From Guillardia theta CCMP2712 (taxonomy: Eukaryota > Protista > Cryptophyta), in contig NW_005434587.1 in NCBI RefSeq assembly GCF_000315625.1, forward strand, positions 124,001-188,000: DNA of 64,000 nt, given 5' to 3'. Below are positions 1 through 64,000 of this stretch, piece by piece. The notes below the pieces were generated by a model, which worked only from the letters and a program-made list of their open reading frames with translations, ran no database searches and was not told the DNA's origin. The number at the start of each line of letters is the position of its first letter. Position 1 is the stretch's first letter. The translations under genes were made by a program, and so were the position numbers.

Positions 1-1320
1 TACTCCATTCCTCTTCAACGGTGTCAACTTTCGGCACCATGAGCTTACAGATAAGATCAAGGTAGACGTAGGTACAACTCCTGTGACGTAAGCTCATCCT
101 GGCGTTTCCCTGAAAGATATTTTGGAGCTGGTGTGGAGCAAATCAACGAAATGTCGACGAATCTAGATGATGTTTGGGCCGTGAGATGGTTTTCATTCCA
201 CTGATTCGAGTTATCAGAGCCTCCATCTTCAGACTCCAGTCAGACACAGCTTGTCCTCAACCCCGAAGGAACCAAAGGAGTACCCCGAGAAACTCCCTTC
301 TCTCAACCCGGATGTGATATCTCTTTTCCTCCCACTGCTCTCCTCCCCGTGATGCCAGGAGCAGGAGCCTAGCTTTCCGGGACTTCGGGGAACGACGAGA
401 TACAAGGTCACTTGCATCTACTACATTGAAGTCATCTCATTGCCCAGCAGGCTACAACTGGTAATTCTGTGTCCAGGGACTCACTGGAAATCGAGGAGGT
501 ACACGGTAAAACTGTTTGCATGGGGGATGATAAGGGTCACAGGAAGAGACAAACTCGCCTTTCACACCCGATGAGTCAGCGATCGAAGTAGTTCAGAACC
601 TTCGAGAGCCAGTCAAGGTCCTCCTGAATCCCAGAGAGATGAGGGAGCTGAAGAAGTCAGAAACACGTGAATGGCGCTTGTTCGCGAGGCCCCGCACTGA
701 GAAAGTCAGCAGTTCATGAAGCGGATGAGGCCATCGCGAAAACAAAGATGCATCATCATTATGAAGAGGTGATCCGCTCTGCCCAGAGAAGTGAGCGGTC
801 AACTCTCATGCAAGAGCGAGAGGTGCTTTGCTGCGTTCTATTCCGATCAGTCTGATAGAGGTGTGTTGGTGAACACAGATAGACCATCTCAAAGGCATGA
901 TAGAGAAGTGCAAGGCCGAGATCTACCACCGAGACAAGATCATACAGGGCCTTCAACTGAGCGAGTATAACCTCCGATTGCAAGTGGCCTCGCTCAACTC
1001 TCGCATGAGTGAAACGGCGAGGTACCTACGAGTCTAAGGAGGCAAGAGTTTTTATCTTCTCACTGTGTTGCAAGGCAAGAAAACGGGGCATCCGAAACAA
1101 ACCTCTCTCACGACATACAGGAGGTGGCTGATATCTGACATTCTTTCGCCTAATCTGAAAATTCTTAGGCAATTGCAAGTGAGACTGAACGTCTTACACT
1201 TGCGTATCTGCCTGTGATCAGGTCAAAGATGTGATTCTTGCGTAATACTTTAATAATCTCTGCTCAGGGACCTCATGAAAGAGCTTGAGGATACAAGATT
1301 TCACCAGCAGTATCGATGAT
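1..1320 (+). CDS. 3' part of a multi-exon hypothetical protein (coiled-coil-like C-terminus)
   Basis: Repeated GT..AG intron-like breaks (e.g. donors at 62 and 181) between short open segments such as AVHEADEAIAKTKMHHHYEEVIRSAQRSERSTLMQERE and DLMKELEDTRFHQQYR*. No recognisable family; the 5' end lies outside the window. Confidence 0.4.
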
Positions 1321-1769
1321 GCATCAGAAAGAACGGTCTACCAAATATTCTTTCTTTGGTTCTCCGTGCCAAACTCGTGTACTATTCTACATTGCCCTGC
1401 GGAAAGAAGCGCCTGTCTGCATGGCAAGATTTCTTGTAGTTGCAAAGCAAATTTGTTGCATTCTCCTCCCCTCCCTCCCTCCCTCCATCGCTCGCTCCCT
1501 CTTCAGTTCTTCCATATCCCCATCATAAACCCCGCTATACCTATCACGTTGACCAACAACCAGAAATCGTTTCTTCCCTCCCTCCCTCCACCCACCCACC
1601 CAACTTTCCCGTTCCTCTCCTCCATTTCATCTCCATTGCCAGTGCCCCCTTTCGTTCTACCCCTGAACTACCCCATATATTGAGGACAAATACACCGGTG
1701 GTAAGTGGTGCCTTGCTTCCATGTAATGCGGGCGTATCGGACAAGGACCTGCAAAGAAGGAGGAGGGAG

Positions 1770-4700
1770 ATGAGAAGGAGAAGTTCGCCGACTGTCCTGC
1801 TCATCATCATGGCAGCAGTTCTCATGTCCCTTCCTTCCCTCCAGGGGAACAGCAAAGTCCTCCTCCTACCCCTCGCTCGACGGGATCATTGTTCCCTTGG
1901 GTTCAGGTTGCGAGGGGGTAAGGACCAGGATGATGGCGAAATGGAGGGTTCGTTCGAGATGGAGGAGGAGGAGTCGATCCCCTTCATCTCTTCTGACAAG
2001 GAGGGAGACGAGAGACTTCAGGGGATGGAGGATGAGGAGGCTGAACAAGCTGAGTTTCCCCTCCCTGGCGATCTCCTCAGCGTCCAGCTCGAGCTTTGGG
2101 TGGAGGGCAGGTTGGCCCTCGATACGAGAGCAGCGATCCAACGTTGCGCACCCAAGGAGCAAGAAGGTCTGAGAGGAGCATGAGCTGTCTCGACTGAGAG
2201 TGATGTCTTGGTTCCGACAACAGGGTCAGTGAAAAGCCTGTCTTACAGGGAAGCTGCGGAGTGTCCGATACAGTTGCTCTACGCCTACGGAGGTGATCTT
2301 AGCTACAACGAAGACTCCCGCGACTTTGAAGCCATACCAGGGTTGTTGTCCTACTACTGTGGAGAAGGATCAGGTCAGGGTGTGCATGCGATGCTGTGGG
2401 TTTGATAGGCGTTTGCAGATTGTATCCCGCCTCCTTTAGATGATGTTATCCAGAGCATGAAAGTCGGAGAATCACGAAGGTTATCTATAGATGCTCTGTT
2501 CAATTACAATGGCTTCAAAGGGCTTGCAAGGGAGCTAGGAATTGATACGATGGCTACGGTCGATGTGGTGAATTTGTTTTTGAGTTCCTCCAAACGCGAA
2601 TTGACAGATGGGTGTCTGTAGCGTGTAAAGCTTGCCGCAAAGAATGTTTTTGACGTCAATCGTGACGGATCGGTCCTTGTGAGGTCGGTAGATTGAAATT
2701 TTTGTGCTGGGAATGCTCAGTCTTCTCAAACGTCAGGTATCCCCGGAAAACTGTCAAGCAAATCCAAACATGGAGGAAAGCTAGTGATTGGAGATTGCTG
2801 GATCAACGTCCGAGGTAGCCCCTGTTGAGTATTTCGATCTTCTCTTCTTACGTGCAACTCAGTTACAATGCCGAAGTACAAATGTTGAACAGTTTCCATG
2901 GGTCCTTTCAAGTACAAAATCTCTCACAGATCTCCAGACTGAAGTTCGGGCAACTTTCCCTGTCTGACCTACAGGTCACCGAGGCTCGCAGTGAATGGTT
3001 CAGGATGCGGAGTGATGATCTCTCTACTGGCTTGCAGGATGCAATCGTCAAATACTCTGTTGCTGAATCCCCCATTACAGTCTATGTGAGAAGGGGGGAG
3101 AGAACAAACGAGGATTCCTTGGATTCAGGTTTGACTGCGATAGAAGGGATGGAACATTTCAAACCCTCCATGTATCACGTCTACAACGTGACAGTCCTTG
3201 AGTGGAATGAGTACAGAAAGATGACAGAGGACGGGGGACTCATCTTATGTATGAGAGACTGTCGCAAATCTTTCTCGAAGATTGTTCGCCCAAGCCTTGA
3301 TGCAGACTTGTTGTCTCTAGATCTTCATTGTCGCATTGTAAATGAGGAAAACAATGATTTCACGAGGAGGAAGGTTACTACCTGGCGTGATTTTGACAAG
3401 TGTGCAAGACACGCGTCTCAAGAAGACAACTGTCATGAAATTACAACAAATAGGACATGGACGTCTGGGAAGGAATGGAAAGACTGCAACATGAAGATAA
3501 TCTTGGGAGATTTTGAGCTTGCTTCAGGGTTGGAACGATGCTTGCAACAGATATACATTGGACAGCAATGCAAGGCATGGATGCGAGCCCCTTACCTCAA
3601 CACGTTCAAGTGGAACGAGGGAAACGTAAGGGGTGAAGGGGGCTTGTTTGGCCCAAGTGCAGAAGCTCTCTATGAATGTGAATGGAAGGTCTTGAATATC
3701 ACTCCAAAGTTTAAACACTCCAAAGATCAATTGATGATCCTTGCAAAGAAGAGGAAATCCCTCGGTAATCAGTTGATGGAACTTGAACAATTTGAAGATG
3801 CGAAAGAAGTGTACTTTCGCGCGCTTGACCTTCTTGGAGACCTCAGGGTCGAAGAGGACGGAGAGGTGTCCTCCAACAGATCTGAGGTCAATGTCATATC
3901 TTCATCCACAACACTCTATCAGCCTACTGTTCCGGCTCGAGAGCTCGAAGCGACGGTCAAGATCAATTTGGCAACAGCTGACATCCAACTTAAGAATTAT
4001 GATGAGGTAAGACCTGTTTCATCTTATTCCATGGTATAAAACTCGTTTGGGATACAGGCGATTTGCACCTTGGACAAGCTGATTGACAATGAACCTAAGG
4101 TTTCCCGGGCATACCAACGGAGGATAATCGCGGCCTTCAAGAAAGGGGACATGGAGTCGTTTGAAAGAGATTTGAAGTTGCTTGAAGCTTTGGTGGATGT
4201 AAAAGACAAGAGTTTGAAAGAACTACCCTTTCAGGAGAGCAATCCAGTTTCAAGACGTGAATTTGAAAGGCTTGAAGAAATGTTAAAGCAATACAAATCT
4301 GATTTTGCTGAGAAAGAAAAGACTATTTTCTCGAAAATGTTTCAGAGGCCAAAACGAAAGGCCAAGCCAAATCAGGGGAAAGCAGAAGATCAAGGAAAGT
4401 CTACAACTGACTTGATGAAGCAAAACATGTCTCAAATCACAGAGATGACTAGTCCTCGGCGAGAAAAAGTTACAAAGTTATCTATACAGGGTCACGAAAA
4501 TCCGCATATTATTGTACAGAAGGAAATTGGGGAAGAAGAACAGAAGAGGAGGAGAGAGGAGATGGCTCGTAATGCTGCAGCAAATTACAATCAGACAGTG
4601 GAAAGTGGGGTCCAGAAGCTAAGGGAAGAAAGGGTCAAGGAGGAGAGATCGAAATTAAAAAGTGTGGGAAGCCAAGAAAGTTTGAAGCAGGACATAAGGT

Positions 4701-5798
4701 TTACTCCGCATTCTGTCACTGACAATCCGCAAGACTTCCCGCCTGACCTTCGATCTGTCTTGAGCCCAGCCATAGAACCTCCAAGACTAAAGGACGAGGT
4801 CAAGAAAGACGATTTCGATATACCTCAAGATCCCTTCATCTTTTCCGAAATGTTGAAAAGAAGCAAAGAGGAGCTGAAAACTTCGCAACTTGAGAATGTC
4901 AAGGTGAAGAGGTCGATTCTGCAACATTTGATTCATACTGTCACGACCGTCAAGAGAGAAGGGGGAAGGTTTAGCGACCTTATGACTAACGAGATGGAGC
5001 TGTTAAAACGACAGCTCATCGAGCTAGAGCAGGAGTCTGAGAGGGAGCTGGTTGAGACATCCGAGGTAAGTGCGGAGCATTTTATTGATAGCACCTCACG
5101 TCGGTCGGGCAGATGATGGAGAGTGTCTTGAGGGGGCCGAACTCAACTTCGATTCAACGAAAGAATCTGTTACAGACGTTGAGAGCTGTGCATGATGTGC
5201 AGAGGCAGAAAGTGAAAGTCTGCTCAGAGATGATCTCGAAACTTCTTCAGTTGCAGGATCCGCATGTTGACCTGGACGAGTTTGAGCAACAGATCCGATT
5301 GGAAGAGACAATCGCTGCGGAGATGGGGATGCAAGTGGATGATACTGTTGATGATGCTGCATACGTGGAGACCTTGGATGACAACCAGGAAAGGAGGTAT
5401 CAAGAACACCAATCACAGGGAAAACGAGCTACAATAGAAGAGGCTCACGCCAACTTTATGAACACAAAGGATTACGGTGCGTGTTTGTCTGATATTTCGT
5501 GCAACTTGAGGCCTGACAGCTTTTGACAGGTTACATAGACCAAATTTCTGAGATCTTGCAGGATGAAGAACTTCTGAAAGAGTCAAGAAGCACCATTCAT
5601 GAAGTCTGTCCTGGGCACGTAGTGGACCCCAACGACAAAGATGCGGTTTGTCCAAACTGCAACCTTGTTGGAAAGAAGAGAGACCAGATCGAACGTGACA
5701 ACAACAACACAGTCGTTCCAGGCAAACCTCAGTACAATGACGAAGAAGCGAGGCAGATTATGGAGATCGTGCGAAACGATACCAGATACGGCGCTTGA
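1770..5798 (+). CDS. Signal-peptide-bearing FKBP-like/TPR immunophilin-type protein with long coiled-coil tail (multi-exon)
   Basis: Hydrophobic N-terminus MRRRSSPTVLLIIMAAVLMSLPSLQG. Degenerate FKBP segments (GDLLSVQLELWVEG, IPPPLDDVIQSMKVGE, LGDFELASGLERCLQQIYIGQQC). TPR helices (AKKRKSLGNQLMELEQFEDAKEVYFRAL, VKINLATADIQLKNYDE, PKVSRAYQRR). ORFs 1440-2183, 2825-4039, 4070-5116, 5113-5526 and 5523-5798 can be joined by short introns. Confidence 0.65.
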
Positions 5799-5819
5799 AA
5801 TGCAGAGAGCTTCTCGTTG

Positions 5820-6430
5820 CTAGATTCCTTCAAGCAGTGTAGGCCATGAATCTTTGTCAGTAGAGTGCAACAACTCTCTGGATATGAGAAATGACAAGTA
5901 TGGATTGCCGCTCCTTGCTCTCCTTGGTTCCATTTTGATTGTTGACCAACCAGTGTCAGACTTGTTGGCGTACGTGCAAGACAGCAAGATGTGATAAACT
6001 TTTATGCATATCTTGCGGATCATCCGCAAGATATGCATAAACTTGCGGATTTCATCAACAGTCATTCTCAAGTTTCGGTATCGACAGCTTTTTTCCAAAG
6101 AAATGGTTAGCAGTTGGTCATATTCGTCTCATCCAGATCTTTTCTTCAGCATTCTTGTTCCTGCTTCAGGAGCATATCCTTGTCAACACTTGCAGTGAGC
6201 ACGATGAAATTCATCGATGATTCTTATCCCACTTGACCATCCTAACACTGAGTGGGTCTTGCCTGATGTTAGGGGACCGCAGGATTTCAACCCATATCAG
6301 ATATTGGAGTCAACACAATCATTAAATTCATCATCGATTCGTTGACTTCCTTCCACAGTGATAGATCTCACAATCAACTGCACTCTTTCTCCCGTCTTGA
6401 GATTTTTATCAGGGTTCTCCTCCAGTGTCC
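5820..6430 (-). pseudogene. Possible decayed gene fragment, weakly protein-kinase C-lobe-like
   Basis: Minus-strand peptide stretches GYAPE and LEKSCRYRNLRMTVDEIRK are interrupted by in-frame stops. The resemblance to kinase subdomains VIII and XI is weak. Confidence 0.2.
6001..6041. repeat. Perfect 20-bp inverted repeat with 1-nt spacer
   Basis: tttatgcatatcttgcggat-c-atccgcaagatatgcataaa; the arms are exact reverse complements. Confidence 0.95.
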
Positions 6431-6470
6431 TAGGTTATGGATGCGAATGATCTGTGTGAATCCTTTCTAT

Positions 6471-6540
6471 CCTCTCTCCTCTCTCCTCTCTCCACTCTCC
6501 TCTCTCCTCTCTCCTCTGTCCCCTCTCTCCTCTCGCCTCT
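6471..6540. repeat. (CTCTCCT)n heptamer microsatellite
   Basis: Tandem imperfect CTCTCCT units seen directly. Confidence 0.85.
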
Positions 6541-7033
6541 GAAATATAGATGTTTGGGCCTGCAAAGTACGGGAGTCCCTTTCGCCCGATTGAACACAGC
6601 GGCTTCCTACTGCGGAGGATTGAGATCCGTTTTATCATCTCCATCAATATCCTGATCGTCCGATTAGGGTTTACCTCTCACAGCCCTGTCTGTCGTGCTA
6701 TCCAGCAGTGACTACCACCAGGATGTAAGTTCAACAGCGATAGGCGTCAACATGAAGATATGGTCGAGTCATAGCTGGCGATAGCGAGAGGGGATTTCGA
6801 CCGGGTGAAGCAGATGAACGGATAGCAACAAACTTCTGCTCGAGGCAGAGAGGGAGCGTCTAACGTCTCCGCACCAACAGCACCTCTTCCTCCTCGTACC
6901 ACTTGTCAGCCCAAGTCCATACGAGACCTGACTTCAGACACAAGAGCGCTGGAACCGGACTTATTACCAGAAGGATACCGAAGATAGAGGACAATCACTT
7001 CATTACTCAATCATCATACAACAGCACCTCTAC

Positions 7034-7133
7034 NNNNNNNNNNNNNNNNNNNNNNNNNNNNNNNNNNNNNNNNNNNNNNNNNNNNNNNNNNNNNNNNNNN
7101 NNNNNNNNNNNNNNNNNNNNNNNNNNNNNNNNN
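7034..7133. other. Assembly gap (N run)
   Basis: Run of N. Confidence 1.
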
Positions 7134-7426
7134 ACTCACTTGAAGATGCTAAAAGCAGAAGAAAGAAGAGCGGAGAGGAGCAAAAACGAGGAATTTAGAA
7201 CCACAAGAGAGATAAGAGTCAACACGAAACAAAAAATCAGGACAAACGCATAACTCAATTATAGGAAGGGGAAAAGACAATAAAAAACATAGTTAGAGGA
7301 TGAGAAGATGAAAAAAAAAATCACGAGCAAAAGTAATAGGTAGGGATCGAGGGAAGTGGGAGAATCAGATTGATTCTTAACTTCCGAGGGCCACGGCGCT
7401 CGAGTGGCTCATACGATGTCCCCTGG

Positions 7427-7687
7427 CTCCTCTCGCCTCTCTCCTCTCTCCTCTCTCCTCTCTCCTCTCTCCTCTCTCCTCTCTCCTCTCTCCTCTCTCC
7501 TCTCTCCCCTCTCCGCTCTCCTCTCTCCTCTCTCCTCTCTCCTCTCTCCTCTCTCCTCTCTCCCCTCTCCTCTCTCCTCTCTCCTCTCTCCTCTCTCCTC
7601 TCTCCTCTCTCCTCTCTCCTCTCTCCTCTCTCCTCTCTCTCCTCTCTCCTCTCTCCTCTCTCCTCTCTCCTCTCTCCTCTCTCCTCC
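7427..7687. repeat. (CTCTCCT)n heptamer microsatellite, ~260 bp
   Basis: Long tandem array; it explains the spurious LSPLSSL and REERGER ORFs. Confidence 0.95.
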
Positions 7688-8271
7688 ACTCCCTGCAACT
7701 CGCCTTTTCAAGTTCCACACGCCTTGGTGGCCGTCAACCTCCAAGGGTAGGGGTGGTATTCGACCTCAACAAGAGCCTAAAGTGCCCCTACTAATAATTA
7801 AGTACAAATGGGGGTAGGGGTAGGGTACAGCGGAAATGTTGATCGCTGACTAGGCTCACTCTAAGACCCCAGGTCCTACTGATATCGTAAGTCAATACGG
7901 TGATGTAGATCCCAATATCCCTGCTGGATAGGACCGAGTCATAGGACCGAGATACGGCAAATGGATAGAAAGCTACCAGGGAGGTTCTAGTCCGGTCTTA
8001 CTATGCGGTAGAATTACTACAAATTTGGTGCTAAGACCTGAGGCATATAAGTGCTAAGACCCGGTGGTAGGAAGATGCTTGACTAGAAAGACAGAAAAAC
8101 GGTGGGCGGTAAAATGAGAGCAATGGCGGCGAGGCAGTAGCGGGGGGAGAGGAGAGGGGCAGAGAGGAGAGAAGAAGAGGAGAGGAGAAGGGGTGAGCAG
8201 GAGGAAGAGAACGCTGCACTGCTTGCGGCAGGAGAGAGCGGAGAGCGGAGGTTGAGGAGAAGGGCTAAAAT

Positions 8272-11200
8272 ATGGGGGACATGAAGCTGCTGCCGAGGAG
8301 GAACAGAGGGAACGGAGCGGGGTCCTACGAGATGGATGAGATGGAGCCGAGGGACAAAGGGAGGAGGAGAGAAGCAGCGTATGATCATCGCATGACAGGA
8401 AACTCAGAGGAGATGAGTGGGAGTGATAGTGATGAAGAGTGGGGATACTGCTGGAATTGTGACGCGCCGGTGAGGAACCACTGGGAGACTTGTCCGTCGT
8501 TGGGCTGCGGTGTGTCGCTGGAGAGGGATGACAACGACGAGGATCAGCATCATTATCAGCCTCGTCGCTCAAGCTCTTCAAGAAAATCCACAGCAACGCA
8601 CTCAGAGGCATCCGACGACAGTTTCTTTCCTCCTCAGACGACCACCAGCGCTTTCGGCAAGTTCAGGCCGAGAGGCGGCGGCTTCCAGCCACCCGATGAC
8701 GACACGATTCATGTCGATGACGATCACCATGATAATGATGAGAAGGTCGACTACTTTGACAACATGCCACCACCACAGCGAAAGTCTTCTCTGCTCCACG
8801 GCAAAGTCAACAACGCTGGTGCTGAGTCCCTGGGTGCGGTGAAGATGCCAGACTGGATGAAGCTGACGGAGATAAGGAAGGATGTCATCAATGAAAGCAG
8901 CGAGTCCGACATGCGCGTTCATTTGAACGCTTCAGAGCTGAACGAGCAGGAGATAGCAAATGCTAAGAAGAAGAAACGACCGATCAGTGGAAACTCTGTG
9001 ACCACAGCAAAGTACACATTCTACAGCTTCCTCTTCATCAATCTTTACCAACAGTTCTCAAGATTTGCAAACATTTACTTCTTGGTGATCGCAGCTTTGC
9101 AGCTGCTGACTCCTCTGTCACCCACAGGGCGGTACTCGACTGCGGCCCCTCTTGCTCTTGTACTTGCCGCCAACATGGTGCGTGAGATCTGGGAAGATAG
9201 CAAACGTCATAAGGACGATTATGAAGTCAACAACCGGGTCATTGAAGTCATTCGGGGCGGAAGAGTTGTTGAGGAACTCTGGAAGAACCTCAAAGTCGGA
9301 GACATCGTGTGGGTAAAGAAAGGCACGGAGTTCCCGGCAGACTTGGTTCAGCTTGCGTCAAGTGATGAGTCCGGGGGTTCATACATCGATACTTGCAACC
9401 TGGATGGCGAGACAAACCTGAAGATCAAGTCCTCTCTCAGTTTGACACAGGATGCAAGGAACCATTCTCAAATTTCTAAAACTCGCGGTCTCTTTGAATA
9501 CGAACCGCCCAACAAGCGGCTGTACACTTTTGTGGGAAAGGTGAAGTTTTCCATTGCATCTCATTCAAAAGCTCACGCCTTGATAATTTCAGGTGACCAT
9601 TGATCAACAAACTATCCCTGTAGACAACGATGTAGTGCTTCTTCGAGGAGCTGTACTAAGGAACACCAAGTGGATTTACGGCGTCGTCGTCTATGCTGGC
9701 AAACAAACAAAGTTGCTCATGAATGCAAGGGCTGCTCAGCTGAAAATGAGCAATGTAGAGAGATTGACCAACAGGATTCTTGCGGCCGTTTTGCTCTTTG
9801 AACTTATAATGTGCAGTCTTGGATGTATTGGAAATGCAATCTGGGCGAAAGGCAATAAGACTACTTGGTATATGCCCTATCTTGAATCGCAATCGACTGC
9901 AGAAGTCTTATCTTCCTGGATCACATACTTCATCTTGCTAAACAATTATCTGCCGATCTCTCTTTACGTTTCCATGGAGTTGGCCAAACTCGGGCAGAAA
10001 GTGCTGATTGATAATGACGTGGAGATGTATCATGCCAAGTCAGACACTCCAGCACTCGCTCGCACTTCCAACCTGAATGAAGAGCTCGGACAGATCGAGT
10101 ACATTTTCAGTGACAAGACTGGGACACTCACAAGGAATGAGATGGAGTTCAGGAAATGTTTCATCGTCAACACATCCTACGGGTTCGGAACGACTGAGAT
10201 TGGAGCTTCGATGGCAATGAGACAGAAGGGGGAGATGAAGAAGGATCCAGCAGAGGCGGATGCTGATGCTACGATAGCTCAGTACAACTACGATCCCAGC
10301 TTTGTGAGTTGCCCTCCGCTGTCTACCTTCACAAACACTGACTGACTTCACCGCAGACCTTTGACGACGTGAGGATAAGGAAGCGAATAGAATCGAACCA
10401 TCCTGACAGCCGCGCCATTCGTGATTTCTTTCGCAACCTCTCAGTATCTCACACGGTCGTCCCTGAGGGTGAACCGCAACCCAACAAGATCAAGTACCAG
10501 GCAGAGTCTCCCGACGAGGGAGCGCTGGTATCCGCAGCCAAGTGCCTGGGATTCTTCTACTGCGAGAAGACTGCCAAGACCCACACGGTGGATGTGTTCG
10601 GGCAGCGGGAGACCTACGAGATTCTCAACGTCAACAAGTTCAACTCGACCAGGAAGAGGATGTCTTGTGTGGTTAAAACTCCTGAGAACCGGCTCATGCT
10701 GTACATCAAAGGAGCTGACAACGTCATGCTGGACAGGCTGGCACCTGGACAATCATACATCCACGAGACTGCCGACATGCTGAAATCCTACGCGCAGGAA
10801 GGGCTGAGAACCCTGGTGATCGGGCAGAGAGAAATCTCAGAGCAGGAGTGGAGGGAGTGGGACAAGGTCTTTCGTCATGCTGCCTCCTCCCTTGTGGACC
10901 GCGAGGATAAATTGATGGATGCAGCAGAGATGATCGAGAGAGACATCACGCTTGTCGGAGCGACGGCGATCGAGGACAAGCTACAGATCGGAGTACCAGA
11001 TGCGATCTCGACGCTGGCCATGGCGGGGATCAAGATCTGGGTGTTGACTGGAGACAAGCAGGAGACGGCGGAGAACATCGGGTTCGCATGCAACTTGATC
11101 AAGGAGGAAATGAAGCGAATCTATCTGCTGGAGGGCGACACGGACACGATCAAGCGAAGTGTCATCCAGGAGATGGAGGATATGAAGAAGACTCCTGACA

Positions 11201-12501
11201 AGGAGCACTGTCTGATAGTGGACGGCAAGGCGCTGTTAGAAATCATGCGAGCGCAGGAGGAGAAAGACGCGAGTTCTGACAGCCTCGATCTCATGCTCTC
11301 CTTCCTCGACCTCGCTAAGAAGTGCAAGGCAGTCGTAGCATGCAGAGTTTCACCCGATCAGAAGCGTCAGATCGTCGCCATGGTAAGTCTTCAGTCCCCA
11401 TCCGCCTGTACGTGCTGAATTTTCTACTCCTCCCAGGTGAAGCACAACGTCAAGCCTTATCCGATGACCCTCGCGATCGGGGATGGAGCCAATGACGTCC
11501 CGATGATCCTGGAGGCCAGTGTCGGCATCGGCATCAGCGGCAACGAGGGCATGCAGGCTGTCCGCTCCTCCGACTATGCCATCGCGCAGTTTCGGTTCCT
11601 CAAGCGGCTGCTCCTCGTGCACGGCCGATCGAACTACAAGCGAGTGTCAGTGGTGGTTATGTACTCCCTTTACAAGAACTGCACCCTCGTCTCCACCCTC
11701 TTCGCCTTCGGAACCTACAGCGGGTGGACTGGCACAGCTCTCTTCGACGCCCTCATGCTCGCCGGGTTCAACGTCGGCTGGGCTTTCTTCGGCGTGATCA
11801 TCTTCGGCACCATCGAGAACGACGTGAGTCCGACAGCAGCCATCGCTTACCCTCAGCTCTACATGTCGGGGCAGCAGCAGCGAGACTTCAACATGCGCGT
11901 TCTCCTCCGGTGGTTCCTGACGGGGATCTACCATACCGTCATCTGCTTCTTCATCGCCTCCGCCATCTTCATGAACATGACGGTCAAGCCGACGTGGGCA
12001 GAGGACGGGCACGTGGTCTTCGGCACCATCGTTCAACAGTCCATCATAGCCGTTGTCAACCTGAAGCTGCTCATCGAGACTAACTACCTGACCAACTACA
12101 GCTTGTTCTCATACGTGCTTGGCTGGCTGCTCTTCGTCCTTGGAGGCCTGATCCACTCCCTCTGGGCCATGAGCAGCTTCTTCACGCAGATCCCGTACGA
12201 GTACTTCGACATCCATCCTGTCCTCCTCTGGTCCATCGTCGGATGGTTCACACAGCTGCTCTCCATTGTCATCGCCATGATCCCGGAGCTCTCTGTCAAG
12301 TACATCATCCGCACTTACTTCCCCCAGCCCAGCGACATCGTCAAGGAGCTCGACAACGGTCATGGCGGGGGGCTCGCCGCCCACTCGGCGGTGGCGGAGT
12401 GGGCAGGAGACTTGCCGGCGAGCGAGACGGCAGTGCAGGAGAAGAAGCCGCAGGGAGTGAAGAAGATGGACGTGCGAGTTGTCAAGCGATCTCAAGCGTG
12501 A
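8272..12501 (+). CDS. P4-type ATPase phospholipid flippase (ATP8A/Drs2/ALA family)
   Basis: Motifs NSVTTAKYT, LDGETNLK, PISLYVS, ARTSNLNEELGQIEYIFSDKTGTLT (phospho-Asp), ESPDEGALV, IEDKLQ, LTGDKQETA, CRVSPDQK and AIGDGANDV. Introns 9541-9592, 10304-10356 and 11383-11436; a possible last intron would move the stop to ~12543. Confidence 0.96.
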
Positions 12502-12594
12502 GAAGACTTGTAGGTTGGAAACCTTCACTTGCGGTGGAGGTGAGGGAGCGGCGGGAAGCGACGGTCCAGCTCTGGGCTCCGGTATGATCGAAAT

Positions 12595-12640
12595 AGAGGA
12601 GAGGAGAGGAGAGGAGAGGAGAGGAGAGGAGAGGAGAGAA
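12595..12640. repeat. (GGAGA)n microsatellite between convergent genes
   Basis: Tandem pentamer seen directly. Confidence 0.9.
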
Positions 12641-12689
12641 GCGTGCGGGTGTTGACTATCCGTGTGCGGTAAAAGTGTTAAAGAACGCA

Positions 12690-15369
12690 TCAGCTGTACT
12701 TCTTCACAAACATCTCGTGGTGTCTGCGGAAGTGCGACATGGCTGTCTTCAGCTTGTCCTCTGCTGGCAGGAAGGTCAGTCGGATGTGGTTGGGCCCATC
12801 GAAGCCGCTGCCGGGGACAGCGCAGATGCCGGTGTTCTCGAGGAGCGAGAGAGCGTAGAAGGTATCGGGAGCATGCTTCGCGCCCTCAGCCGCTGCGATG
12901 GCCTTGGGCGGCAGGTCGAGCTTGGGGAAGGCGTACATGGCGCCCTTGAGTGGCTGGCAGGAGACACCAGCGATCTCGTTGAGACTTTCATGGAGGAAGA
13001 TGCTCTTCCTCTTCAAGCTGTCGAAGATTGCGCTCCTCTCCCTCGTGAAGTCCTCGTACGACTCGTCGCCAGGCAAGGGAGGACGGATCATGAGGTCGAC
13101 CATCACTTGCCCGTCGATGTTGGAGCAGAGTCCGGAGGAGGCGAGCTTGTAGATCTGAGCCTGAACCTCCGGGTCAAAACCGCACAACTCCATGTAGCCC
13201 CCGCGCCTCCCGCACTCCCCGATTATTCCCTTGGATGTCGAGTGGAAGGAGACGAACTCAAAGCCGGAGAACTCGGGCCCGAGGTCCCGGACGACCTTCT
13301 TGAGCGACACGAAGGGGCGATCAGCATAGATGTTCTCCTGGTACACCTCGTCCGCAAGCAGCACAAGGCCTTCAGCCTTGCAGAGCTTGACCAGGTCGAC
13401 AAGATTGTCGTAGCTCAGGCAGTTGCCGACGGGGTTGCCGGGGTTGATGAGCACGAGGGCCTTGGGTTTGGCTCCTTGCACTCTCGCCTCGCGGATCTTC
13501 TCCATGAGCTCGTCGATGTTGAGAGCCCAGCCCTTGGACTCGTCAAGGCTGTAACCTACCTGCGTCCCGTTGAGCAGCTTGATCAGCGCGCTGTAGATGG
13601 GATACTGGGGCAGTGGCACTAGAATCGCGTCTGTGGGTTCCGCTATGATCGTGGTGAGGATCATTTGAATGCCACTTGATGCCCCGTTGGTGAGGAAGAT
13701 ATCTCCTACCTGCGCAGGATGCCCGTCCCTTCCCTTGATGAACTCTGCTACATGCTTCCTGATCCCTTCGATGCCCTGGCTGTGAGAGTAGGCTCCAGTT
13801 CCTCCCTTGATCAGACCGATCAGTTCCTTCGCCCTCTTGATCACATCCGGCTTGAACAACTTCTCCACTCCCTCCCTCTCAAGCAGCATCGGGCAGTCCA
13901 CCAGCGCAAGGACCTGAGGCCATATCATACCCTGACACATCTGCAGAGGACTATACCTCTCTGTAGAAGGTGATCGGCTTTTGTCCCACAGAATGAGGGT
14001 TGCCAATGTTACAATACAGAACCTGGTAAAGAAAGGAGTCAAACAATCGTGGACATGATGGAAGATACTCAAAGTCAACACGAGGTACCTCCTTGAACGG
14101 CTTCGAGGTGTCTCCGTTAAGAATCTCTTTCTGAATGCGCTCAGCTGTGATGGGCACGAGGCCACGGACTGCATACTGCATCTCCACCAAGTTCTGGTTG
14201 ATGTTCTTCTTTGTGAGCACCTTCCCAGACGACTGCAAGTACTGCATCTTCCACAGCGCAAGGTCGGCATAGTGCGTATCCTTCGGAGACAGCGCCTGCT
14301 CTCTTGTGACTTGATCGGTCATCCTTGCTTTCAGCCGATTCCAGATCGTGGCAGCTCCACCAGCCTCTTGCAGGTAAGACTGCATGAAATCCGTTGCCGC
14401 AATCCTTAGCAGAGTGCAGTTGGAGAGGGCACGTGCGGAGAGGGAGGTAGCGATTCCTTTGATGAAGACTGATTCTTCGTGGAAGAATGCGTCTTCTCCT
14501 GGGGTAACTGAAGCATTCAAACCCAGCCCTTCGTGAAATGCCTCAACTGAGCCTTCAAGAACGATGTAGAAGCACTCGTACTCCTCTCCATCGATAGTCT
14601 TGGCTTTATCCGGAATAGTTTCGCCCTCATTGAAAGCAACTTTCTCCCCCAGGAACATCATCAGCGCTCTTTCTTCGGGATGAAAGGCTTGCAGCTCCTG
14701 CTCGGTGAGTTTGGTTTGTAAGGGGTCGTGAAGGATTTCATACATCTTCTCACTGAGCAACAGTGAACGATGCTCGATGGCCTGTTTGAATTCGTCCAGG
14801 TCAATAGCTCCAGTTTTCTTGACATCAACAGCATAGAAAACTTTTTCGGCCTGACTCAAAATCTTCTCATCGTCAAAAGATTTCAATTCAGGATCCAGTC
14901 GAGAGACGTGCATGTAAAATTCGATGAACTCGTTTTTCTTCAGGACACCGTCTCCGTCGGAATCCCAAAGCCTGAATTCAAACTCATCCATCGCGCTCTC
15001 GTTGCCTCGAAGCAGCACTGACAGACAGGTGGCTACTTCTTTGAAGTTGATCAAGCCATCTTTGTCAGTATCCGATACGGAAAAACATTTCTCAATGAAC
15101 ACAGCGTCCTGGAGCCCATTCAGTTTCATAAATTCTGAAAAGTCGGCCTAATAAACCACAAAAATCATCCACGAGCAATTGAAACCGAACGAATTCTCAC
15201 AAGATTCATTCTCCCGTCCCCTCCTCCATTTCGCTTGAATTGCGCATACAGGGACTGAAAACAGCGATCAAACCATCATCCCTCCCTGCTGCTCCTGGCA
15301 TACCTCTAGCTCGTTCTTCCCGAATTCCGTCTGACTCAGGAGGTCTATCAAGGTCTTCTTATCAAACAT
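12690..15369 (-). CDS. Fusion protein: NCS/calcineurin-B-like EF-hand domain + cyclic-nucleotide-binding-like domain + alanine (or glutamate:glyoxylate) aminotransferase
   Basis: EF loops DTDKDGLINFKE, DSDGDGVLKKNE and DVKKTGAIDLDE. CNB-like segment FYIVLEGSVEA...SARALSNCTLLRI. AlaAT motifs MQYAVRG, CNIGNP, GAYSHSQG, LINPGNPVG, LADEVYQEN and SFHSTSKG (PLP lysine). In-frame introns 15255-15303, 15148-15200, 14023-14088 and 13914-13956. Confidence 0.92.
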
Positions 15370-16579
15370 GGCAGCCTTTGTTCCTACGCATGGAACGTGA
15401 AAATTGATTTCAGGAAAAAGAACAGATCAGTGCAAGATGTCGGTCATGTGCATGCGAAATCAGAGCGAAAGGCGTGAGGCTCTTAAGGAAAGCATCACAC
15501 CAAGTGAAACGAGAAGGTCTACAGACAGTTATCGTGAGAGGATAATGTGTCAACGATGGATAATTTCTATGAGCCGGGACAAAGGATGCCAGAAGTGCAT
15601 GTTCGTAAGAGATTGACATGAAAAAGGAGGGAGGCATCAAGTTAGTATGAAGGAAATATTGAACATGATGGAAGCCCAGAGGTCGCGATGGATTGAGATA
15701 CGGAGAATTCACAACTATAGTGTACGGAAGGCAGCCGGGAAAATTGATGAGGGTGAGGAGGGGGGATGAGATGAGACGAGACGAAGACGGCAGGGGAACT
15801 AAGACGAGGTAGCAGGGAAGGGACTTTCTTGCCATGACATTATTGAAGGCGGGAGAGGAATGGCGGAGAGGGAGGGCGTAAGGGGGAGGACAAGGACACA
15901 GCGGGGGAATCGCCATGATTCCTAAAACAATCTAGAGAAAGGGGGTGGGGGTGAAATTATGATGGGTAGGGGTCACTACCCCTGGGATAATTTTGAGGAG
16001 ATTTGAGAGTGAAGAATTGGGCAATTCAAGGGTGATATGATCGCGTGTGGGGTGGGGGTTCTACATTGGTGGTTGTCGTACAACCAAAGGGGCGCAGTCC
16101 ATGACCGGTGATACCACAACACTACCCCTGTATTGACCTGACAGTTGTCTATGTTGATAGGGGTACTCCAAGGCTTTTTCAACGGTCAATATCATCCTGG
16201 TAGGGTACAAGCAGCAAAAATGATCCTGCGAGGCGGGGGGGGGGAGGGTGATTGGGAAACCAGGGCTGAGCCAAGGACCCTACCTGGCGATTTGATACCT
16301 TTGATAGAGAAAACCACGGGTGATCAGTTCCTGGATGGGGTGCCGGGCCGACGGTGTCATTGTTCGAGATGGGTGGGGTGGTCTATGCCGCAGTGCCGCC
16401 CGCTGACTCAGTCGGACTCAGTCACCGGGAAGAACATGATTGGCGCCGGCGAGTCACGCCGGGCGCGGGCCCGCCCGGGAAGACAGCAGGCCCGAAAAAT
16501 GAACGGAAGTTGCCCTGAATCAGATAAATGTGGAGCCGGGGCGGCCCGTGGTTCCTCGTCAGAAGGTCGTGAATAGATG

Positions 16580-17438
16580 AACACAGTATGATGACGTTGG
16601 AGGTGTAAAAGAACGATGCCCGGCGTTCAGCGGGTGCACTGCCACCTGAACAGAGGGCGTTTGGGAACGTGATCACCGTGGTCGGAGAGACGGTGGACAA
16701 AGACGGCGCGTACGTTCACGGCCCCATGCGGAACCTCTGACTGAACTCAGTGATGGGGAACATGGTCAAGCCCAAGAAGTCCTATGCAATGCCTTATTGT
16801 TGCGGGGGTGACGAGGATACAGGGTTCCGGGTCATCCCAAACATGAGGCTTGGTACCAACCGGGAGATAGAGCCCGACACTGCCTTTGCAGAGATAGCGA
16901 AGAAACTCAACATAATACACTACGACGAGCCATTGCCGCTGCTGCTGCTGCTCTCGACCTTCGCATCCGACAACACGGATGTGATAGTAATTTCAAGGAC
17001 GTGAGGGCCTCTGACATCACACAGATGCTGTCCTCCCCACAGGGCCCGCATGTATGGCTTCTCAATGCTTGCAAGCAACTCAGCCCATTCGGATCCTGTG
17101 TCGGCATCTTGGATATCTACGGAAATGCAGTATCCATGTACAAAAACTCCCTGTCATCCGTTGTCGACAAGATTCGCGTACATGGTTACATAGCAAAGAA
17201 CAGGGCAATCGGCATCTATTGCAGCCGGGAGGTAATATCACGGGAGGCCTTGTCACCCATGAATGTTAGATCTATCTATGGATGCGATCTGTTTGTTGAG
17301 TCGGTCAACGGTCTCTTGATTGCCCCCCATGAGAGACTTCTTCTGGTATTTCAGAGAGTTTATCATTTTGTAAAGGTATTCCGTGCTTGTCCGGGCCCGG
17401 GGCTGGAAACCGCCCCGGCCTCACAACCGGTCAGTTGA
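16580..17438 (+). pseudogene. Broken ORF stretch of unknown origin between GC-rich motif clusters
   Basis: Protein-like ORFs 16750-17004 and 17001-17438 in different frames, plus an upstream in-frame segment cut by a stop. No family recognised. Confidence 0.2.
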
Positions 17439-17461
17439 CTCAGTGAGTCAATAAAACCTGT

Positions 17462-20400
17462 TCAAACTGCCAAGTAGCTGCAAAGCACCCGATAGGTACT
17501 GGAACATGGGACGTCGTACCACAAGGAATCGCGTAGGAGCACACAGAGATCGTTCCAATTGCCGTCATTGGGTCCCCCATCCGCCCATCTCGTGAAAGAA
17601 GGCGGTCCATTCGTCACCCACTTGAAGTCGTACTGGGGTCCTGCTGAGTGTTGAAGTCCGATCCAGTTATCAGATGATATCCCAAGACCTGCGATCACCT
17701 CGTCGTGTGTTTGTCCATCTGGGAAGTAGGCGACTTGCCCTCCTCCTCCGCCTATCTGATTACACTTTGCCTCCGCGTCTGAAAAGTTCATCCAAGTATC
17801 GGGATAGTAGACGTAGAGGTAGACGCCTGACTGCATGCAAGGCACTCCGCTCTCAGTGACCTCCGAGCACGTCTGAGTCAACGGTGACGTCATGCTGCAG
17901 TCCGATGCTGAAGAGCTCGCGCATGGCACCACGACAGAGAAGTCCTTCAGCCCCCAGAACGTCTTGACGCTTGACTCCCAGTAGACATAGTCCACTTGGA
18001 CCTCCGCCTCCACGTAGCCTTCCGTGTGATACAAGCGCATCGAAGGATTGATCATCGCGTCTCCTTGGCTCTGGCCGCACTCTGACGTTGACGATGGAGA
18101 AATTGCCGATATCGTCTGGTTCCATACCTCCTGTCGGTTCACAAACAGACGCACCATCACTGGCTGAGCAAAGTCGATTAGTAGCACTTGCATCCTGATG
18201 TACAAGAAGCCATGCGGGCACAAGCCTGTGAAAGTCTTGCCCACCCTCGAGTACTCGGCCAGCTCGTTGAGCCCTCCCAGCACTGATCCGTACCTCCCGC
18301 AGCTTGTGATCTGCTCGGTGCCCTTCCATCCCATGGTTCCATTCCTCCCGAAGTCTTGGTCGGCCATCTTCATCCTCTTAGCGTACGTGCCGCTCGAGCA
18401 AGGGCTGCACTCTTGCGAGGCGTTGAAGAAGTACCCTGCAGAACAAGGAGACTTCAGTCAGCGCTCCCGGCGACATGCGCCAGCCACGTCACCAGAGTCA
18501 CAGATACAGCTTGATCGACCCTGAGCCTGCCAGGAGGAGGAACTGTTGGCCGGGCAGGACAAGCAACTGCCTGTGTTGCCTGCATGGGAACGTGAGATGT
18601 GGCGAATAGTGGGAGGAGGAACAAGCTCCAAGGGTAGGGGGAGGATGTAGGTGCTTACCATACTGGTTGTCTGCACATGTGCATCGACATATTCTGACGT
18701 TGGTAGAGCTAGTTGCGCTACAAGAGCCGCGTGAGCCGTAACGGAGGAAAGCTTGTCCTGTCTCATGATTGTAGGAGGGAGCGTCCAGGTTGCTGGTGCC
18801 AACGATCTCGCCTGTGAACGGCACACTGAAGAAAGTAGACAGGCTACGCAGATCTGCATTGCTGAGCAAGGGCTGAGCCTCATCCATGCACACGAGGCTC
18901 TTGGACGCGCAGACCTCTGAGCAAGACATTCCCACACTCTCTGCAAGAAACATTTCGTCGACGATCGCTTCGCACTTGTCTGTCGGCGACGTGACCTGCC
19001 TGCTGTATCCAGTCGCTTTCACCCCGAAGCCTGCGAGACAGAAGCAGTCTTCGATCGACGTGCTTCCCGGTGTCGATGTGCTCAAAGCCGGACAGGACGA
19101 GCAGTTTCCAGCTGATCCGTAGCTGCCTGCATCCCTCACTGGTGATGACTCGACGCGGGCTTGCAAGCGTCCCTCACCTGGCTTGCACATGCAATCCTCA
19201 ACAGACGAGCTCGCGAAGGGCGACATGAGGCCTGACGGGCAGGACGAGCAGGAGGGGCCCTGATCAAGGTAGAAACCTACGCGCCAGCTGCCCGTCAGTC
19301 TCTGCACAAGCAAGCACAACACCTACCGCCCCAGCACCGGCACTCGTTGATGGCAGAGCTGCCGGAAGGCGACCATGCATGGACGGGGCATGAATGGCAG
19401 GAGCCCTGAGGGCCCCAGGCAGGGACCGTCGAGTTGACATACAGGTAGCGTCCTAAGGGCAGCAGCAAGCAGCGTAAGACGCCTCTTACCATCCCTCGCG
19501 AGACTCGAGGGAAGCGAGCCTACCTTGATCGCAGGAACAATCGTGGATGGAAGAGCTGCCGGGTGGCGACAGCGAGTAGAAGGGACAGCGAATACACGCG
19601 TCGGCATGACCTGCAGTGCGAGCATCTCGAGCGTCAAACGCCCGCACAAGGCATGTTAGGCGGTACCGTAGAAGTTCTCCAGGCATGGCGCAGAGCACAC
19701 GCACACGCGACTCGCTCCATTGAAGCTCGCGTCGCATGTAGAATGATAGCCTTTTGCTGGAAAGAAACATTCCGATGCTGACACGAAGGGAGCAAAACCG
19801 TTGAGAGCGGGAAAGACCTTGTCGCAGGAGACGTTGAGAGTCTGGTTGTAGAGAACATCGCTACCATCAGACAGCATGTGCATGAGGTGACTTGATACGG
19901 CTCTTAGCTCATCCTCTCGCAACGCTCCCTGCCAGATCGCCACTTCACTCAACGCCCAGTCTGAGCTCTCGAGGAAGAAACGGTGGTAAAAATCCCATGT
20001 GTTGTAATTGATGGTGAGCTGCAGACTACTGGAAAGGCTTGCAGCTGATTGTTGATACTCGACACCATTGAGGAAGAACTTTCCTTCCTGGTAATTTTGT
20101 CCGCACAGAACCACCCACGCTTCTGCTGTCGGGCTCAAGTCCTGCGCAAGATTCCACGTACCGTTATAGGAAGCTTGTTCGCGTCCTCCGTTCCGATGGC
20201 CGTGATAGAAGTTCGCTTCTGCTGCCTGCAGAATTCTATTTCTGAAATTGTCGTTGTAGCGAGAGATAGAGCAGAGAGTGAAGAAGGGGCCTGGGATGCT
20301 CATGGGAGGGAAGGTGACGACATCCTGGAATGAACCATTGACGTACTTGAGCTTGCCGTCCGACATGGGCCTCAGAGGCTCCTCGGTCTCGTCCTCCAGC

Positions 20401-23120
20401 TGCCCAACCGAGATCCGCCACGTCGAACGACCGTTGTAAGATATTGAGGAATAGCTGATGGCGATAGGACCGATTTGACCACCGCCGTCAGCCAGAGCTT
20501 CTTGGAGAGGAGCTCTGATCCTGCAGTTCAGAGATTGCAAGGGGATCCTACTCCACATCATAGGGTCCTCGATTTGAGGCACATCACTCATACACGCACC
20601 TCTCCATCCTGACAAGTCTACCAATGAGAATGCTTCTGTGTTATCTCCGCTGCTGGAACCTTCGACTGTCACGCTAATATCGATCATCCTGGAGCTCGAA
20701 AGCTCTACCGGCAAGTCCACATAGAACTCTTGCGTGATTGAGCAGCAGATACTTTCCGCTTTGGGTACCAGAGGGAAGCTCGTTGCCCCATACTCAACGT
20801 AACGTTGGCGCCTGACGTGCCCGCTGTTCGCTGTCAGGTCCTGCAGTCCATCGTCTTCTGGCTTGCGAGCTCCTGCGCTCATCCGAAAGTGAAGACCTTC
20901 CGGCCTTTTCTGCGGCTCCGTCATCGCTGCACGGATCCTCCGGTCTGACGCGATGCTCGCCGCCTTCACAGCCGAGCGAATCGCCTCCTCGTCGTCAATC
21001 TGGTTGATGGCTGAGCTCACGCACGTCTTGCCTTCTGCTGCGCACGTTGCAGTGCAGGACATGCCCGATGCTCCGAGCCTGAGCCAGCGCGTCTGCTCCT
21101 CGACGTTTGAGAAGATGGGCTTGCAGCTGTCGCCAGCGTTCGAGATGCTCCCGGAAAAGCCTGCGAACGAGCCTTGTCAGCTTGCGCACGAGCTTCCTGC
21201 CCCTCACCAAACTGACACTTGCAGTCCGTCACCAGCTGGCTGCCGAAGGCTGACGAAGAGCCAGCGGGGCAAGGGTTGCAACCGCTGTCTGCTGACCCGT
21301 AGTAGCTAGGCGCGCACAAGCTGCATGACGTTTGACCGAGGCCGGAGGTGTAGAGCCCAGCAGAGCATGCGACGCAAGAGCTCGAGGGCGATGTCACGTC
21401 GAGGTAGAATCCTGCCGCCCCACAAGATGACGTCAGATGGTTTGCAGTCTCCTTACCCTCTTCCTTTCACCTTCTTTGCACAAGCACTGGAAGCTTCCTT
21501 CTGTGTTGACGCACATCGTCGTCGCATCGCACAACCCTGTCCGCTTCACGCACTCGTTCTCGTCCTCGCACACGGTCCCGGACCCCACGTAGCCTGTTTC
21601 TCCCGTCAATGACTCTGATGCATGCTCGCTTGCAAGCTGTGGCGTACCTGGCTGGCAGCTGCATTCGAAGCTCGCGTACGTGTCGAAGCAGCTTGCGTGC
21701 GTCGCACAATTGTCTGTGTTCATAGCGCACTCGTTCATCAAGGTATAGTTGCAGCCCGACGCTCCCGTACACGCTTGGAAGATCCTCGGCTTCGAACCTG
21801 TCTCGCACATCCCGTCCTCCACCTCCACCCCGTCCGACCGCACGCACATCACCGACCGGTATTGCAAGCCGGAACCGCAGGTGCTGGAGCATGCTTCCCA
21901 AGAAGAGCTGGCCCAGCGGTAGGAGCAGAAGGAGAAGTTGGAGCAAGGCTGCTCACAACGTCAGCCGCATGCCCCTCCCCCTCTTTCATCAGCTCGTGTT
22001 TTACCTCCTCTTGCACTGGAGCCGATCCCAAACACTTCACAATCTCTACCACTACGCCGTCGCTCCTCCGGCATGAGACCGAGCGACGTCGTGAACCTTG
22101 ACCGCAGCCCGTGAGACACTCACTATAGGCGCCGACCTCCCACTCAAAGGAGCACTGGGAGTAGTTGGCGCAGGGAACCTCCGCGAAGGGCTTCGAGCGG
22201 TTGGAGCACCTGAAGTCCTCGACCTGCTCCAGCAGCTTGGAGATGCAAGTTATGCTTCTCTTCGCTACCCCGCTACCGCACAGGCTGCTACACTGGCTGA
22301 AGCTGCCGGCGCTCCATAGGTAGCCGGGCTCAAGGTAGTACTGGTCCAGCAGCTGCTGCACTTGCTGGCTGGTCATGCAGGACCCCCCGCATCCACCCGA
22401 GCGAATCTCCTGCTCGAGGACCTTTAGCTTTGCCAGGATGTTGGAGATAGCGAGGTCCGGCTGGAAAGGCCCTTGCTATAGACGCAGGGAAGGTTAGTAG
22501 AGGAGCAGAGGGTATCAAGATGAGCAGTTCGGACCTGAGTCAAGAGGAGCTCGGAGTCCAGACCCCACGGGAGGAAAATCTCCTTCACCTCGTCGAAAAC
22601 AAAACACAAGGCATCTCCCTCCTGCTGGACACAGCGGTTGTCGTAGTCGCAGACCCAGACCTCGTATCTAGCCGCAAGTGCATCAGTCTACTAGCTAAAG
22701 ACAGAGCAGGAGCAGCACGCACTTGTCTATTTGCATGAGATGTCCTAGGCCGCCGATCTGGACTCTCCCTTCCTCTTCTTTGTTGATGATCTGAGACCAG
22801 TTGTAAGGGAGGGAACAGCGAACTACGCTGGAAGTCAGGTTGCCCCAGGGCAGCTGTGGCAGGGAGGAGACGGAAGTGTTGAGGGACCGGAGCTCGTCGA
22901 GGGTAGCGGAGAGGTTCTGCTTGATGCTTCGGATCTCCCACTCCAGTGCTCTCAGCGTCATTTGCTCAGGATGTTGTGTGAGAGTCGATGAGACAGCTGA
23001 AGGGAGGCAGAGGAAGAAGGCGAGGGGAAGGAGCTTGGACAGGAGGATCCTGATGGAGAGGTGGGAGGGGCCGGGTCGTTCAAGCATGACCAGCTTGATG
23101 CAAGCGCGTGAGATGCCCAT
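17462..23120 (-). CDS. Large secreted multidomain protein: signal peptide, coiled coil, 3x TSP1 (ADAMTS-type), 2x Ca-binding EGF, Cys-rich (GCC2/GCC3-like) repeats, ConA/LamG-like domain, C-terminal C-type lectin
   Basis: Signal LLPLAFFLCLPSAVSS. TSP1 segments WSAGSFSQCSSLCGSG, WEVGAYSECLTGCGQG and WEACSSTCGSG. EGF segments NECAMNTDNC..CFDTYASFECSC and DENEC..CVNTEGSFQC. Repeats of the form CxxCPxxSxSxxGSxxIxDCxC. CTL segment WIGL...FTRWADGGPND..DLCV..WYDVPC. Many short introns. Confidence 0.85.
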
Positions 23121-23364
23121 TGTCCGGTTTTAGCTCGACAGGACCCCACCCTCGTTGACACATACACGTCAACTCCCGTATTTTGAAAAGTGTCCATGTG
23201 AAGGGCCCCACCCCCCTTGTCAGTGTGCCGTTCCTCTAGACGTTTCCTCCTACCGGTACTACCACGCTGCAAGATTCTTATACCCCCCACCCCCACCTCT
23301 ACCATCGGCTCATGTCATAGTCATCCATCGCGTTTCGTTGAACCAGCTCGGGATCTCCTTTACC

Positions 23365-23529
23365 ACCCCCCATGGCAAGCCTATGACTGAGTCAACCCCT
23401 CCTCAGGCCATAATCAACCCCCTCCTCACCCCCATGGCAAGCCTATAGTCAACCCCCTCCTCACCCCCATGGCAAGCCTATAGTCAACCCCCTCCTCACC
23501 CCCATCACGGCAAGCCTATATTCAACCCT
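23365..23529. repeat. Tandem ~35-bp minisatellite (about 4 imperfect copies)
   Basis: Unit tcaaccccctcctcacccccatggcaagcctatag repeated head-to-tail with no unique spacers. Confidence 0.9.
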
Positions 23530-23721
23530 AGGGAGGTACTACTACTGGGACTGCGCGGGCTACGAGACTCTCTCGGCCCAACTCTCAGTCCGACTGAGTC
23601 CGGTGCGGCGGCCAACGCGACATCGCTGGCATGGCCGTGCGGCGGGGGACTTGTCCAGTGGGCGCCGTTAAGTGAAGGTATCAGTTAAGTTTGGGGGACA
23701 GCAGTCGGCAGGATTGGGGTT

Positions 23722-23870
23722 GGTTCTCGCTGTCTTTTTCTTCTCGCCGTTTGGCATGTGCGACAGTGTCAGGGTGCCAAGCCTCCTCGACTCTCCTAAT
23801 TGTCCTCGTACTGATTTTTAACTGCCTTCACTTTGAGTAAAGTTAGTCCGGTCACTTCTTTACTCAAAGT
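23722..23870 (+). repeat. Dispersed non-coding repeat, copy 1, with terminal 13-bp hairpin
   Basis: ggttctcgctgtcttt..ttctcgccgtttggc..gtcctcgtactgatttttaact..actttgagtaaa closely matches 39601-39715. Hairpin arms actttgagtaaag (23830-23842) and ctttactcaaagt (23858-23870). Confidence 0.85.
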
Positions 23871-24047
23871 CCGGTCAGTCCGACTGACTCGGAGGTGAGT
23901 CCGGGCTGACGGAGTCACATCACGTGACGCGGTCCTCTCAGGCGCCGCCGCGCCAGGGCCCCCGGCCCGCCGCGCCAGCCCGGCCGCCGGGGTGATCGGA
24001 ACCGAACCAAACCGTCGAATTGAACCGATTGACTGTGTTATTCTGTT

Positions 24048-26345
24048 ATGGCGGTGGCGGCGGCTGCGGCGGCTGCGGCGGCTGCGGCGGCAGGGATGGC
24101 AGTGGACGAAGAGAGGTAGAGATTATCATGGTTTTCTTGTGCTGTGGACGATGTATTCGAATGTCCGATAGGGAAAGTGTTGTGTGAGATAAACTGTGAT
24201 TCCGCTTTCCTGGACTGACTTTCCTGGCGGAAAATACCCATTATTGTCAAATTGTATGACCTTATTCCAGGCTTCTGAAATACGCAGAGGCCGTTGAGAT
24301 GAATCTTGAGAACCAAACCCCACAAGGAATCTTGAAGATGCTCTATGATTCTGACTTGAAGAGGTTTGGAAGTGGATCCCTTCCAGAGGTAAAGCATGTC
24401 AACATTTTTGTCGTTTTAGCGACTGTGTCGTTGAGATACATCGCAGGCTGTGAACAGGATGGACGGAGAAAGCGTCAAGGTGCGCAATATCATGATTCTT
24501 CCTTGAGATTCCAGCGTTGCATTGAGAGATAATTGTTTTGCGTTTGAGACAGGGGCCGATCGTAGTCCAGTTGACCAAATGCGTGAATGTCAGTGAGCCG
24601 AGTCACAGTCAACACGCGGCAAGTCGGAACACGTACTTGAGAGATGCGGAGGTGACAACCGCTGAAGCTCAACAGGCTTCTGCTGTACTCCTTCACAGAT
24701 GGAAAACGCGAATGCGTTGCATTGCAGATGGAGCCGATCAAGGTGTTGTTTTTTTGCTGTGTTGGCCAACTGATGTATCTCCCCACTTCTCGTTACCAGG
24801 GATTGGGACTCGAAACTCCTCCTGGAACAAAATTGAAGATCCACAACGTCAATGTAAAGAGTGGGGTATGAGAAACTGGCAGAATTCCTCGCTATTGCTA
24901 ATGTGGCTGACTCAGGTACTCTTGTTGGGGAGTGGCTGCTGTACGGTGTTGGGTGGAGTGGTTCAATCGTTGAAAGAGGAATGGGAGACCTCGAAGGTGT
25001 GTATGTCCAAGTCAAGAGTTCTCTGACTCATCCTGCTCGAATACAGAAGTATGGGAATTCTGCCAGGAAGATGATGATTCAAGATGCCGCCAAGAAAGCC
25101 CAAAGTGAGGATTTCGAGCCCCCGCCCAAGTTTGAGTCTTTAGACGCGTGAGTTCCGATCGTTGGCCGTGAGAGCTCCTGACTCAACTCTAGCGGGCGGA
25201 ACAGACAGCAAGAAAGCAGGAACAATGCCTCGGCGAACGCGCCAAGGAAAGAATCAGCGAAGACCAAGAATGCAAATGATGCTCCGAGCAATACTCCAAG
25301 ACAGAAGAGTGGACAAGAACATAAGGGGCAAGTCGAGGCAAGAATTCCGCCTAGCAACTCTGCAGGCCAGCAGAAAGGAGGTCGGGCAGGCAAGGAGCAA
25401 CCCGAGCCTATCAACGCTCCCAGCACTGCTGGAGGACAGCCCAAGGGTGGCAGGCCCGGAAGGCAAGAAGTTGATCAGACACCATCCAACGAGGCTGCTG
25501 GTCAGAGGGGAGGGAGAGGGGGGAGGGGGGGCAGGGGAGGGAGGGGAGGAAGAGAGCATGCGCAGGGACAAGCGCGTGAGGAAGGCACAGTGACTCGCGA
25601 TCCAAGTGAGAGGGTCGTTCGCACCCATATTCCCACCCCAGCCTCGCAGAATCAGCCGAACGTCATGGAGAGCAAGCCAGCTGCTGAAAAGCCGAGGAAA
25701 ATCCTCCAGCTGTATCAGCCTCCAGCTGCAAGATCAGCTGAGGGACATGTTCAAGGAATGAGGGGCGCTAGGAATGGCGCAAGAGGGAGAGGCGCGCATC
25801 ATGCAGCACTCGAGCAAGCTAGTAGAGGATACGCACAGGGTGAGCTTGTGATTCAAACTGCTCCTGCTCATTCCACCCTGAAGCGTTCTTGACAGAGGAA
25901 GATGATGAGGCAATAGCTCGACGCATGCAGGTGGGCTGAACCTGAACCTGAAGGAGCTCCGTGATTCTCAACCACCCCGACAGGCTGAGTTTGACGAGGA
26001 GGAGCGAGTTCGTGCCGCTGAAGCAAGATTGCAAGCCATGACTCTGAACTCCTCCAAGAGCGGGGCGGTGCAGCCGCTTGTGGCTGCTCAGAACAATCAA
26101 CAGGGGATCATGGAAAGGTGAGCGACATCGTGTCAAAGCGCTTCGGTGTTTCTCGCAGAGTGTGACGTTCATCCAGTCTGTTTTCGTTTGACAACTCAAG
26201 ATCCAATCAGCTTGAAGAAGCTCCAAGCGGCAGAGGAGGGAGCCACGGAAGGTATTGCTGGCAGTGCTGATGTTTTCATCCTTAATAGTTCTTTTATCGT
26301 CATTACAGGGGACGAGGCCGTGGAAGAGGAAGGAGGGGGCATTAA
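24048..26345 (+). CDS. RMI1-N/TDRD3-type OB-fold protein with low-complexity and RG-rich tail
   Basis: Spliced segments LYDSDLKRFGSGSLP, GPIVVQLTKCVNVSEP, LGLETPPGTKL, VLLLGSGCCTVLGGVVQSLKEEW and PPPKF match the RMI1/TDRD3 N-terminal OB fold. The protein ends GRGRGRGRRGH*. Confidence 0.72.
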
Positions 26346-26957
26346 TCATGAGTGATTAAACGGACTGCCGCGGGTCCCATCCCCCAGCGTCACTGTGCCG
26401 CCGCCAGTGCAGAGCCTGACTCAGCTGGGCTCCGAGGCTGCCGGCCTGGTCAGTCACCAACGATGATCCTCCACGGCCAGTCCGGGCTGCCTCGGTCCCT
26501 CGGGTCACTCCGAGCCTGTGATCTAACCCATATGTCACCTAATTCTAAGCACAATATTGTTAAAATAGGTAGAATGTCAGTTAAATTTCGAACGCCTGCA
26601 ACAGAGGAATGCGGAGCGGACAGGAGATGGATAGGACATGGAGGGAAGTGAAGAGAGTACGCGATCATGAAGAAGTTGAGAGTTTGAGGACAGAAGCGAT
26701 GAAGAAGACAGATGGAGATGGTTCAAGGAAGGTTCACAGGAAGAGCAGAAGATACTCTATCGTACATGTCGTTGCAAGCGTCAAACCTTGGATCAAGATT
26801 GAAGCTAAGCGTCTCATGTCAGCAGAGATAGTTCGCACATTCACATTTAGTTGCTCCCTTCACTTGTCCTGATGAAGAGAACGTGTTGAATGTTACATGC
26901 TCAGTGAATGTCACTTGAATGTGCGAATGTGCTGTGACCTTACAACTGATCGGAAAG

Positions 26958-28225
26958 ATGGCAGGTTAGGCATGGGAGGGTTTGGAGTATGGCTCCGTGC
27001 AGGCCATCGTTTGCCCCACACCATCATGGCGTTGACTATCAGCTCTTCATAGTCCCTTTGCCGCAAGAATTCAAGTGCTATTCGGCATGCCGCATCTCAT
27101 CTTCCAGGCGAAGTTCCCCTTAACGAAGGAGCAAGCAGTTATCAGCCTATATGGTCTGTTAGAAAAGCAGCTGATTGAAGATTTCAAGCAATGCTCTACT
27201 AGTGTCCTTCAGAATGCGCTGGGTTCTGAACTTCCAGATCCTGTCATCGTGGATGATGCCAAAGACACGGAGGCTCCTGATCAGATCAAGTACTGCAGAT
27301 CATTGTTGTATCCTTGTGATTTACCGGCGTTCCTCGACAGGCACTTCACAATCCGGCTGCCCATCTCGATCGAGAGGCGCAGCATTCTACAAAATGTTTT
27401 GAAGATCGAATGGATGGACATGTTTGAGCGAGGAGGCTGGACTCTTGTGTCCATGTGGAACACCAAGGAGGTAGACATCTGCTCATCTTCCTTTCCCCCT
27501 GTGAATCCTCTGCCTGCAGAACGACGACACAACGAGCGAGTCAACGAAAGCTGCCGCAAGGAAGAACAACGAAGCTGGTCAGTCTTTTCTTGTACCTGGC
27601 GCTTGTGCTCACTGTGGAGCTAGTTCTCAATGAGAAGGAGATGGAGTGTGTGAACTTTCTTTTGAATCGGCGGAAAAATCATGCAGGTGCCCTGCTTCTC
27701 CTTTCGCTCCTGCCCTTGTTCTTCCTCTGAGCTGCACCTTACAGCAGCTTCATCGACAACGGCAGTCCCCATGGCTATCATGACCCCTGTCTCTTCACTC
27801 CCTATCTCCTCTCAGAGCCTGGCTTTCTCAGTCGCAATGCCTCACAGCGTCTCGCCAGAGCTGTCTGCAAGCAACCCCATGCTGGTTCGCTTGTGATGTT
27901 GTATTTCTTCTTGTTGACCCTGTCACAGTACAACAAATTGAAGCGCATGGAAGTGTATAAGAGAGAGGGCAAGACAGCAGAGAAAGAAAAGGACGGAGAT
28001 CAGACGGAGTCTATGGTAGAATTGATGTTCAGCGATACTGGGAGACTGATTCATGAAAATAGGACGAAGAGGAGGAAACCCCTGTGGCAAAAGGGAGCGA
28101 GGCCTCCAAGCGATCAGCGGATGAAGATCTTCTCAGCTCGAAAGCAAAAAAGAGATGAGGAAAGAAAATCGGCCCTGATTGTTCAATGGTTGAATCTTAA
28201 TTTTTGTAAGCATCATTGTTTCTAA
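26958..28225 (+). CDS. Hypothetical protein (multi-exon)
   Basis: ORFs 27075-27623, 27681-27896 and 27893-28225 with intervening splice-like sites. No family recognised. Confidence 0.45.
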
Positions 28226-28259
28226 AGAGTGTATCATAATAACTTGCTACCGATTGTTA

Positions 28260-30781
28260 TCATGAGCTGCCGGAATTCACAACAAGAACAACTTTCCCAA
28301 CGTTCTGGCCACTCTGCAGAAACCTCAACGCATCTGCAGCATCCTCCATCTTGTAAGTCTTTCCTACCAAGGGCCTCTGACAGGTTGGTGAGGCAACAAG
28401 ATCGATATCAAATCCTCTTACCTTCCACGGAACAGCAGCCAGCATCGACTTCAGCATCTCACTCATCTCCTCTACCTTGTCCCACATCCAGATGAGGTTG
28501 AATCCCAGTACCCCCTGCTCTCCAAGTCAGAGGAGGAGGAGAGTTGTACAACTCCCTACTTTGTTCGCGGCGATGATCTCCAGAGGATCGACTGTCGGCC
28601 TCCGCAGCCACTGCCAGGCAAGCCGGATCCAATTGGGCCTTTGTGACAACGTGAAAGGAGGCAGGAGCAATTTGAGAGGAGGGAGAGGAGGAGGAGGAGG
28701 AGGAGGAGGAGGAGGAGGAGGAGGAGGAGGAGGAGGAGGAGGAGGAGGAGGAGGAGGAGGAGGAGGAGGAGGAGGAGGAGGAGGAGGAGGAGGAGGAGGA
28801 GGAGGAGGACGNNNNNNNNNNNNNNNNNNNNNNNNNNNNNNNNNNNNNNNNNNNNNNNNNNNNNNNNNNNNNNNNNNNNNNNNNNNNNNNNNNNNNNNNN
28901 NNNNNNNNNNNNNNNNNNNNNNNNNNNNNNNNNNNNNNNNNNNNNNNNNNNNNNNNNNNNNNNNNNNNNNNNNNNNNNNNNNNNNNNNNNNNNNNNNNNN
29001 NNNNNNNNNNNNNNNNNNNNNNNNNNNNNNNNNNNNNNNNNNNNNNNNNNNNNNNNNNNNNNNNNNNNNNNNNNNNNNNNNNNNNNNNNNNNNNNNNNNN
29101 NNNNNNNNNNNNNNNNNNNNNNNNNNNNNNNNNNNNNNNNNNNNNNNNNNNNNNNNNNNNNNNNNNNNNNNNNNNNNNNNNNNNNNNNNNNNNNNNNNNN
29201 NNNNNNNNNNNNNNNNNNNNNNNNNNNNNNNNNNNNNNNNNNNNNNNNNNNNNNNNNNNNNNNNNNNNNNNNNNNNNNNNNNNNNNNNNNNNNNNNNNNN
29301 NNNNNNNNNNNNNNNNNNNNNNNNNNNNNNNNNNNNNNNNNNNNNNNNNNNNNNNNNNNNNNNNNNNNNNNNNNNNNNNNNNNNNNNNNNNNNNNNNNNN
29401 NNNNNNNNNNNNNNNNNNNNNNNNNNNNNNNNNNNNNNNNNNNNNNNNNNNNNNNNNNNNNNNNNNNNNNNNNNNNNNNNNNNNNNNNNNNNNNNNNNNN
29501 NNNNNNNNNNGGAGGAGGAGGAGGAGGAGGGCAAATACCTGTCTCCTGGGGGAGTCATAGAGGCGGCCCCAAAGACTACGATCCTGAAGTAGATCGAATC
29601 AGGTGAAAGCAGGAGGAGAGAGGAGGAGGAGGAGAGGGGATAGAGTGAGCAGAGAGGAGATTGGAGGAGGCAGCAAGCAGAACAGGTTGGGAAAATCTCG
29701 ACCTGCCGCCACGGCAGAGGCGATCATAACAAGGCTGAAAGTAAGGACCTTGTACCGAGTCCATTACGATAGCTATTCCCTCCTATCACTTGATCATTCA
29801 CTGTGAAGTCACTATGGGAGATGAGAATAACCTCGCATTTGTTCATCTTCATGCTTTCATCAAGCTACAGCAAACGTGTCACCCGATTCCCTACCAATAT
29901 TTCCTACCTGATCACCAAAATCCTTCCCAGTCTTCGCTCTCACGATGATTTTGCTGCTTGGCAAATTGAACCTCTCCTGTGTCACATAAATGCCAAGTAT
30001 CCTCCTCCTCCCTCTCATCCTCGCCTGCAGTAAAGACGCTTTGCTAGCTGTTCCTATGGTGGCTATCGGATGTGCCTTGTGTGCCAAGACAATCTCGAGC
30101 GCAGCAAGTCCAACGCCGCCGGCAGCTGACAAGAACCAGTCACCGTAAGAGAGGAACCAGCCAGCTTTTGCTACACCGGAGTGTACGAGGACGTGCTGAT
30201 CTTTCTTCAACCCCCCGAGATGCACCAGCCCATACCATGCTGTCAGTGACGTGCATAGGAATCCTGCACCCTCCTCGTAGCTCCAGTCGCTGGGGATCGG
30301 CCGAACGAAGCAGGAGCGCGTGAGCAAGTGGGTGGTGTACCCTCCGAACCTCGTGACTCCCATCACTCGCTCTCCTGCCTTTGGCCTCCAGCCATCCCGC
30401 TCCTTCACATCTGCTCCAACCTCAACTATGATGCCGCTGAACTCAAGTCCTGCACACAAGAGCCACGTCAGCTGGCAGGAAGCAGCTGGAGCTGGGCTGA
30501 CCAGGGACAAAGGAGCCAGTCGGTGTTGCCGAGTAGAGGCCCTGGCAGGCAAAGATGTCTGCAAAGTTCAAACCGATTGCCTTGACCTGCACAGACGACT
30601 GAGTCACTCTAGACTTGACATCTGAACTTCTGACCTCGATCTTGAGGAGATCTTCTGTTGCTTGCAACTCAGACTCGTCGAATCCCTCCAGCCGCAGCTG
30701 ATCAAGAGAACCCGCCTTGGGCATGATCCATCGCTGTCCCTTGACCATACCTGTATGGCACCTGCGGAGCGGGTGGTTCAT
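28260..30781 (-). CDS. MDR-family NADPH:quinone oxidoreductase, VAT-1-like
   Basis: [47 protein letters not shown] (nucleotide binding), GFNLIW and [12 protein letters not shown]. One intron contains a GGA tract and an assembly gap. Confidence 0.9.
28684..28809. repeat. (GGA)n microsatellite in an intron
   Basis: Pure GGA run abutting the gap and resuming at 29511. Confidence 0.95.
28812..29510. other. Assembly gap (N run)
   Basis: Run of N. Confidence 1.
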
Positions 30782-30879
30782 TCTGGGTTACTTGGCTTGT
30801 TTTGAGCAGAACAATCGATGAAGAGGAGGTGAATGGGAGAGGAGGGAGAGGGGTAACGTGGGGTCGAGAAGGTTGAAAG

Positions 30880-31280
30880 GACGAGGAGACGGTAGAGAAC
30901 GGAGAGGCGGAGAGGGCAGGAGGGAGAGGAGGAGGAGGAGGAGGAGGAGGAGGAGGGAATGCTGGAGGGAGAGGGAGGAGGAAGAGGAAGAGAAAATTGC
31001 TGGAGGGAGAGGGAGGAGGGAGAGGAGGGAGAGGAGGGAAAGGTCGAGACGAGGAAATGCTGAAGGGAGAGGGAGGAGGGAGAGGAGGGAGAAGGGAGAG
31101 GAGAGGAAGAGAAGAGGAAATGCTAGAGGGAGAGGGAGGAGGGAGAGGAGAGGAAGAGAAGAGGAAATGCTAGAGGGAGAGGGAGAAGGGAGAGGAGAGG
31201 AAGAGAAGAGGGAATGCTAGAGGAAGGGAGAGGAAGGAGAGGACCAGGGAATGCTGGAGGGGGAGGGAGGGGGAGAGGAC
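30880..31280. repeat. GA-rich degenerate minisatellite with recurring aatgct(g/a)gagggagaggg core
   Basis: The core recurs several times within a polypurine tract. Confidence 0.8.
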
Positions 31281-31620
31281 GGAGAAGTGGGGGAGGTGCA
31301 GCTCAAGCAAGTGCCACAAACACGATGGTCAGAGAGGTGATGTGGGGGCCCTCTAAGAGCTGGATAACGACATTTGTCGGGGACCCTGGGAAATCGGGAG
31401 GGAGGAGGGAGTGAAGGAGGGGAAGGAGAGAGATATGAAGGAGGTATGAAGGAAAGAAGGATCGGATTCGTTGGGAAGTCAAGAAGTTAGAGGAGAAAGG
31501 GAGGATATGATGATGAAAGAAAGGAAAGTTCTCTTTCCGCTGGAACAGAAGAGACGAGGAAATGAGAGGAAACTAGAGTTGGAAAATCGAGCCTGAGGTT
31601 CTTATTTATCGCAGAAAGTT

Positions 31621-32434
31621 ATGATTTCAAACATGGACGAGCAGTTTCAAGCTGACAAGGAAAATGTGTCTTGGTGAGTTTTTTCTGCCGCGGAGTTTGC
31701 AGCACTCAAAAGGCATCAACAGGAACAAAATGCATGCCTTAAGATCTCTCGAAGGTCATGAGACATCAAAGCCGAAGCTCTTTGATGTTTCTTACCCCAA
31801 CCTTGACGTACCAGCTTCTCTTCCTTTGTCAGTTGGACCAGAATTCCTTGCAGGTTATGCATGCGGTATGAGCAGAGCGCACAAAGAAGCTCTCTCACAC
31901 ATCGACGAGCTCGGGTCTTTGAGATGCTGTGTGACCAAGAACGAAGAGATGATATCAAAGCACACAAACAAGATCAGCTCGTTAGAAAAGAATCTTGCAT
32001 TTGCTTCTGGAAACTATTTTCAATCCATGCACCTTATGAGAGATCGAGTGACACGGCTCGAAGATCGTAACGTTGAGACTGCCAAGAATTTGCAGCTTGC
32101 TCTTTTCAGAGTGATGCAACTTGAACGAAGATCTTCAAGGCATCGATTCAACTTGGGAAAGATTCTATCAATGCTAAAGAAGTTACAATCTCTCAAACGT
32201 GGCCTTGGCCTTGTTCTCTTTCTCGCTGCAATCCTTGCATTGATACGGGTGGCTTCAATTGTCAATTTGGGTTCGGCACTGACTTGTGTACAGTGGAGAA
32301 AGAGCATCCTGTCCAACGAGGTTCTGTTTGCGATGCTTTCAAAGGCAGGGAAGGTCTTCTTGGCTTTGATGCTGACCAGGACTCAAAGTATGCTCATTGA
32401 TTGTGATTGTGGTGCCAGTTGCCAGTATTGCTGA
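31621..32434 (+). CDS. Hypothetical coiled-coil protein with C-terminal hydrophobic segments
   Basis: 256-aa ORF with a coiled-coil-like middle, a hydrophobic stretch GLGLVLFLAAILALIRVASIV and a probable short first intron near 31674. Confidence 0.55.
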
Positions 32435-32544
32435 TGATGTATTTGAAGGTTCTATGGAAGTGACCTTTGACAAAGTGCGAAAGATGATCTTACAGTAGAG
32501 GTTATTCCTGTCAATCCTGCTCTTCCTCGCCTTCCTTCTCCGAC

Positions 32545-34038
32545 TCATGTTGTGTATTCTCTTTCCGCTTGCTCCATGCTGCCTCCAAGATCTGCCAGCA
32601 CCGCTCTCAAAACCTAGTCGTTCGCTGTAAGATGCAACAAAATAACCTGCCGTGCTTCGTCGTGGTTCTTTGCCTACATAATAAATCAGATCTTCTGTTT
32701 GGCATGCTCATAGTCTACCAAAGCTAACGATGCTATCCACCTTCTCAGCTTCCTCCTTGCGGGACCCTACAGGAGACAATTAAAGGAAGGGGTGGAAGGA
32801 AAGCTTCCCGTACACTCTCGATGCTGTAATGGACGTGCGGCAGATCTTCGGGCCATAACAGTCCCTTCCGCACTCTGTCTGTCAGGAAGGAACGTGCAAT
32901 ATGCACCTGCCGCCATCATAATCATGCCCGAGGTACAATCCTCAAGGTAAGAGTCCTTACGTCTCGAGCCTGCGATACAGTCCTGGTGACTTTCTTTGCG
33001 GCAAGGCTCTCATTGTGTCCTTTCGCCTTGACCCCTAGACAATTGTAACCCTGCAATCCTGCATCGCAAGTGAACACGCTCACTGTCGTTGATGCGATCA
33101 TCTTTGGTCAAGACAAGAAGGGCGGGGATCCCAGCCTCTCTCATCGTCTGCAAGTTGTCAGAAGAAGACAAGGCGAGCCAACAAGCAAGCAAGCGGTGCT
33201 TTCACCTGCACGAAGAAATAATCATCTCGAGTTACTGGCCACCGGATGTCTGCCAAGAACAAAGCTGCAACTACTGGTGACTTTGCAAGTTCGTTAGGTG
33301 GTGGCTGAACTTTAAGTGAAGCAGAACCCTATGCATGTACGACTCGCACAGAGGGCCCCAAACTGTCTCCCAACGTTTGGCTAGAACTCCCTGCATGCTT
33401 GTGACACATGTTAAATGAAGCTGCAGCCGGCTCACATATTTGTGCTCGAAGCCATATCCCTACACTCACACGTCAACATTCCATTGCATCTTGAAGTAGA
33501 TGCAAAATGAATACCGGGAAATCAGCTAGAATCACAGAGGAGTTCACCATGTACAAGTTTATCTCATCGGTCTTTCCTGCCCTTCATTACATGTCAATCT
33601 CTGAGATGGAGAAGAAAAAGTCACCTTGACGACGTTCTCGCTATTCCAGGTTTTGCCAGCAGGTGGTTGATCAGACTTGATTTCCCTGAGTTGGTACGGC
33701 CTCCAAAAAAGATAAGAAACCATCGCCCTCGCTCATGTTTCTTGAGTCACCTGCAATGCAGATCTCGGGCAAGGGAGGATGAGACCTCGGGGCATCGACT
33801 TGGTCTGGGGTACATATTGTTCCCACTTTTTGTACTCTAACGATATGCAACCATCACTGTCATACTGAAGGGGCGGGGGCGAGGCGCACCTGTTAGCCTT
33901 TCTGATGACGTATGCCTTCTCCGATTGATCATCTCCATCTGCCTTATCGCTCATGGACCTCCAGCTCTGAGCGAACTTGAACCTAGAGCGGTAGAGCCTC
34001 GTACCCAGAGCTCTGTTGAAAGATGCAACTAGATTCAT
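32545..34038 (-). CDS. engB: EngB/YihA-family GTPase, probably mitochondrial
   Basis: After splicing: G1 GRTNSGKSSLIN, G2 GKT, G3 DFPG(YG), G4 LVLTKDD. The Arg/Ser-rich N-terminus MNLVASFNRALGTRLYRSRF resembles a mitochondrial presequence. Many short exons. Confidence 0.8.
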
Positions 34039-34074
34039 CCTGTGGCAGATGCATCAGACTTGCGTTACTTCCGT

Positions 34075-34600
34075 CTTCCCTTCTCCTTCCCTTCGTGTTC
34101 ACCTCTCCCCCTCCTCCTCCCCCTTCCCCTCCTCCTCCCCCTGCTCCTCTCCCCTGCTCCTCCCCCCTCCTCGTTCCTCTCCCCCTCCCCCTCCCCCTTC
34201 CCTCCTTCACCCCCTCCTTCACCTCCCCTTTCCCCCTCCTCCTCCTCCTTCCTAAACCCCCTCCTCCTTCCCCTCCTCCTTGTCACCAAACNNNNNNNNN
34301 NNNNNNNNNNNNNNNNNNNNNNNNNNNNNNNNNNNNNNNNNNNNNNNNNNNNNNNNNNNNNNNNNNNNNNNNNNNNNNNNNNNNNNNNNNNTCCTCCTCC
34401 CTCCCTCCTCCTCCCTCCTCCTCCTCCCTCCCTCCTCCTTCCTCCTCCTCCGTCCTCCTCCCTCCCCTCCCCTCCCCTCCTCCTCCCTTCCTACCCTCCC
34501 TCCCTTCCCTCCCTCCCTTCCCCTCCCCTCCCCTCCCCCTCCTCGTTCCCCTGCTTGTTCCCCTGCTCGTGCCCCTGCTCGTGCCCCTGCCCCTTCGCCC
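34075..34600. repeat. CT-rich low-complexity tract containing assembly gap 34292-34391
   Basis: Polypyrimidine CCT/CCCT repeats flanking an N run. Confidence 0.9.
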
Positions 34601-34730
34601 TCCATCATTCTTCAGTCCCGGCATGCCGCATGCGCCTCATCAGACTTAAATCGAATAAATTATGTTCGCAGGAATAATCTCACGATCAGCACCGGACAGT
34701 CCTCGCAGTTCAGCATGGGCTGGTTTATTG

Positions 34731-37700
34731 TCAACTATTCAGCTCTCTAGACGCCGTTAACGAGCTCTGCGATGGTCCCTTGCTAACCGTCTGCATAAGT
34801 CGGCGAGTCAGGGCAGGCGGTAAGGAGGGAGCAGGAGCAGGAGCAGAAACACAGGAGCAAAAACAGGAGCAGGTGTAGTGATGGGGAGCAGGAGGTGTAG
34901 TGATGGGGAGCAAGAGCAGAATTTGATGTGACAGGAAGAAAAGAACAATTCGGTAGAGCTCAAAAGGGATGATGGCGGAGGTATCAAGACCTCTGGCTTG
35001 TAAGTTGTCTGCTCCTGCCGCCTGATCTTCAACCCCTGGCAGGTGCAATCTTTCAGCAAATCCGGTAGAGGAGGAGGAGGACTGTTGGCCATCACCTTCT
35101 CCTTGAGTCCACTGGTGAAAGAGTACTTGCGAGAAGAGTTGTTGAGATCCTCAGCCTGACACCAGACAGGTTGAGATATGAACGCGAGTTGCAAACAATA
35201 GCCAGCAACCTCAGCTGAGACTAGTTTCTTCTCTTCCTCGGTGAGCTCCTTGAGCTCTTCATCCCCGTCCTTGAGTTACGTCAGAAGCGAAGGGGAGGAA
35301 GAGAGGAGAAAGAAGTGGAGGAAGGAGGAGGAGGGACCTTGTAGTAGTAGAACCCTTCCTCTTTCAAAGCAAGCGCTTGAATCGCCGACCCACTCGACAT
35401 CTTCGCGTGAGCCTAAACGAAGCTTAATCCTCCTCCTCCTCCCTTGCCGATATTTCCAACCAGCAGTGAATTCCAGTCGTGATATTTCACCAAGTCGAGC
35501 TTAGCAAAACCTGAGTGAGGGAGGAGAGAGTGAGCGAGTGGGAAGACGATGTCGAATTCTCTCACCATTCCAGTTGGATCGTTGGGTCAGCCGTAACTTG
35601 GTATGCTCTATTTGACTTCTCGCTGCAAGCTTCCTGTTTAAGTCGTCGATCTGCCAGTAACTGTTAGGAGGAGGAGGAAGGGCATGATTAGGGAGTTTAC
35701 CGTGTCTTCCGCTTCAACTATCATCTCCTCTACAGGGTCGCACTGTATTCGGCGTCATTTCCTCAGTTCTTTCCTTCCCGCGGTTTCCTCCCTTGTCGTT
35801 TCTCCTTCTCCCTCCCTCCCTCCCTCCCTCTTCCTCGCTTCCCTAGCTTCAGCTCCTCCTCTCATCCCAGTCATTACCTTGTACTCCGACGGTCGCCATC
35901 GCACAAGCTGAACAGCCAGAGACTCTGCTCGAGTCTTCGGCTCCTGCCAAACCATCATCATTCACTTTCTGCTCTCCTCTAACTCTCACCAGCTGAGGCA
36001 GCAGCTCCAAGAATAAACATTTGGTCGAAATGTTCTCGAGCTGCAAAACCTGTCACCATTGCGCGAACAAGACCTCTTGCTGCCTTCACCTGATACTGCG
36101 ACGAAAGCTTCATATCATCACAAAGCACCTGCAAGAACCATGAATCCCAAGGCAAACTGCAAAGGCTTCATCGACCAGCTCAGGGCAAAATCTCAACGTT
36201 GAGGGAGCGCGAAGACGAAGGTGTGGGACCCCATCGGTAGAGTCAATCTTGCACTTCAGACTATCCGGCAGGTTCTCAATCAGGTTCACTTTGATCTGTG
36301 CGACGGTCAGGTCGTCGTCGATCTCTACTGTGCTCAGCTCCTTCCACGTCAAGGGCTGCTTGACCGAGTCGACCAGGTGAAGCTGAACCTGATAGATCGA
36401 CGCCTTGGACGGTGCTCCTGCCTCAACGTGCAACCTTGTGATGTACTCTCCTCCCCTCGAGATTCCCAGGTCAGCAAGAGACATCTGCATCCTGTTCAAC
36501 TCTTGCATCCCGTTCTCAGCCTTCCGCAGGATCTTGAACTTCTCACACTCCATCTCCAACATGCTGCTCATCCTCTCCTTGGCGCTCTGGAGGGAGTCGG
36601 AGATTGGGGTGATGATAGAGTGACCGACGGATTGGTTCTGCAGGTCGTTGAAGAGGATCTTGATTTTGTTCGAGGCCTCCAAGACAGCAGGAGACATGAT
36701 GGAGTTCTTGAAGAGGTGCACATCGTTGAGCGAGTTCAACATCTCAGACTTGATCTTGGCGACGAAGAAGAAGTCCTCCTCCCACTGAGAGAACATCCTC
36801 TTCAACCTGGTTGCGTTCTCCGGGAACTGAACTTCCCTGTGGATCGAATGCCGTCGATACTTGGCAACCACGAGCTCACCCACATCGACGCCGTACTGAT
36901 GCATCACCAGGCGCTTCAGGTCCAAGACGGTGTCCTCTTCTTGGAGGTAAAACACGTCATTCTCGTCCGAGAACTGTAGGATTGCGCTATCTACATCCCC
37001 AACAATGTCTCTGCTCAGCCAAACACGGACAGGACTGCTGTTCGGCTGGAATTGCTTCCATGGCATTGAAAGATCCATCCTCGTTTCCACAGCCAAGTTG
37101 ATGTTACAAGACAGTATGCTCTCAATGGCAGGATTGTCCTCCTCATCTGACAGGACTGGTAGTCCCAGCAGGTCGTTTGACGGGTTGTACTTCCTGAGCC
37201 GGATGCAGTCGATATCGACGTCCTTCAAGCTATTGAAACTTTCCCTGACCCTTACCAGCAACTGATGGTAAGATTGATCCTTCAAGATATTCACTGTGCT
37301 GTGGTAGAAGCCGTGGAATACGTTGATCTGCCACGTATTCCTCTTTATCCGCAGCTCCTCCTCCTCTCTCTTCAATGCTTCCTCGCTAATCTTGATCGCT
37401 TGTGCCAACTCCTGCGAACACAAGTCAGCGCAATGGAAGTGGAATCGACGGGGTTTGTTGCTTGCCTCTGGCACCTCTAGCTTCCGCTGAACCTTCCTGC
37501 CATCCTCCCTCCTCCTGTACAAAAGCATGTAGGCGGTCGCTGTGGTGAGATAGGTCGTTGTTGCTCCATAAGCTCCGAAAGTGGATTCAACATCCTGCCA
37601 GCAAGCTTCCGTTACCATAGCGTCGTTAAACTTGTACCATCGTCCTTCCGCCAAGTCCTTGACGTACGCGTAGTAGTGCCCACCGAACGCGCTTCCGCTA

Positions 37701-39010
37701 TGCACCATGACGCTGTAGAGGTCATACCACAAGGGATTCCGAGCAGACTCGGAGGGCTCGCAGTTGCTGCTGGAGTGAAGGTTGCTGTCTCCCTCCATGC
37801 GCTGCGATTCGCCGTCTTGCTCGTCCGGAGGGTCTTCGGTGATGGACATGCGCCGCTTCCTCTTGGGGTTGCGGCAGAGGTAGGAGGAGGCGTCGAGCAT
37901 CTCGGGGAAGGTGACTCTGTCTGTGATCTTGATGCGTCTCATAGTCTCGTAGTCGAAGTCAAAGCGTTTGAGCTGGATGGTGAGGATGTACGGGAGGTCA
38001 GCGAGCTGAAGCCCCTTGTAAGCATCCACCATCATCTTTTCTGTCCGACCGTTAGCAGGATCAGGGTCAAGTTGGTACTGATTGTTTCCATCCAGAGTCT
38101 CAGGCTTGATGAAGTTAGCCAGACCTTCTTCAACGCTCTTGATGGGATGGGGATTTCCAAACTGCTTGATGTTCAGAGAGAGGTCCATGAATGGCTCTTC
38201 CTTGAGAGATTCAAACTTCACTTCAGCTCCGGGGATGTTTCTCACGTAGCTTTCCATGATTCCCTCGAACAAGTCCTTGATCAAGTGCTCCTTCGGTGTT
38301 CCCTTGAGCCTCTCCTCAAGCTCATCAAAAAGCACTCGGCACAACTCCTGGACGTCGTGCTGCTGAAAAGCATCTGCACCAGACCAACCAAAGGATCGAG
38401 TCAGCCCTTTCGTCTCCACCGAATGTTTCTCCGATAGCTGCATCTGAGCAAAGAGATATTGCAGCTGGAAACAGATGCTATCTTTCTGCTTCACCGGATC
38501 CTGCTCCACGGTAATCTGGTAAACCCCTTCACGGAACTCAGGCGTCATGAACAAACTTTGTAGCAGAGAGTTCATGTAGCACGTTGCTCCTTGATTTGAA
38601 AGTCCTACAAATTTACACTTGGGCCCTGTGCTGTAGCTGAACACAGGGCGGGTAGCAGACATGAACCCGTTTCTTTCTGCGGTACTGCTGTAACCCGTTG
38701 ATTCTCTCGCTGACGCAAAGTCCATTTCCTTCACGTATCGCACTTCTACAACCAGTCTACTAGTGTGATCATCAAGACTCAACAAGTCCTTGATCAACTT
38801 CCCGTTCTTCGCATAGTCCTCGATGTTCTGATCTGCTACGAATAAATCGAAATCTTCGGATGAGCATAATTTTTCGCTGGCTACTTGTTCATACAAGATA
38901 CTGGCTTTATCAAGAGTCCTCAAAGACTTCGACCATCTTGAAAGAAATGCAGACGGCAGAACATCTTTGAAGATGACATTGATGTCGACTGCAAAAGAAT
39001 GCAAAGTCAT
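34731..39010 (-). CDS. USP47: Ubiquitin-specific protease (peptidase C19), USP47-like
   Basis: Cys box GLSNQGATCYMNSLLQ, QQHDVQELCRVLFD, LTIQLKRFDFD, His box VMVHSGSAFGGHYYAY and WYKFND. Long C-terminal extension in further exons. Family is secure; orthology is less so. Confidence 0.88.
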
Positions 39011-39600
39011 CTCACTGAAACTTAAAAGAAAGTGCTACAGCTTCAAAATGAGCAGCAGCAAGAATCTCCAGAAGCACGGGTAAGAAGATTGCTACATGCA
39101 TTGCAGGCAGCTGGAGGATTGATCCTTGTTGCCCTCAGCACTTCGCTCTATCCTATCCTCAGGCACTTCTCGTCCCTCTAACCCCGTCCCAACTCTCCAC
39201 CTATTTTTCCCAGCTACAGCCCTTCCTCACTCTATGTAGCCATGATCTCCTTCTCCTCCTCTCCCTCGCCCTCCTCTCCTCTGATGGCCATGAGTTGTGT
39301 CTCCTCCTCTCCTCCTCTCCTCCTCTCCCCTCTTACCGTTCGCCTCGTTGTCCCCGCAGGCAACGAGCGCTAACTCTTGCATGACTTCACCGGCAGTTAT
39401 GCGTGTGTAACGACTAAAACCCCCATCCAAGGCCCCCGGCCCCCGGGCCCGGGTGCGGCCCGGCCCGTGCTGGCCCTTTTCTTTTACACAAAGGCCCAAG
39501 TGACTGTAATGCCCGGTAGCTGCGGGCCCGGTAGTATTCACTGACTCCCGTTACTACTGGCAAAGTTCTCCCATTGCGCTGCCTCTTCAGTTCTTCCCAG

Positions 39601-39715
39601 GGTTCTCGCTGTCTTTCTCTTCTCGCCGTTTGGCCAGTGTGACAGTTGTCAGGGTCAAGCCTGCTCGACTCTCCTTATAGTCCTCGTACTGATTTTTAAC
39701 TTAACTTTGAGTAAA
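39601..39715 (+). repeat. Dispersed non-coding repeat, copy 2
   Basis: Near-colinear match to 23722-23841; ends gatttttaacttaactttgagtaaa. Confidence 0.85.
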
Positions 39716-39766
39716 CCTTCTCTACTGATAGTTGGGCCTCCTAATCAAGGTGTGTTCGTCGGAGTT

Positions 39767-42700
39767 TTAATTATCAGACTCCAAGTGTATACAGAGCCTT
39801 TCCATGTCGCTTATGTGAATGTCTTCGCAGTCGCCATCCTCCCACTCGATCAAGACGATGTCGCTTCCTGGCACCCTTGTTGTCACCGTTCCTATCACCC
39901 CGTCATACTGTCTCTTCAGCTTCTGTCCCACAGCGATGTCCTCTGCCTGTCTCGTGCGAGCAGCATCCTCGACAATCTCTTCCACCTTGTTCTCCATCGC
40001 CTCCATTCCGTTCGCAGCCGCTGCTTCCTCCTCCAGAGACGCATCCTCGGCTCTTGCCTCTAGCTCCTTCTCAGCTTCCTCAAGGCTTGTCTTGGATAAG
40101 GTTTGAAGCACAATCACATCGGGGTTGGGGAGAACAACTACCATGCTCGCTCCCATCATGCAGTCTCCGATACCACCATTGTCTGCGCTACCATCGATCT
40201 GGATCATGTACTCTCCGCTGTCACCGTTGTATGCCATCACCACCCCCAGGTATCGCGCGTCCACGCAGTTCACCCCCACTGTCGACCCCAGCAGCTCCGG
40301 GCTCGCTCCCCGCATCAGTGCCACCTCCCCGTAGCTCCAATCCAGCGGCCGCCTGTTCCTGGGCTGCATGTCCTGGGCAAACATGTCGCCATGGTGCTCT
40401 AGGATGACGTCCAGCAACTGCGGCGAGCTGGAGCTGAGCAGATGTCAGTGTACGCTGCGTAGGGAGGGCCAGCGCTACCGGCTCTCCTGCTCCCCTGCTT
40501 CGTTCCGAGCCTCTTGCATCCTCTCGAAAACGAAGGGCTGCATAGGCAGGAGGAGCATGGCGCCGCGCTTGAAGCGAGAAGCTTTCTGGATCTCCGGGTA
40601 GTCCATCTGAGGAAGGTCGTTATACGGTCACAGGTGCGGGGAACGAGCTAAGCTCGAGCTCTACCTTGTTGACCAGCAGCAGCTTGTCAACGTCGACGCC
40701 GAAGCTCTTAGAGATCGATCTCGGGGTGTCTTCATCCGTGCACATCACCCGGCCGTTCTACAAGAGCATAAGGTGGCTCGTCAGGTCGGTTGGCTCACTC
40801 ACCGCATACTGCGAGTGACAGTCGGCGTCCACAAGGAACACGCGCGATGTCTCCATGTCGATCCACTGATCGAACCTCCTCGGCCAACTGAGAGCAGAAG
40901 CGTCACCATCATGGCGTTCCTTCGCATGTAGAAGCTTTCCGACCTGTTGAAGTGAACCAAGGCCCTTCCCTCCTCCGCGTTGTACTCCTCCACCTGAACC
41001 ATCTTGAGAAACTTGCCGCAAACATCAATGGGCAGCAAACCTCCGCATGGAAGAAAATTCCCTCGTGTCCTCCAGCCTTGTCCTCACAGAGGACATGGTT
41101 CCCAGCTCGGATGGGTAGCAGCTGTAGGGTTCGCATCCGATCACTAATGTGTATCAACGGCGCAAACTCTCACCTCAGCTGGACTCTGAAACTTGGGAGG
41201 GATCAGCTGGACATCGAACGATGGCAGAACTATCCAATCCTCTGTCCTGTGTGACAAAAAAATCATTTTCAGAGAGGAGGAAGAGAGGAGGAGGAGAAGG
41301 CAGGTAGAAAGTAAATTGAGAAGGGAGCAGACTGGAAGACTCACTCTTCCTTGCAGAAGAGAACGTGATAAGACGATTTGCCATCATAGTCGTCAATCAC
41401 GCATTCCCTCCAAATCTTCTCCTCTTCAAAGAATCGTCGGAGCCTGCAGAACTTCAATTTCATGGCTTCTAACATGTAGGATCTTCACCTCTGACCGAGC
41501 CAGTGCTCTCCGTGCTCGAAGACTTTTACCCCAAGATGATCCAGCACCCCAATCTGAGAGAAGTAGCAGCGTTGGAACTCTCCAAGCAACTGAAAGCCAA
41601 TGATCATTGCCAAGTTTCACATCGAAGCGACGGTGTCATATGACAAGCAAATTGGTTCTTTGATCTCCAAAATGAATAAAATGTTTCACACTCGGAACTT
41701 ACTTCAGTGGCTTGCTTAGCAATCGCGCTAGCTTCTCCATAGAACAAACAGAAATATCTCAGTACTCGTATGAAATCTTCGCGAATCTGCAGAATCTTTG
41801 ACATCAAACAAGCCATGGCCCCCATGAAAGACGGTATGAAGATGCTTCACCTGTGATGGATTCTTGTAGGCTCGCCTCGTTGAGTTGAGAGTCTGGTCGA
41901 TCTTCTTGTTGATCGTAGTGATGTCTGTCAGACTTTTCGACCGAGCCAACTCCACAGACATGCCGAAGCTGTTGGAAACGAACGTGAGAATAGTGACAAT
42001 GGAAACATCTGAGAGCAAAGGAGGCACAAACAATGGAGAATAGTCAACATTGAACAACAATCTTGTCATAATAGTGATGTGTGCAATAACGGAAATATTT
42101 GCCTCCAAATCATGGCGAATTCTATGCAAAGTGAGGATCATGAAGCTTGTAACACATGACAACAGAGCATAGTCAGACACAAGACATCACGGGCGATTGC
42201 ATCAAGCAAAAAATTGAAGGATTGAAAACTAGTCAGGGGGTCAACTTCTAGCAGCGATAATCACCTTCCAATCAAGGAGCGGAGAAGTTTTTGATCAGGA
42301 TAGAGAAAAGGAGCAGCACACTTCCAAAAACAGTCAGACTGGCAAGATCGACCAGGTTCAAGACTGTTTCATCTTACTTCCTTCTGCATCAGATCCTTAA
42401 GAATCAGCTGGCATGTCCTGATGCCTTGTAATCTATCCAGTTGAATAATCTCCTTGTCTTGCTCAGACTTGATCTTCGACAGCTCCTGATCTCTCGTTTT
42501 CGCCTTCTTCACGGTCTTTTCTTCCCCCGTGCTCTTGCTTGGCTGCAACGTTTCATTTTCTGACCCGCCTCCCTTCCTCTTCTTAGCATTCTTCAGTATC
42601 TTCACATGGATGGGCTGCAAACCAAAATGAGAAAGTGAATGAGACAAGAAATCGAAACGTGCAGAGGAAGATACAGCAGTGAGTGAAGAGTTGAAGTCTC

Positions 42701-45700
42701 AGTTGAGAAGAGGAGGAGAGAGATGAAAGAACGAGGAGGGAGAATACTCGACGAGCAGGATGATGAGGAGCAACAGCAGCAGGCGCAAGAGCGTTAAGCT
42801 CGAGTTCTCACCAACACTCCGTGCTCAAAGTCACCATCATCGTAGTCCACGTCAACTTTCCCGTCATTCGCGATCTTCACGATGGTCCCCTGGTACCAGC
42901 CCTGCAGCCCACGGCGAGCTTTCCACTTGGCCCGCACTCGCATGCCAACCTCAAGCCGAGGAGCGTTGCTCGTTCGGATCTCCTGCGACATGTTTGGGTC
43001 AAATACGTCCATTCCTCGCCTCTCGCACCTGCTCTACAAGCTTGCGAGCTACTTCAGTCGAAGAGTCGACCGTGTCAAGCTGCTCCTGTGCCATGCTGTA
43101 GTAGTCGAAGAGCTCCAGCAGCGCCTGTCCTGCTCGCACCTCCTGCCTCGAGAAATCATCCAGCGACACTTTCACCTCCTGCTTCTTCCCCTTCCGCTTC
43201 TCCTTCTTCTTGTCCTTCTTCCTCACCCTATCGCCTCTGCTCGGCTTGTTACCCTTGAGGAGAAACTTCACGTAGTTCTCATATCCTGACAGCGACTTGA
43301 TCATCTCAGCAACTTTCAAGTGCTTCAGCCCGAACATGGTGAAGCCACACAGCCGATCGTTCAGTCCCAGATCAAACTTCTTGTTCAACTCCACCACCAG
43401 CTGCCGCCAAGGATCATCCGGGTTGCTTCCAGAGAACGAAACCATCTTGTCATTCATCTTGTAGAGCTGGAACCTTGGGCCCTCACGGATAACACAACAA
43501 TATTCCGTCTGCTCGTTAGAATCCGCCACGTCATAGTAGAGACGATGGGCTTCGTAGCCCACCGGGGTCACTATGTTCCCCTGGTAATACCCGGCAGGGT
43601 TCAATGGCAGCTGCCCCAACGCGATCACCTTGAGATTGGAGTAGCAAAGAGGAAGCTGGAGTTCGCCTTCGAGAGTTTCCTTGACCCTCTCCTTGCTCCC
43701 CTCGTCTCTGCCCTCCTCCCTCTCACTCTCCGAGCTGTACTCGCTGCTCACACACGAAGTCGCCTCCTCCTTCGTATTTTCGTCGGGCTCTTTGTGGGAC
43801 CCGCCGGCACGGGAGGAAGCATGTCCCCTCCCTTGCACTGACGATCGCAACTTGGGTCGAGGTCCTTTATGCTGCTGTGTCAGGAATTGTTCCTCCATCT
43901 TTCGCGACTCTACAATCAGTTCCTCCGCCGCTGCCACGTCGTCTGTTGCTGCACACAGCGCTGCTCGAGCAGTTTCTTCATCACAACCCACTCTCTTCAT
44001 GAGATCTAGGACCAAACCCTCTCCCCTCCCCTCCCCTCCTGCTCCTGCTCCTGCTCCCTCGTTGCATGCAGCTGCTGTGCTCCTATCAAGAATCTCTCCG
44101 TCCTCCTGTGTAGTCTCATCAGGATCTTCGACCTTCCGGCTCTTCTCCTCTACATGTCCGAGAAAATCCTTAGGGACCACACTTGCAATATCAGACACAT
44201 CCGAAGAATTTGAAGGCTGTTCTGATTTCCCGACACTCCTTTGACTCGCTCTTTCAGTGTCTCTGACATGATTCTGGACCCCATTGCAAGCATCTTCGTT
44301 CCCCGGCACAAGACTTGGAGAAGTCTCATTACTTGTGTTGCCAGTCTGTCCCTTTGCCATCTGTCTCGGATCTCTGACTTCTTGTCTTGGGTCCTTCACT
44401 CGCCCCCTTGAAACCTGAAGATGCCTTCTCCCCTGACCATCGCCGTTTATTTCTCCCTTCTCAGGCTGAGAAACTCCTTGCTGAGCTTCAACACGCTTCT
44501 CCTCACTTGCTGTCCTGCCGTTAGCACCCTGAGTGTTCGATGGCGCATGGTCCACAGGGTCCCGATGAGGAGTGGTAGAGTTGGACGACTGCTGGGGTTC
44601 TGCCGCATTTACCTCTCGTTGCGATTCCTCCGATACCTTCTCCCTTTCACTCTTCAACTTAGCTCGCTCAACAATCAGTTGCTCCTTCATCCTCTGCAAC
44701 TCTGCTCGCAGTTTCATCTCCTCGATGTCTCTTCTTCTCATCTCCTCTTCCCGCTCCATCCTCAACCGTTGTTCGGCCTCATCCTGCATCATATAGATCA
44801 CTCGCTGCATGAACATCGGGCCATCGTGCCTTCTCTTTCTTCGCTCGCTCTTCCTCTTGCTTCCTTTTCATCCTCTGCTGTATGATCTGCGCAATCGTTC
44901 CTCCTGCGTTGCTCTTCGAAGCGAGTGTTGAGGTTGAAGATCGAGAAGTTGATTCGCCCTCATCCCCTGTTACAGAATCAGGTAAGGAATCAAGTGAGAG
45001 CGAGCGAGAGATTGTTTGAAATGGGAGGGAGGGAGAAGGAGGTACGATATACCTCCCCTTGTCTTTGTGATTTCTTCGTGGTTATGATGAGCTTTCACGT
45101 GCTGCTCTACAATCTTGTAGTACCCATATCCTCTAGGCCCATTCTTGAGCACGTAATTTTCAGACTCCATTCGCTTGTTGGCATTGAAAGGATAGAAATC
45201 CTTCTCATCGGAAGGCTGGGAAGCATTCACTGGTTCCTTCGGTTCTTTCTTCACCACGATGACATCATCCCTTGGCTTTCTTGTAGCACCTGTACGAGAT
45301 TTAGAGTCATGGCACAGAAGCAAGCTGTGAAACCTGTCTCCCTGGAATTACCGTGATCTTTCGACCTTTCTTTCTCTGGGGAGTGAACTGGGAAACATGT
45401 AAGAAACAACCAGATTCTTGTCTTAATCCGATCAGACCTTCCTTCATGTGATCTTCAAGAGCACTCTTCGCCTCTTGTCCATTCTCGTAATGATGATAAA
45501 TCCTATCCGGGTAGAAAGTCTTGATCGCACCCGTAACAAAGAAGACCGAGGGGCACCGGCTACACTGGAACACCCGGCAAGTTACGATATTATTCCTTAT
45601 TTGCTTATCTTCTACACTCCTTGTTGGCAACTGGTTGTTGTCTGAGGTACAAGAATAGTCAGCAACAACACAACAGGCATGACTGAATCATCATCACATG

Positions 45701-46931
45701 TTCTATTCCGATTCACTTGGTCCACTGGAGGGGCGACTTGTGCAGACGGTGGCATCCAGCGAGCGGCTGGCTCGGTATGGATAGCAGGAGGGTTCACAGT
45801 CTGTTGCCTGGCTGGAAGACTTTGAGGAGGTCTCTGTAGTGGCGAGTTGCTAGCTTCATGATCGGCTCTCGTCGCATTCAAACTCTCCGCAGGAGGTTTG
45901 ATGTCAAGATGGTGCTGCTTATCCTCTACGATCTGCGAGATCAGCCGCTCCATGTCTTCAGCCGTCTTGTCGCACTGCTGGGCAGCCCGGCAGTTTTGCA
46001 ACAAGTCTGCAAGCCATTCAGGATCTGGAGGATCGTTTCGCAGGATCTTGTCGAATGTCTCTACGGTATTTCTCCACTGCTGCAGCTCTTGTACCCACGC
46101 GACTCTGAGCTCCGCCGCCCGACTCTCGTGCTTCGACTTGAGTTCTGCCATCTGCTGCTTGTGCTGCTCATGCATGACCAGCATCTCATACTGGTTCTTT
46201 GCCATCCTGAGCTGCGTCTCCTGCCATTGCCTGAGCCGGTTTTGCTCCTCCAAGTTGTTGTCTTCAAAGATTTGAAGCTTCTTCTCCAAAACGCACTTCT
46301 TGATATGGTGAGCAAACATGATGCTCTCATCGATATCTTTGGGATTCAAGGCAGGAGCAGGAAGGGCGTTCGGCTGCTGATGAGAGGCTGTGAAGCTCGA
46401 CGCATTGTCTTGATTCGCCAGACCGGAATGTGAAGCTGGGGGGTCCCGCCTTGACTGACTCGGCTCTTGTTCAACAGCCAAGTTGCATCTCTTGATAAGC
46501 TCTTGGGCCACGTCAACAGTGAGAGCTTGCCTCTCAAGCCAGATGCGAGGAAGACGCTGTATCTTCCGACAGATCTCTGCTTCTCCCTTTCTCTTTGCAC
46601 AATGAATAGCCATCGGCATTACTTCACACAGGACTGGCCCGAAGTCCTCTACCCACCTGTACCCGCTGCTCGGACAGAACAGGATGTCATTGACAACATG
46701 CAGAAGTGCAAGATCTCGTTCAACTCGGCCTTCGTTGAGGTACTTCATGAACTGCTCTCCCCACAAGTACACACAGCGCTTTGTGTTGTCCCCTCTCTGC
46801 AGCATCGCACTGGAGCAGTCCAAGATAGCATCTCGGGTATCGATGACGTGTTGTAGACGAAGAATCAGACCTTGGTCAGACCAAGGCAAAGGATTCTGAT
46901 TGCTCATCGGCGAGTTACCCTGAAGAATCAC
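39767..46931 (-). CDS. Large multidomain chromatin/transcription protein: CID, Zn-finger-like, UBA-like, FYRN/FYRC, Tudor, bromodomain-like, Tudor, chromo-barrel, LysM-like, Tudor-like
   Basis: CID LALLHVVNDIL..IQRLPRIWLER. UBA-like VGCDEETARAALCAATDDVAAA. FYR VIALGQL..PVGYEAHRLY..SNPDDPW..GFTMFGL. Tudor VGMRVRAKW..WYQGTI..VDYDDGDFE. Bromo-like CAAPFLYP..DITTINKKI..YKNPSQIREDF. Chromo-barrel ALVHFNRWPRRFDQWI. LysM-like EDTPRSISKSFGVDVDKLLLVN. Plausible in-frame introns join all parts, but it could be more than one gene. Confidence 0.65.
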
Positions 46932-47694
46932 AAGAAATGAAGGATCTGTACAACCGTAGGATCACGCCAACGGCGTCACATCGCATCCTTTGTTGTTCAA
47001 CGTGTCAGGCAGATTGTGGAAGGAAAGCGTTCAAGTCAAGCATGGCCTGCTTCTGCCCAGGTGGAACATGGAGGCTCCTCATGCTCTAGACGGCTGGACA
47101 CGGAGGTCGCCTCCTCTTCTTCAGATCGCCGCACATGAATGTCGAGGCCCCGTCAACCTATCTGCATCACCCAACTCCACTCAGTCTATTCATCAAAATG
47201 CCCTCCATTTCTCTGAAGAGCTTCCCTTCCTTGCCTCTCCCTCCCTCTCCTCCGTGTGCTCTCACTACCTTCATTTTCAGGTATGAGAGGAGATGGGGTG
47301 AGGGAGCAGCAGAGTAAGGAGAACCATCTACCTTACACTATTGTGATCCCCGTCACGCCTATCCCACCTCCGCCCCCCTTCCCCCGCTCCTCTCTTTTTC
47401 TCCCCTCCCCTCCCCCCCCCCCCCTCGCACCTGCGGCGAATCATTCGGCATAGCAGCTAGACGACATCGCTGCCCCCAGTATTCGCTTCCTTCCACTACC
47501 GGTGTCAGAACCACCTTTTGCTGCCTCCAACCAAATTGCCAGGCTTTTACTGATGAGTCGGACTCGGTCCCTCGGAGTGGCAGTGGCCGGGGCCTGCTGG
47601 CAGGCTGGCCCTGAGCCGCCGGGCCGGCCGGGCCGCCGCCGCCAATTGGACTCCGATCGCAATCGGGAGTCCCAAGAAATTGGCAGCAGGATCC

Positions 47695-47720
47695 TTTACT
47701 CAAAGTTAAGTTAAAGAATC
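47695..47720 (-). repeat. Dispersed repeat, partial copy 3 (terminal segment, inverted)
   Basis: Reverse complement gattctttaacttaactttgagtaaa matches the end of copy 2. Confidence 0.7.
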
Positions 47721-47930
47721 CATGTGAAAAGCCGTTCGTTTCCGCCGTGGAGATCTTACGAACGTCAGCTTTTCCGAAGCCTCGGAGTCGCCGGGGCCAC
47801 ACAAGCTTTAAATTGTGAAAACATTTGTTTTCGCTATCATTTTACGAACCTGTCACTGTCTGCCTGTCTGCCTGCATGATATATCTTGTTTGTCCAATGC
47901 TCGAGTCAGTCTAGAGCTGTACAGGTTCCA

Positions 47931-48574
47931 ATGCAGCAAGAAGAGGAGGTAGAAGAGGACGTTCAGGTACTTCAGGTCACCAATGCCGTCGCAATCTTCC
48001 CCCGTAACAAGAAAACCGGCCCAAGACAGTCTCCGGTCTTTCTCACCCGTCACGACCTCGTCAAGCTCTTCCCCTTCAAGCTCGAAGAAGCCGCCGAAAG
48101 CCTGGTACTCCCATACTCTCACCTCCCGTGCACGGGCTTGGCTGACAGAGGACGCTCCTACAGGGCTTGTCGCTGACGGCCTTGAGGAACGCATGTCGAA
48201 AGCTTGGCATCTACCGATGGCCGTATGCCAGAGCAGGAGGGGCCTCGATCACAGGCTCGCGGGAGCATCAAACGACCAGTAGCGCAGAGCACGCTGACTT
48301 CTCCGACGACATCATGCAAGCGGAGGCGTCAGCGTCAGGCGGTGGGAGCAGCCACGAGGGCGTCGTGACGAGTCATCAGGACGAGACGGCGTCAAGTCAG
48401 GAGGATCAAGTCGGAGCCGATCCGCATGAGGCGAGCGAAGGAGATGTACGATCGATGGAAGAAGGGAAGGAGCGGAGGTTCATAGAGTGGTACGCGAACC
48501 AAAAGGACGAGGACGAAGAGAGCGTATTCTACGAGCCTGAGAGGAAAACGTCTAGACTGATCGAGAAGATATAA
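47931..48574 (+). CDS. RWP-RK domain transcription factor, copy A
   Basis: LTRHDLVKLFPFKLEEAAESL|GLSLTALRNACRKLGIYRWPY; intron 48105-48163. Confidence 0.9.
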
Positions 48575-49730
48575 ATCGTGAGACATTTTTTTCGTGTTGT
48601 CACCCGTTAATTCCCTACATCATTGAGTAGGTGTTTGTTGCGATGATGAGGACTACAGTCTATCAATCAGAACATACTCGTGGTTTTGCTCGGCAGAGCC
48701 TCCTCGGGCCCTGATGACTGGACTTGAGTTCACGACAATAAACGGAAACTTTGCTGATATGTGTACATCAGACTTACATCAAAAGAGGAGGGGTGAAGGG
48801 AGCATGCGAAATTATCGATCGATATCCTGTTGTCAAAATGATTCTGTTTGAGCCCAAACATACCAGTGCAAATGCGATGTTTTGACGATGCATTTGGGTA
48901 TCGGATCAAAAGAGCATTTTATTAATCATCTTCATGAAATAGGAAGAGAGTGACAAGTTACAAAATCTGCAGAATGAAAACTATTCCGAGCGAGAGCAGT
49001 CTCGGAAAGAGGAGGCTGAGATAACAAGATTGACGTTTTCCCATCTTCCTCTCCTCAGAGCTGTTAAGAGACCAAGAGACTAAAATGGAGGATTCCGTTC
49101 AAAAGGCGGGTAGGTATGAAACAGATGATGAGATATTCGAGATCGCATCATATTGAGTCCAACGAGTCTCCCTCTCAGGCTCGTAGAATACGCTCTCTTC
49201 GTCCTCGTCCTTTTGGTTCGCGTACCACTCTATGAACCTCCGCTCCTTCCCTTCTTCCATCGATCGTACATCTCCTTCGCTCGCCTCATGCGGATCGGCT
49301 CCGACTTGATCCTCCTGACTTGACGCCGTCTCGTCCTGATGACTCGTCACGACGCCCTCGTGGCTGCTCCCACCGCCTGACGCTGACGCCTCCGCTTGCA
49401 TGATGTCGTCGGAGAAGTCAGCGTGCTCTGCGCTACTGGTCGTTTGATGCTCCCGCGAGCCTGTGATCGAGGCCCCTCCTGCTCTGGCATACGGCCATCG
49501 GTAGATGCCAAGCTTTCGACATGCGTTCCTCAAGGCCGTCAGCGACAAGCCCTGTAGGAGCGTCCTCTGTCAGCCAAGCCCGTGCACGGGAGGTGAGAGT
49601 ATGGGAGTACCAGGCTTTCGGCGGCTTCTTCGAGCTTGAAGGGGAAGAGCTTGACGAGGTCGTGACGGGTGAGAAAGACCGGAGACTGTCTTGGGCCGGT
49701 TTTCTTGTTACGGGGGAAGATTGCGACGGC
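47985..49730. repeat. 560-bp inverted repeat (arms 47985-48544 and 49171-49730, 626-bp spacer)
   Basis: The arms read as exact reverse complements by eye, including the intron, with sharp boundaries. Confidence 0.93.
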
Positions 49731-49745
49731 TTGAGGGGTCTGCAT
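49099..49745 (-). CDS. RWP-RK domain transcription factor, copy B
   Basis: Same core and intron as copy A on the opposite strand. It has a different N-terminus (MQTPQ) and C-terminus (ETRWTQYDAISNISSSVSYLPAF). Confidence 0.9.
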
Positions 49746-50428
49746 TGCTGCGCGTGTTGCTGTCACTGCAGGGTGAGTTAAGACGTCTTAAGAGAGACCG
49801 AAGATCCGTGCGGCTGTGACAGGAGGTGATGGGGTGCGAGAGTCACGTTACTTGACTGGCTAAACATTTGCAGTCACGTTACTTGATCAGAAGTCACGGT
49901 ACTCGTAACTCGAAGGCACCGTATCTCCCATCAAGAAGTTTTAACCCAATAATGCCTTGAAACTCGCGTGGTCACAGTAGAGGTTTTCGCTGCCTCTTTC
50001 TTCGTATATAAACAATTAGAGTCTCTTGTTGAGGCGGACTTGGGTTGGTTTGCCCTTTACTAAAGGAAAAATCATTCAAGGTGTCATTCGTCGGCAAGAA
50101 CTTCTACAGTGCCGTCTTGGCGGATTTGAGGCTTCATCTTGATTTCACTGACCCCCTCCTTGGACAGGCTGCGAAGACGATCAGAAGGACATTGCAAACA
50201 CAACCAAAGCAGAAGCAGAGACATCACCGATTGTCCACGCTCTCACCCCTCTCCCTGAGAAAGTCTTCAACATTCACGCTCCTTCTCCCTACTCATTCCA
50301 GTCAGGTGTGTGCAGCAATTCGGCATTTGGTGAAACCCGTTGAGTCATAGAAGTAGCCGAGATTATCCGCCAGCAAATGCTGAACCTAGTTTTGAATTAC
50401 AACGTAGTTTGACAATGTCGGATTTGAC

Positions 50429-51600
50429 TTAGTACCCCACACCCATCACACTTGACGATAACCACCCCTTTCTCGTATGCCTGTTATCCGCTGAGGAGAA
50501 GAGATCACAAATCAACGGACGATACCATCCTGGTGAAGATCTTGCTCTGACGAGTTTCGCATTTGTTGCACGTGAAAACAATTTGCATCTCCGGATACTT
50601 GCCTGATCATGAGCATTTACTAGCACCCCGAGTTTGAATCAATCTCCAAACCTGGATTTTGAGCTTTATCTTTGCTGAACGAGGACATCTTCTTCTCTTG
50701 CTCTCTCTTGGCTATCTCGTCATCGCTATTGCAAAACCAATGAGGTTACCAAAACAGTCTGTCCAGTGCGTAGGCACTTTCTACCTTTCTTGTCGACCAA
50801 ACCCTTTGTTACCTCCACTACGAGCTTGGAGGCAGAGAGCGCTCAAGCGGCTCATCTGTCTGGCATGACGAGCCTTGACCTGGAAGATCTTTGAGCAACC
50901 CTCACCCAACAACCCGTCGTTTACCACGTGCTCTATAGAAACACAAGGAGGGCAGGCCCGTCTCCGATCCAACGAGTTGATGCCGCGATTGCCAAAAAGA
51001 AGCATCCCTGGTTCAACGAAGCCCAAGGGAGAGGATGATTTCTGAGCCCTCGCGCGTTTGAGCCTTTCGTCGTAATCTTTCTTACTGTACATATCACTCC
51101 TCTTGGCATCTTCGCTCAACCTCTTTGGAAGGTCCATCACCTAATCCATTGGAATCATGAACTCCACTGATCACTTCGTTCCTTTCGAGCCTTACCTTCT
51201 CAGAATAAATCAACTCGTTATCTTTCGAGACATTGAGAAAGAGCTCAGAGCCCCTTATAACTGCCCTGCTTTTGAACCCGAACATGTCCTGTTCCCAAGC
51301 AAGTCAGGAACAAACGGTCAAGCGTCTTACCCGCACCTCTTTCACACTGTCCCAATCACCGTGGTTATAGAATCCAGGCTGACAAAGTAATGAATGAGTA
51401 TGATGTCCAGTAGAAGTGCAGGAAAGGAATTGCTGACCTCCAACAGAGCAGAACTGGTGACAAGCCCGAAGAAAAGAAGCAAGAAAAAACCGCGAATTAA
51501 AACGGCAGATGATGTCATTTAGAAGCTGTTTCTGCTGGTATTTTCTGCCGCCCTGAAAATCAAAACGATGCTGTCTTAGTTCATAGTCCATCCATTTCAA
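50429..51600 (-). CDS. Hypothetical basic protein (multi-exon)
   Basis: Chain of short minus-strand ORFs (51304-51600, 51094-51285, 50781-51140, 50429-50626) with splice-like sites. No family recognised. Confidence 0.4.
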
Positions 51601-52151
51601 GTAGTGCCTAACCCATCATCACAACAGCAACACATGCAGCCGTATCAATCCGGTTTACAATCTCTGCCTCCTTCAATTCCACTTCCTCAACCTGCTATCG
51701 TAATGCAGGTTTCCGCTCCTCTCTTCCTCTCTCATTCCATCCTTCAACACCTTATGCATTGCGATCCCCCGTCCCGCCCTCTCTCCTCCTTCCCGCCCTC
51801 GAATTTTCCATTCCTTCGGCCTCATGTATGCGATCCGACCACAAACCATGCCCTCATCCCCACTGATTCCCAGATTTTTCCTCACCCTCATCCCCCTCAT
51901 CCCCCACATTCCGGCGGCCGGGCTGCATTCCGGGCCAACTCAGGGGCCAACTTGGATCATCTCAGTGCTCGTCCTGGTTCATCCTGGCTCCTCGACCCCG
52001 GGCCCCCTCAGTCTGCTCTCCTGCCTTAGAGCATTTAGTGCCGTCGAGCCCCAACTTGCGTGACACGTGCGGCTCAGTGATTTGGAACTCTCAGACATGT
52101 AATATACATCTTGAACTCTACAACTCTACTCTCTGTTGGTGAAGGAGTACC

Positions 52152-55100
52152 TCAATCCTCATCGATCACTATCACCTCGTCGTCTTCTATCCTCGACCCG
52201 CTCAGCAGGTGCTGGTCGTCAAGGAGACGGAAGTTGGAATGAAGTTGGCTTGCATAAAAGTCCCGGCTGAACTCTGTCTGCAACGATTGAGCAAGAGAGC
52301 TTCTTTCTTCCTCCTGCCTTCCTTGTGGCTCCAGCTGCTGACGGGGACGTTTGTCGCCATTCGACTCTCCGCTGTCTCTCTTCCTCTTCAGCTTCCCTGC
52401 GTTGACTTGCTCCCAGAACTTCTTGATCCTGCTCACCATCTCCTCCTCGTGAAGCTTCGAGACGGACTCCCATACATGGCACACAGACCATCCAACACGG
52501 ACCATCATGCAGCTACAGGCATACTTCTCCTTGAGCGCACTCGGGGTCTCGTTTTCGTTGTGCAGGAACACAGCGACGCGGGAGCAGCCGGGGGAGCTGA
52601 GCTCTATCACCCGGATGTCTTCGCTGCCCACGGTGCTTCCGATGCTCCAGAGATCGGCAGAGATGTCAGGAGATTTGAGCTTGTTCAAGATGGTTGAGAA
52701 CGCAGGGGGGATCGGAAAATGATCAGAACCCGCACATTCCTCGTCCTTCTCGTGCAAGTCAGACGAGTTGAAGAAGTTCAAGAGCTTCAGCCTCATGTCC
52801 GTCTCCTTCTTCAGATCGGCGGGCGAGACTGAGTGGAACAGCATCAGGCAGTTCTTTGCACGGGAGACCGCGACGTTGAAACTTTGCTCGTGCCTCTCTT
52901 GCTCCGCTGCGAGGTTGCGCGGGCCAGCCACCATGGTGAGCATGATGATGTCTTTCTCAGATCCCTGGAATGTTGCAGCGTCTCCAAACTCCATGTTGTA
53001 TTCCTCTATCTTCCCTTGTAGAAATGGGTCGGACGTCAGTTTCTTCTTGATTTCTTCAGCCTGGTGGATGTTCCACAGGGACAGTACCCCGATGGAGGGT
53101 TTGGTGGAAGGTTTGCCGTTTGCCTTGATAGGGTTGCGATCGTAGTGATGAACGATTTCTCGAATCTGCAAATACTTCGTTTAGAACAAACAAGGAAGGC
53201 AGCAAATGCCGTTACCTTCTCAACGATACAATCTTGCTCTTCGAAATTCAATCTCTTCTGACCCTGGACTCTGCATTCACCATCCTGCACGTGATAGCGT
53301 TCCAGGGGCTTCAAGAAGGCATCTGAATCGGCCAGCTCGTTCCTTCGCAACGGAATGAGCGCGTTCTGGTAGAACTCCGCGTTGGAGAACTTGATGATCT
53401 CCGGGAGGCAACGGAAATGTTCTCTCAGGAGCACTCGTGACCCGCTGAAGATCTCTTTGAAGAGACTGAACAAAGGGCAACCTGGAAGAACGTTCTCGAC
53501 GGTGCTGTCAGGAAACATTTCTAGCGTCTCCCGAGCATCGTTCTGGTCCTTTTCAATGGCACGGGCGGGAGCAACCTGTTGGTCATCTCCTATGACGATG
53601 ATCTTCTTTCCTCGCAGAAGAGCAGGGAAGGAGGAGAAGTCAGATTGCGAAGCTTCGTCCAGGATAACAACATCAAATACTCCAAATTCAGCAGGGAGAA
53701 GTTCGGAAACGTTTGCTGTCGGCATGATCCACAATGGGAGAACATTGATGAGAGCGCTATTTGACAACAGCTGCTCCAGCTCCTTGCGAGCACGGTAATA
53801 CTTGGCTGGCATTCTCTTCCCACGCGATTTGGTCTCAATCTTCGCAACATCTTTGATAAGACGCCGAAGAGTTTCAAGCTGAGAAAAGATTGAATTCTTC
53901 AAGTTTTGTTGCAGATGCCTTTGTGCCATGTGCGCAACTAATTTTTGAGAAACTTTGCAAATGTCTTTGATGCATTGTTCTCGCTTTGTGAGATTTTTTT
54001 GAAACAGGTCAATGCCAACCACGTCCTTGCAAAGTTGAAGATATTGACGCAGATAGATCGAGAAGCAATTCATGATCAGTTCATGCCGATTGAACAAGTG
54101 AATTTCAATCGGATCGATACTGTTCAGCCACTTCGTGAGACCTGCTTTCTGAAGCTGAACTTTCATGGAAACGATCCCAGGGCCTGAAAATGAAAACAAT
54201 TTCCTCGAGATGCGAGAAAAGAGCGAGTCCGGATTTGATTCGGTCTGCAGCTCTTTTCGAACTTTTTCAACGAGGTCTTTCTCTTCCATCAGCGCTAACA
54301 AAGAAGGATTCGGAAAGGGCAGCAGTTCATCTGCATCCAAGTGCAGATACGAACGATCGCGAGGTAGAATGTAACTTGAGCTCAGTTGCTCCGGGGAAAA
54401 ATTCTTGTACGCAGAAAGATCATCTGATTTCTTCATGAAAGCTTGCAGAAAGCTTGCAAACTCTCGAATACGTTCGACATAGCTCTTGTTGCAGAGCTCT
54501 GAGATGTGGATTCCTCCTTTCGAAATGTGTTCAAAAGACTGATAGAAGATGGAGTGCAAAAATTCATCGTCGCATTCCACATTATGCAGTTTTTGTGTGA
54601 TATTCACCAAGTTTTCCTTTTGTCTTTCAATTTCAAAATGGTCGATTGGCATATTCTGGACATCGTTCAATCGTTTTGTCGCTTCCACCAGTTGATCAAG
54701 CATATCGCGTTTGCTCCCCTCCCACGAGATCGCAATGTTTGCCAGCCATGGTACCGCCTCTCCGATTTTTTTCTTCATGACGGAAAGCGCATGGATCCCA
54801 TGGCTCGTGATCAAGATTTTGTTTCCCTGAGAAATCAAATGACAAGCGATGTTTGCTGCGAAGAACCGTCAGTCAATCACATTGATTCATTGACATGCTC
54901 TTACCTATCGTGTGAGTCTTGCCCGTACCAGGAGGGCCCTCAACCACTACCACGTTTGAGTTGCAGAGCAGCTTGACTACCTTGAGTTGATCTGCGTTGT
55001 ACGGTAAAGGCAAGAGGAAAGCGGGATGATCGTGTGAGGCGATAGAAGATGACTGCGATGGGCCATCAATGATGTCTTTACAGTAAGATGGTATCACACA

Positions 55101-55811
55101 TGAGGGTGAATCAAGCAACTTTGAGAATGTATTGGCGTCTTTTGAATTGCTGGGCTTGTAGATGACCCAGGTCCTGAGAATCTCGAGGTTCTTCGGGAGG
55201 TTCTGATTGTTGAGGTAATATTTCTGGTCCTCGACCACTGGCTTAACGCTGGAAAAGTCGCTTCTCAACTGCATGCCGAGTGACGTCATGAGATCATAGA
55301 GGTCGTCTGAGTTCGGGTGGAGATTCTTGATATCTTCCAGTCTCTTTGCACTCTCCTTCTTCAACTTGTCGAATTCTTGTAGTGAATGACACAAAACTTC
55401 GAAATTCCAAAGTTCAATGTCCATATCTGCAACTGGGGAGATGAGGAAATAATCGTCTAGCATTAAGCAGGTCATTTCGAAGAGAATCAATGGATGGTTG
55501 ATATTTTTGTAGCCATATCGCATCAACCCAACTCCGAGTATCAAAGTTTCGTTCGTTCCTTTGCAACACAAAGAGTGTAACTGTTTTCTAACTGGTTCTG
55601 CTAGATCATCTCGACGAATGCAAATGCTGCATTCCGAGTTGAATTCTTGGTCTTTCAAGTCTTGTTCCATGATCAAAATCGAGTTGTCCTTGTAATATTG
55701 CAGAGACAAAGGGCATGCGTCGGAGGTCAAGTCGGAGTCTCCTTTCTTGGACAACTTCTCTGCATATTCCAGTAGTTTCTTGAGTTTCGTGTTCTCGTGC
55801 ATGTTGTTCAT
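52152..55811 (-). CDS. Superfamily-1 (UPF1/DNA2-like) helicase of bacterial type with degenerate C-terminal Vsr/MTES_1575-like nuclease domain
   Basis: LPLPYNADQ, Walker A VEGPPGTGKTHTIAN, Walker B FDVVILDEASQS, GDDQQVAP, LREHFRC, FQGSEKD, FNVAVSRAK and tail RVAVFLHNE..RVGWSVCHVW. Introns 54856-54904 and 53166-53215. Confidence 0.88.
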
Positions 55812-56043
55812 CTGCAAAACATCGGTGAGATCGCCACACGTAGGCTGCTCTGAAAAGTTTTGATCACTACGACACGATTCCTGTCGCTCTCTCTTCTCTC
55901 TCTCCCTCTCTCCTCTCCCCCTCCATCACTCCTGTTCTTCCCTTCCCCTCGCCCGCTTCTTCCCTCCCTCCTTCCTCACTGCCCGTCTCCTGCCTCCCTC
56001 ACTGCCCGTCTCTTCCCTCCCTCCCTCCTCCTCCCCCGCCCCC

Positions 56044-56152
56044 NNNNNNNNNNNNNNNNNNNNNNNNNNNNNNNNNNNNNNNNNNNNNNNNNNNNNNNNN
56101 NNNNNNNNNNNNNNNNNNNNNNNNNNNNNNNNNNNNNNNNNNNNNNNNNNNN
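56044..56152. other. Assembly gap (N run) within CT-rich tract
   Basis: Run of N between the helicase and caspase starts. Confidence 1.
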
Positions 56153-56276
56153 TCCCTCCCTCCCTCCCTCCCTCCCTCCCAGCATCGTTGGGTCGCACTG
56201 GATCACCATCTTCTCTGAGCTAGGAAACCCGACAGTGGGCTGCATTTTTACTCAATCATAGGGGCACAGGGTGGGC

Positions 56277-57460
56277 ATGGAGGCAGCGGAGGAGGAGGAG
56301 GCGGAGGTGCGGGCGATAGCGAAGCTGCTGGAGGTCTACTGCAAGGGATCGAACGGGAAGTATGACGCCTACACGGACAAGAAACTTGTGGATACCTGCC
56401 AGAGGGAGCTGGGAGAGGAGATGGTGGAGACGAGGACTGGTGGGCCCAAGGGCAGGTTGCTCCGGGCCTTTGCGGATAAACTCAATAAGTTCGACAAGTT
56501 TTCAGGAAAGACGAGGACCGAGGCGCTATGCAATCTGGCCGAAGTAAGCTTGCTTCCCTGTGCGATGGCACCTTACGAGGCCATGGCTGCAGTTGCGCTT
56601 GTTGGAACCTACTCGACTCACATATCTCTTGAAAGCAAGCCGAGGGTTCAGGCGACAGCTTGCACCAAGCAGAGACGAGTTGATTCGAGAATGTCTGACG
56701 CACTTCAAGCAGATATTGAACAAGAAGGTGTGTCTTCCTGCCCTCTCCTTGCTCACGCTCACTCCTGCTGCAGGTCGGTCCTCAGCGCCAGCCGACTCCC
56801 GAAAGGCAGAAGCTTGCTCTCATAATTGGGATCTCCAACTATGACAAGGAAGCTCTCCCCAACTGCACCAGTGATGCTCGTTGTATCTCCGAAGCCTTCA
56901 AGAGCAGGGGCTTCGAGACCTACCTGGAGTTCGACACTCAGGATCAAGAGTCGTTCTGGAAAGTTTACGAGGACTTCGCCTCTAAGATCAGACCGCCATG
57001 TACCGTTCTGTTCTACGTGGCCGCTCATGGCGCACAATTCCATACAGACGTTCTTGTCTTCCCCATCATTCCCTTCCGGACGAAGGATGCCGAGAAGGCC
57101 ATCTCGATGCAGGCCATGATCAACAAGATCTCAACACGGCTCGACCCGGACAGCGATGTAGTCATGCTGCTTGACACTTGCAGAGTGAACTTCAGCCAAC
57201 GAGGCCATCAGGACCTCGAGCAGCTAGCGACACTTCCTCAGACCTGGATCTTGTATGCGACCAAGGAGAGCTACCCGGTGTGTGACGGCCCTGACGGAGG
57301 CAACTCACCGTTCACGAGGGCAGTGCTGAGGACTCTGAAGGAGTTGGGGCCCGACGTGGAGTTCTATAAATTTGCTACTTCAGTGAACAAGTACGTGAGA
57401 GACTGTGGCATGCAACGGTCTGAGTTGAAGGCGGATATGACAAAAGAATTATTTATATAA
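56277..57460 (+). CDS. Caspase-family (peptidase C14) protease of bacterial ortho/paracaspase type with helical N-terminal domain
   Basis: KLALIIGISNY, LPNCTSDA, catalytic VLFYVAAHG and MLLDTCR, ILYAT and DGPDGGNSPFTRAV. Introns 56544-56592 and 56728-56773 give a continuous frame. Confidence 0.88.
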
Positions 57461-57555
57461 CGAGATTCATAAAAGTTCTGTCGAAAAGATGCAAAGAACC
57501 AAGTCAAACACACAGAAGTCTAATTGTTGTGAATATATTTGATACTTGATTTGCA

Positions 57556-58200
57556 TTATGGGTCATCAAGCCTTTCGCAAGTACGTGCACAGTATTGAAC
57601 GCCACATCCTGCCATGGGGTATCCATTGTCTATGTGGAAGGTAGTTCTATAGCGTCTACATTGAACACATTGATATCCTTCATAACATCTTTCAGAGCAG
57701 AAAGCAACAGCATCAGATAGCTTGTATAAATCATTCGAGTCGACCGATTCAAATAGTTAAACCTGATCTTCGGGGATTTTTGTTTTACAACAGTGACATT
57801 CCCACTTCATTTCAGATTGCACCCTTTGAAGTGACTTGATCCAGACCTCAAGATCTTGTGCTGCATCAATGGTATACTCATAAGAGTATCAGCGCTGAGA
57901 CGAGAGCCTGGTAGATGAAGGCAGCTCTCCGAACCCTGGCAGAGAAAGACTTCATTGCCCGCCTCCGAGTCTTGAACCCTGATCGCTACATCTCTAATAC
58001 CTCTCCTTCTTCTCCTTCTTCTCTCCTCCTCCTCCTCCCCCCCACCTCCTCCCTCCTCCTCTCCTTCTTGTCCTTCTCCTCCCTCCTCCCTCCTCTCCTT
58101 CTCTTCATCCACCCTGCTGATTCTTCTCCTTCTCTCCCACTACGGCTCCCTCTTCCTCCTCTCCCCTCAGCTCCTGGTAGCACTGCTCCTACCCGAGTCG
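57556..58200 (-). CDS. Possible small protein with PH-like helix and Cys-rich TRASH/MYM-type zinc fingers
   Basis: Spliced minus-strand read AQDLEVWIKSLQRVQSEMKWECHCCKTKIPEDQ|LSDAVAFCSERCYEGYQCVQCRRY..GVQYCARTC. The 5' end is unresolved. Confidence 0.4.
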
Positions 58201-58300
58201 TAGCAAGCGTTGAGTAAATTTCTCCTGCTGGCCCTAACCTTCGGAAATGTGCGGAGGGGGAGGAGCGATGAATGAATGAGATGCTGTCAGACGCGAGCTA

Positions 58301-58383
58301 GGGAGAGGGAGGGGGAGAGGGAGAGGGAGGGGGAGAGGGAGAGGGAGAGGGAGAGGGAGAGGGAGAGGGAGAGGGAGAGGGAG
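58301..58383. repeat. (GAGAGG)n microsatellite
   Basis: Tandem hexamer seen directly. Confidence 0.9.
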
Positions 58384-58466
58384 CGAGATGAAGATGAGGG
58401 GAAGCAGAGCAGTGGTGATGCTAGGAGATGGTTTATGAGAACCGGTAGCCACATCAAGCTCTAGCC

Positions 58467-61400
58467 ATGGGAGGAGCAGCGTCGTTGAGTGCAGGCGACA
58501 GAAACGCTGCTAACGATGATGAGGGCGGGTCAAAGATCTCATCCTTGATCAACACGATCGGCCTCAAAGGCACGAGCCTGCTCAATCGCTTCAGGAACAG
58601 AGCAAGCAGTGTGGAGGAAGCGAGGTCCCCCTCCGATGGCTCACCCACAGGAAAGGAGATGGAGAAACCCAAGTCAAAGCGCAAGAAGTCGAAATCGCAG
58701 AAACGAGTGTCGGTAGGAGGACCCGAGGATGCTGACGACTCGAATGACCCCGGAGCTGGTGGGGGTGGTGAAGCATCCAAGGTAACCATGACCCTCCTCT
58801 CTCAACTTTGATGCATGCAAGGCTGACTTGTTGTCAGGGAGAGAAGGAGGAGGGCAGGAAGGGAGCGGAGAAGGACCGGGAAGTTGTGCATGATGATGAG
58901 GAAGAGGAAGACGAGGAGTTCCTAGAGGCTGTGGAGGGATCGGGAGATGGGAGGATAGACATTAAGAGGAAATCGACTGTCGCTGTGAATCTTCATGCTA
59001 TCGAAGGCACGTCCAGCGAGCAAGTGCAGGTACATCCACTTCATCTGTTCAACCAGCGCTCATCACGGTCTGAACAGCTCTCACCGACCTCCTCTGAGAA
59101 GAATCATGACATCGCCGTCAACGCTGAAGCGCTCGGGAAGGAACAGAAGAGTGACAAGTTGAGGACGAGAGAAGATCTCAAGGGACCGCAGAGATTCTTG
59201 GTAAGTCAAACATCACTTCTTCTCCTTCGTCACTCAAAGCAAAGACTGATAAACATGCAGGTGACAATCGAAAAGTGCGAAAAGCTCGTAGTGATGGAGG
59301 GCAAGATCAGGTTCCGAGTGATGATGGAGGGTAAAGTGCGGGAGTCAAAGACATTCACGATCGGAGATGAGTTGATCCAGGGGATCGTCAAGGTGTGGAC
59401 AGGGACGTTGATAGTGAAGGAGGAGTTCTACTTCGAGGTGGCGCAACCAGACTCGTTTGCTTTCGTTGAGGTTATCCATACCATCGACACTGAGGGCTCC
59501 AACGACAGAGCTGAGAGTGTGCTGGGAAAGGCGCAGGTCCATCCAACGACCAAGGAAGGCCTTCAGAAGCAGAGCGTGAAGCTGAGCAACGAGGCTGGGA
59601 TGCTTCAGGCCTCCTGCATCAAGGTCGGTGCCATGCAGGACTCGCTCAAGAGCGAGGACGAGCAGGCGTACATCTCTGCCATGCAGATGCATGCAGACGT
59701 GCCGAAGAGCATGATGAGGTTACGAGTGCGAGTGGTTCAAGCGCTTGATATCCCTGCCATGGATGCCAGCGGGACGTCGGACCCATACATCATCCTGACG
59801 TGTGGAAGCGTCAAGAAGCGCAGCAAAGTTCAGATGAAGACTCTTCGCCCGCAGTGGCATGAAGACTTTGATTTCTTCTTCCCCGCAAACCAGCCCATCG
59901 CAAACCTCGACATCGAGATGTGGGACAGAGACACAGCTGCTCGAGACGACTTCATGGGCAAGACCAGCATCTCCATCGGCGGCCTCATCTACCTCCCTCC
60001 CACCCTCCAATGGCTCGCGCTCAAGAACAAGGAGGAGGCGGCGGGAAGACTGCAAATCTTTCTCAAGATGGAGAGCAAGACCGGGACATCGGACTCTCCC
60101 CTCAAGGATGACGTTGAACGTTGGTTCGCCAGCGAAAGCCTCCTGCTCTCCTTCTGGGATGGCATCACCGGAGGCATCAAGAGCACGCGGGCTGCCGTCG
60201 CCTCCCCTGAGACTAACGAGATGTCGCCAGCCATGCTCAAGATCACCGTGCTGCGAGCCAAGGAGCTCATGGCGGCTGATCGGGGGGGGACGAGCGATCC
60301 CTACGTCAAGATTCACATCGGGGATGACGTGAAGAACGGGAAGAAGACGCAGGTGAAGAAGAAGACTCTGGATCCCACGTGGATGGAGACGTTTGAGTTC
60401 CTCATCCCTGGCTCGGAAAGGAACGAGGCGATCAACGTCGAATGCCTTGACAAGGACCTGATAGGCTCCGACGACACCCTTGGTCAGTTCGGCATCGCTC
60501 TTGACACCATCGTACCTGACAAGGAGTATCGCTCCTGGTACTCGTTCGCCGAAGTCGACGGGAAGTCCTTCCCAGGGCAAGTCGAGCTGCAGTTCGTGCT
60601 GAGGGAGGTGCTGGAGTCGTCCAAGGAGGAGGCGGGTGAGAAGGTTCAGAGCTTGCCAGGGCAGGGGAAGCAGCAGAACGCGCCACATCCCAGCTCGTCC
60701 GTGAAAGGAGTGCAAGTGATAGTGGTGGGAGGGAGGGCGATGCCGAAGATGGACTCCGGGCCCTTTGGCAAGTGCGACCCGTACCTGATCCTTAAGTTTG
60801 GCCAGCAGCAGCACAAGACCCAAGTGATCAAACGCTCGTTGGCTCCCACGTGGAATGAGACTTTCACCTTCGACTTTGAGGACGGGGAGATCTCGTCGGA
60901 ACTGCTTGTCGAGTGCTACGATTATGACATGATCGGCTCCCATGACTACATCGGCTCAACCTCCCTGGATATCAAGACTCTGACCTCCAAGAAGTCAGAG
61001 TGGTTCAAGCTCGTGCATCCTGATAACCCCTCGTACAACGCCGAGGTCTTCCTTACCCTAGTTCCCTCCTTTGAGACTAAGGAGGAGATCGAGCGCAGAG
61101 CCGCAGGCTCAGTACCGGACGCCGGTTCTATGACAACCATCCTCATCCTCGACCTGGTGGCTGGCAGAGGGTTGGAAGCCATGGACAGCAACGGAACCAG
61201 CGACCCCTACGCGGTCATCCAAGTCGGCAGCGAGAAGAGAAAGTCCAAGGTGATCAAGAAGGACTTGAATCCTGAATGGAACGAGAAGTTTGAGATGGTG
61301 GTGAGCGATCTCAACGACTCGCTCAGAGTCTCCGTGTGGGACAAAGACTTGATCGGGTCGGACGACCTCATCGGCGAGACCATCATCCCGCTCTCCACCA

Positions 61401-64000
61401 TCCTCGGTCAGAAGGTACCGCAGAAGTGGTACACCATCTACCGCGACTCCAAGATCATGGGGGAGATCTTGATGGGGCTCAAGCTGCCCAGGCCCGAGGG
61501 CTACGTGGACGCTCACGCGGGCTCGCTCGACACCTCCCACGACACGGACACTGACTCCAGTAGCTTCAACGAGCTCCGGCTGAGGCGAGCCTGCCCCCAA
61601 GACGTGCGCATCTACATGGCCTGCACCCTATCAGACTTCGCGTACGAGCGGCACCTGCTGCATGAAACCGTCGTGCCGGAGATCCGACGGTTCTGCGAGG
61701 CCAGGTACATCACCTGTACCGCCGTTGACGTGCGCATGGGCATGATCGAGGAGTCGGAGGAGCTAGTCAAACTCTGCCTTGACGAGCTCGACAAGTCCTC
61801 CATCTTCCTCTGCCTGGTCGGCGAGAAGTACGGAAGGCGCGTGGAGGACGTGGCGTCGCTGATGGAGCTGAGGCCATGGACGGAGAACCTCAAAGGAAAG
61901 AGCATCGTGGAGTTTGAAGTCGCAGCTGCTCTTATCGAAGACGCGTCAAAGTTCGCGGGCAGAGCGTTTGTGTACATCCGAGACCCAAGCTTCATCGACA
62001 GCATCCCTGGCCTCAACCGAGGAGACTTCACCGAGGAGGACCCCTCCAACCTGCTGGCGCTGGAGGCGTTCAAGAAACGTTTGCACTCCATAGACAACCT
62101 GCCGGTGGTTGACAACTACCCCGAGCCCAGCAAGGTCATGGACAAGATCCAGAGAGACCTGAAGAAGGTAGTGAAGCAGGTCTACGACAAGGAGACGAGG
62201 AGGAGGCTGTTGAGCCCTCAGCGCAAGTTCAACCTCTCCTACTGCAGTGAGCCGATCGCTCACTACGTGCTGGACCCTGAGCCGGGGCTGCGACTCAACA
62301 ACTACGTCGCATTCGATGACAGGAGCCTGATGCTGATCTTGGGCCCCAACGGCAGCGGCAAGACTTCCTTCATCAGGACATGGGCCAACATCTACGAGCT
62401 GAGAAGATGCAAAGACGTCTTCTTCTTCCTCCACTTCGACCTCGGCGCTGCTGGGGTAGAATCAGCTCGGGGCGTGCTGAGGAGAATCTTGTTTGAGATG
62501 AAGAAATTCTTCGGCATCGAAGGAGACGTTCCCATCGACTACGTGCAGATCAAGCGCACGTTCCTCTTGTGGATTCTGCTGGGGACGACCAAGGGTGGGG
62601 TCATCCTGGTCATCGACGGGGCCGATGGGTTTGACGAGCCGAACGACGGGATCTTGTCGTTGCTTGAGTGCATACCGGAGACGCTCCCCAAGGGCCTCAA
62701 GATCATCCTCTCCATGACTGCCGGCGCTCCTGTGTCGAATCTCATCTTGAAACGGATGCACTCCTGTCAAACCATCACCCTGGGCGCGCTCTCCGTTCAA
62801 ACCCGACAAACGATCTGCGAATCTGTTTTCAAGTCACATGGAAGGGACCCCAAAGACCTCGATGATAAGATCATAAACGATACAGACAGCAGGTCTCCTA
62901 TAAGCCTGAAGCTTAAAGTTCAATTGTATCTTCACACAGGTGAATTTTTCCACGCGCAGACGCTGCAACAGACTGTCTTACAGCTTCTGTCGTTGCTTGA
63001 AATGAAATTTCACGATCAGTCACCGGGTTTGGTAGAGACTGTTCTGACTTCCCTTGCAAGGTCTCGACGTGGATTGACGGATTCTGAGCTCATCGCAATT
63101 GGAGGGATCAACAGGCACATGTGGAGTAAATTTTCTCGAGCAAGTGAAGAACTTTTGACGGGGATGGCAAGTTTGGTGAACTTTCAGCATGAGATCATTG
63201 ACGAGGCAGTGAACATCAGATATCTCGATACCGAAGAGAAGAAGCAGAGGAGAACAGTCTCCCTGGCGACCTTCTTCGAAGCAAGTCCTCTCTCATTCCG
63301 CAAGGTGGAAGAATATCCCTGGCTGCTGGCAACCAACGCTCGGTACTGGTTCCAGACAGCACAGCCAAGCGAATACAAGAACGTCTGGAAGAAGCTCCGA
63401 GACTGTCTCACAGACTTGGACTTCTTTCAAGAGATCTATCAGGATTGCTTCGTTTCCGATTTGCATGATTTGTGGGAAGAAATGTCGTCGGTGTATGACC
63501 TGGTGGAAGAGTATACCAACAGTGTGAATGCATATGCGTCGAAGACAGCTTACAGCAGTTCTTCGGATAGAATCGTAGCCAAAGTGCATTTGGCTCTGTG
63601 CCAGACAAAAGTTGCGAGGTTCTTTCGAGATTGCTCTCGGTTTGAATCAGCGCAAGGCATGTTCCTGCGCTCGCTGGAGTCCTGGAAGCTTTGTCCTGGA
63701 AAGGAGAGGGAGGTGGTGAACGTTTACTTCGAGCTCGGGCTGATGCTGCGCACGTGGGGAAAATACGCGGAGGCCGAAGAGACGCTGAAGGGCTCCTTCG
63801 CCTTCATGGAGAATGCGCAAGGGAAGGAGAGCAGCGTCAAGATGGGAGAAGTCCTGCACTTCGTCTCAGATTGTCTTCGGCGGCAGAAGAAGGAGAGCGA
63901 GGCTTACTACTACGCCGACCGATCTTACCATCGGCTTCAGGACAGTCTGGATTCCGATCAGCTCGACAAGTCGCCGTTGTACGCGAGATGCTTGTACAAC
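58467..64000 (+). CDS. Multi-C2 + DUF4062 + NACHT-type NTPase + TPR protein (NPHP3/TEP1-like STAND architecture); 3' end outside window
   Basis: N-terminus MGGAASLS. Long exon from 59261 open to the window end, so it is absent from the ORF track. Four canonical C2 domains (MDASGTSDPY, ADRGGTSDPY, MDSGPFGKCDPY, MDSNGTSDPY) plus one degenerate. DUF4062-like VRIYMACTLSDFAYER..VDVRMG..LCLDELDK..LVGEKYG. Walker A GPNGSGKT (62342-62365), Walker B ILVIDGAD, RKVEEYPWLL, then TPR-like helices. Confidence 0.88.

What the first reader, a model, noticed from the sequence alone, without database searches (positions are those of the whole stretch)
12690..15369. Alanine aminotransferase fused to a calcium-sensor domain and a cNMP-binding-like domain
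A single ORF (13951-15129) runs from the EF-hands through the CNB-like domain into the AlaAT N-terminus, so the fusion is not a gene-model artefact. Characterised AlaAT/GGAT enzymes are stand-alone, and I know of no such regulatory fusion. Two EF loops are canonical. The CNB phosphate-binding cassette is degenerate (FFHEESVF..ATSLSARA, no GE or Arg), so it may bind another ligand or relay conformation. No PTS1 is present (ends KKYS). Inference: direct Ca2+ control of carbon/nitrogen or photorespiratory flux.
Basis: partly seen in the sequence, partly recalled or inferred. Interest (0 to 1): 0.75.

Follow-up and report, generated by a model that had tools for sequence, protein, structure and literature searches.

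The report
Calcium-sensor-fused alanine aminotransferase in cryptophytes
The cryptophyte alga Guillardia theta makes, as one spliced mRNA, an ordinary-looking alanine aminotransferase with a calcium-sensor domain and a degenerate cyclic-nucleotide-sensor domain at its front end, which suggests, but does not show, that calcium signals act directly on a central carbon-nitrogen enzyme.

Summary
The window is Guillardia theta nuclear DNA. On the minus strand, 15369-12690, lies a five-exon gene with four GT-AG introns, all phase 0, encoding 822 aa. Its domains are an NCS/calaxin-like four-EF-hand domain, a cNMP-binding-like (CNB-like) domain, a helical linker and a complete alanine aminotransferase (AlaAT).

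Spliced transcript contigs from three independent studies carry all four junctions and the whole coding region. The public gene model (482 aa) holds only the AlaAT part.

The same architecture occurs in Hanusia, Hemiselmis and Teleaulax transcriptomes and in environmental cryptophyte sequences. These fused enzymes form one clade beside stand-alone cryptophyte AlaATs. G. theta also keeps at least three unfused paralogs.

The phosphate-binding cassette lacks the canonical Gly and Arg and keeps only the Glu.

New here: the whole EF+CNB module is homologous, end to end, to one fused to malic enzyme in Tetraselmis and other eukaryotes. A separate bacterial AlaAT clade carries a different EF-hand pair.

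No paper on either fusion was found. Ca2+ control of catalysis is inferred, not shown. The scan had also noted a different EF-hand enzyme fusion (plastid terminal oxidase, PTOX) elsewhere in this genome.

The parts
12690..15369 (-). Whole coding span of the fused gene: 5 exons, 822 codons plus the stop
   Evidence: Exon lengths are 66, 54, 1059, 66 and 1224 nt, all multiples of 3. Spliced contigs span it.
15370..15741 (-). 5' UTR, at least this long; it holds a mini-uORF (ATG CGT TAG) at 15391-15383
   Evidence: The run X2 contig reaches 15741 unspliced. Low-depth contigs reach 15906. In-frame stops lie upstream of the ATG.
15304..15369 (-). Exon 1 (22 aa): start codon and the entering helix of the degenerate EF1
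15255..15303 (-). Intron 1, 49 nt, GT..AG
   Evidence: The joint is present in runs X1, X2 and X9; ends.
15201..15254 (-). Exon 2 (18 aa): the degenerate EF1 loop
15148..15200 (-). Intron 2, 53 nt, GT..AG
14089..15147 (-). Exon 3 (353 aa): EF2-EF4, the CNB-like domain, the linker and the first ~45 residues of AlaAT. This single exon joins the three domains.
14023..14088 (-). Intron 3, 66 nt, GT..AG. It is in frame and free of stops, so the raw ORF reads through it.
   Evidence: the public model P0001 skips it.
13957..14022 (-). Exon 4 (22 aa), AlaAT N-terminal part (VLYCNIGNP...)
13914..13956 (-). Intron 4, 43 nt, GT..AG; it holds the TAG that ends the raw 392-aa ORF
12690..13913 (-). Exon 5 (407 aa plus stop): the main body of AlaAT
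   Evidence: Barley AlaAT2 (3TCM) E 2.4e-130; human ALT2 (3IHJ) E 1.2e-110.
14743..15369 (-). NCS/calaxin-like four-EF-hand Ca2+-sensor domain (spans introns 1 and 2)
   Evidence: The best solved-structure matches by sequence are GCAP1/3, hippocalcin, neurocalcin, NCS-1 and calcineurin B. By fold the match is calaxin.
15034..15072 (-). EF2 loop, DTDKDGLINFKEV, canonical
   Evidence: Matches PS00018.
14926..14964 (-). EF3 loop, DSDGDGVLKKNEF: ligands at positions 1, 3, 5 and 12 are present, with Lys at position 9. This is the best-conserved loop across the module family.
14788..14826 (-). EF4 loop, DVKKTGAIDLDEF: Lys at ligand position 3, so Ca2+ binding is doubtful
   Evidence: Sequence; not matched.
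14290..14685 (-). Cyclic-nucleotide-binding-like (CNB-like) domain: beta roll plus C-terminal helices
   Evidence: Pfam cNMP_binding above the cut-off. AF2 model pLDDT 84. Foldseek finds HCN, SthK, MlotiK1 and CAP. The profile hits PKG and PKA-R at E about 1e-12.
14428..14487 (-). Degenerate phosphate-binding cassette (FFHEESVF...ATSLSARA): the Glu is kept, the Gly and the phosphate-binding Arg are lost
   Evidence: Profile alignment to PKA-R and PKG; alignment of orthologs.
14221..14289 (-). Predicted helical linker between the CNB C-helix and the AlaAT N-terminal arm
   Evidence: Helices 265-286 and 291-299 in the model. The Hemiselmis full-length model has equivalent helices 314-336 and 341-354.
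12693..14220 (-). Alanine aminotransferase region (spans introns 3 and 4); the NPGNP, ADEVYQ, STSKG and GECGRRGGY motifs are intact
13230..13232 (-). Codon of the PLP-binding lysine (the K of STSKG)
   Evidence: Motif position; alignment to 3TCM; sequence.

Best explanation
This is a cryptophyte-specific paralog of a standard eukaryotic alanine aminotransferase. It has gained an N-terminal regulatory cassette of about 330 aa. The cassette is an NCS/calaxin-like four-EF-hand Ca2+ sensor (EF1 dead, EF2 and EF3 competent, EF4 doubtful) followed by a CNB-like domain whose cNMP pocket has lost its Gly and Arg. The G. theta protein has no targeting peptide, so it is probably cytosolic. Proposed mechanism, inferred and not shown: Ca2+ binding at EF2 and EF3 changes the shape of the sensor. 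The change passes through the CNB-like domain and its C-terminal helices, which continue as a helical linker into the AlaAT N-terminal arm. In this aminotransferase class that arm takes part in dimer contacts and domain closure. The pyruvate + glutamate <-> alanine + 2-oxoglutarate reaction would thus be turned up or down by cytosolic Ca2+ without a kinase. The CNB-like domain most likely acts as a relay, as the non-binding CNB-homology domains of KCNH channels do, and not as a cAMP/cGMP receptor. The cassette is portable: a homologous copy, with a more canonical G-E cassette, sits on MaeB-type malic enzyme in Tetraselmis and other eukaryotes. Both hosts are enzymes that make or use pyruvate.
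For: Shown. One exon joins the three domains. Spliced contigs of 2.5-2.8 kb from three studies carry all four junctions and the full coding region. Hanusia, Hemiselmis, Teleaulax and environmental orthologs are collinear over the module at 28-88% identity. The fused AlaATs form one clade (support 97) next to stand-alone cryptophyte AlaATs. G. theta has at least three unfused paralogs, and no second copy of the module was detected. The sensor is NCS-like by sequence and calaxin-like by fold. The EF2 and EF3 ligands are present, and EF3 is conserved across the family. The CNB fold is confirmed. The catalytic motifs are intact and the match to barley AlaAT2 is E 2e-130. Module homology between the AlaAT and malic-enzyme fusions: hhalign probability 99.9%, E 5e-34, 270 collinear columns. 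The best match of the Tetraselmis protein in the G. theta genome is this locus. Inferred: Ca2+ binding, transmission through the linker, the effect on catalysis, and cytosolic location.
Against: There is no biochemical evidence of any kind. Contigs cannot show transcript starts, so an additional AlaAT-only isoform from an internal start is not excluded. The public model starts at the internal Met. EF loops are degenerate in some orthologs: P0003 has no PS00018 match, and clade B has lost EF2. The interface test between the module and the AlaAT gave no verdict. Only four positions of the catalytic domain differ consistently between the fused clade and other AlaATs, so no obvious regulatory surface is visible.
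Confidence: 0.55

Rival explanations
1. The cassette does not tune catalysis. It places the enzyme instead: Ca2+-dependent binding of the NCS-like domain to a partner protein or membrane would recruit AlaAT to a site or a complex, as NCS proteins do with their targets.
For: The closest solved relatives (GCAPs, KChIPs, calaxin, NCS-1) all work by binding target proteins. The catalytic domain shows almost no clade-specific changes. The module-to-enzyme interface was not supported, which is no evidence either way.
Against: There is no N-myristoylation signal: the protein starts MFDKK. The sensor is covalently tied to the N-terminal arm by a predicted helical linker. The same cassette sits directly in front of a second enzyme, which fits control in cis.
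Confidence: 0.2
2. The CNB-like domain is a working ligand sensor, for cAMP/cGMP bound in an unusual way or for another small molecule such as a metabolite. The enzyme would then integrate Ca2+ with a second signal.
For: The domain passes the Pfam cut-off and has the full beta-roll fold. The cassette Glu and a conserved F-x-x-[ED]-E-[ST]-[VL]-[FL] motif are kept across cryptophytes. The malic-enzyme versions keep G-E and, in P0274, an Arg near the canonical place.
Against: None of the cryptophyte AlaAT fusions examined has the canonical Gly or the phosphate-binding Arg. In characterised CNB domains these are needed for tight cNMP binding (established knowledge of PKA, CAP and HCN).
Confidence: 0.13
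3. The fusion is transcribed but is functionally minor or vestigial. Most protein would be AlaAT alone, from an internal start, or the cassette would be an inert appendage.
For: The public model starts at an internal Met and gives a complete AlaAT. Contigs cannot show 5' ends. The one raw-read RNA run placed only 7 reads. Some EF loops have decayed in orthologs.
Against: The module has stayed an open reading frame with conserved core residues in at least four genera and two deep clades. The contigs have one depth over the whole coding region in three studies. The few raw reads fall in both the EF part and the AlaAT part.
Confidence: 0.09
4. Assembly or annotation artefact: two neighbouring genes are wrongly read as one.
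For: Public gene calls split the locus: P0001 (482 aa, AlaAT) and P0122 (119 aa, EF part) lie on the same scaffold.
Against: One exon without a stop covers the domain junctions. Spliced RNA contigs from three studies span everything. Independent transcriptomes of other genera show the same fusion.
Confidence: 0.02

Closest known systems
Eukaryotic alanine aminotransferase (barley AlaAT2, PDB 3TCM; human ALT2, PDB 3IHJ)
   Same: The catalytic region aligns end to end at E 2.4e-130 and 1.2e-110. The PLP lysine and the NPGNP, ADEVYQ and GECGRRGGY motifs are intact.
   Different: The solved enzymes have no sensor domains. This protein carries about 330 extra N-terminal residues (EF hands plus a CNB-like domain). 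It has V for T in the NPGNP-T-G motif, as does the whole fused clade, and it lacks three residues before the C-terminal Arg region.
Neuronal-calcium-sensor family (GCAP1/3, hippocalcin, NCS-1, KChIP, calaxin/EFCAB1)
   Same: Four EF hands with a dead EF1. The best sequence matches in the PDB (E about 1e-11) and the best fold match (calaxin) belong to this family.
   Different: There is no myristoylation signal. The domain is not a free protein but the N-terminal domain of an enzyme. EF4 lacks a ligand.
Cyclic-nucleotide-binding domains (PKA-R, PKG, CAP, HCN/MlotiK1), and the non-binding CNB-homology domains of KCNH channels
   Same: Beta-roll fold with a cassette helix and C-terminal helices. 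The domain passes the Pfam cut-off, and the profile hits PKG and PKA-R.
   Different: The cassette lacks the Gly and the phosphate-binding Arg and keeps only the Glu. In that respect it resembles KCNH-type non-binding domains (comparison from established knowledge, not tested here).
EF+CNB-malic enzyme fusions (Tetraselmis striata P0279, 909 aa; Pyxidicula transcriptome P0187; environmental P0273 and P0274)
   Same: The N-terminal cassette is homologous as a unit: hhalign probability 99.9%, 270 collinear columns. The order of parts is the same, and a pyruvate-handling enzyme follows.
   Different: The enzyme is a MaeB-type malic enzyme, not AlaAT. The cassette is closer to canonical (G-E present). 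These proteins occur outside cryptophytes.
Bacterial-type EF-hand-pair AlaAT (P0032, P0038, P0070; about 600 aa)
   Same: Canonical EF hands lie N-terminal to an AlaAT that is 54-57% identical to this one.
   Different: These proteins have only two EF hands and no CNB domain. They form a separate clade in the AlaAT tree (support 99), and P0032 lies on a bacterial contig. Their EF region shows only generic EF-hand similarity to this module. This is an independent fusion.
Other enzymes with built-in EF hands (CDPKs, NOX5/RBOH, mitochondrial glycerol-3-phosphate dehydrogenase; the G. theta PTOX-EF-hand gene)
   Same: The principle is the same: a Ca2+ sensor fused in cis to a catalytic domain. The first three examples are from established knowledge. 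The PTOX ORF was seen.
   Different: None of these is an aminotransferase. The PTOX EF region shares only generic EF-hand similarity with this module, over 108 columns, with no match in the CNB part.

Membership tests
Alanine aminotransferase (class I/II aminotransferase, PF00155) | Significant full-length similarity to characterised or solved AlaAT | tested here: met
   PF00155 at 138.6 bits. 3TCM E 2.4e-130 over residues 1-406 of exon 5; 3IHJ E 1.2e-110.
Alanine aminotransferase (class I/II aminotransferase, PF00155) | PLP-binding lysine (S-x-S-K-G) and the PLP/substrate motifs NPGNP, ADEVYQ and GECG-RGGY | tested here: met
   All are present in exon 5 at residues 157, 187, 225 and 232-237 and align with those of 3TCM.
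Alanine aminotransferase (class I/II aminotransferase, PF00155) | Alanine:2-oxoglutarate transaminase activity (as against glutamate:glyoxylate) | not testable with these tools
   This needs an enzyme assay. There is no PTS1: the protein ends KKYS.
EF-hand Ca2+ sensors, NCS-like subgroup | Canonical 12-residue loops with ligands at positions 1, 3, 5 and 12 | tested here: met
   EF2 matches PS00018. EF3 has all four ligand positions, with Lys at position 9. EF4 and EF1 do not qualify.
EF-hand Ca2+ sensors, NCS-like subgroup | Four-EF-hand globule with an inactive EF1; closest relatives are NCS proteins | tested here: met
   The top PDB matches are GCAP1/3, hippocalcin, neurocalcin and NCS-1. 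The fold match is calaxin.
EF-hand Ca2+ sensors, NCS-like subgroup | N-terminal myristoylation signal (M-G-x-x-x-S/T) | tested here: not met
   The protein starts MFDKK. The domain is therefore NCS-like, not a classical myristoyl-switch NCS protein. Calaxin also lacks the signal (established knowledge).
EF-hand Ca2+ sensors, NCS-like subgroup | Measured Ca2+ binding | not testable with these tools
   Needs ITC, 45Ca overlay or a spectroscopic assay.
Cyclic-nucleotide-binding domain (PF00027) | Profile match above the curated threshold and a beta-roll fold | tested here: met
   34.2 bits against 27.5. AF2 model pLDDT 84. Foldseek finds HCN, SthK, MlotiK1 (TM 0.66 by target) and CAP.
Cyclic-nucleotide-binding domain (PF00027) | Phosphate-binding cassette with G-E and the phosphate-binding Arg | tested here: not met
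   H-E replaces G-E, and Ala/Thr stands at the Arg column in the alignment to PKA-R and PKG. None of the cryptophyte AlaAT fusions examined has the Gly. I therefore call it 'CNB-like' and do not file it as a cNMP receptor.
EF+CNB enzyme cassette (provisional family defined here: AlaAT and malic-enzyme fusions) | Collinear homology over the EF2-EF4, inter-domain and CNB parts, N-terminal to an enzyme | tested here: met
   hhalign probability 99.9%, E 5e-34, 270 columns. Single-stretch phmmer matches cover residues 2-282 of the query. The reciprocal best hit in the G. theta genome is this locus.

The most novel reading that the evidence does not exclude
A portable second-messenger cassette (NCS-like EF hands plus a CNB domain) has been attached in different algal lineages to enzymes of the pyruvate node: AlaAT in cryptophytes, and malic enzyme in Tetraselmis and others. 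There it switches these enzymes directly in response to Ca2+ and, in the malic-enzyme versions, perhaps cNMP. This would be a kinase-independent route from signalling to central carbon-nitrogen metabolism that has not been described.
Probability: 0.35. Interest if true: 0.8.

Novelty: new variant of a known kind. Interest (0 to 1): 0.6.

Why it matters
How algae couple fast Ca2+ signals (nutrient resupply, light, hypoxia, osmotic shocks) to primary metabolism is largely unknown, and known routes run through kinases. Here a Ca2+ sensor is built into an enzyme that links pyruvate, alanine, glutamate and 2-oxoglutarate. The effect of Ca2+ can therefore be tested on one recombinant protein. The same cassette on malic enzyme suggests a shared logic at the pyruvate node. 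On the practical side, the public G. theta model for this gene is truncated to the AlaAT part. Orthologs are labelled 'calmodulin' or 'hypothetical', so the architecture is invisible in current annotation.

Tried and rejected
1. Complex prediction, module against the AlaAT part (P0001): no verdict, score 0.00. It is not used as evidence either way.

2. Word-index searches with the module of P0007 and with the CNB part of the G. theta module returned only the query or the G. theta sequence itself. The first was swamped by EF-hand words. They say nothing about absence.

3. The profile alignment to PKA-R and PKG shows it is the beta-7 V-[R/K]-A position, so I withdrew that reading.

4. The 265-aa N-terminal extension of the sister AlaAT P0026 shows no relation to the module (hhalign probability 0.4%).

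5. The G. theta PTOX-EF-hand ORF (an earlier finding of the scan) is not the same cassette: it shows only generic EF-hand similarity over 108 columns.

6. A look for GTDB genomes with the bacterial EF-hand-AlaAT N-terminus found none. That method finds close relatives only.

7. A search for fused-clade-specific residues in the catalytic domain gave four minor positions and no clear regulatory surface.

8. The ESM Atlas fold search found only single-domain matches. The feature search found diatom EF+cNMP clusters of 259-287 aa that I could not examine further.

9. The joined five-exon G. theta protein was not sent to any search or fold tool. Exons were used by reference, together with the public partial model P0001 and stored orthologs.
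Full report
**Identity of the window and the gene**

The AlaAT part matches Guillardia theta CCMP2712 protein GUITHDRAFT_77426 at 99% identity (P0001). The window is contig C87 of an 87-Mb genome.

Two overlapping ORFs lie on the minus strand: 13951-15129 (392 aa) and 12690-14270 (526 aa). Pfam places EF-hand families and cNMP_binding (34.2 bits, cut-off 27.5) on the first ORF. It places Aminotran_1_2 (138.6 bits) on the second.

Reading the sequence together with the RNA joints gives five exons:
- 15369-15304
- 15254-15201
- 15147-14089
- 14022-13957
- 13913-12690

The introns are 49, 53, 66 and 43 nt, all GT..AG. Every exon length is a multiple of three, which gives 822 codons. In-frame stops lie just upstream of the ATG at 15369.

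Exon 3 alone encodes EF2-EF4, the CNB-like domain, the linker and the first residues of AlaAT. The domain junctions therefore do not depend on any splice.

I used the exons by reference, the public partial model P0001 and stored orthologs.

**Transcription**

Assembled contigs from three different studies (runs X1, X2 and X9) lie on the locus with all four introns removed exactly. Single contigs of 2502 and 2840 nt run from the 3' end (12678 or 12691) through the start codon. In X2 the contig runs on to 15741.

Because the introns are removed, these contigs come from RNA. Contigs cannot show where transcripts start, so an additional internal start is not excluded. The only raw-read RNA run placed 7 reads. 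They fall in both the EF part and the AlaAT part.

The public annotation splits the locus into a 482-aa AlaAT model that starts at an internal Met and a 119-aa EF-hand call on the same scaffold.

**Conservation**

The same three-part architecture is present in several cryptophytes:
- Hemiselmis andersenii (MMETSP transcript, 838 aa, labelled 'Calmodulin')
- Teleaulax amphioxeia (793 aa)
- Hanusia phi (873 aa; 90% identical in exon 3 and 95% in exon 5, with the first two introns retained)
- several environmental sequences of 839-913 aa

The N-terminal modules align collinearly at 28-88% identity. They fall into two groups. One is a Guillardia/Hemiselmis type without an N-terminal extension. The other is a Teleaulax type with an Arg/Ala-rich extension of 70-100 aa that looks like a mitochondrial presequence (my inference from its composition).

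I built a FastTree tree of 117 AlaAT domains. In it the fused proteins form one clade (support 97), nested among stand-alone AlaATs. These include a G. theta paralog (GUITHDRAFT_159157, in the cluster of P0009) and a Baffinella AlaAT.

The G. theta genome holds at least three more AlaAT loci, on contigs C12, C31 and C4. No second copy of the module was detected. The tool scores only the best candidates, so this is a lower bound.

**The sensor domain**

By sequence, the closest solved proteins are GCAP1 and GCAP3, hippocalcin, neurocalcin, NCS-1, calcineurin B and KChIP (E 1e-11 to 1e-7). The AlphaFold model of the 300-residue module has mean pLDDT 84 and pTM 0.63. Its EF half matches calaxin.

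The four EF hands differ in quality:
- EF1, which is split over exons 1-3, is degenerate, as in the NCS family.
- EF2 matches PROSITE PS00018.
- EF3 has ligands at positions 1, 3, 5 and 12, with Lys at position 9.
- EF4 has Lys at ligand position 3.

EF3 is the loop most often canonical across orthologs and across the malic-enzyme relatives. There is no myristoylation signal.

**The CNB-like domain**

The fold is a CNB beta roll with C-terminal helices. Foldseek finds HCN, SthK, MlotiK1 and CAP. A profile of the domain hits PKG and PKA-R at about 1e-12 and CAP/Vfr at about 1e-6.

In that alignment the G. theta cassette has H-E where G-E is canonical, and Ala/Thr at the column of the phosphate-binding Arg. 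The conserved A-R-A that follows corresponds to the beta-7 V-[R/K]-A. None of the cryptophyte AlaAT fusions examined has the Gly.

I call the domain CNB-like and do not treat it as a cNMP receptor.

**The enzyme**

Exon 5 aligns over its whole length with barley AlaAT2 (3TCM, E 2.4e-130) and human ALT2 (3IHJ, E 1.2e-110). The PLP lysine and the NPGNP, ADEVYQ and GECGRRGGY motifs are intact. The protein ends KKYS, which is not a PTS1. Nothing here separates AlaAT from GGAT activity.

**A wider cassette**

An exhaustive phmmer search with the 300-residue module was mostly filled by generic EF-hand proteins. The few hits that cover both the EF part and the CNB part in a single stretch are either cryptophyte AlaAT fragments or proteins in which the module precedes a MaeB-type malic enzyme. 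The malic-enzyme proteins are:
- Tetraselmis striata (909 aa, supported by a genome model and an MMETSP transcript)
- a Pyxidicula transcriptome sequence (772 aa)
- environmental sequences of 750-809 aa

Profile-to-profile comparison of the cryptophyte modules with the malic-enzyme modules gives probability 99.9%, E 5e-34 and 270 collinear columns. The best match of the Tetraselmis protein in the G. theta genome is this locus. The malic-enzyme versions keep G-E in the cassette.

AlaAT and malic enzyme both sit at pyruvate. That this is the reason for the shared cassette is my speculation.

**Independent EF-hand fusions**

About a dozen AlaATs of roughly 600 aa carry a canonical EF-hand pair and no CNB domain. 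They form their own clade (support 99). One lies on a 62-kb contig with typical bacterial neighbours: NorB/COX1, a response regulator and ACPS. Its EF region shows only generic similarity to the G. theta module.

The scan had earlier noted a PTOX-EF-hand gene in G. theta. I located a 1038-aa ORF with EF hands and an AOX domain. It shares only generic EF-hand similarity with this module.

EF hands fused to enzymes are therefore not rare in this genome. The NCS-like EF + CNB cassette on AlaAT is a specific, conserved unit.

**Mechanism**

Both models show helices that run from the CNB C-helix towards the AlaAT N-terminal arm. These are residues 265-299 in the module model and residues 314-354 in the full-length Hemiselmis model, which has pLDDT 79.5 and pTM 0.60.

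My best reading is Ca2+-dependent control of the enzyme in cis through this connection, with the CNB-like domain acting as a relay. This is inference. The interface prediction gave no verdict, and no assay exists.

**Literature**

Six full-text searches combined alanine aminotransferase, aminotransferase or malic enzyme with EF-hand, cyclic nucleotide-binding, cryptophyte, Guillardia theta or Tetraselmis. None found a paper describing either fusion. The library lacks most subscription journals, so this is not proof of novelty.

**Verdict**

- The regulatory meaning is plausible but untested.
- The kind, a Ca2+ sensor fused to an enzyme, is known. This architecture, on an aminotransferase and shared with malic enzyme, appears undescribed.

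Noticed in passing
Proteins P0279 (Tetraselmis striata, 909 aa), P0187, P0273, P0274: The homologous EF-hand + CNB cassette is fused N-terminally to a MaeB-type malic enzyme in a green alga, in an amoebozoan transcriptome and in environmental eukaryotes. Here the cassette keeps the canonical G-E. No paper on this was found.
   Followed up: partly
L014:8001-9830 (protein P0032), also P0038 and P0070: A separate clade of AlaATs of about 600 aa carries a canonical EF-hand pair. One lies on a 62-kb contig with bacterial neighbours (NorB/COX1, a response regulator, ACPS, a transposase). This looks like a bacterial Ca2+-sensor-AlaAT fusion, about 56% identical to eukaryotic AlaAT.
   Followed up: partly
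window 12690-15369 (-): The public annotation splits this gene. GUITHDRAFT_77426 (482 aa) starts at an internal Met and holds only AlaAT. A 119-aa call (P0122) on the same scaffold covers part of the EF hands. The Hemiselmis ortholog is named 'Calmodulin' in UniRef.
   Followed up: yes
window 11437-12501 (+): The last exon of a phospholipid-translocating P-type ATPase (PhoLip_ATPase_C, E 1.4e-63) converges on the 3' end of the AlaAT gene. Only about 190 nt lie between the two stop codons.
   Followed up: partly
window 12587-12648: A (CTCCT)n-type simple repeat lies in the short spacer between the two convergent genes. The read tool skipped it as a repeat.
   Followed up: no
window 15383-15391 (-): A three-codon upstream ORF (ATG CGT TAG) sits in the 5' UTR, 13 nt ahead of the start codon.
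   Followed up: no
L021:1488-4604 (G000:C92:101487-104603, +): An intron-free ORF of 1038 aa carries many EF hands and a C-terminal AOX/PTOX domain. This is the gene of the scan's earlier PTOX finding. Pfam reports no cNMP_binding hit at E <= 0.01, and the ORF is not the same cassette as the one on AlaAT.
   Followed up: partly
Proteins P0004, P0005, P0341 (Teleaulax-type clade): A second cryptophyte clade of the fused enzyme has an Arg/Ala-rich N-terminal extension of 70-100 aa that looks like a mitochondrial presequence. It has also lost the EF2 ligands. G. theta appears to lack this clade.
   Followed up: no
window exon 5, residue 162 (codon at 13428-13430): The fused clade has Val where 102 of 111 other AlaATs have Thr in the NPGNP-T-G motif. 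G. theta alone also lacks three residues in the GSGFG...H-x-R segment near the C-terminus.
   Followed up: no
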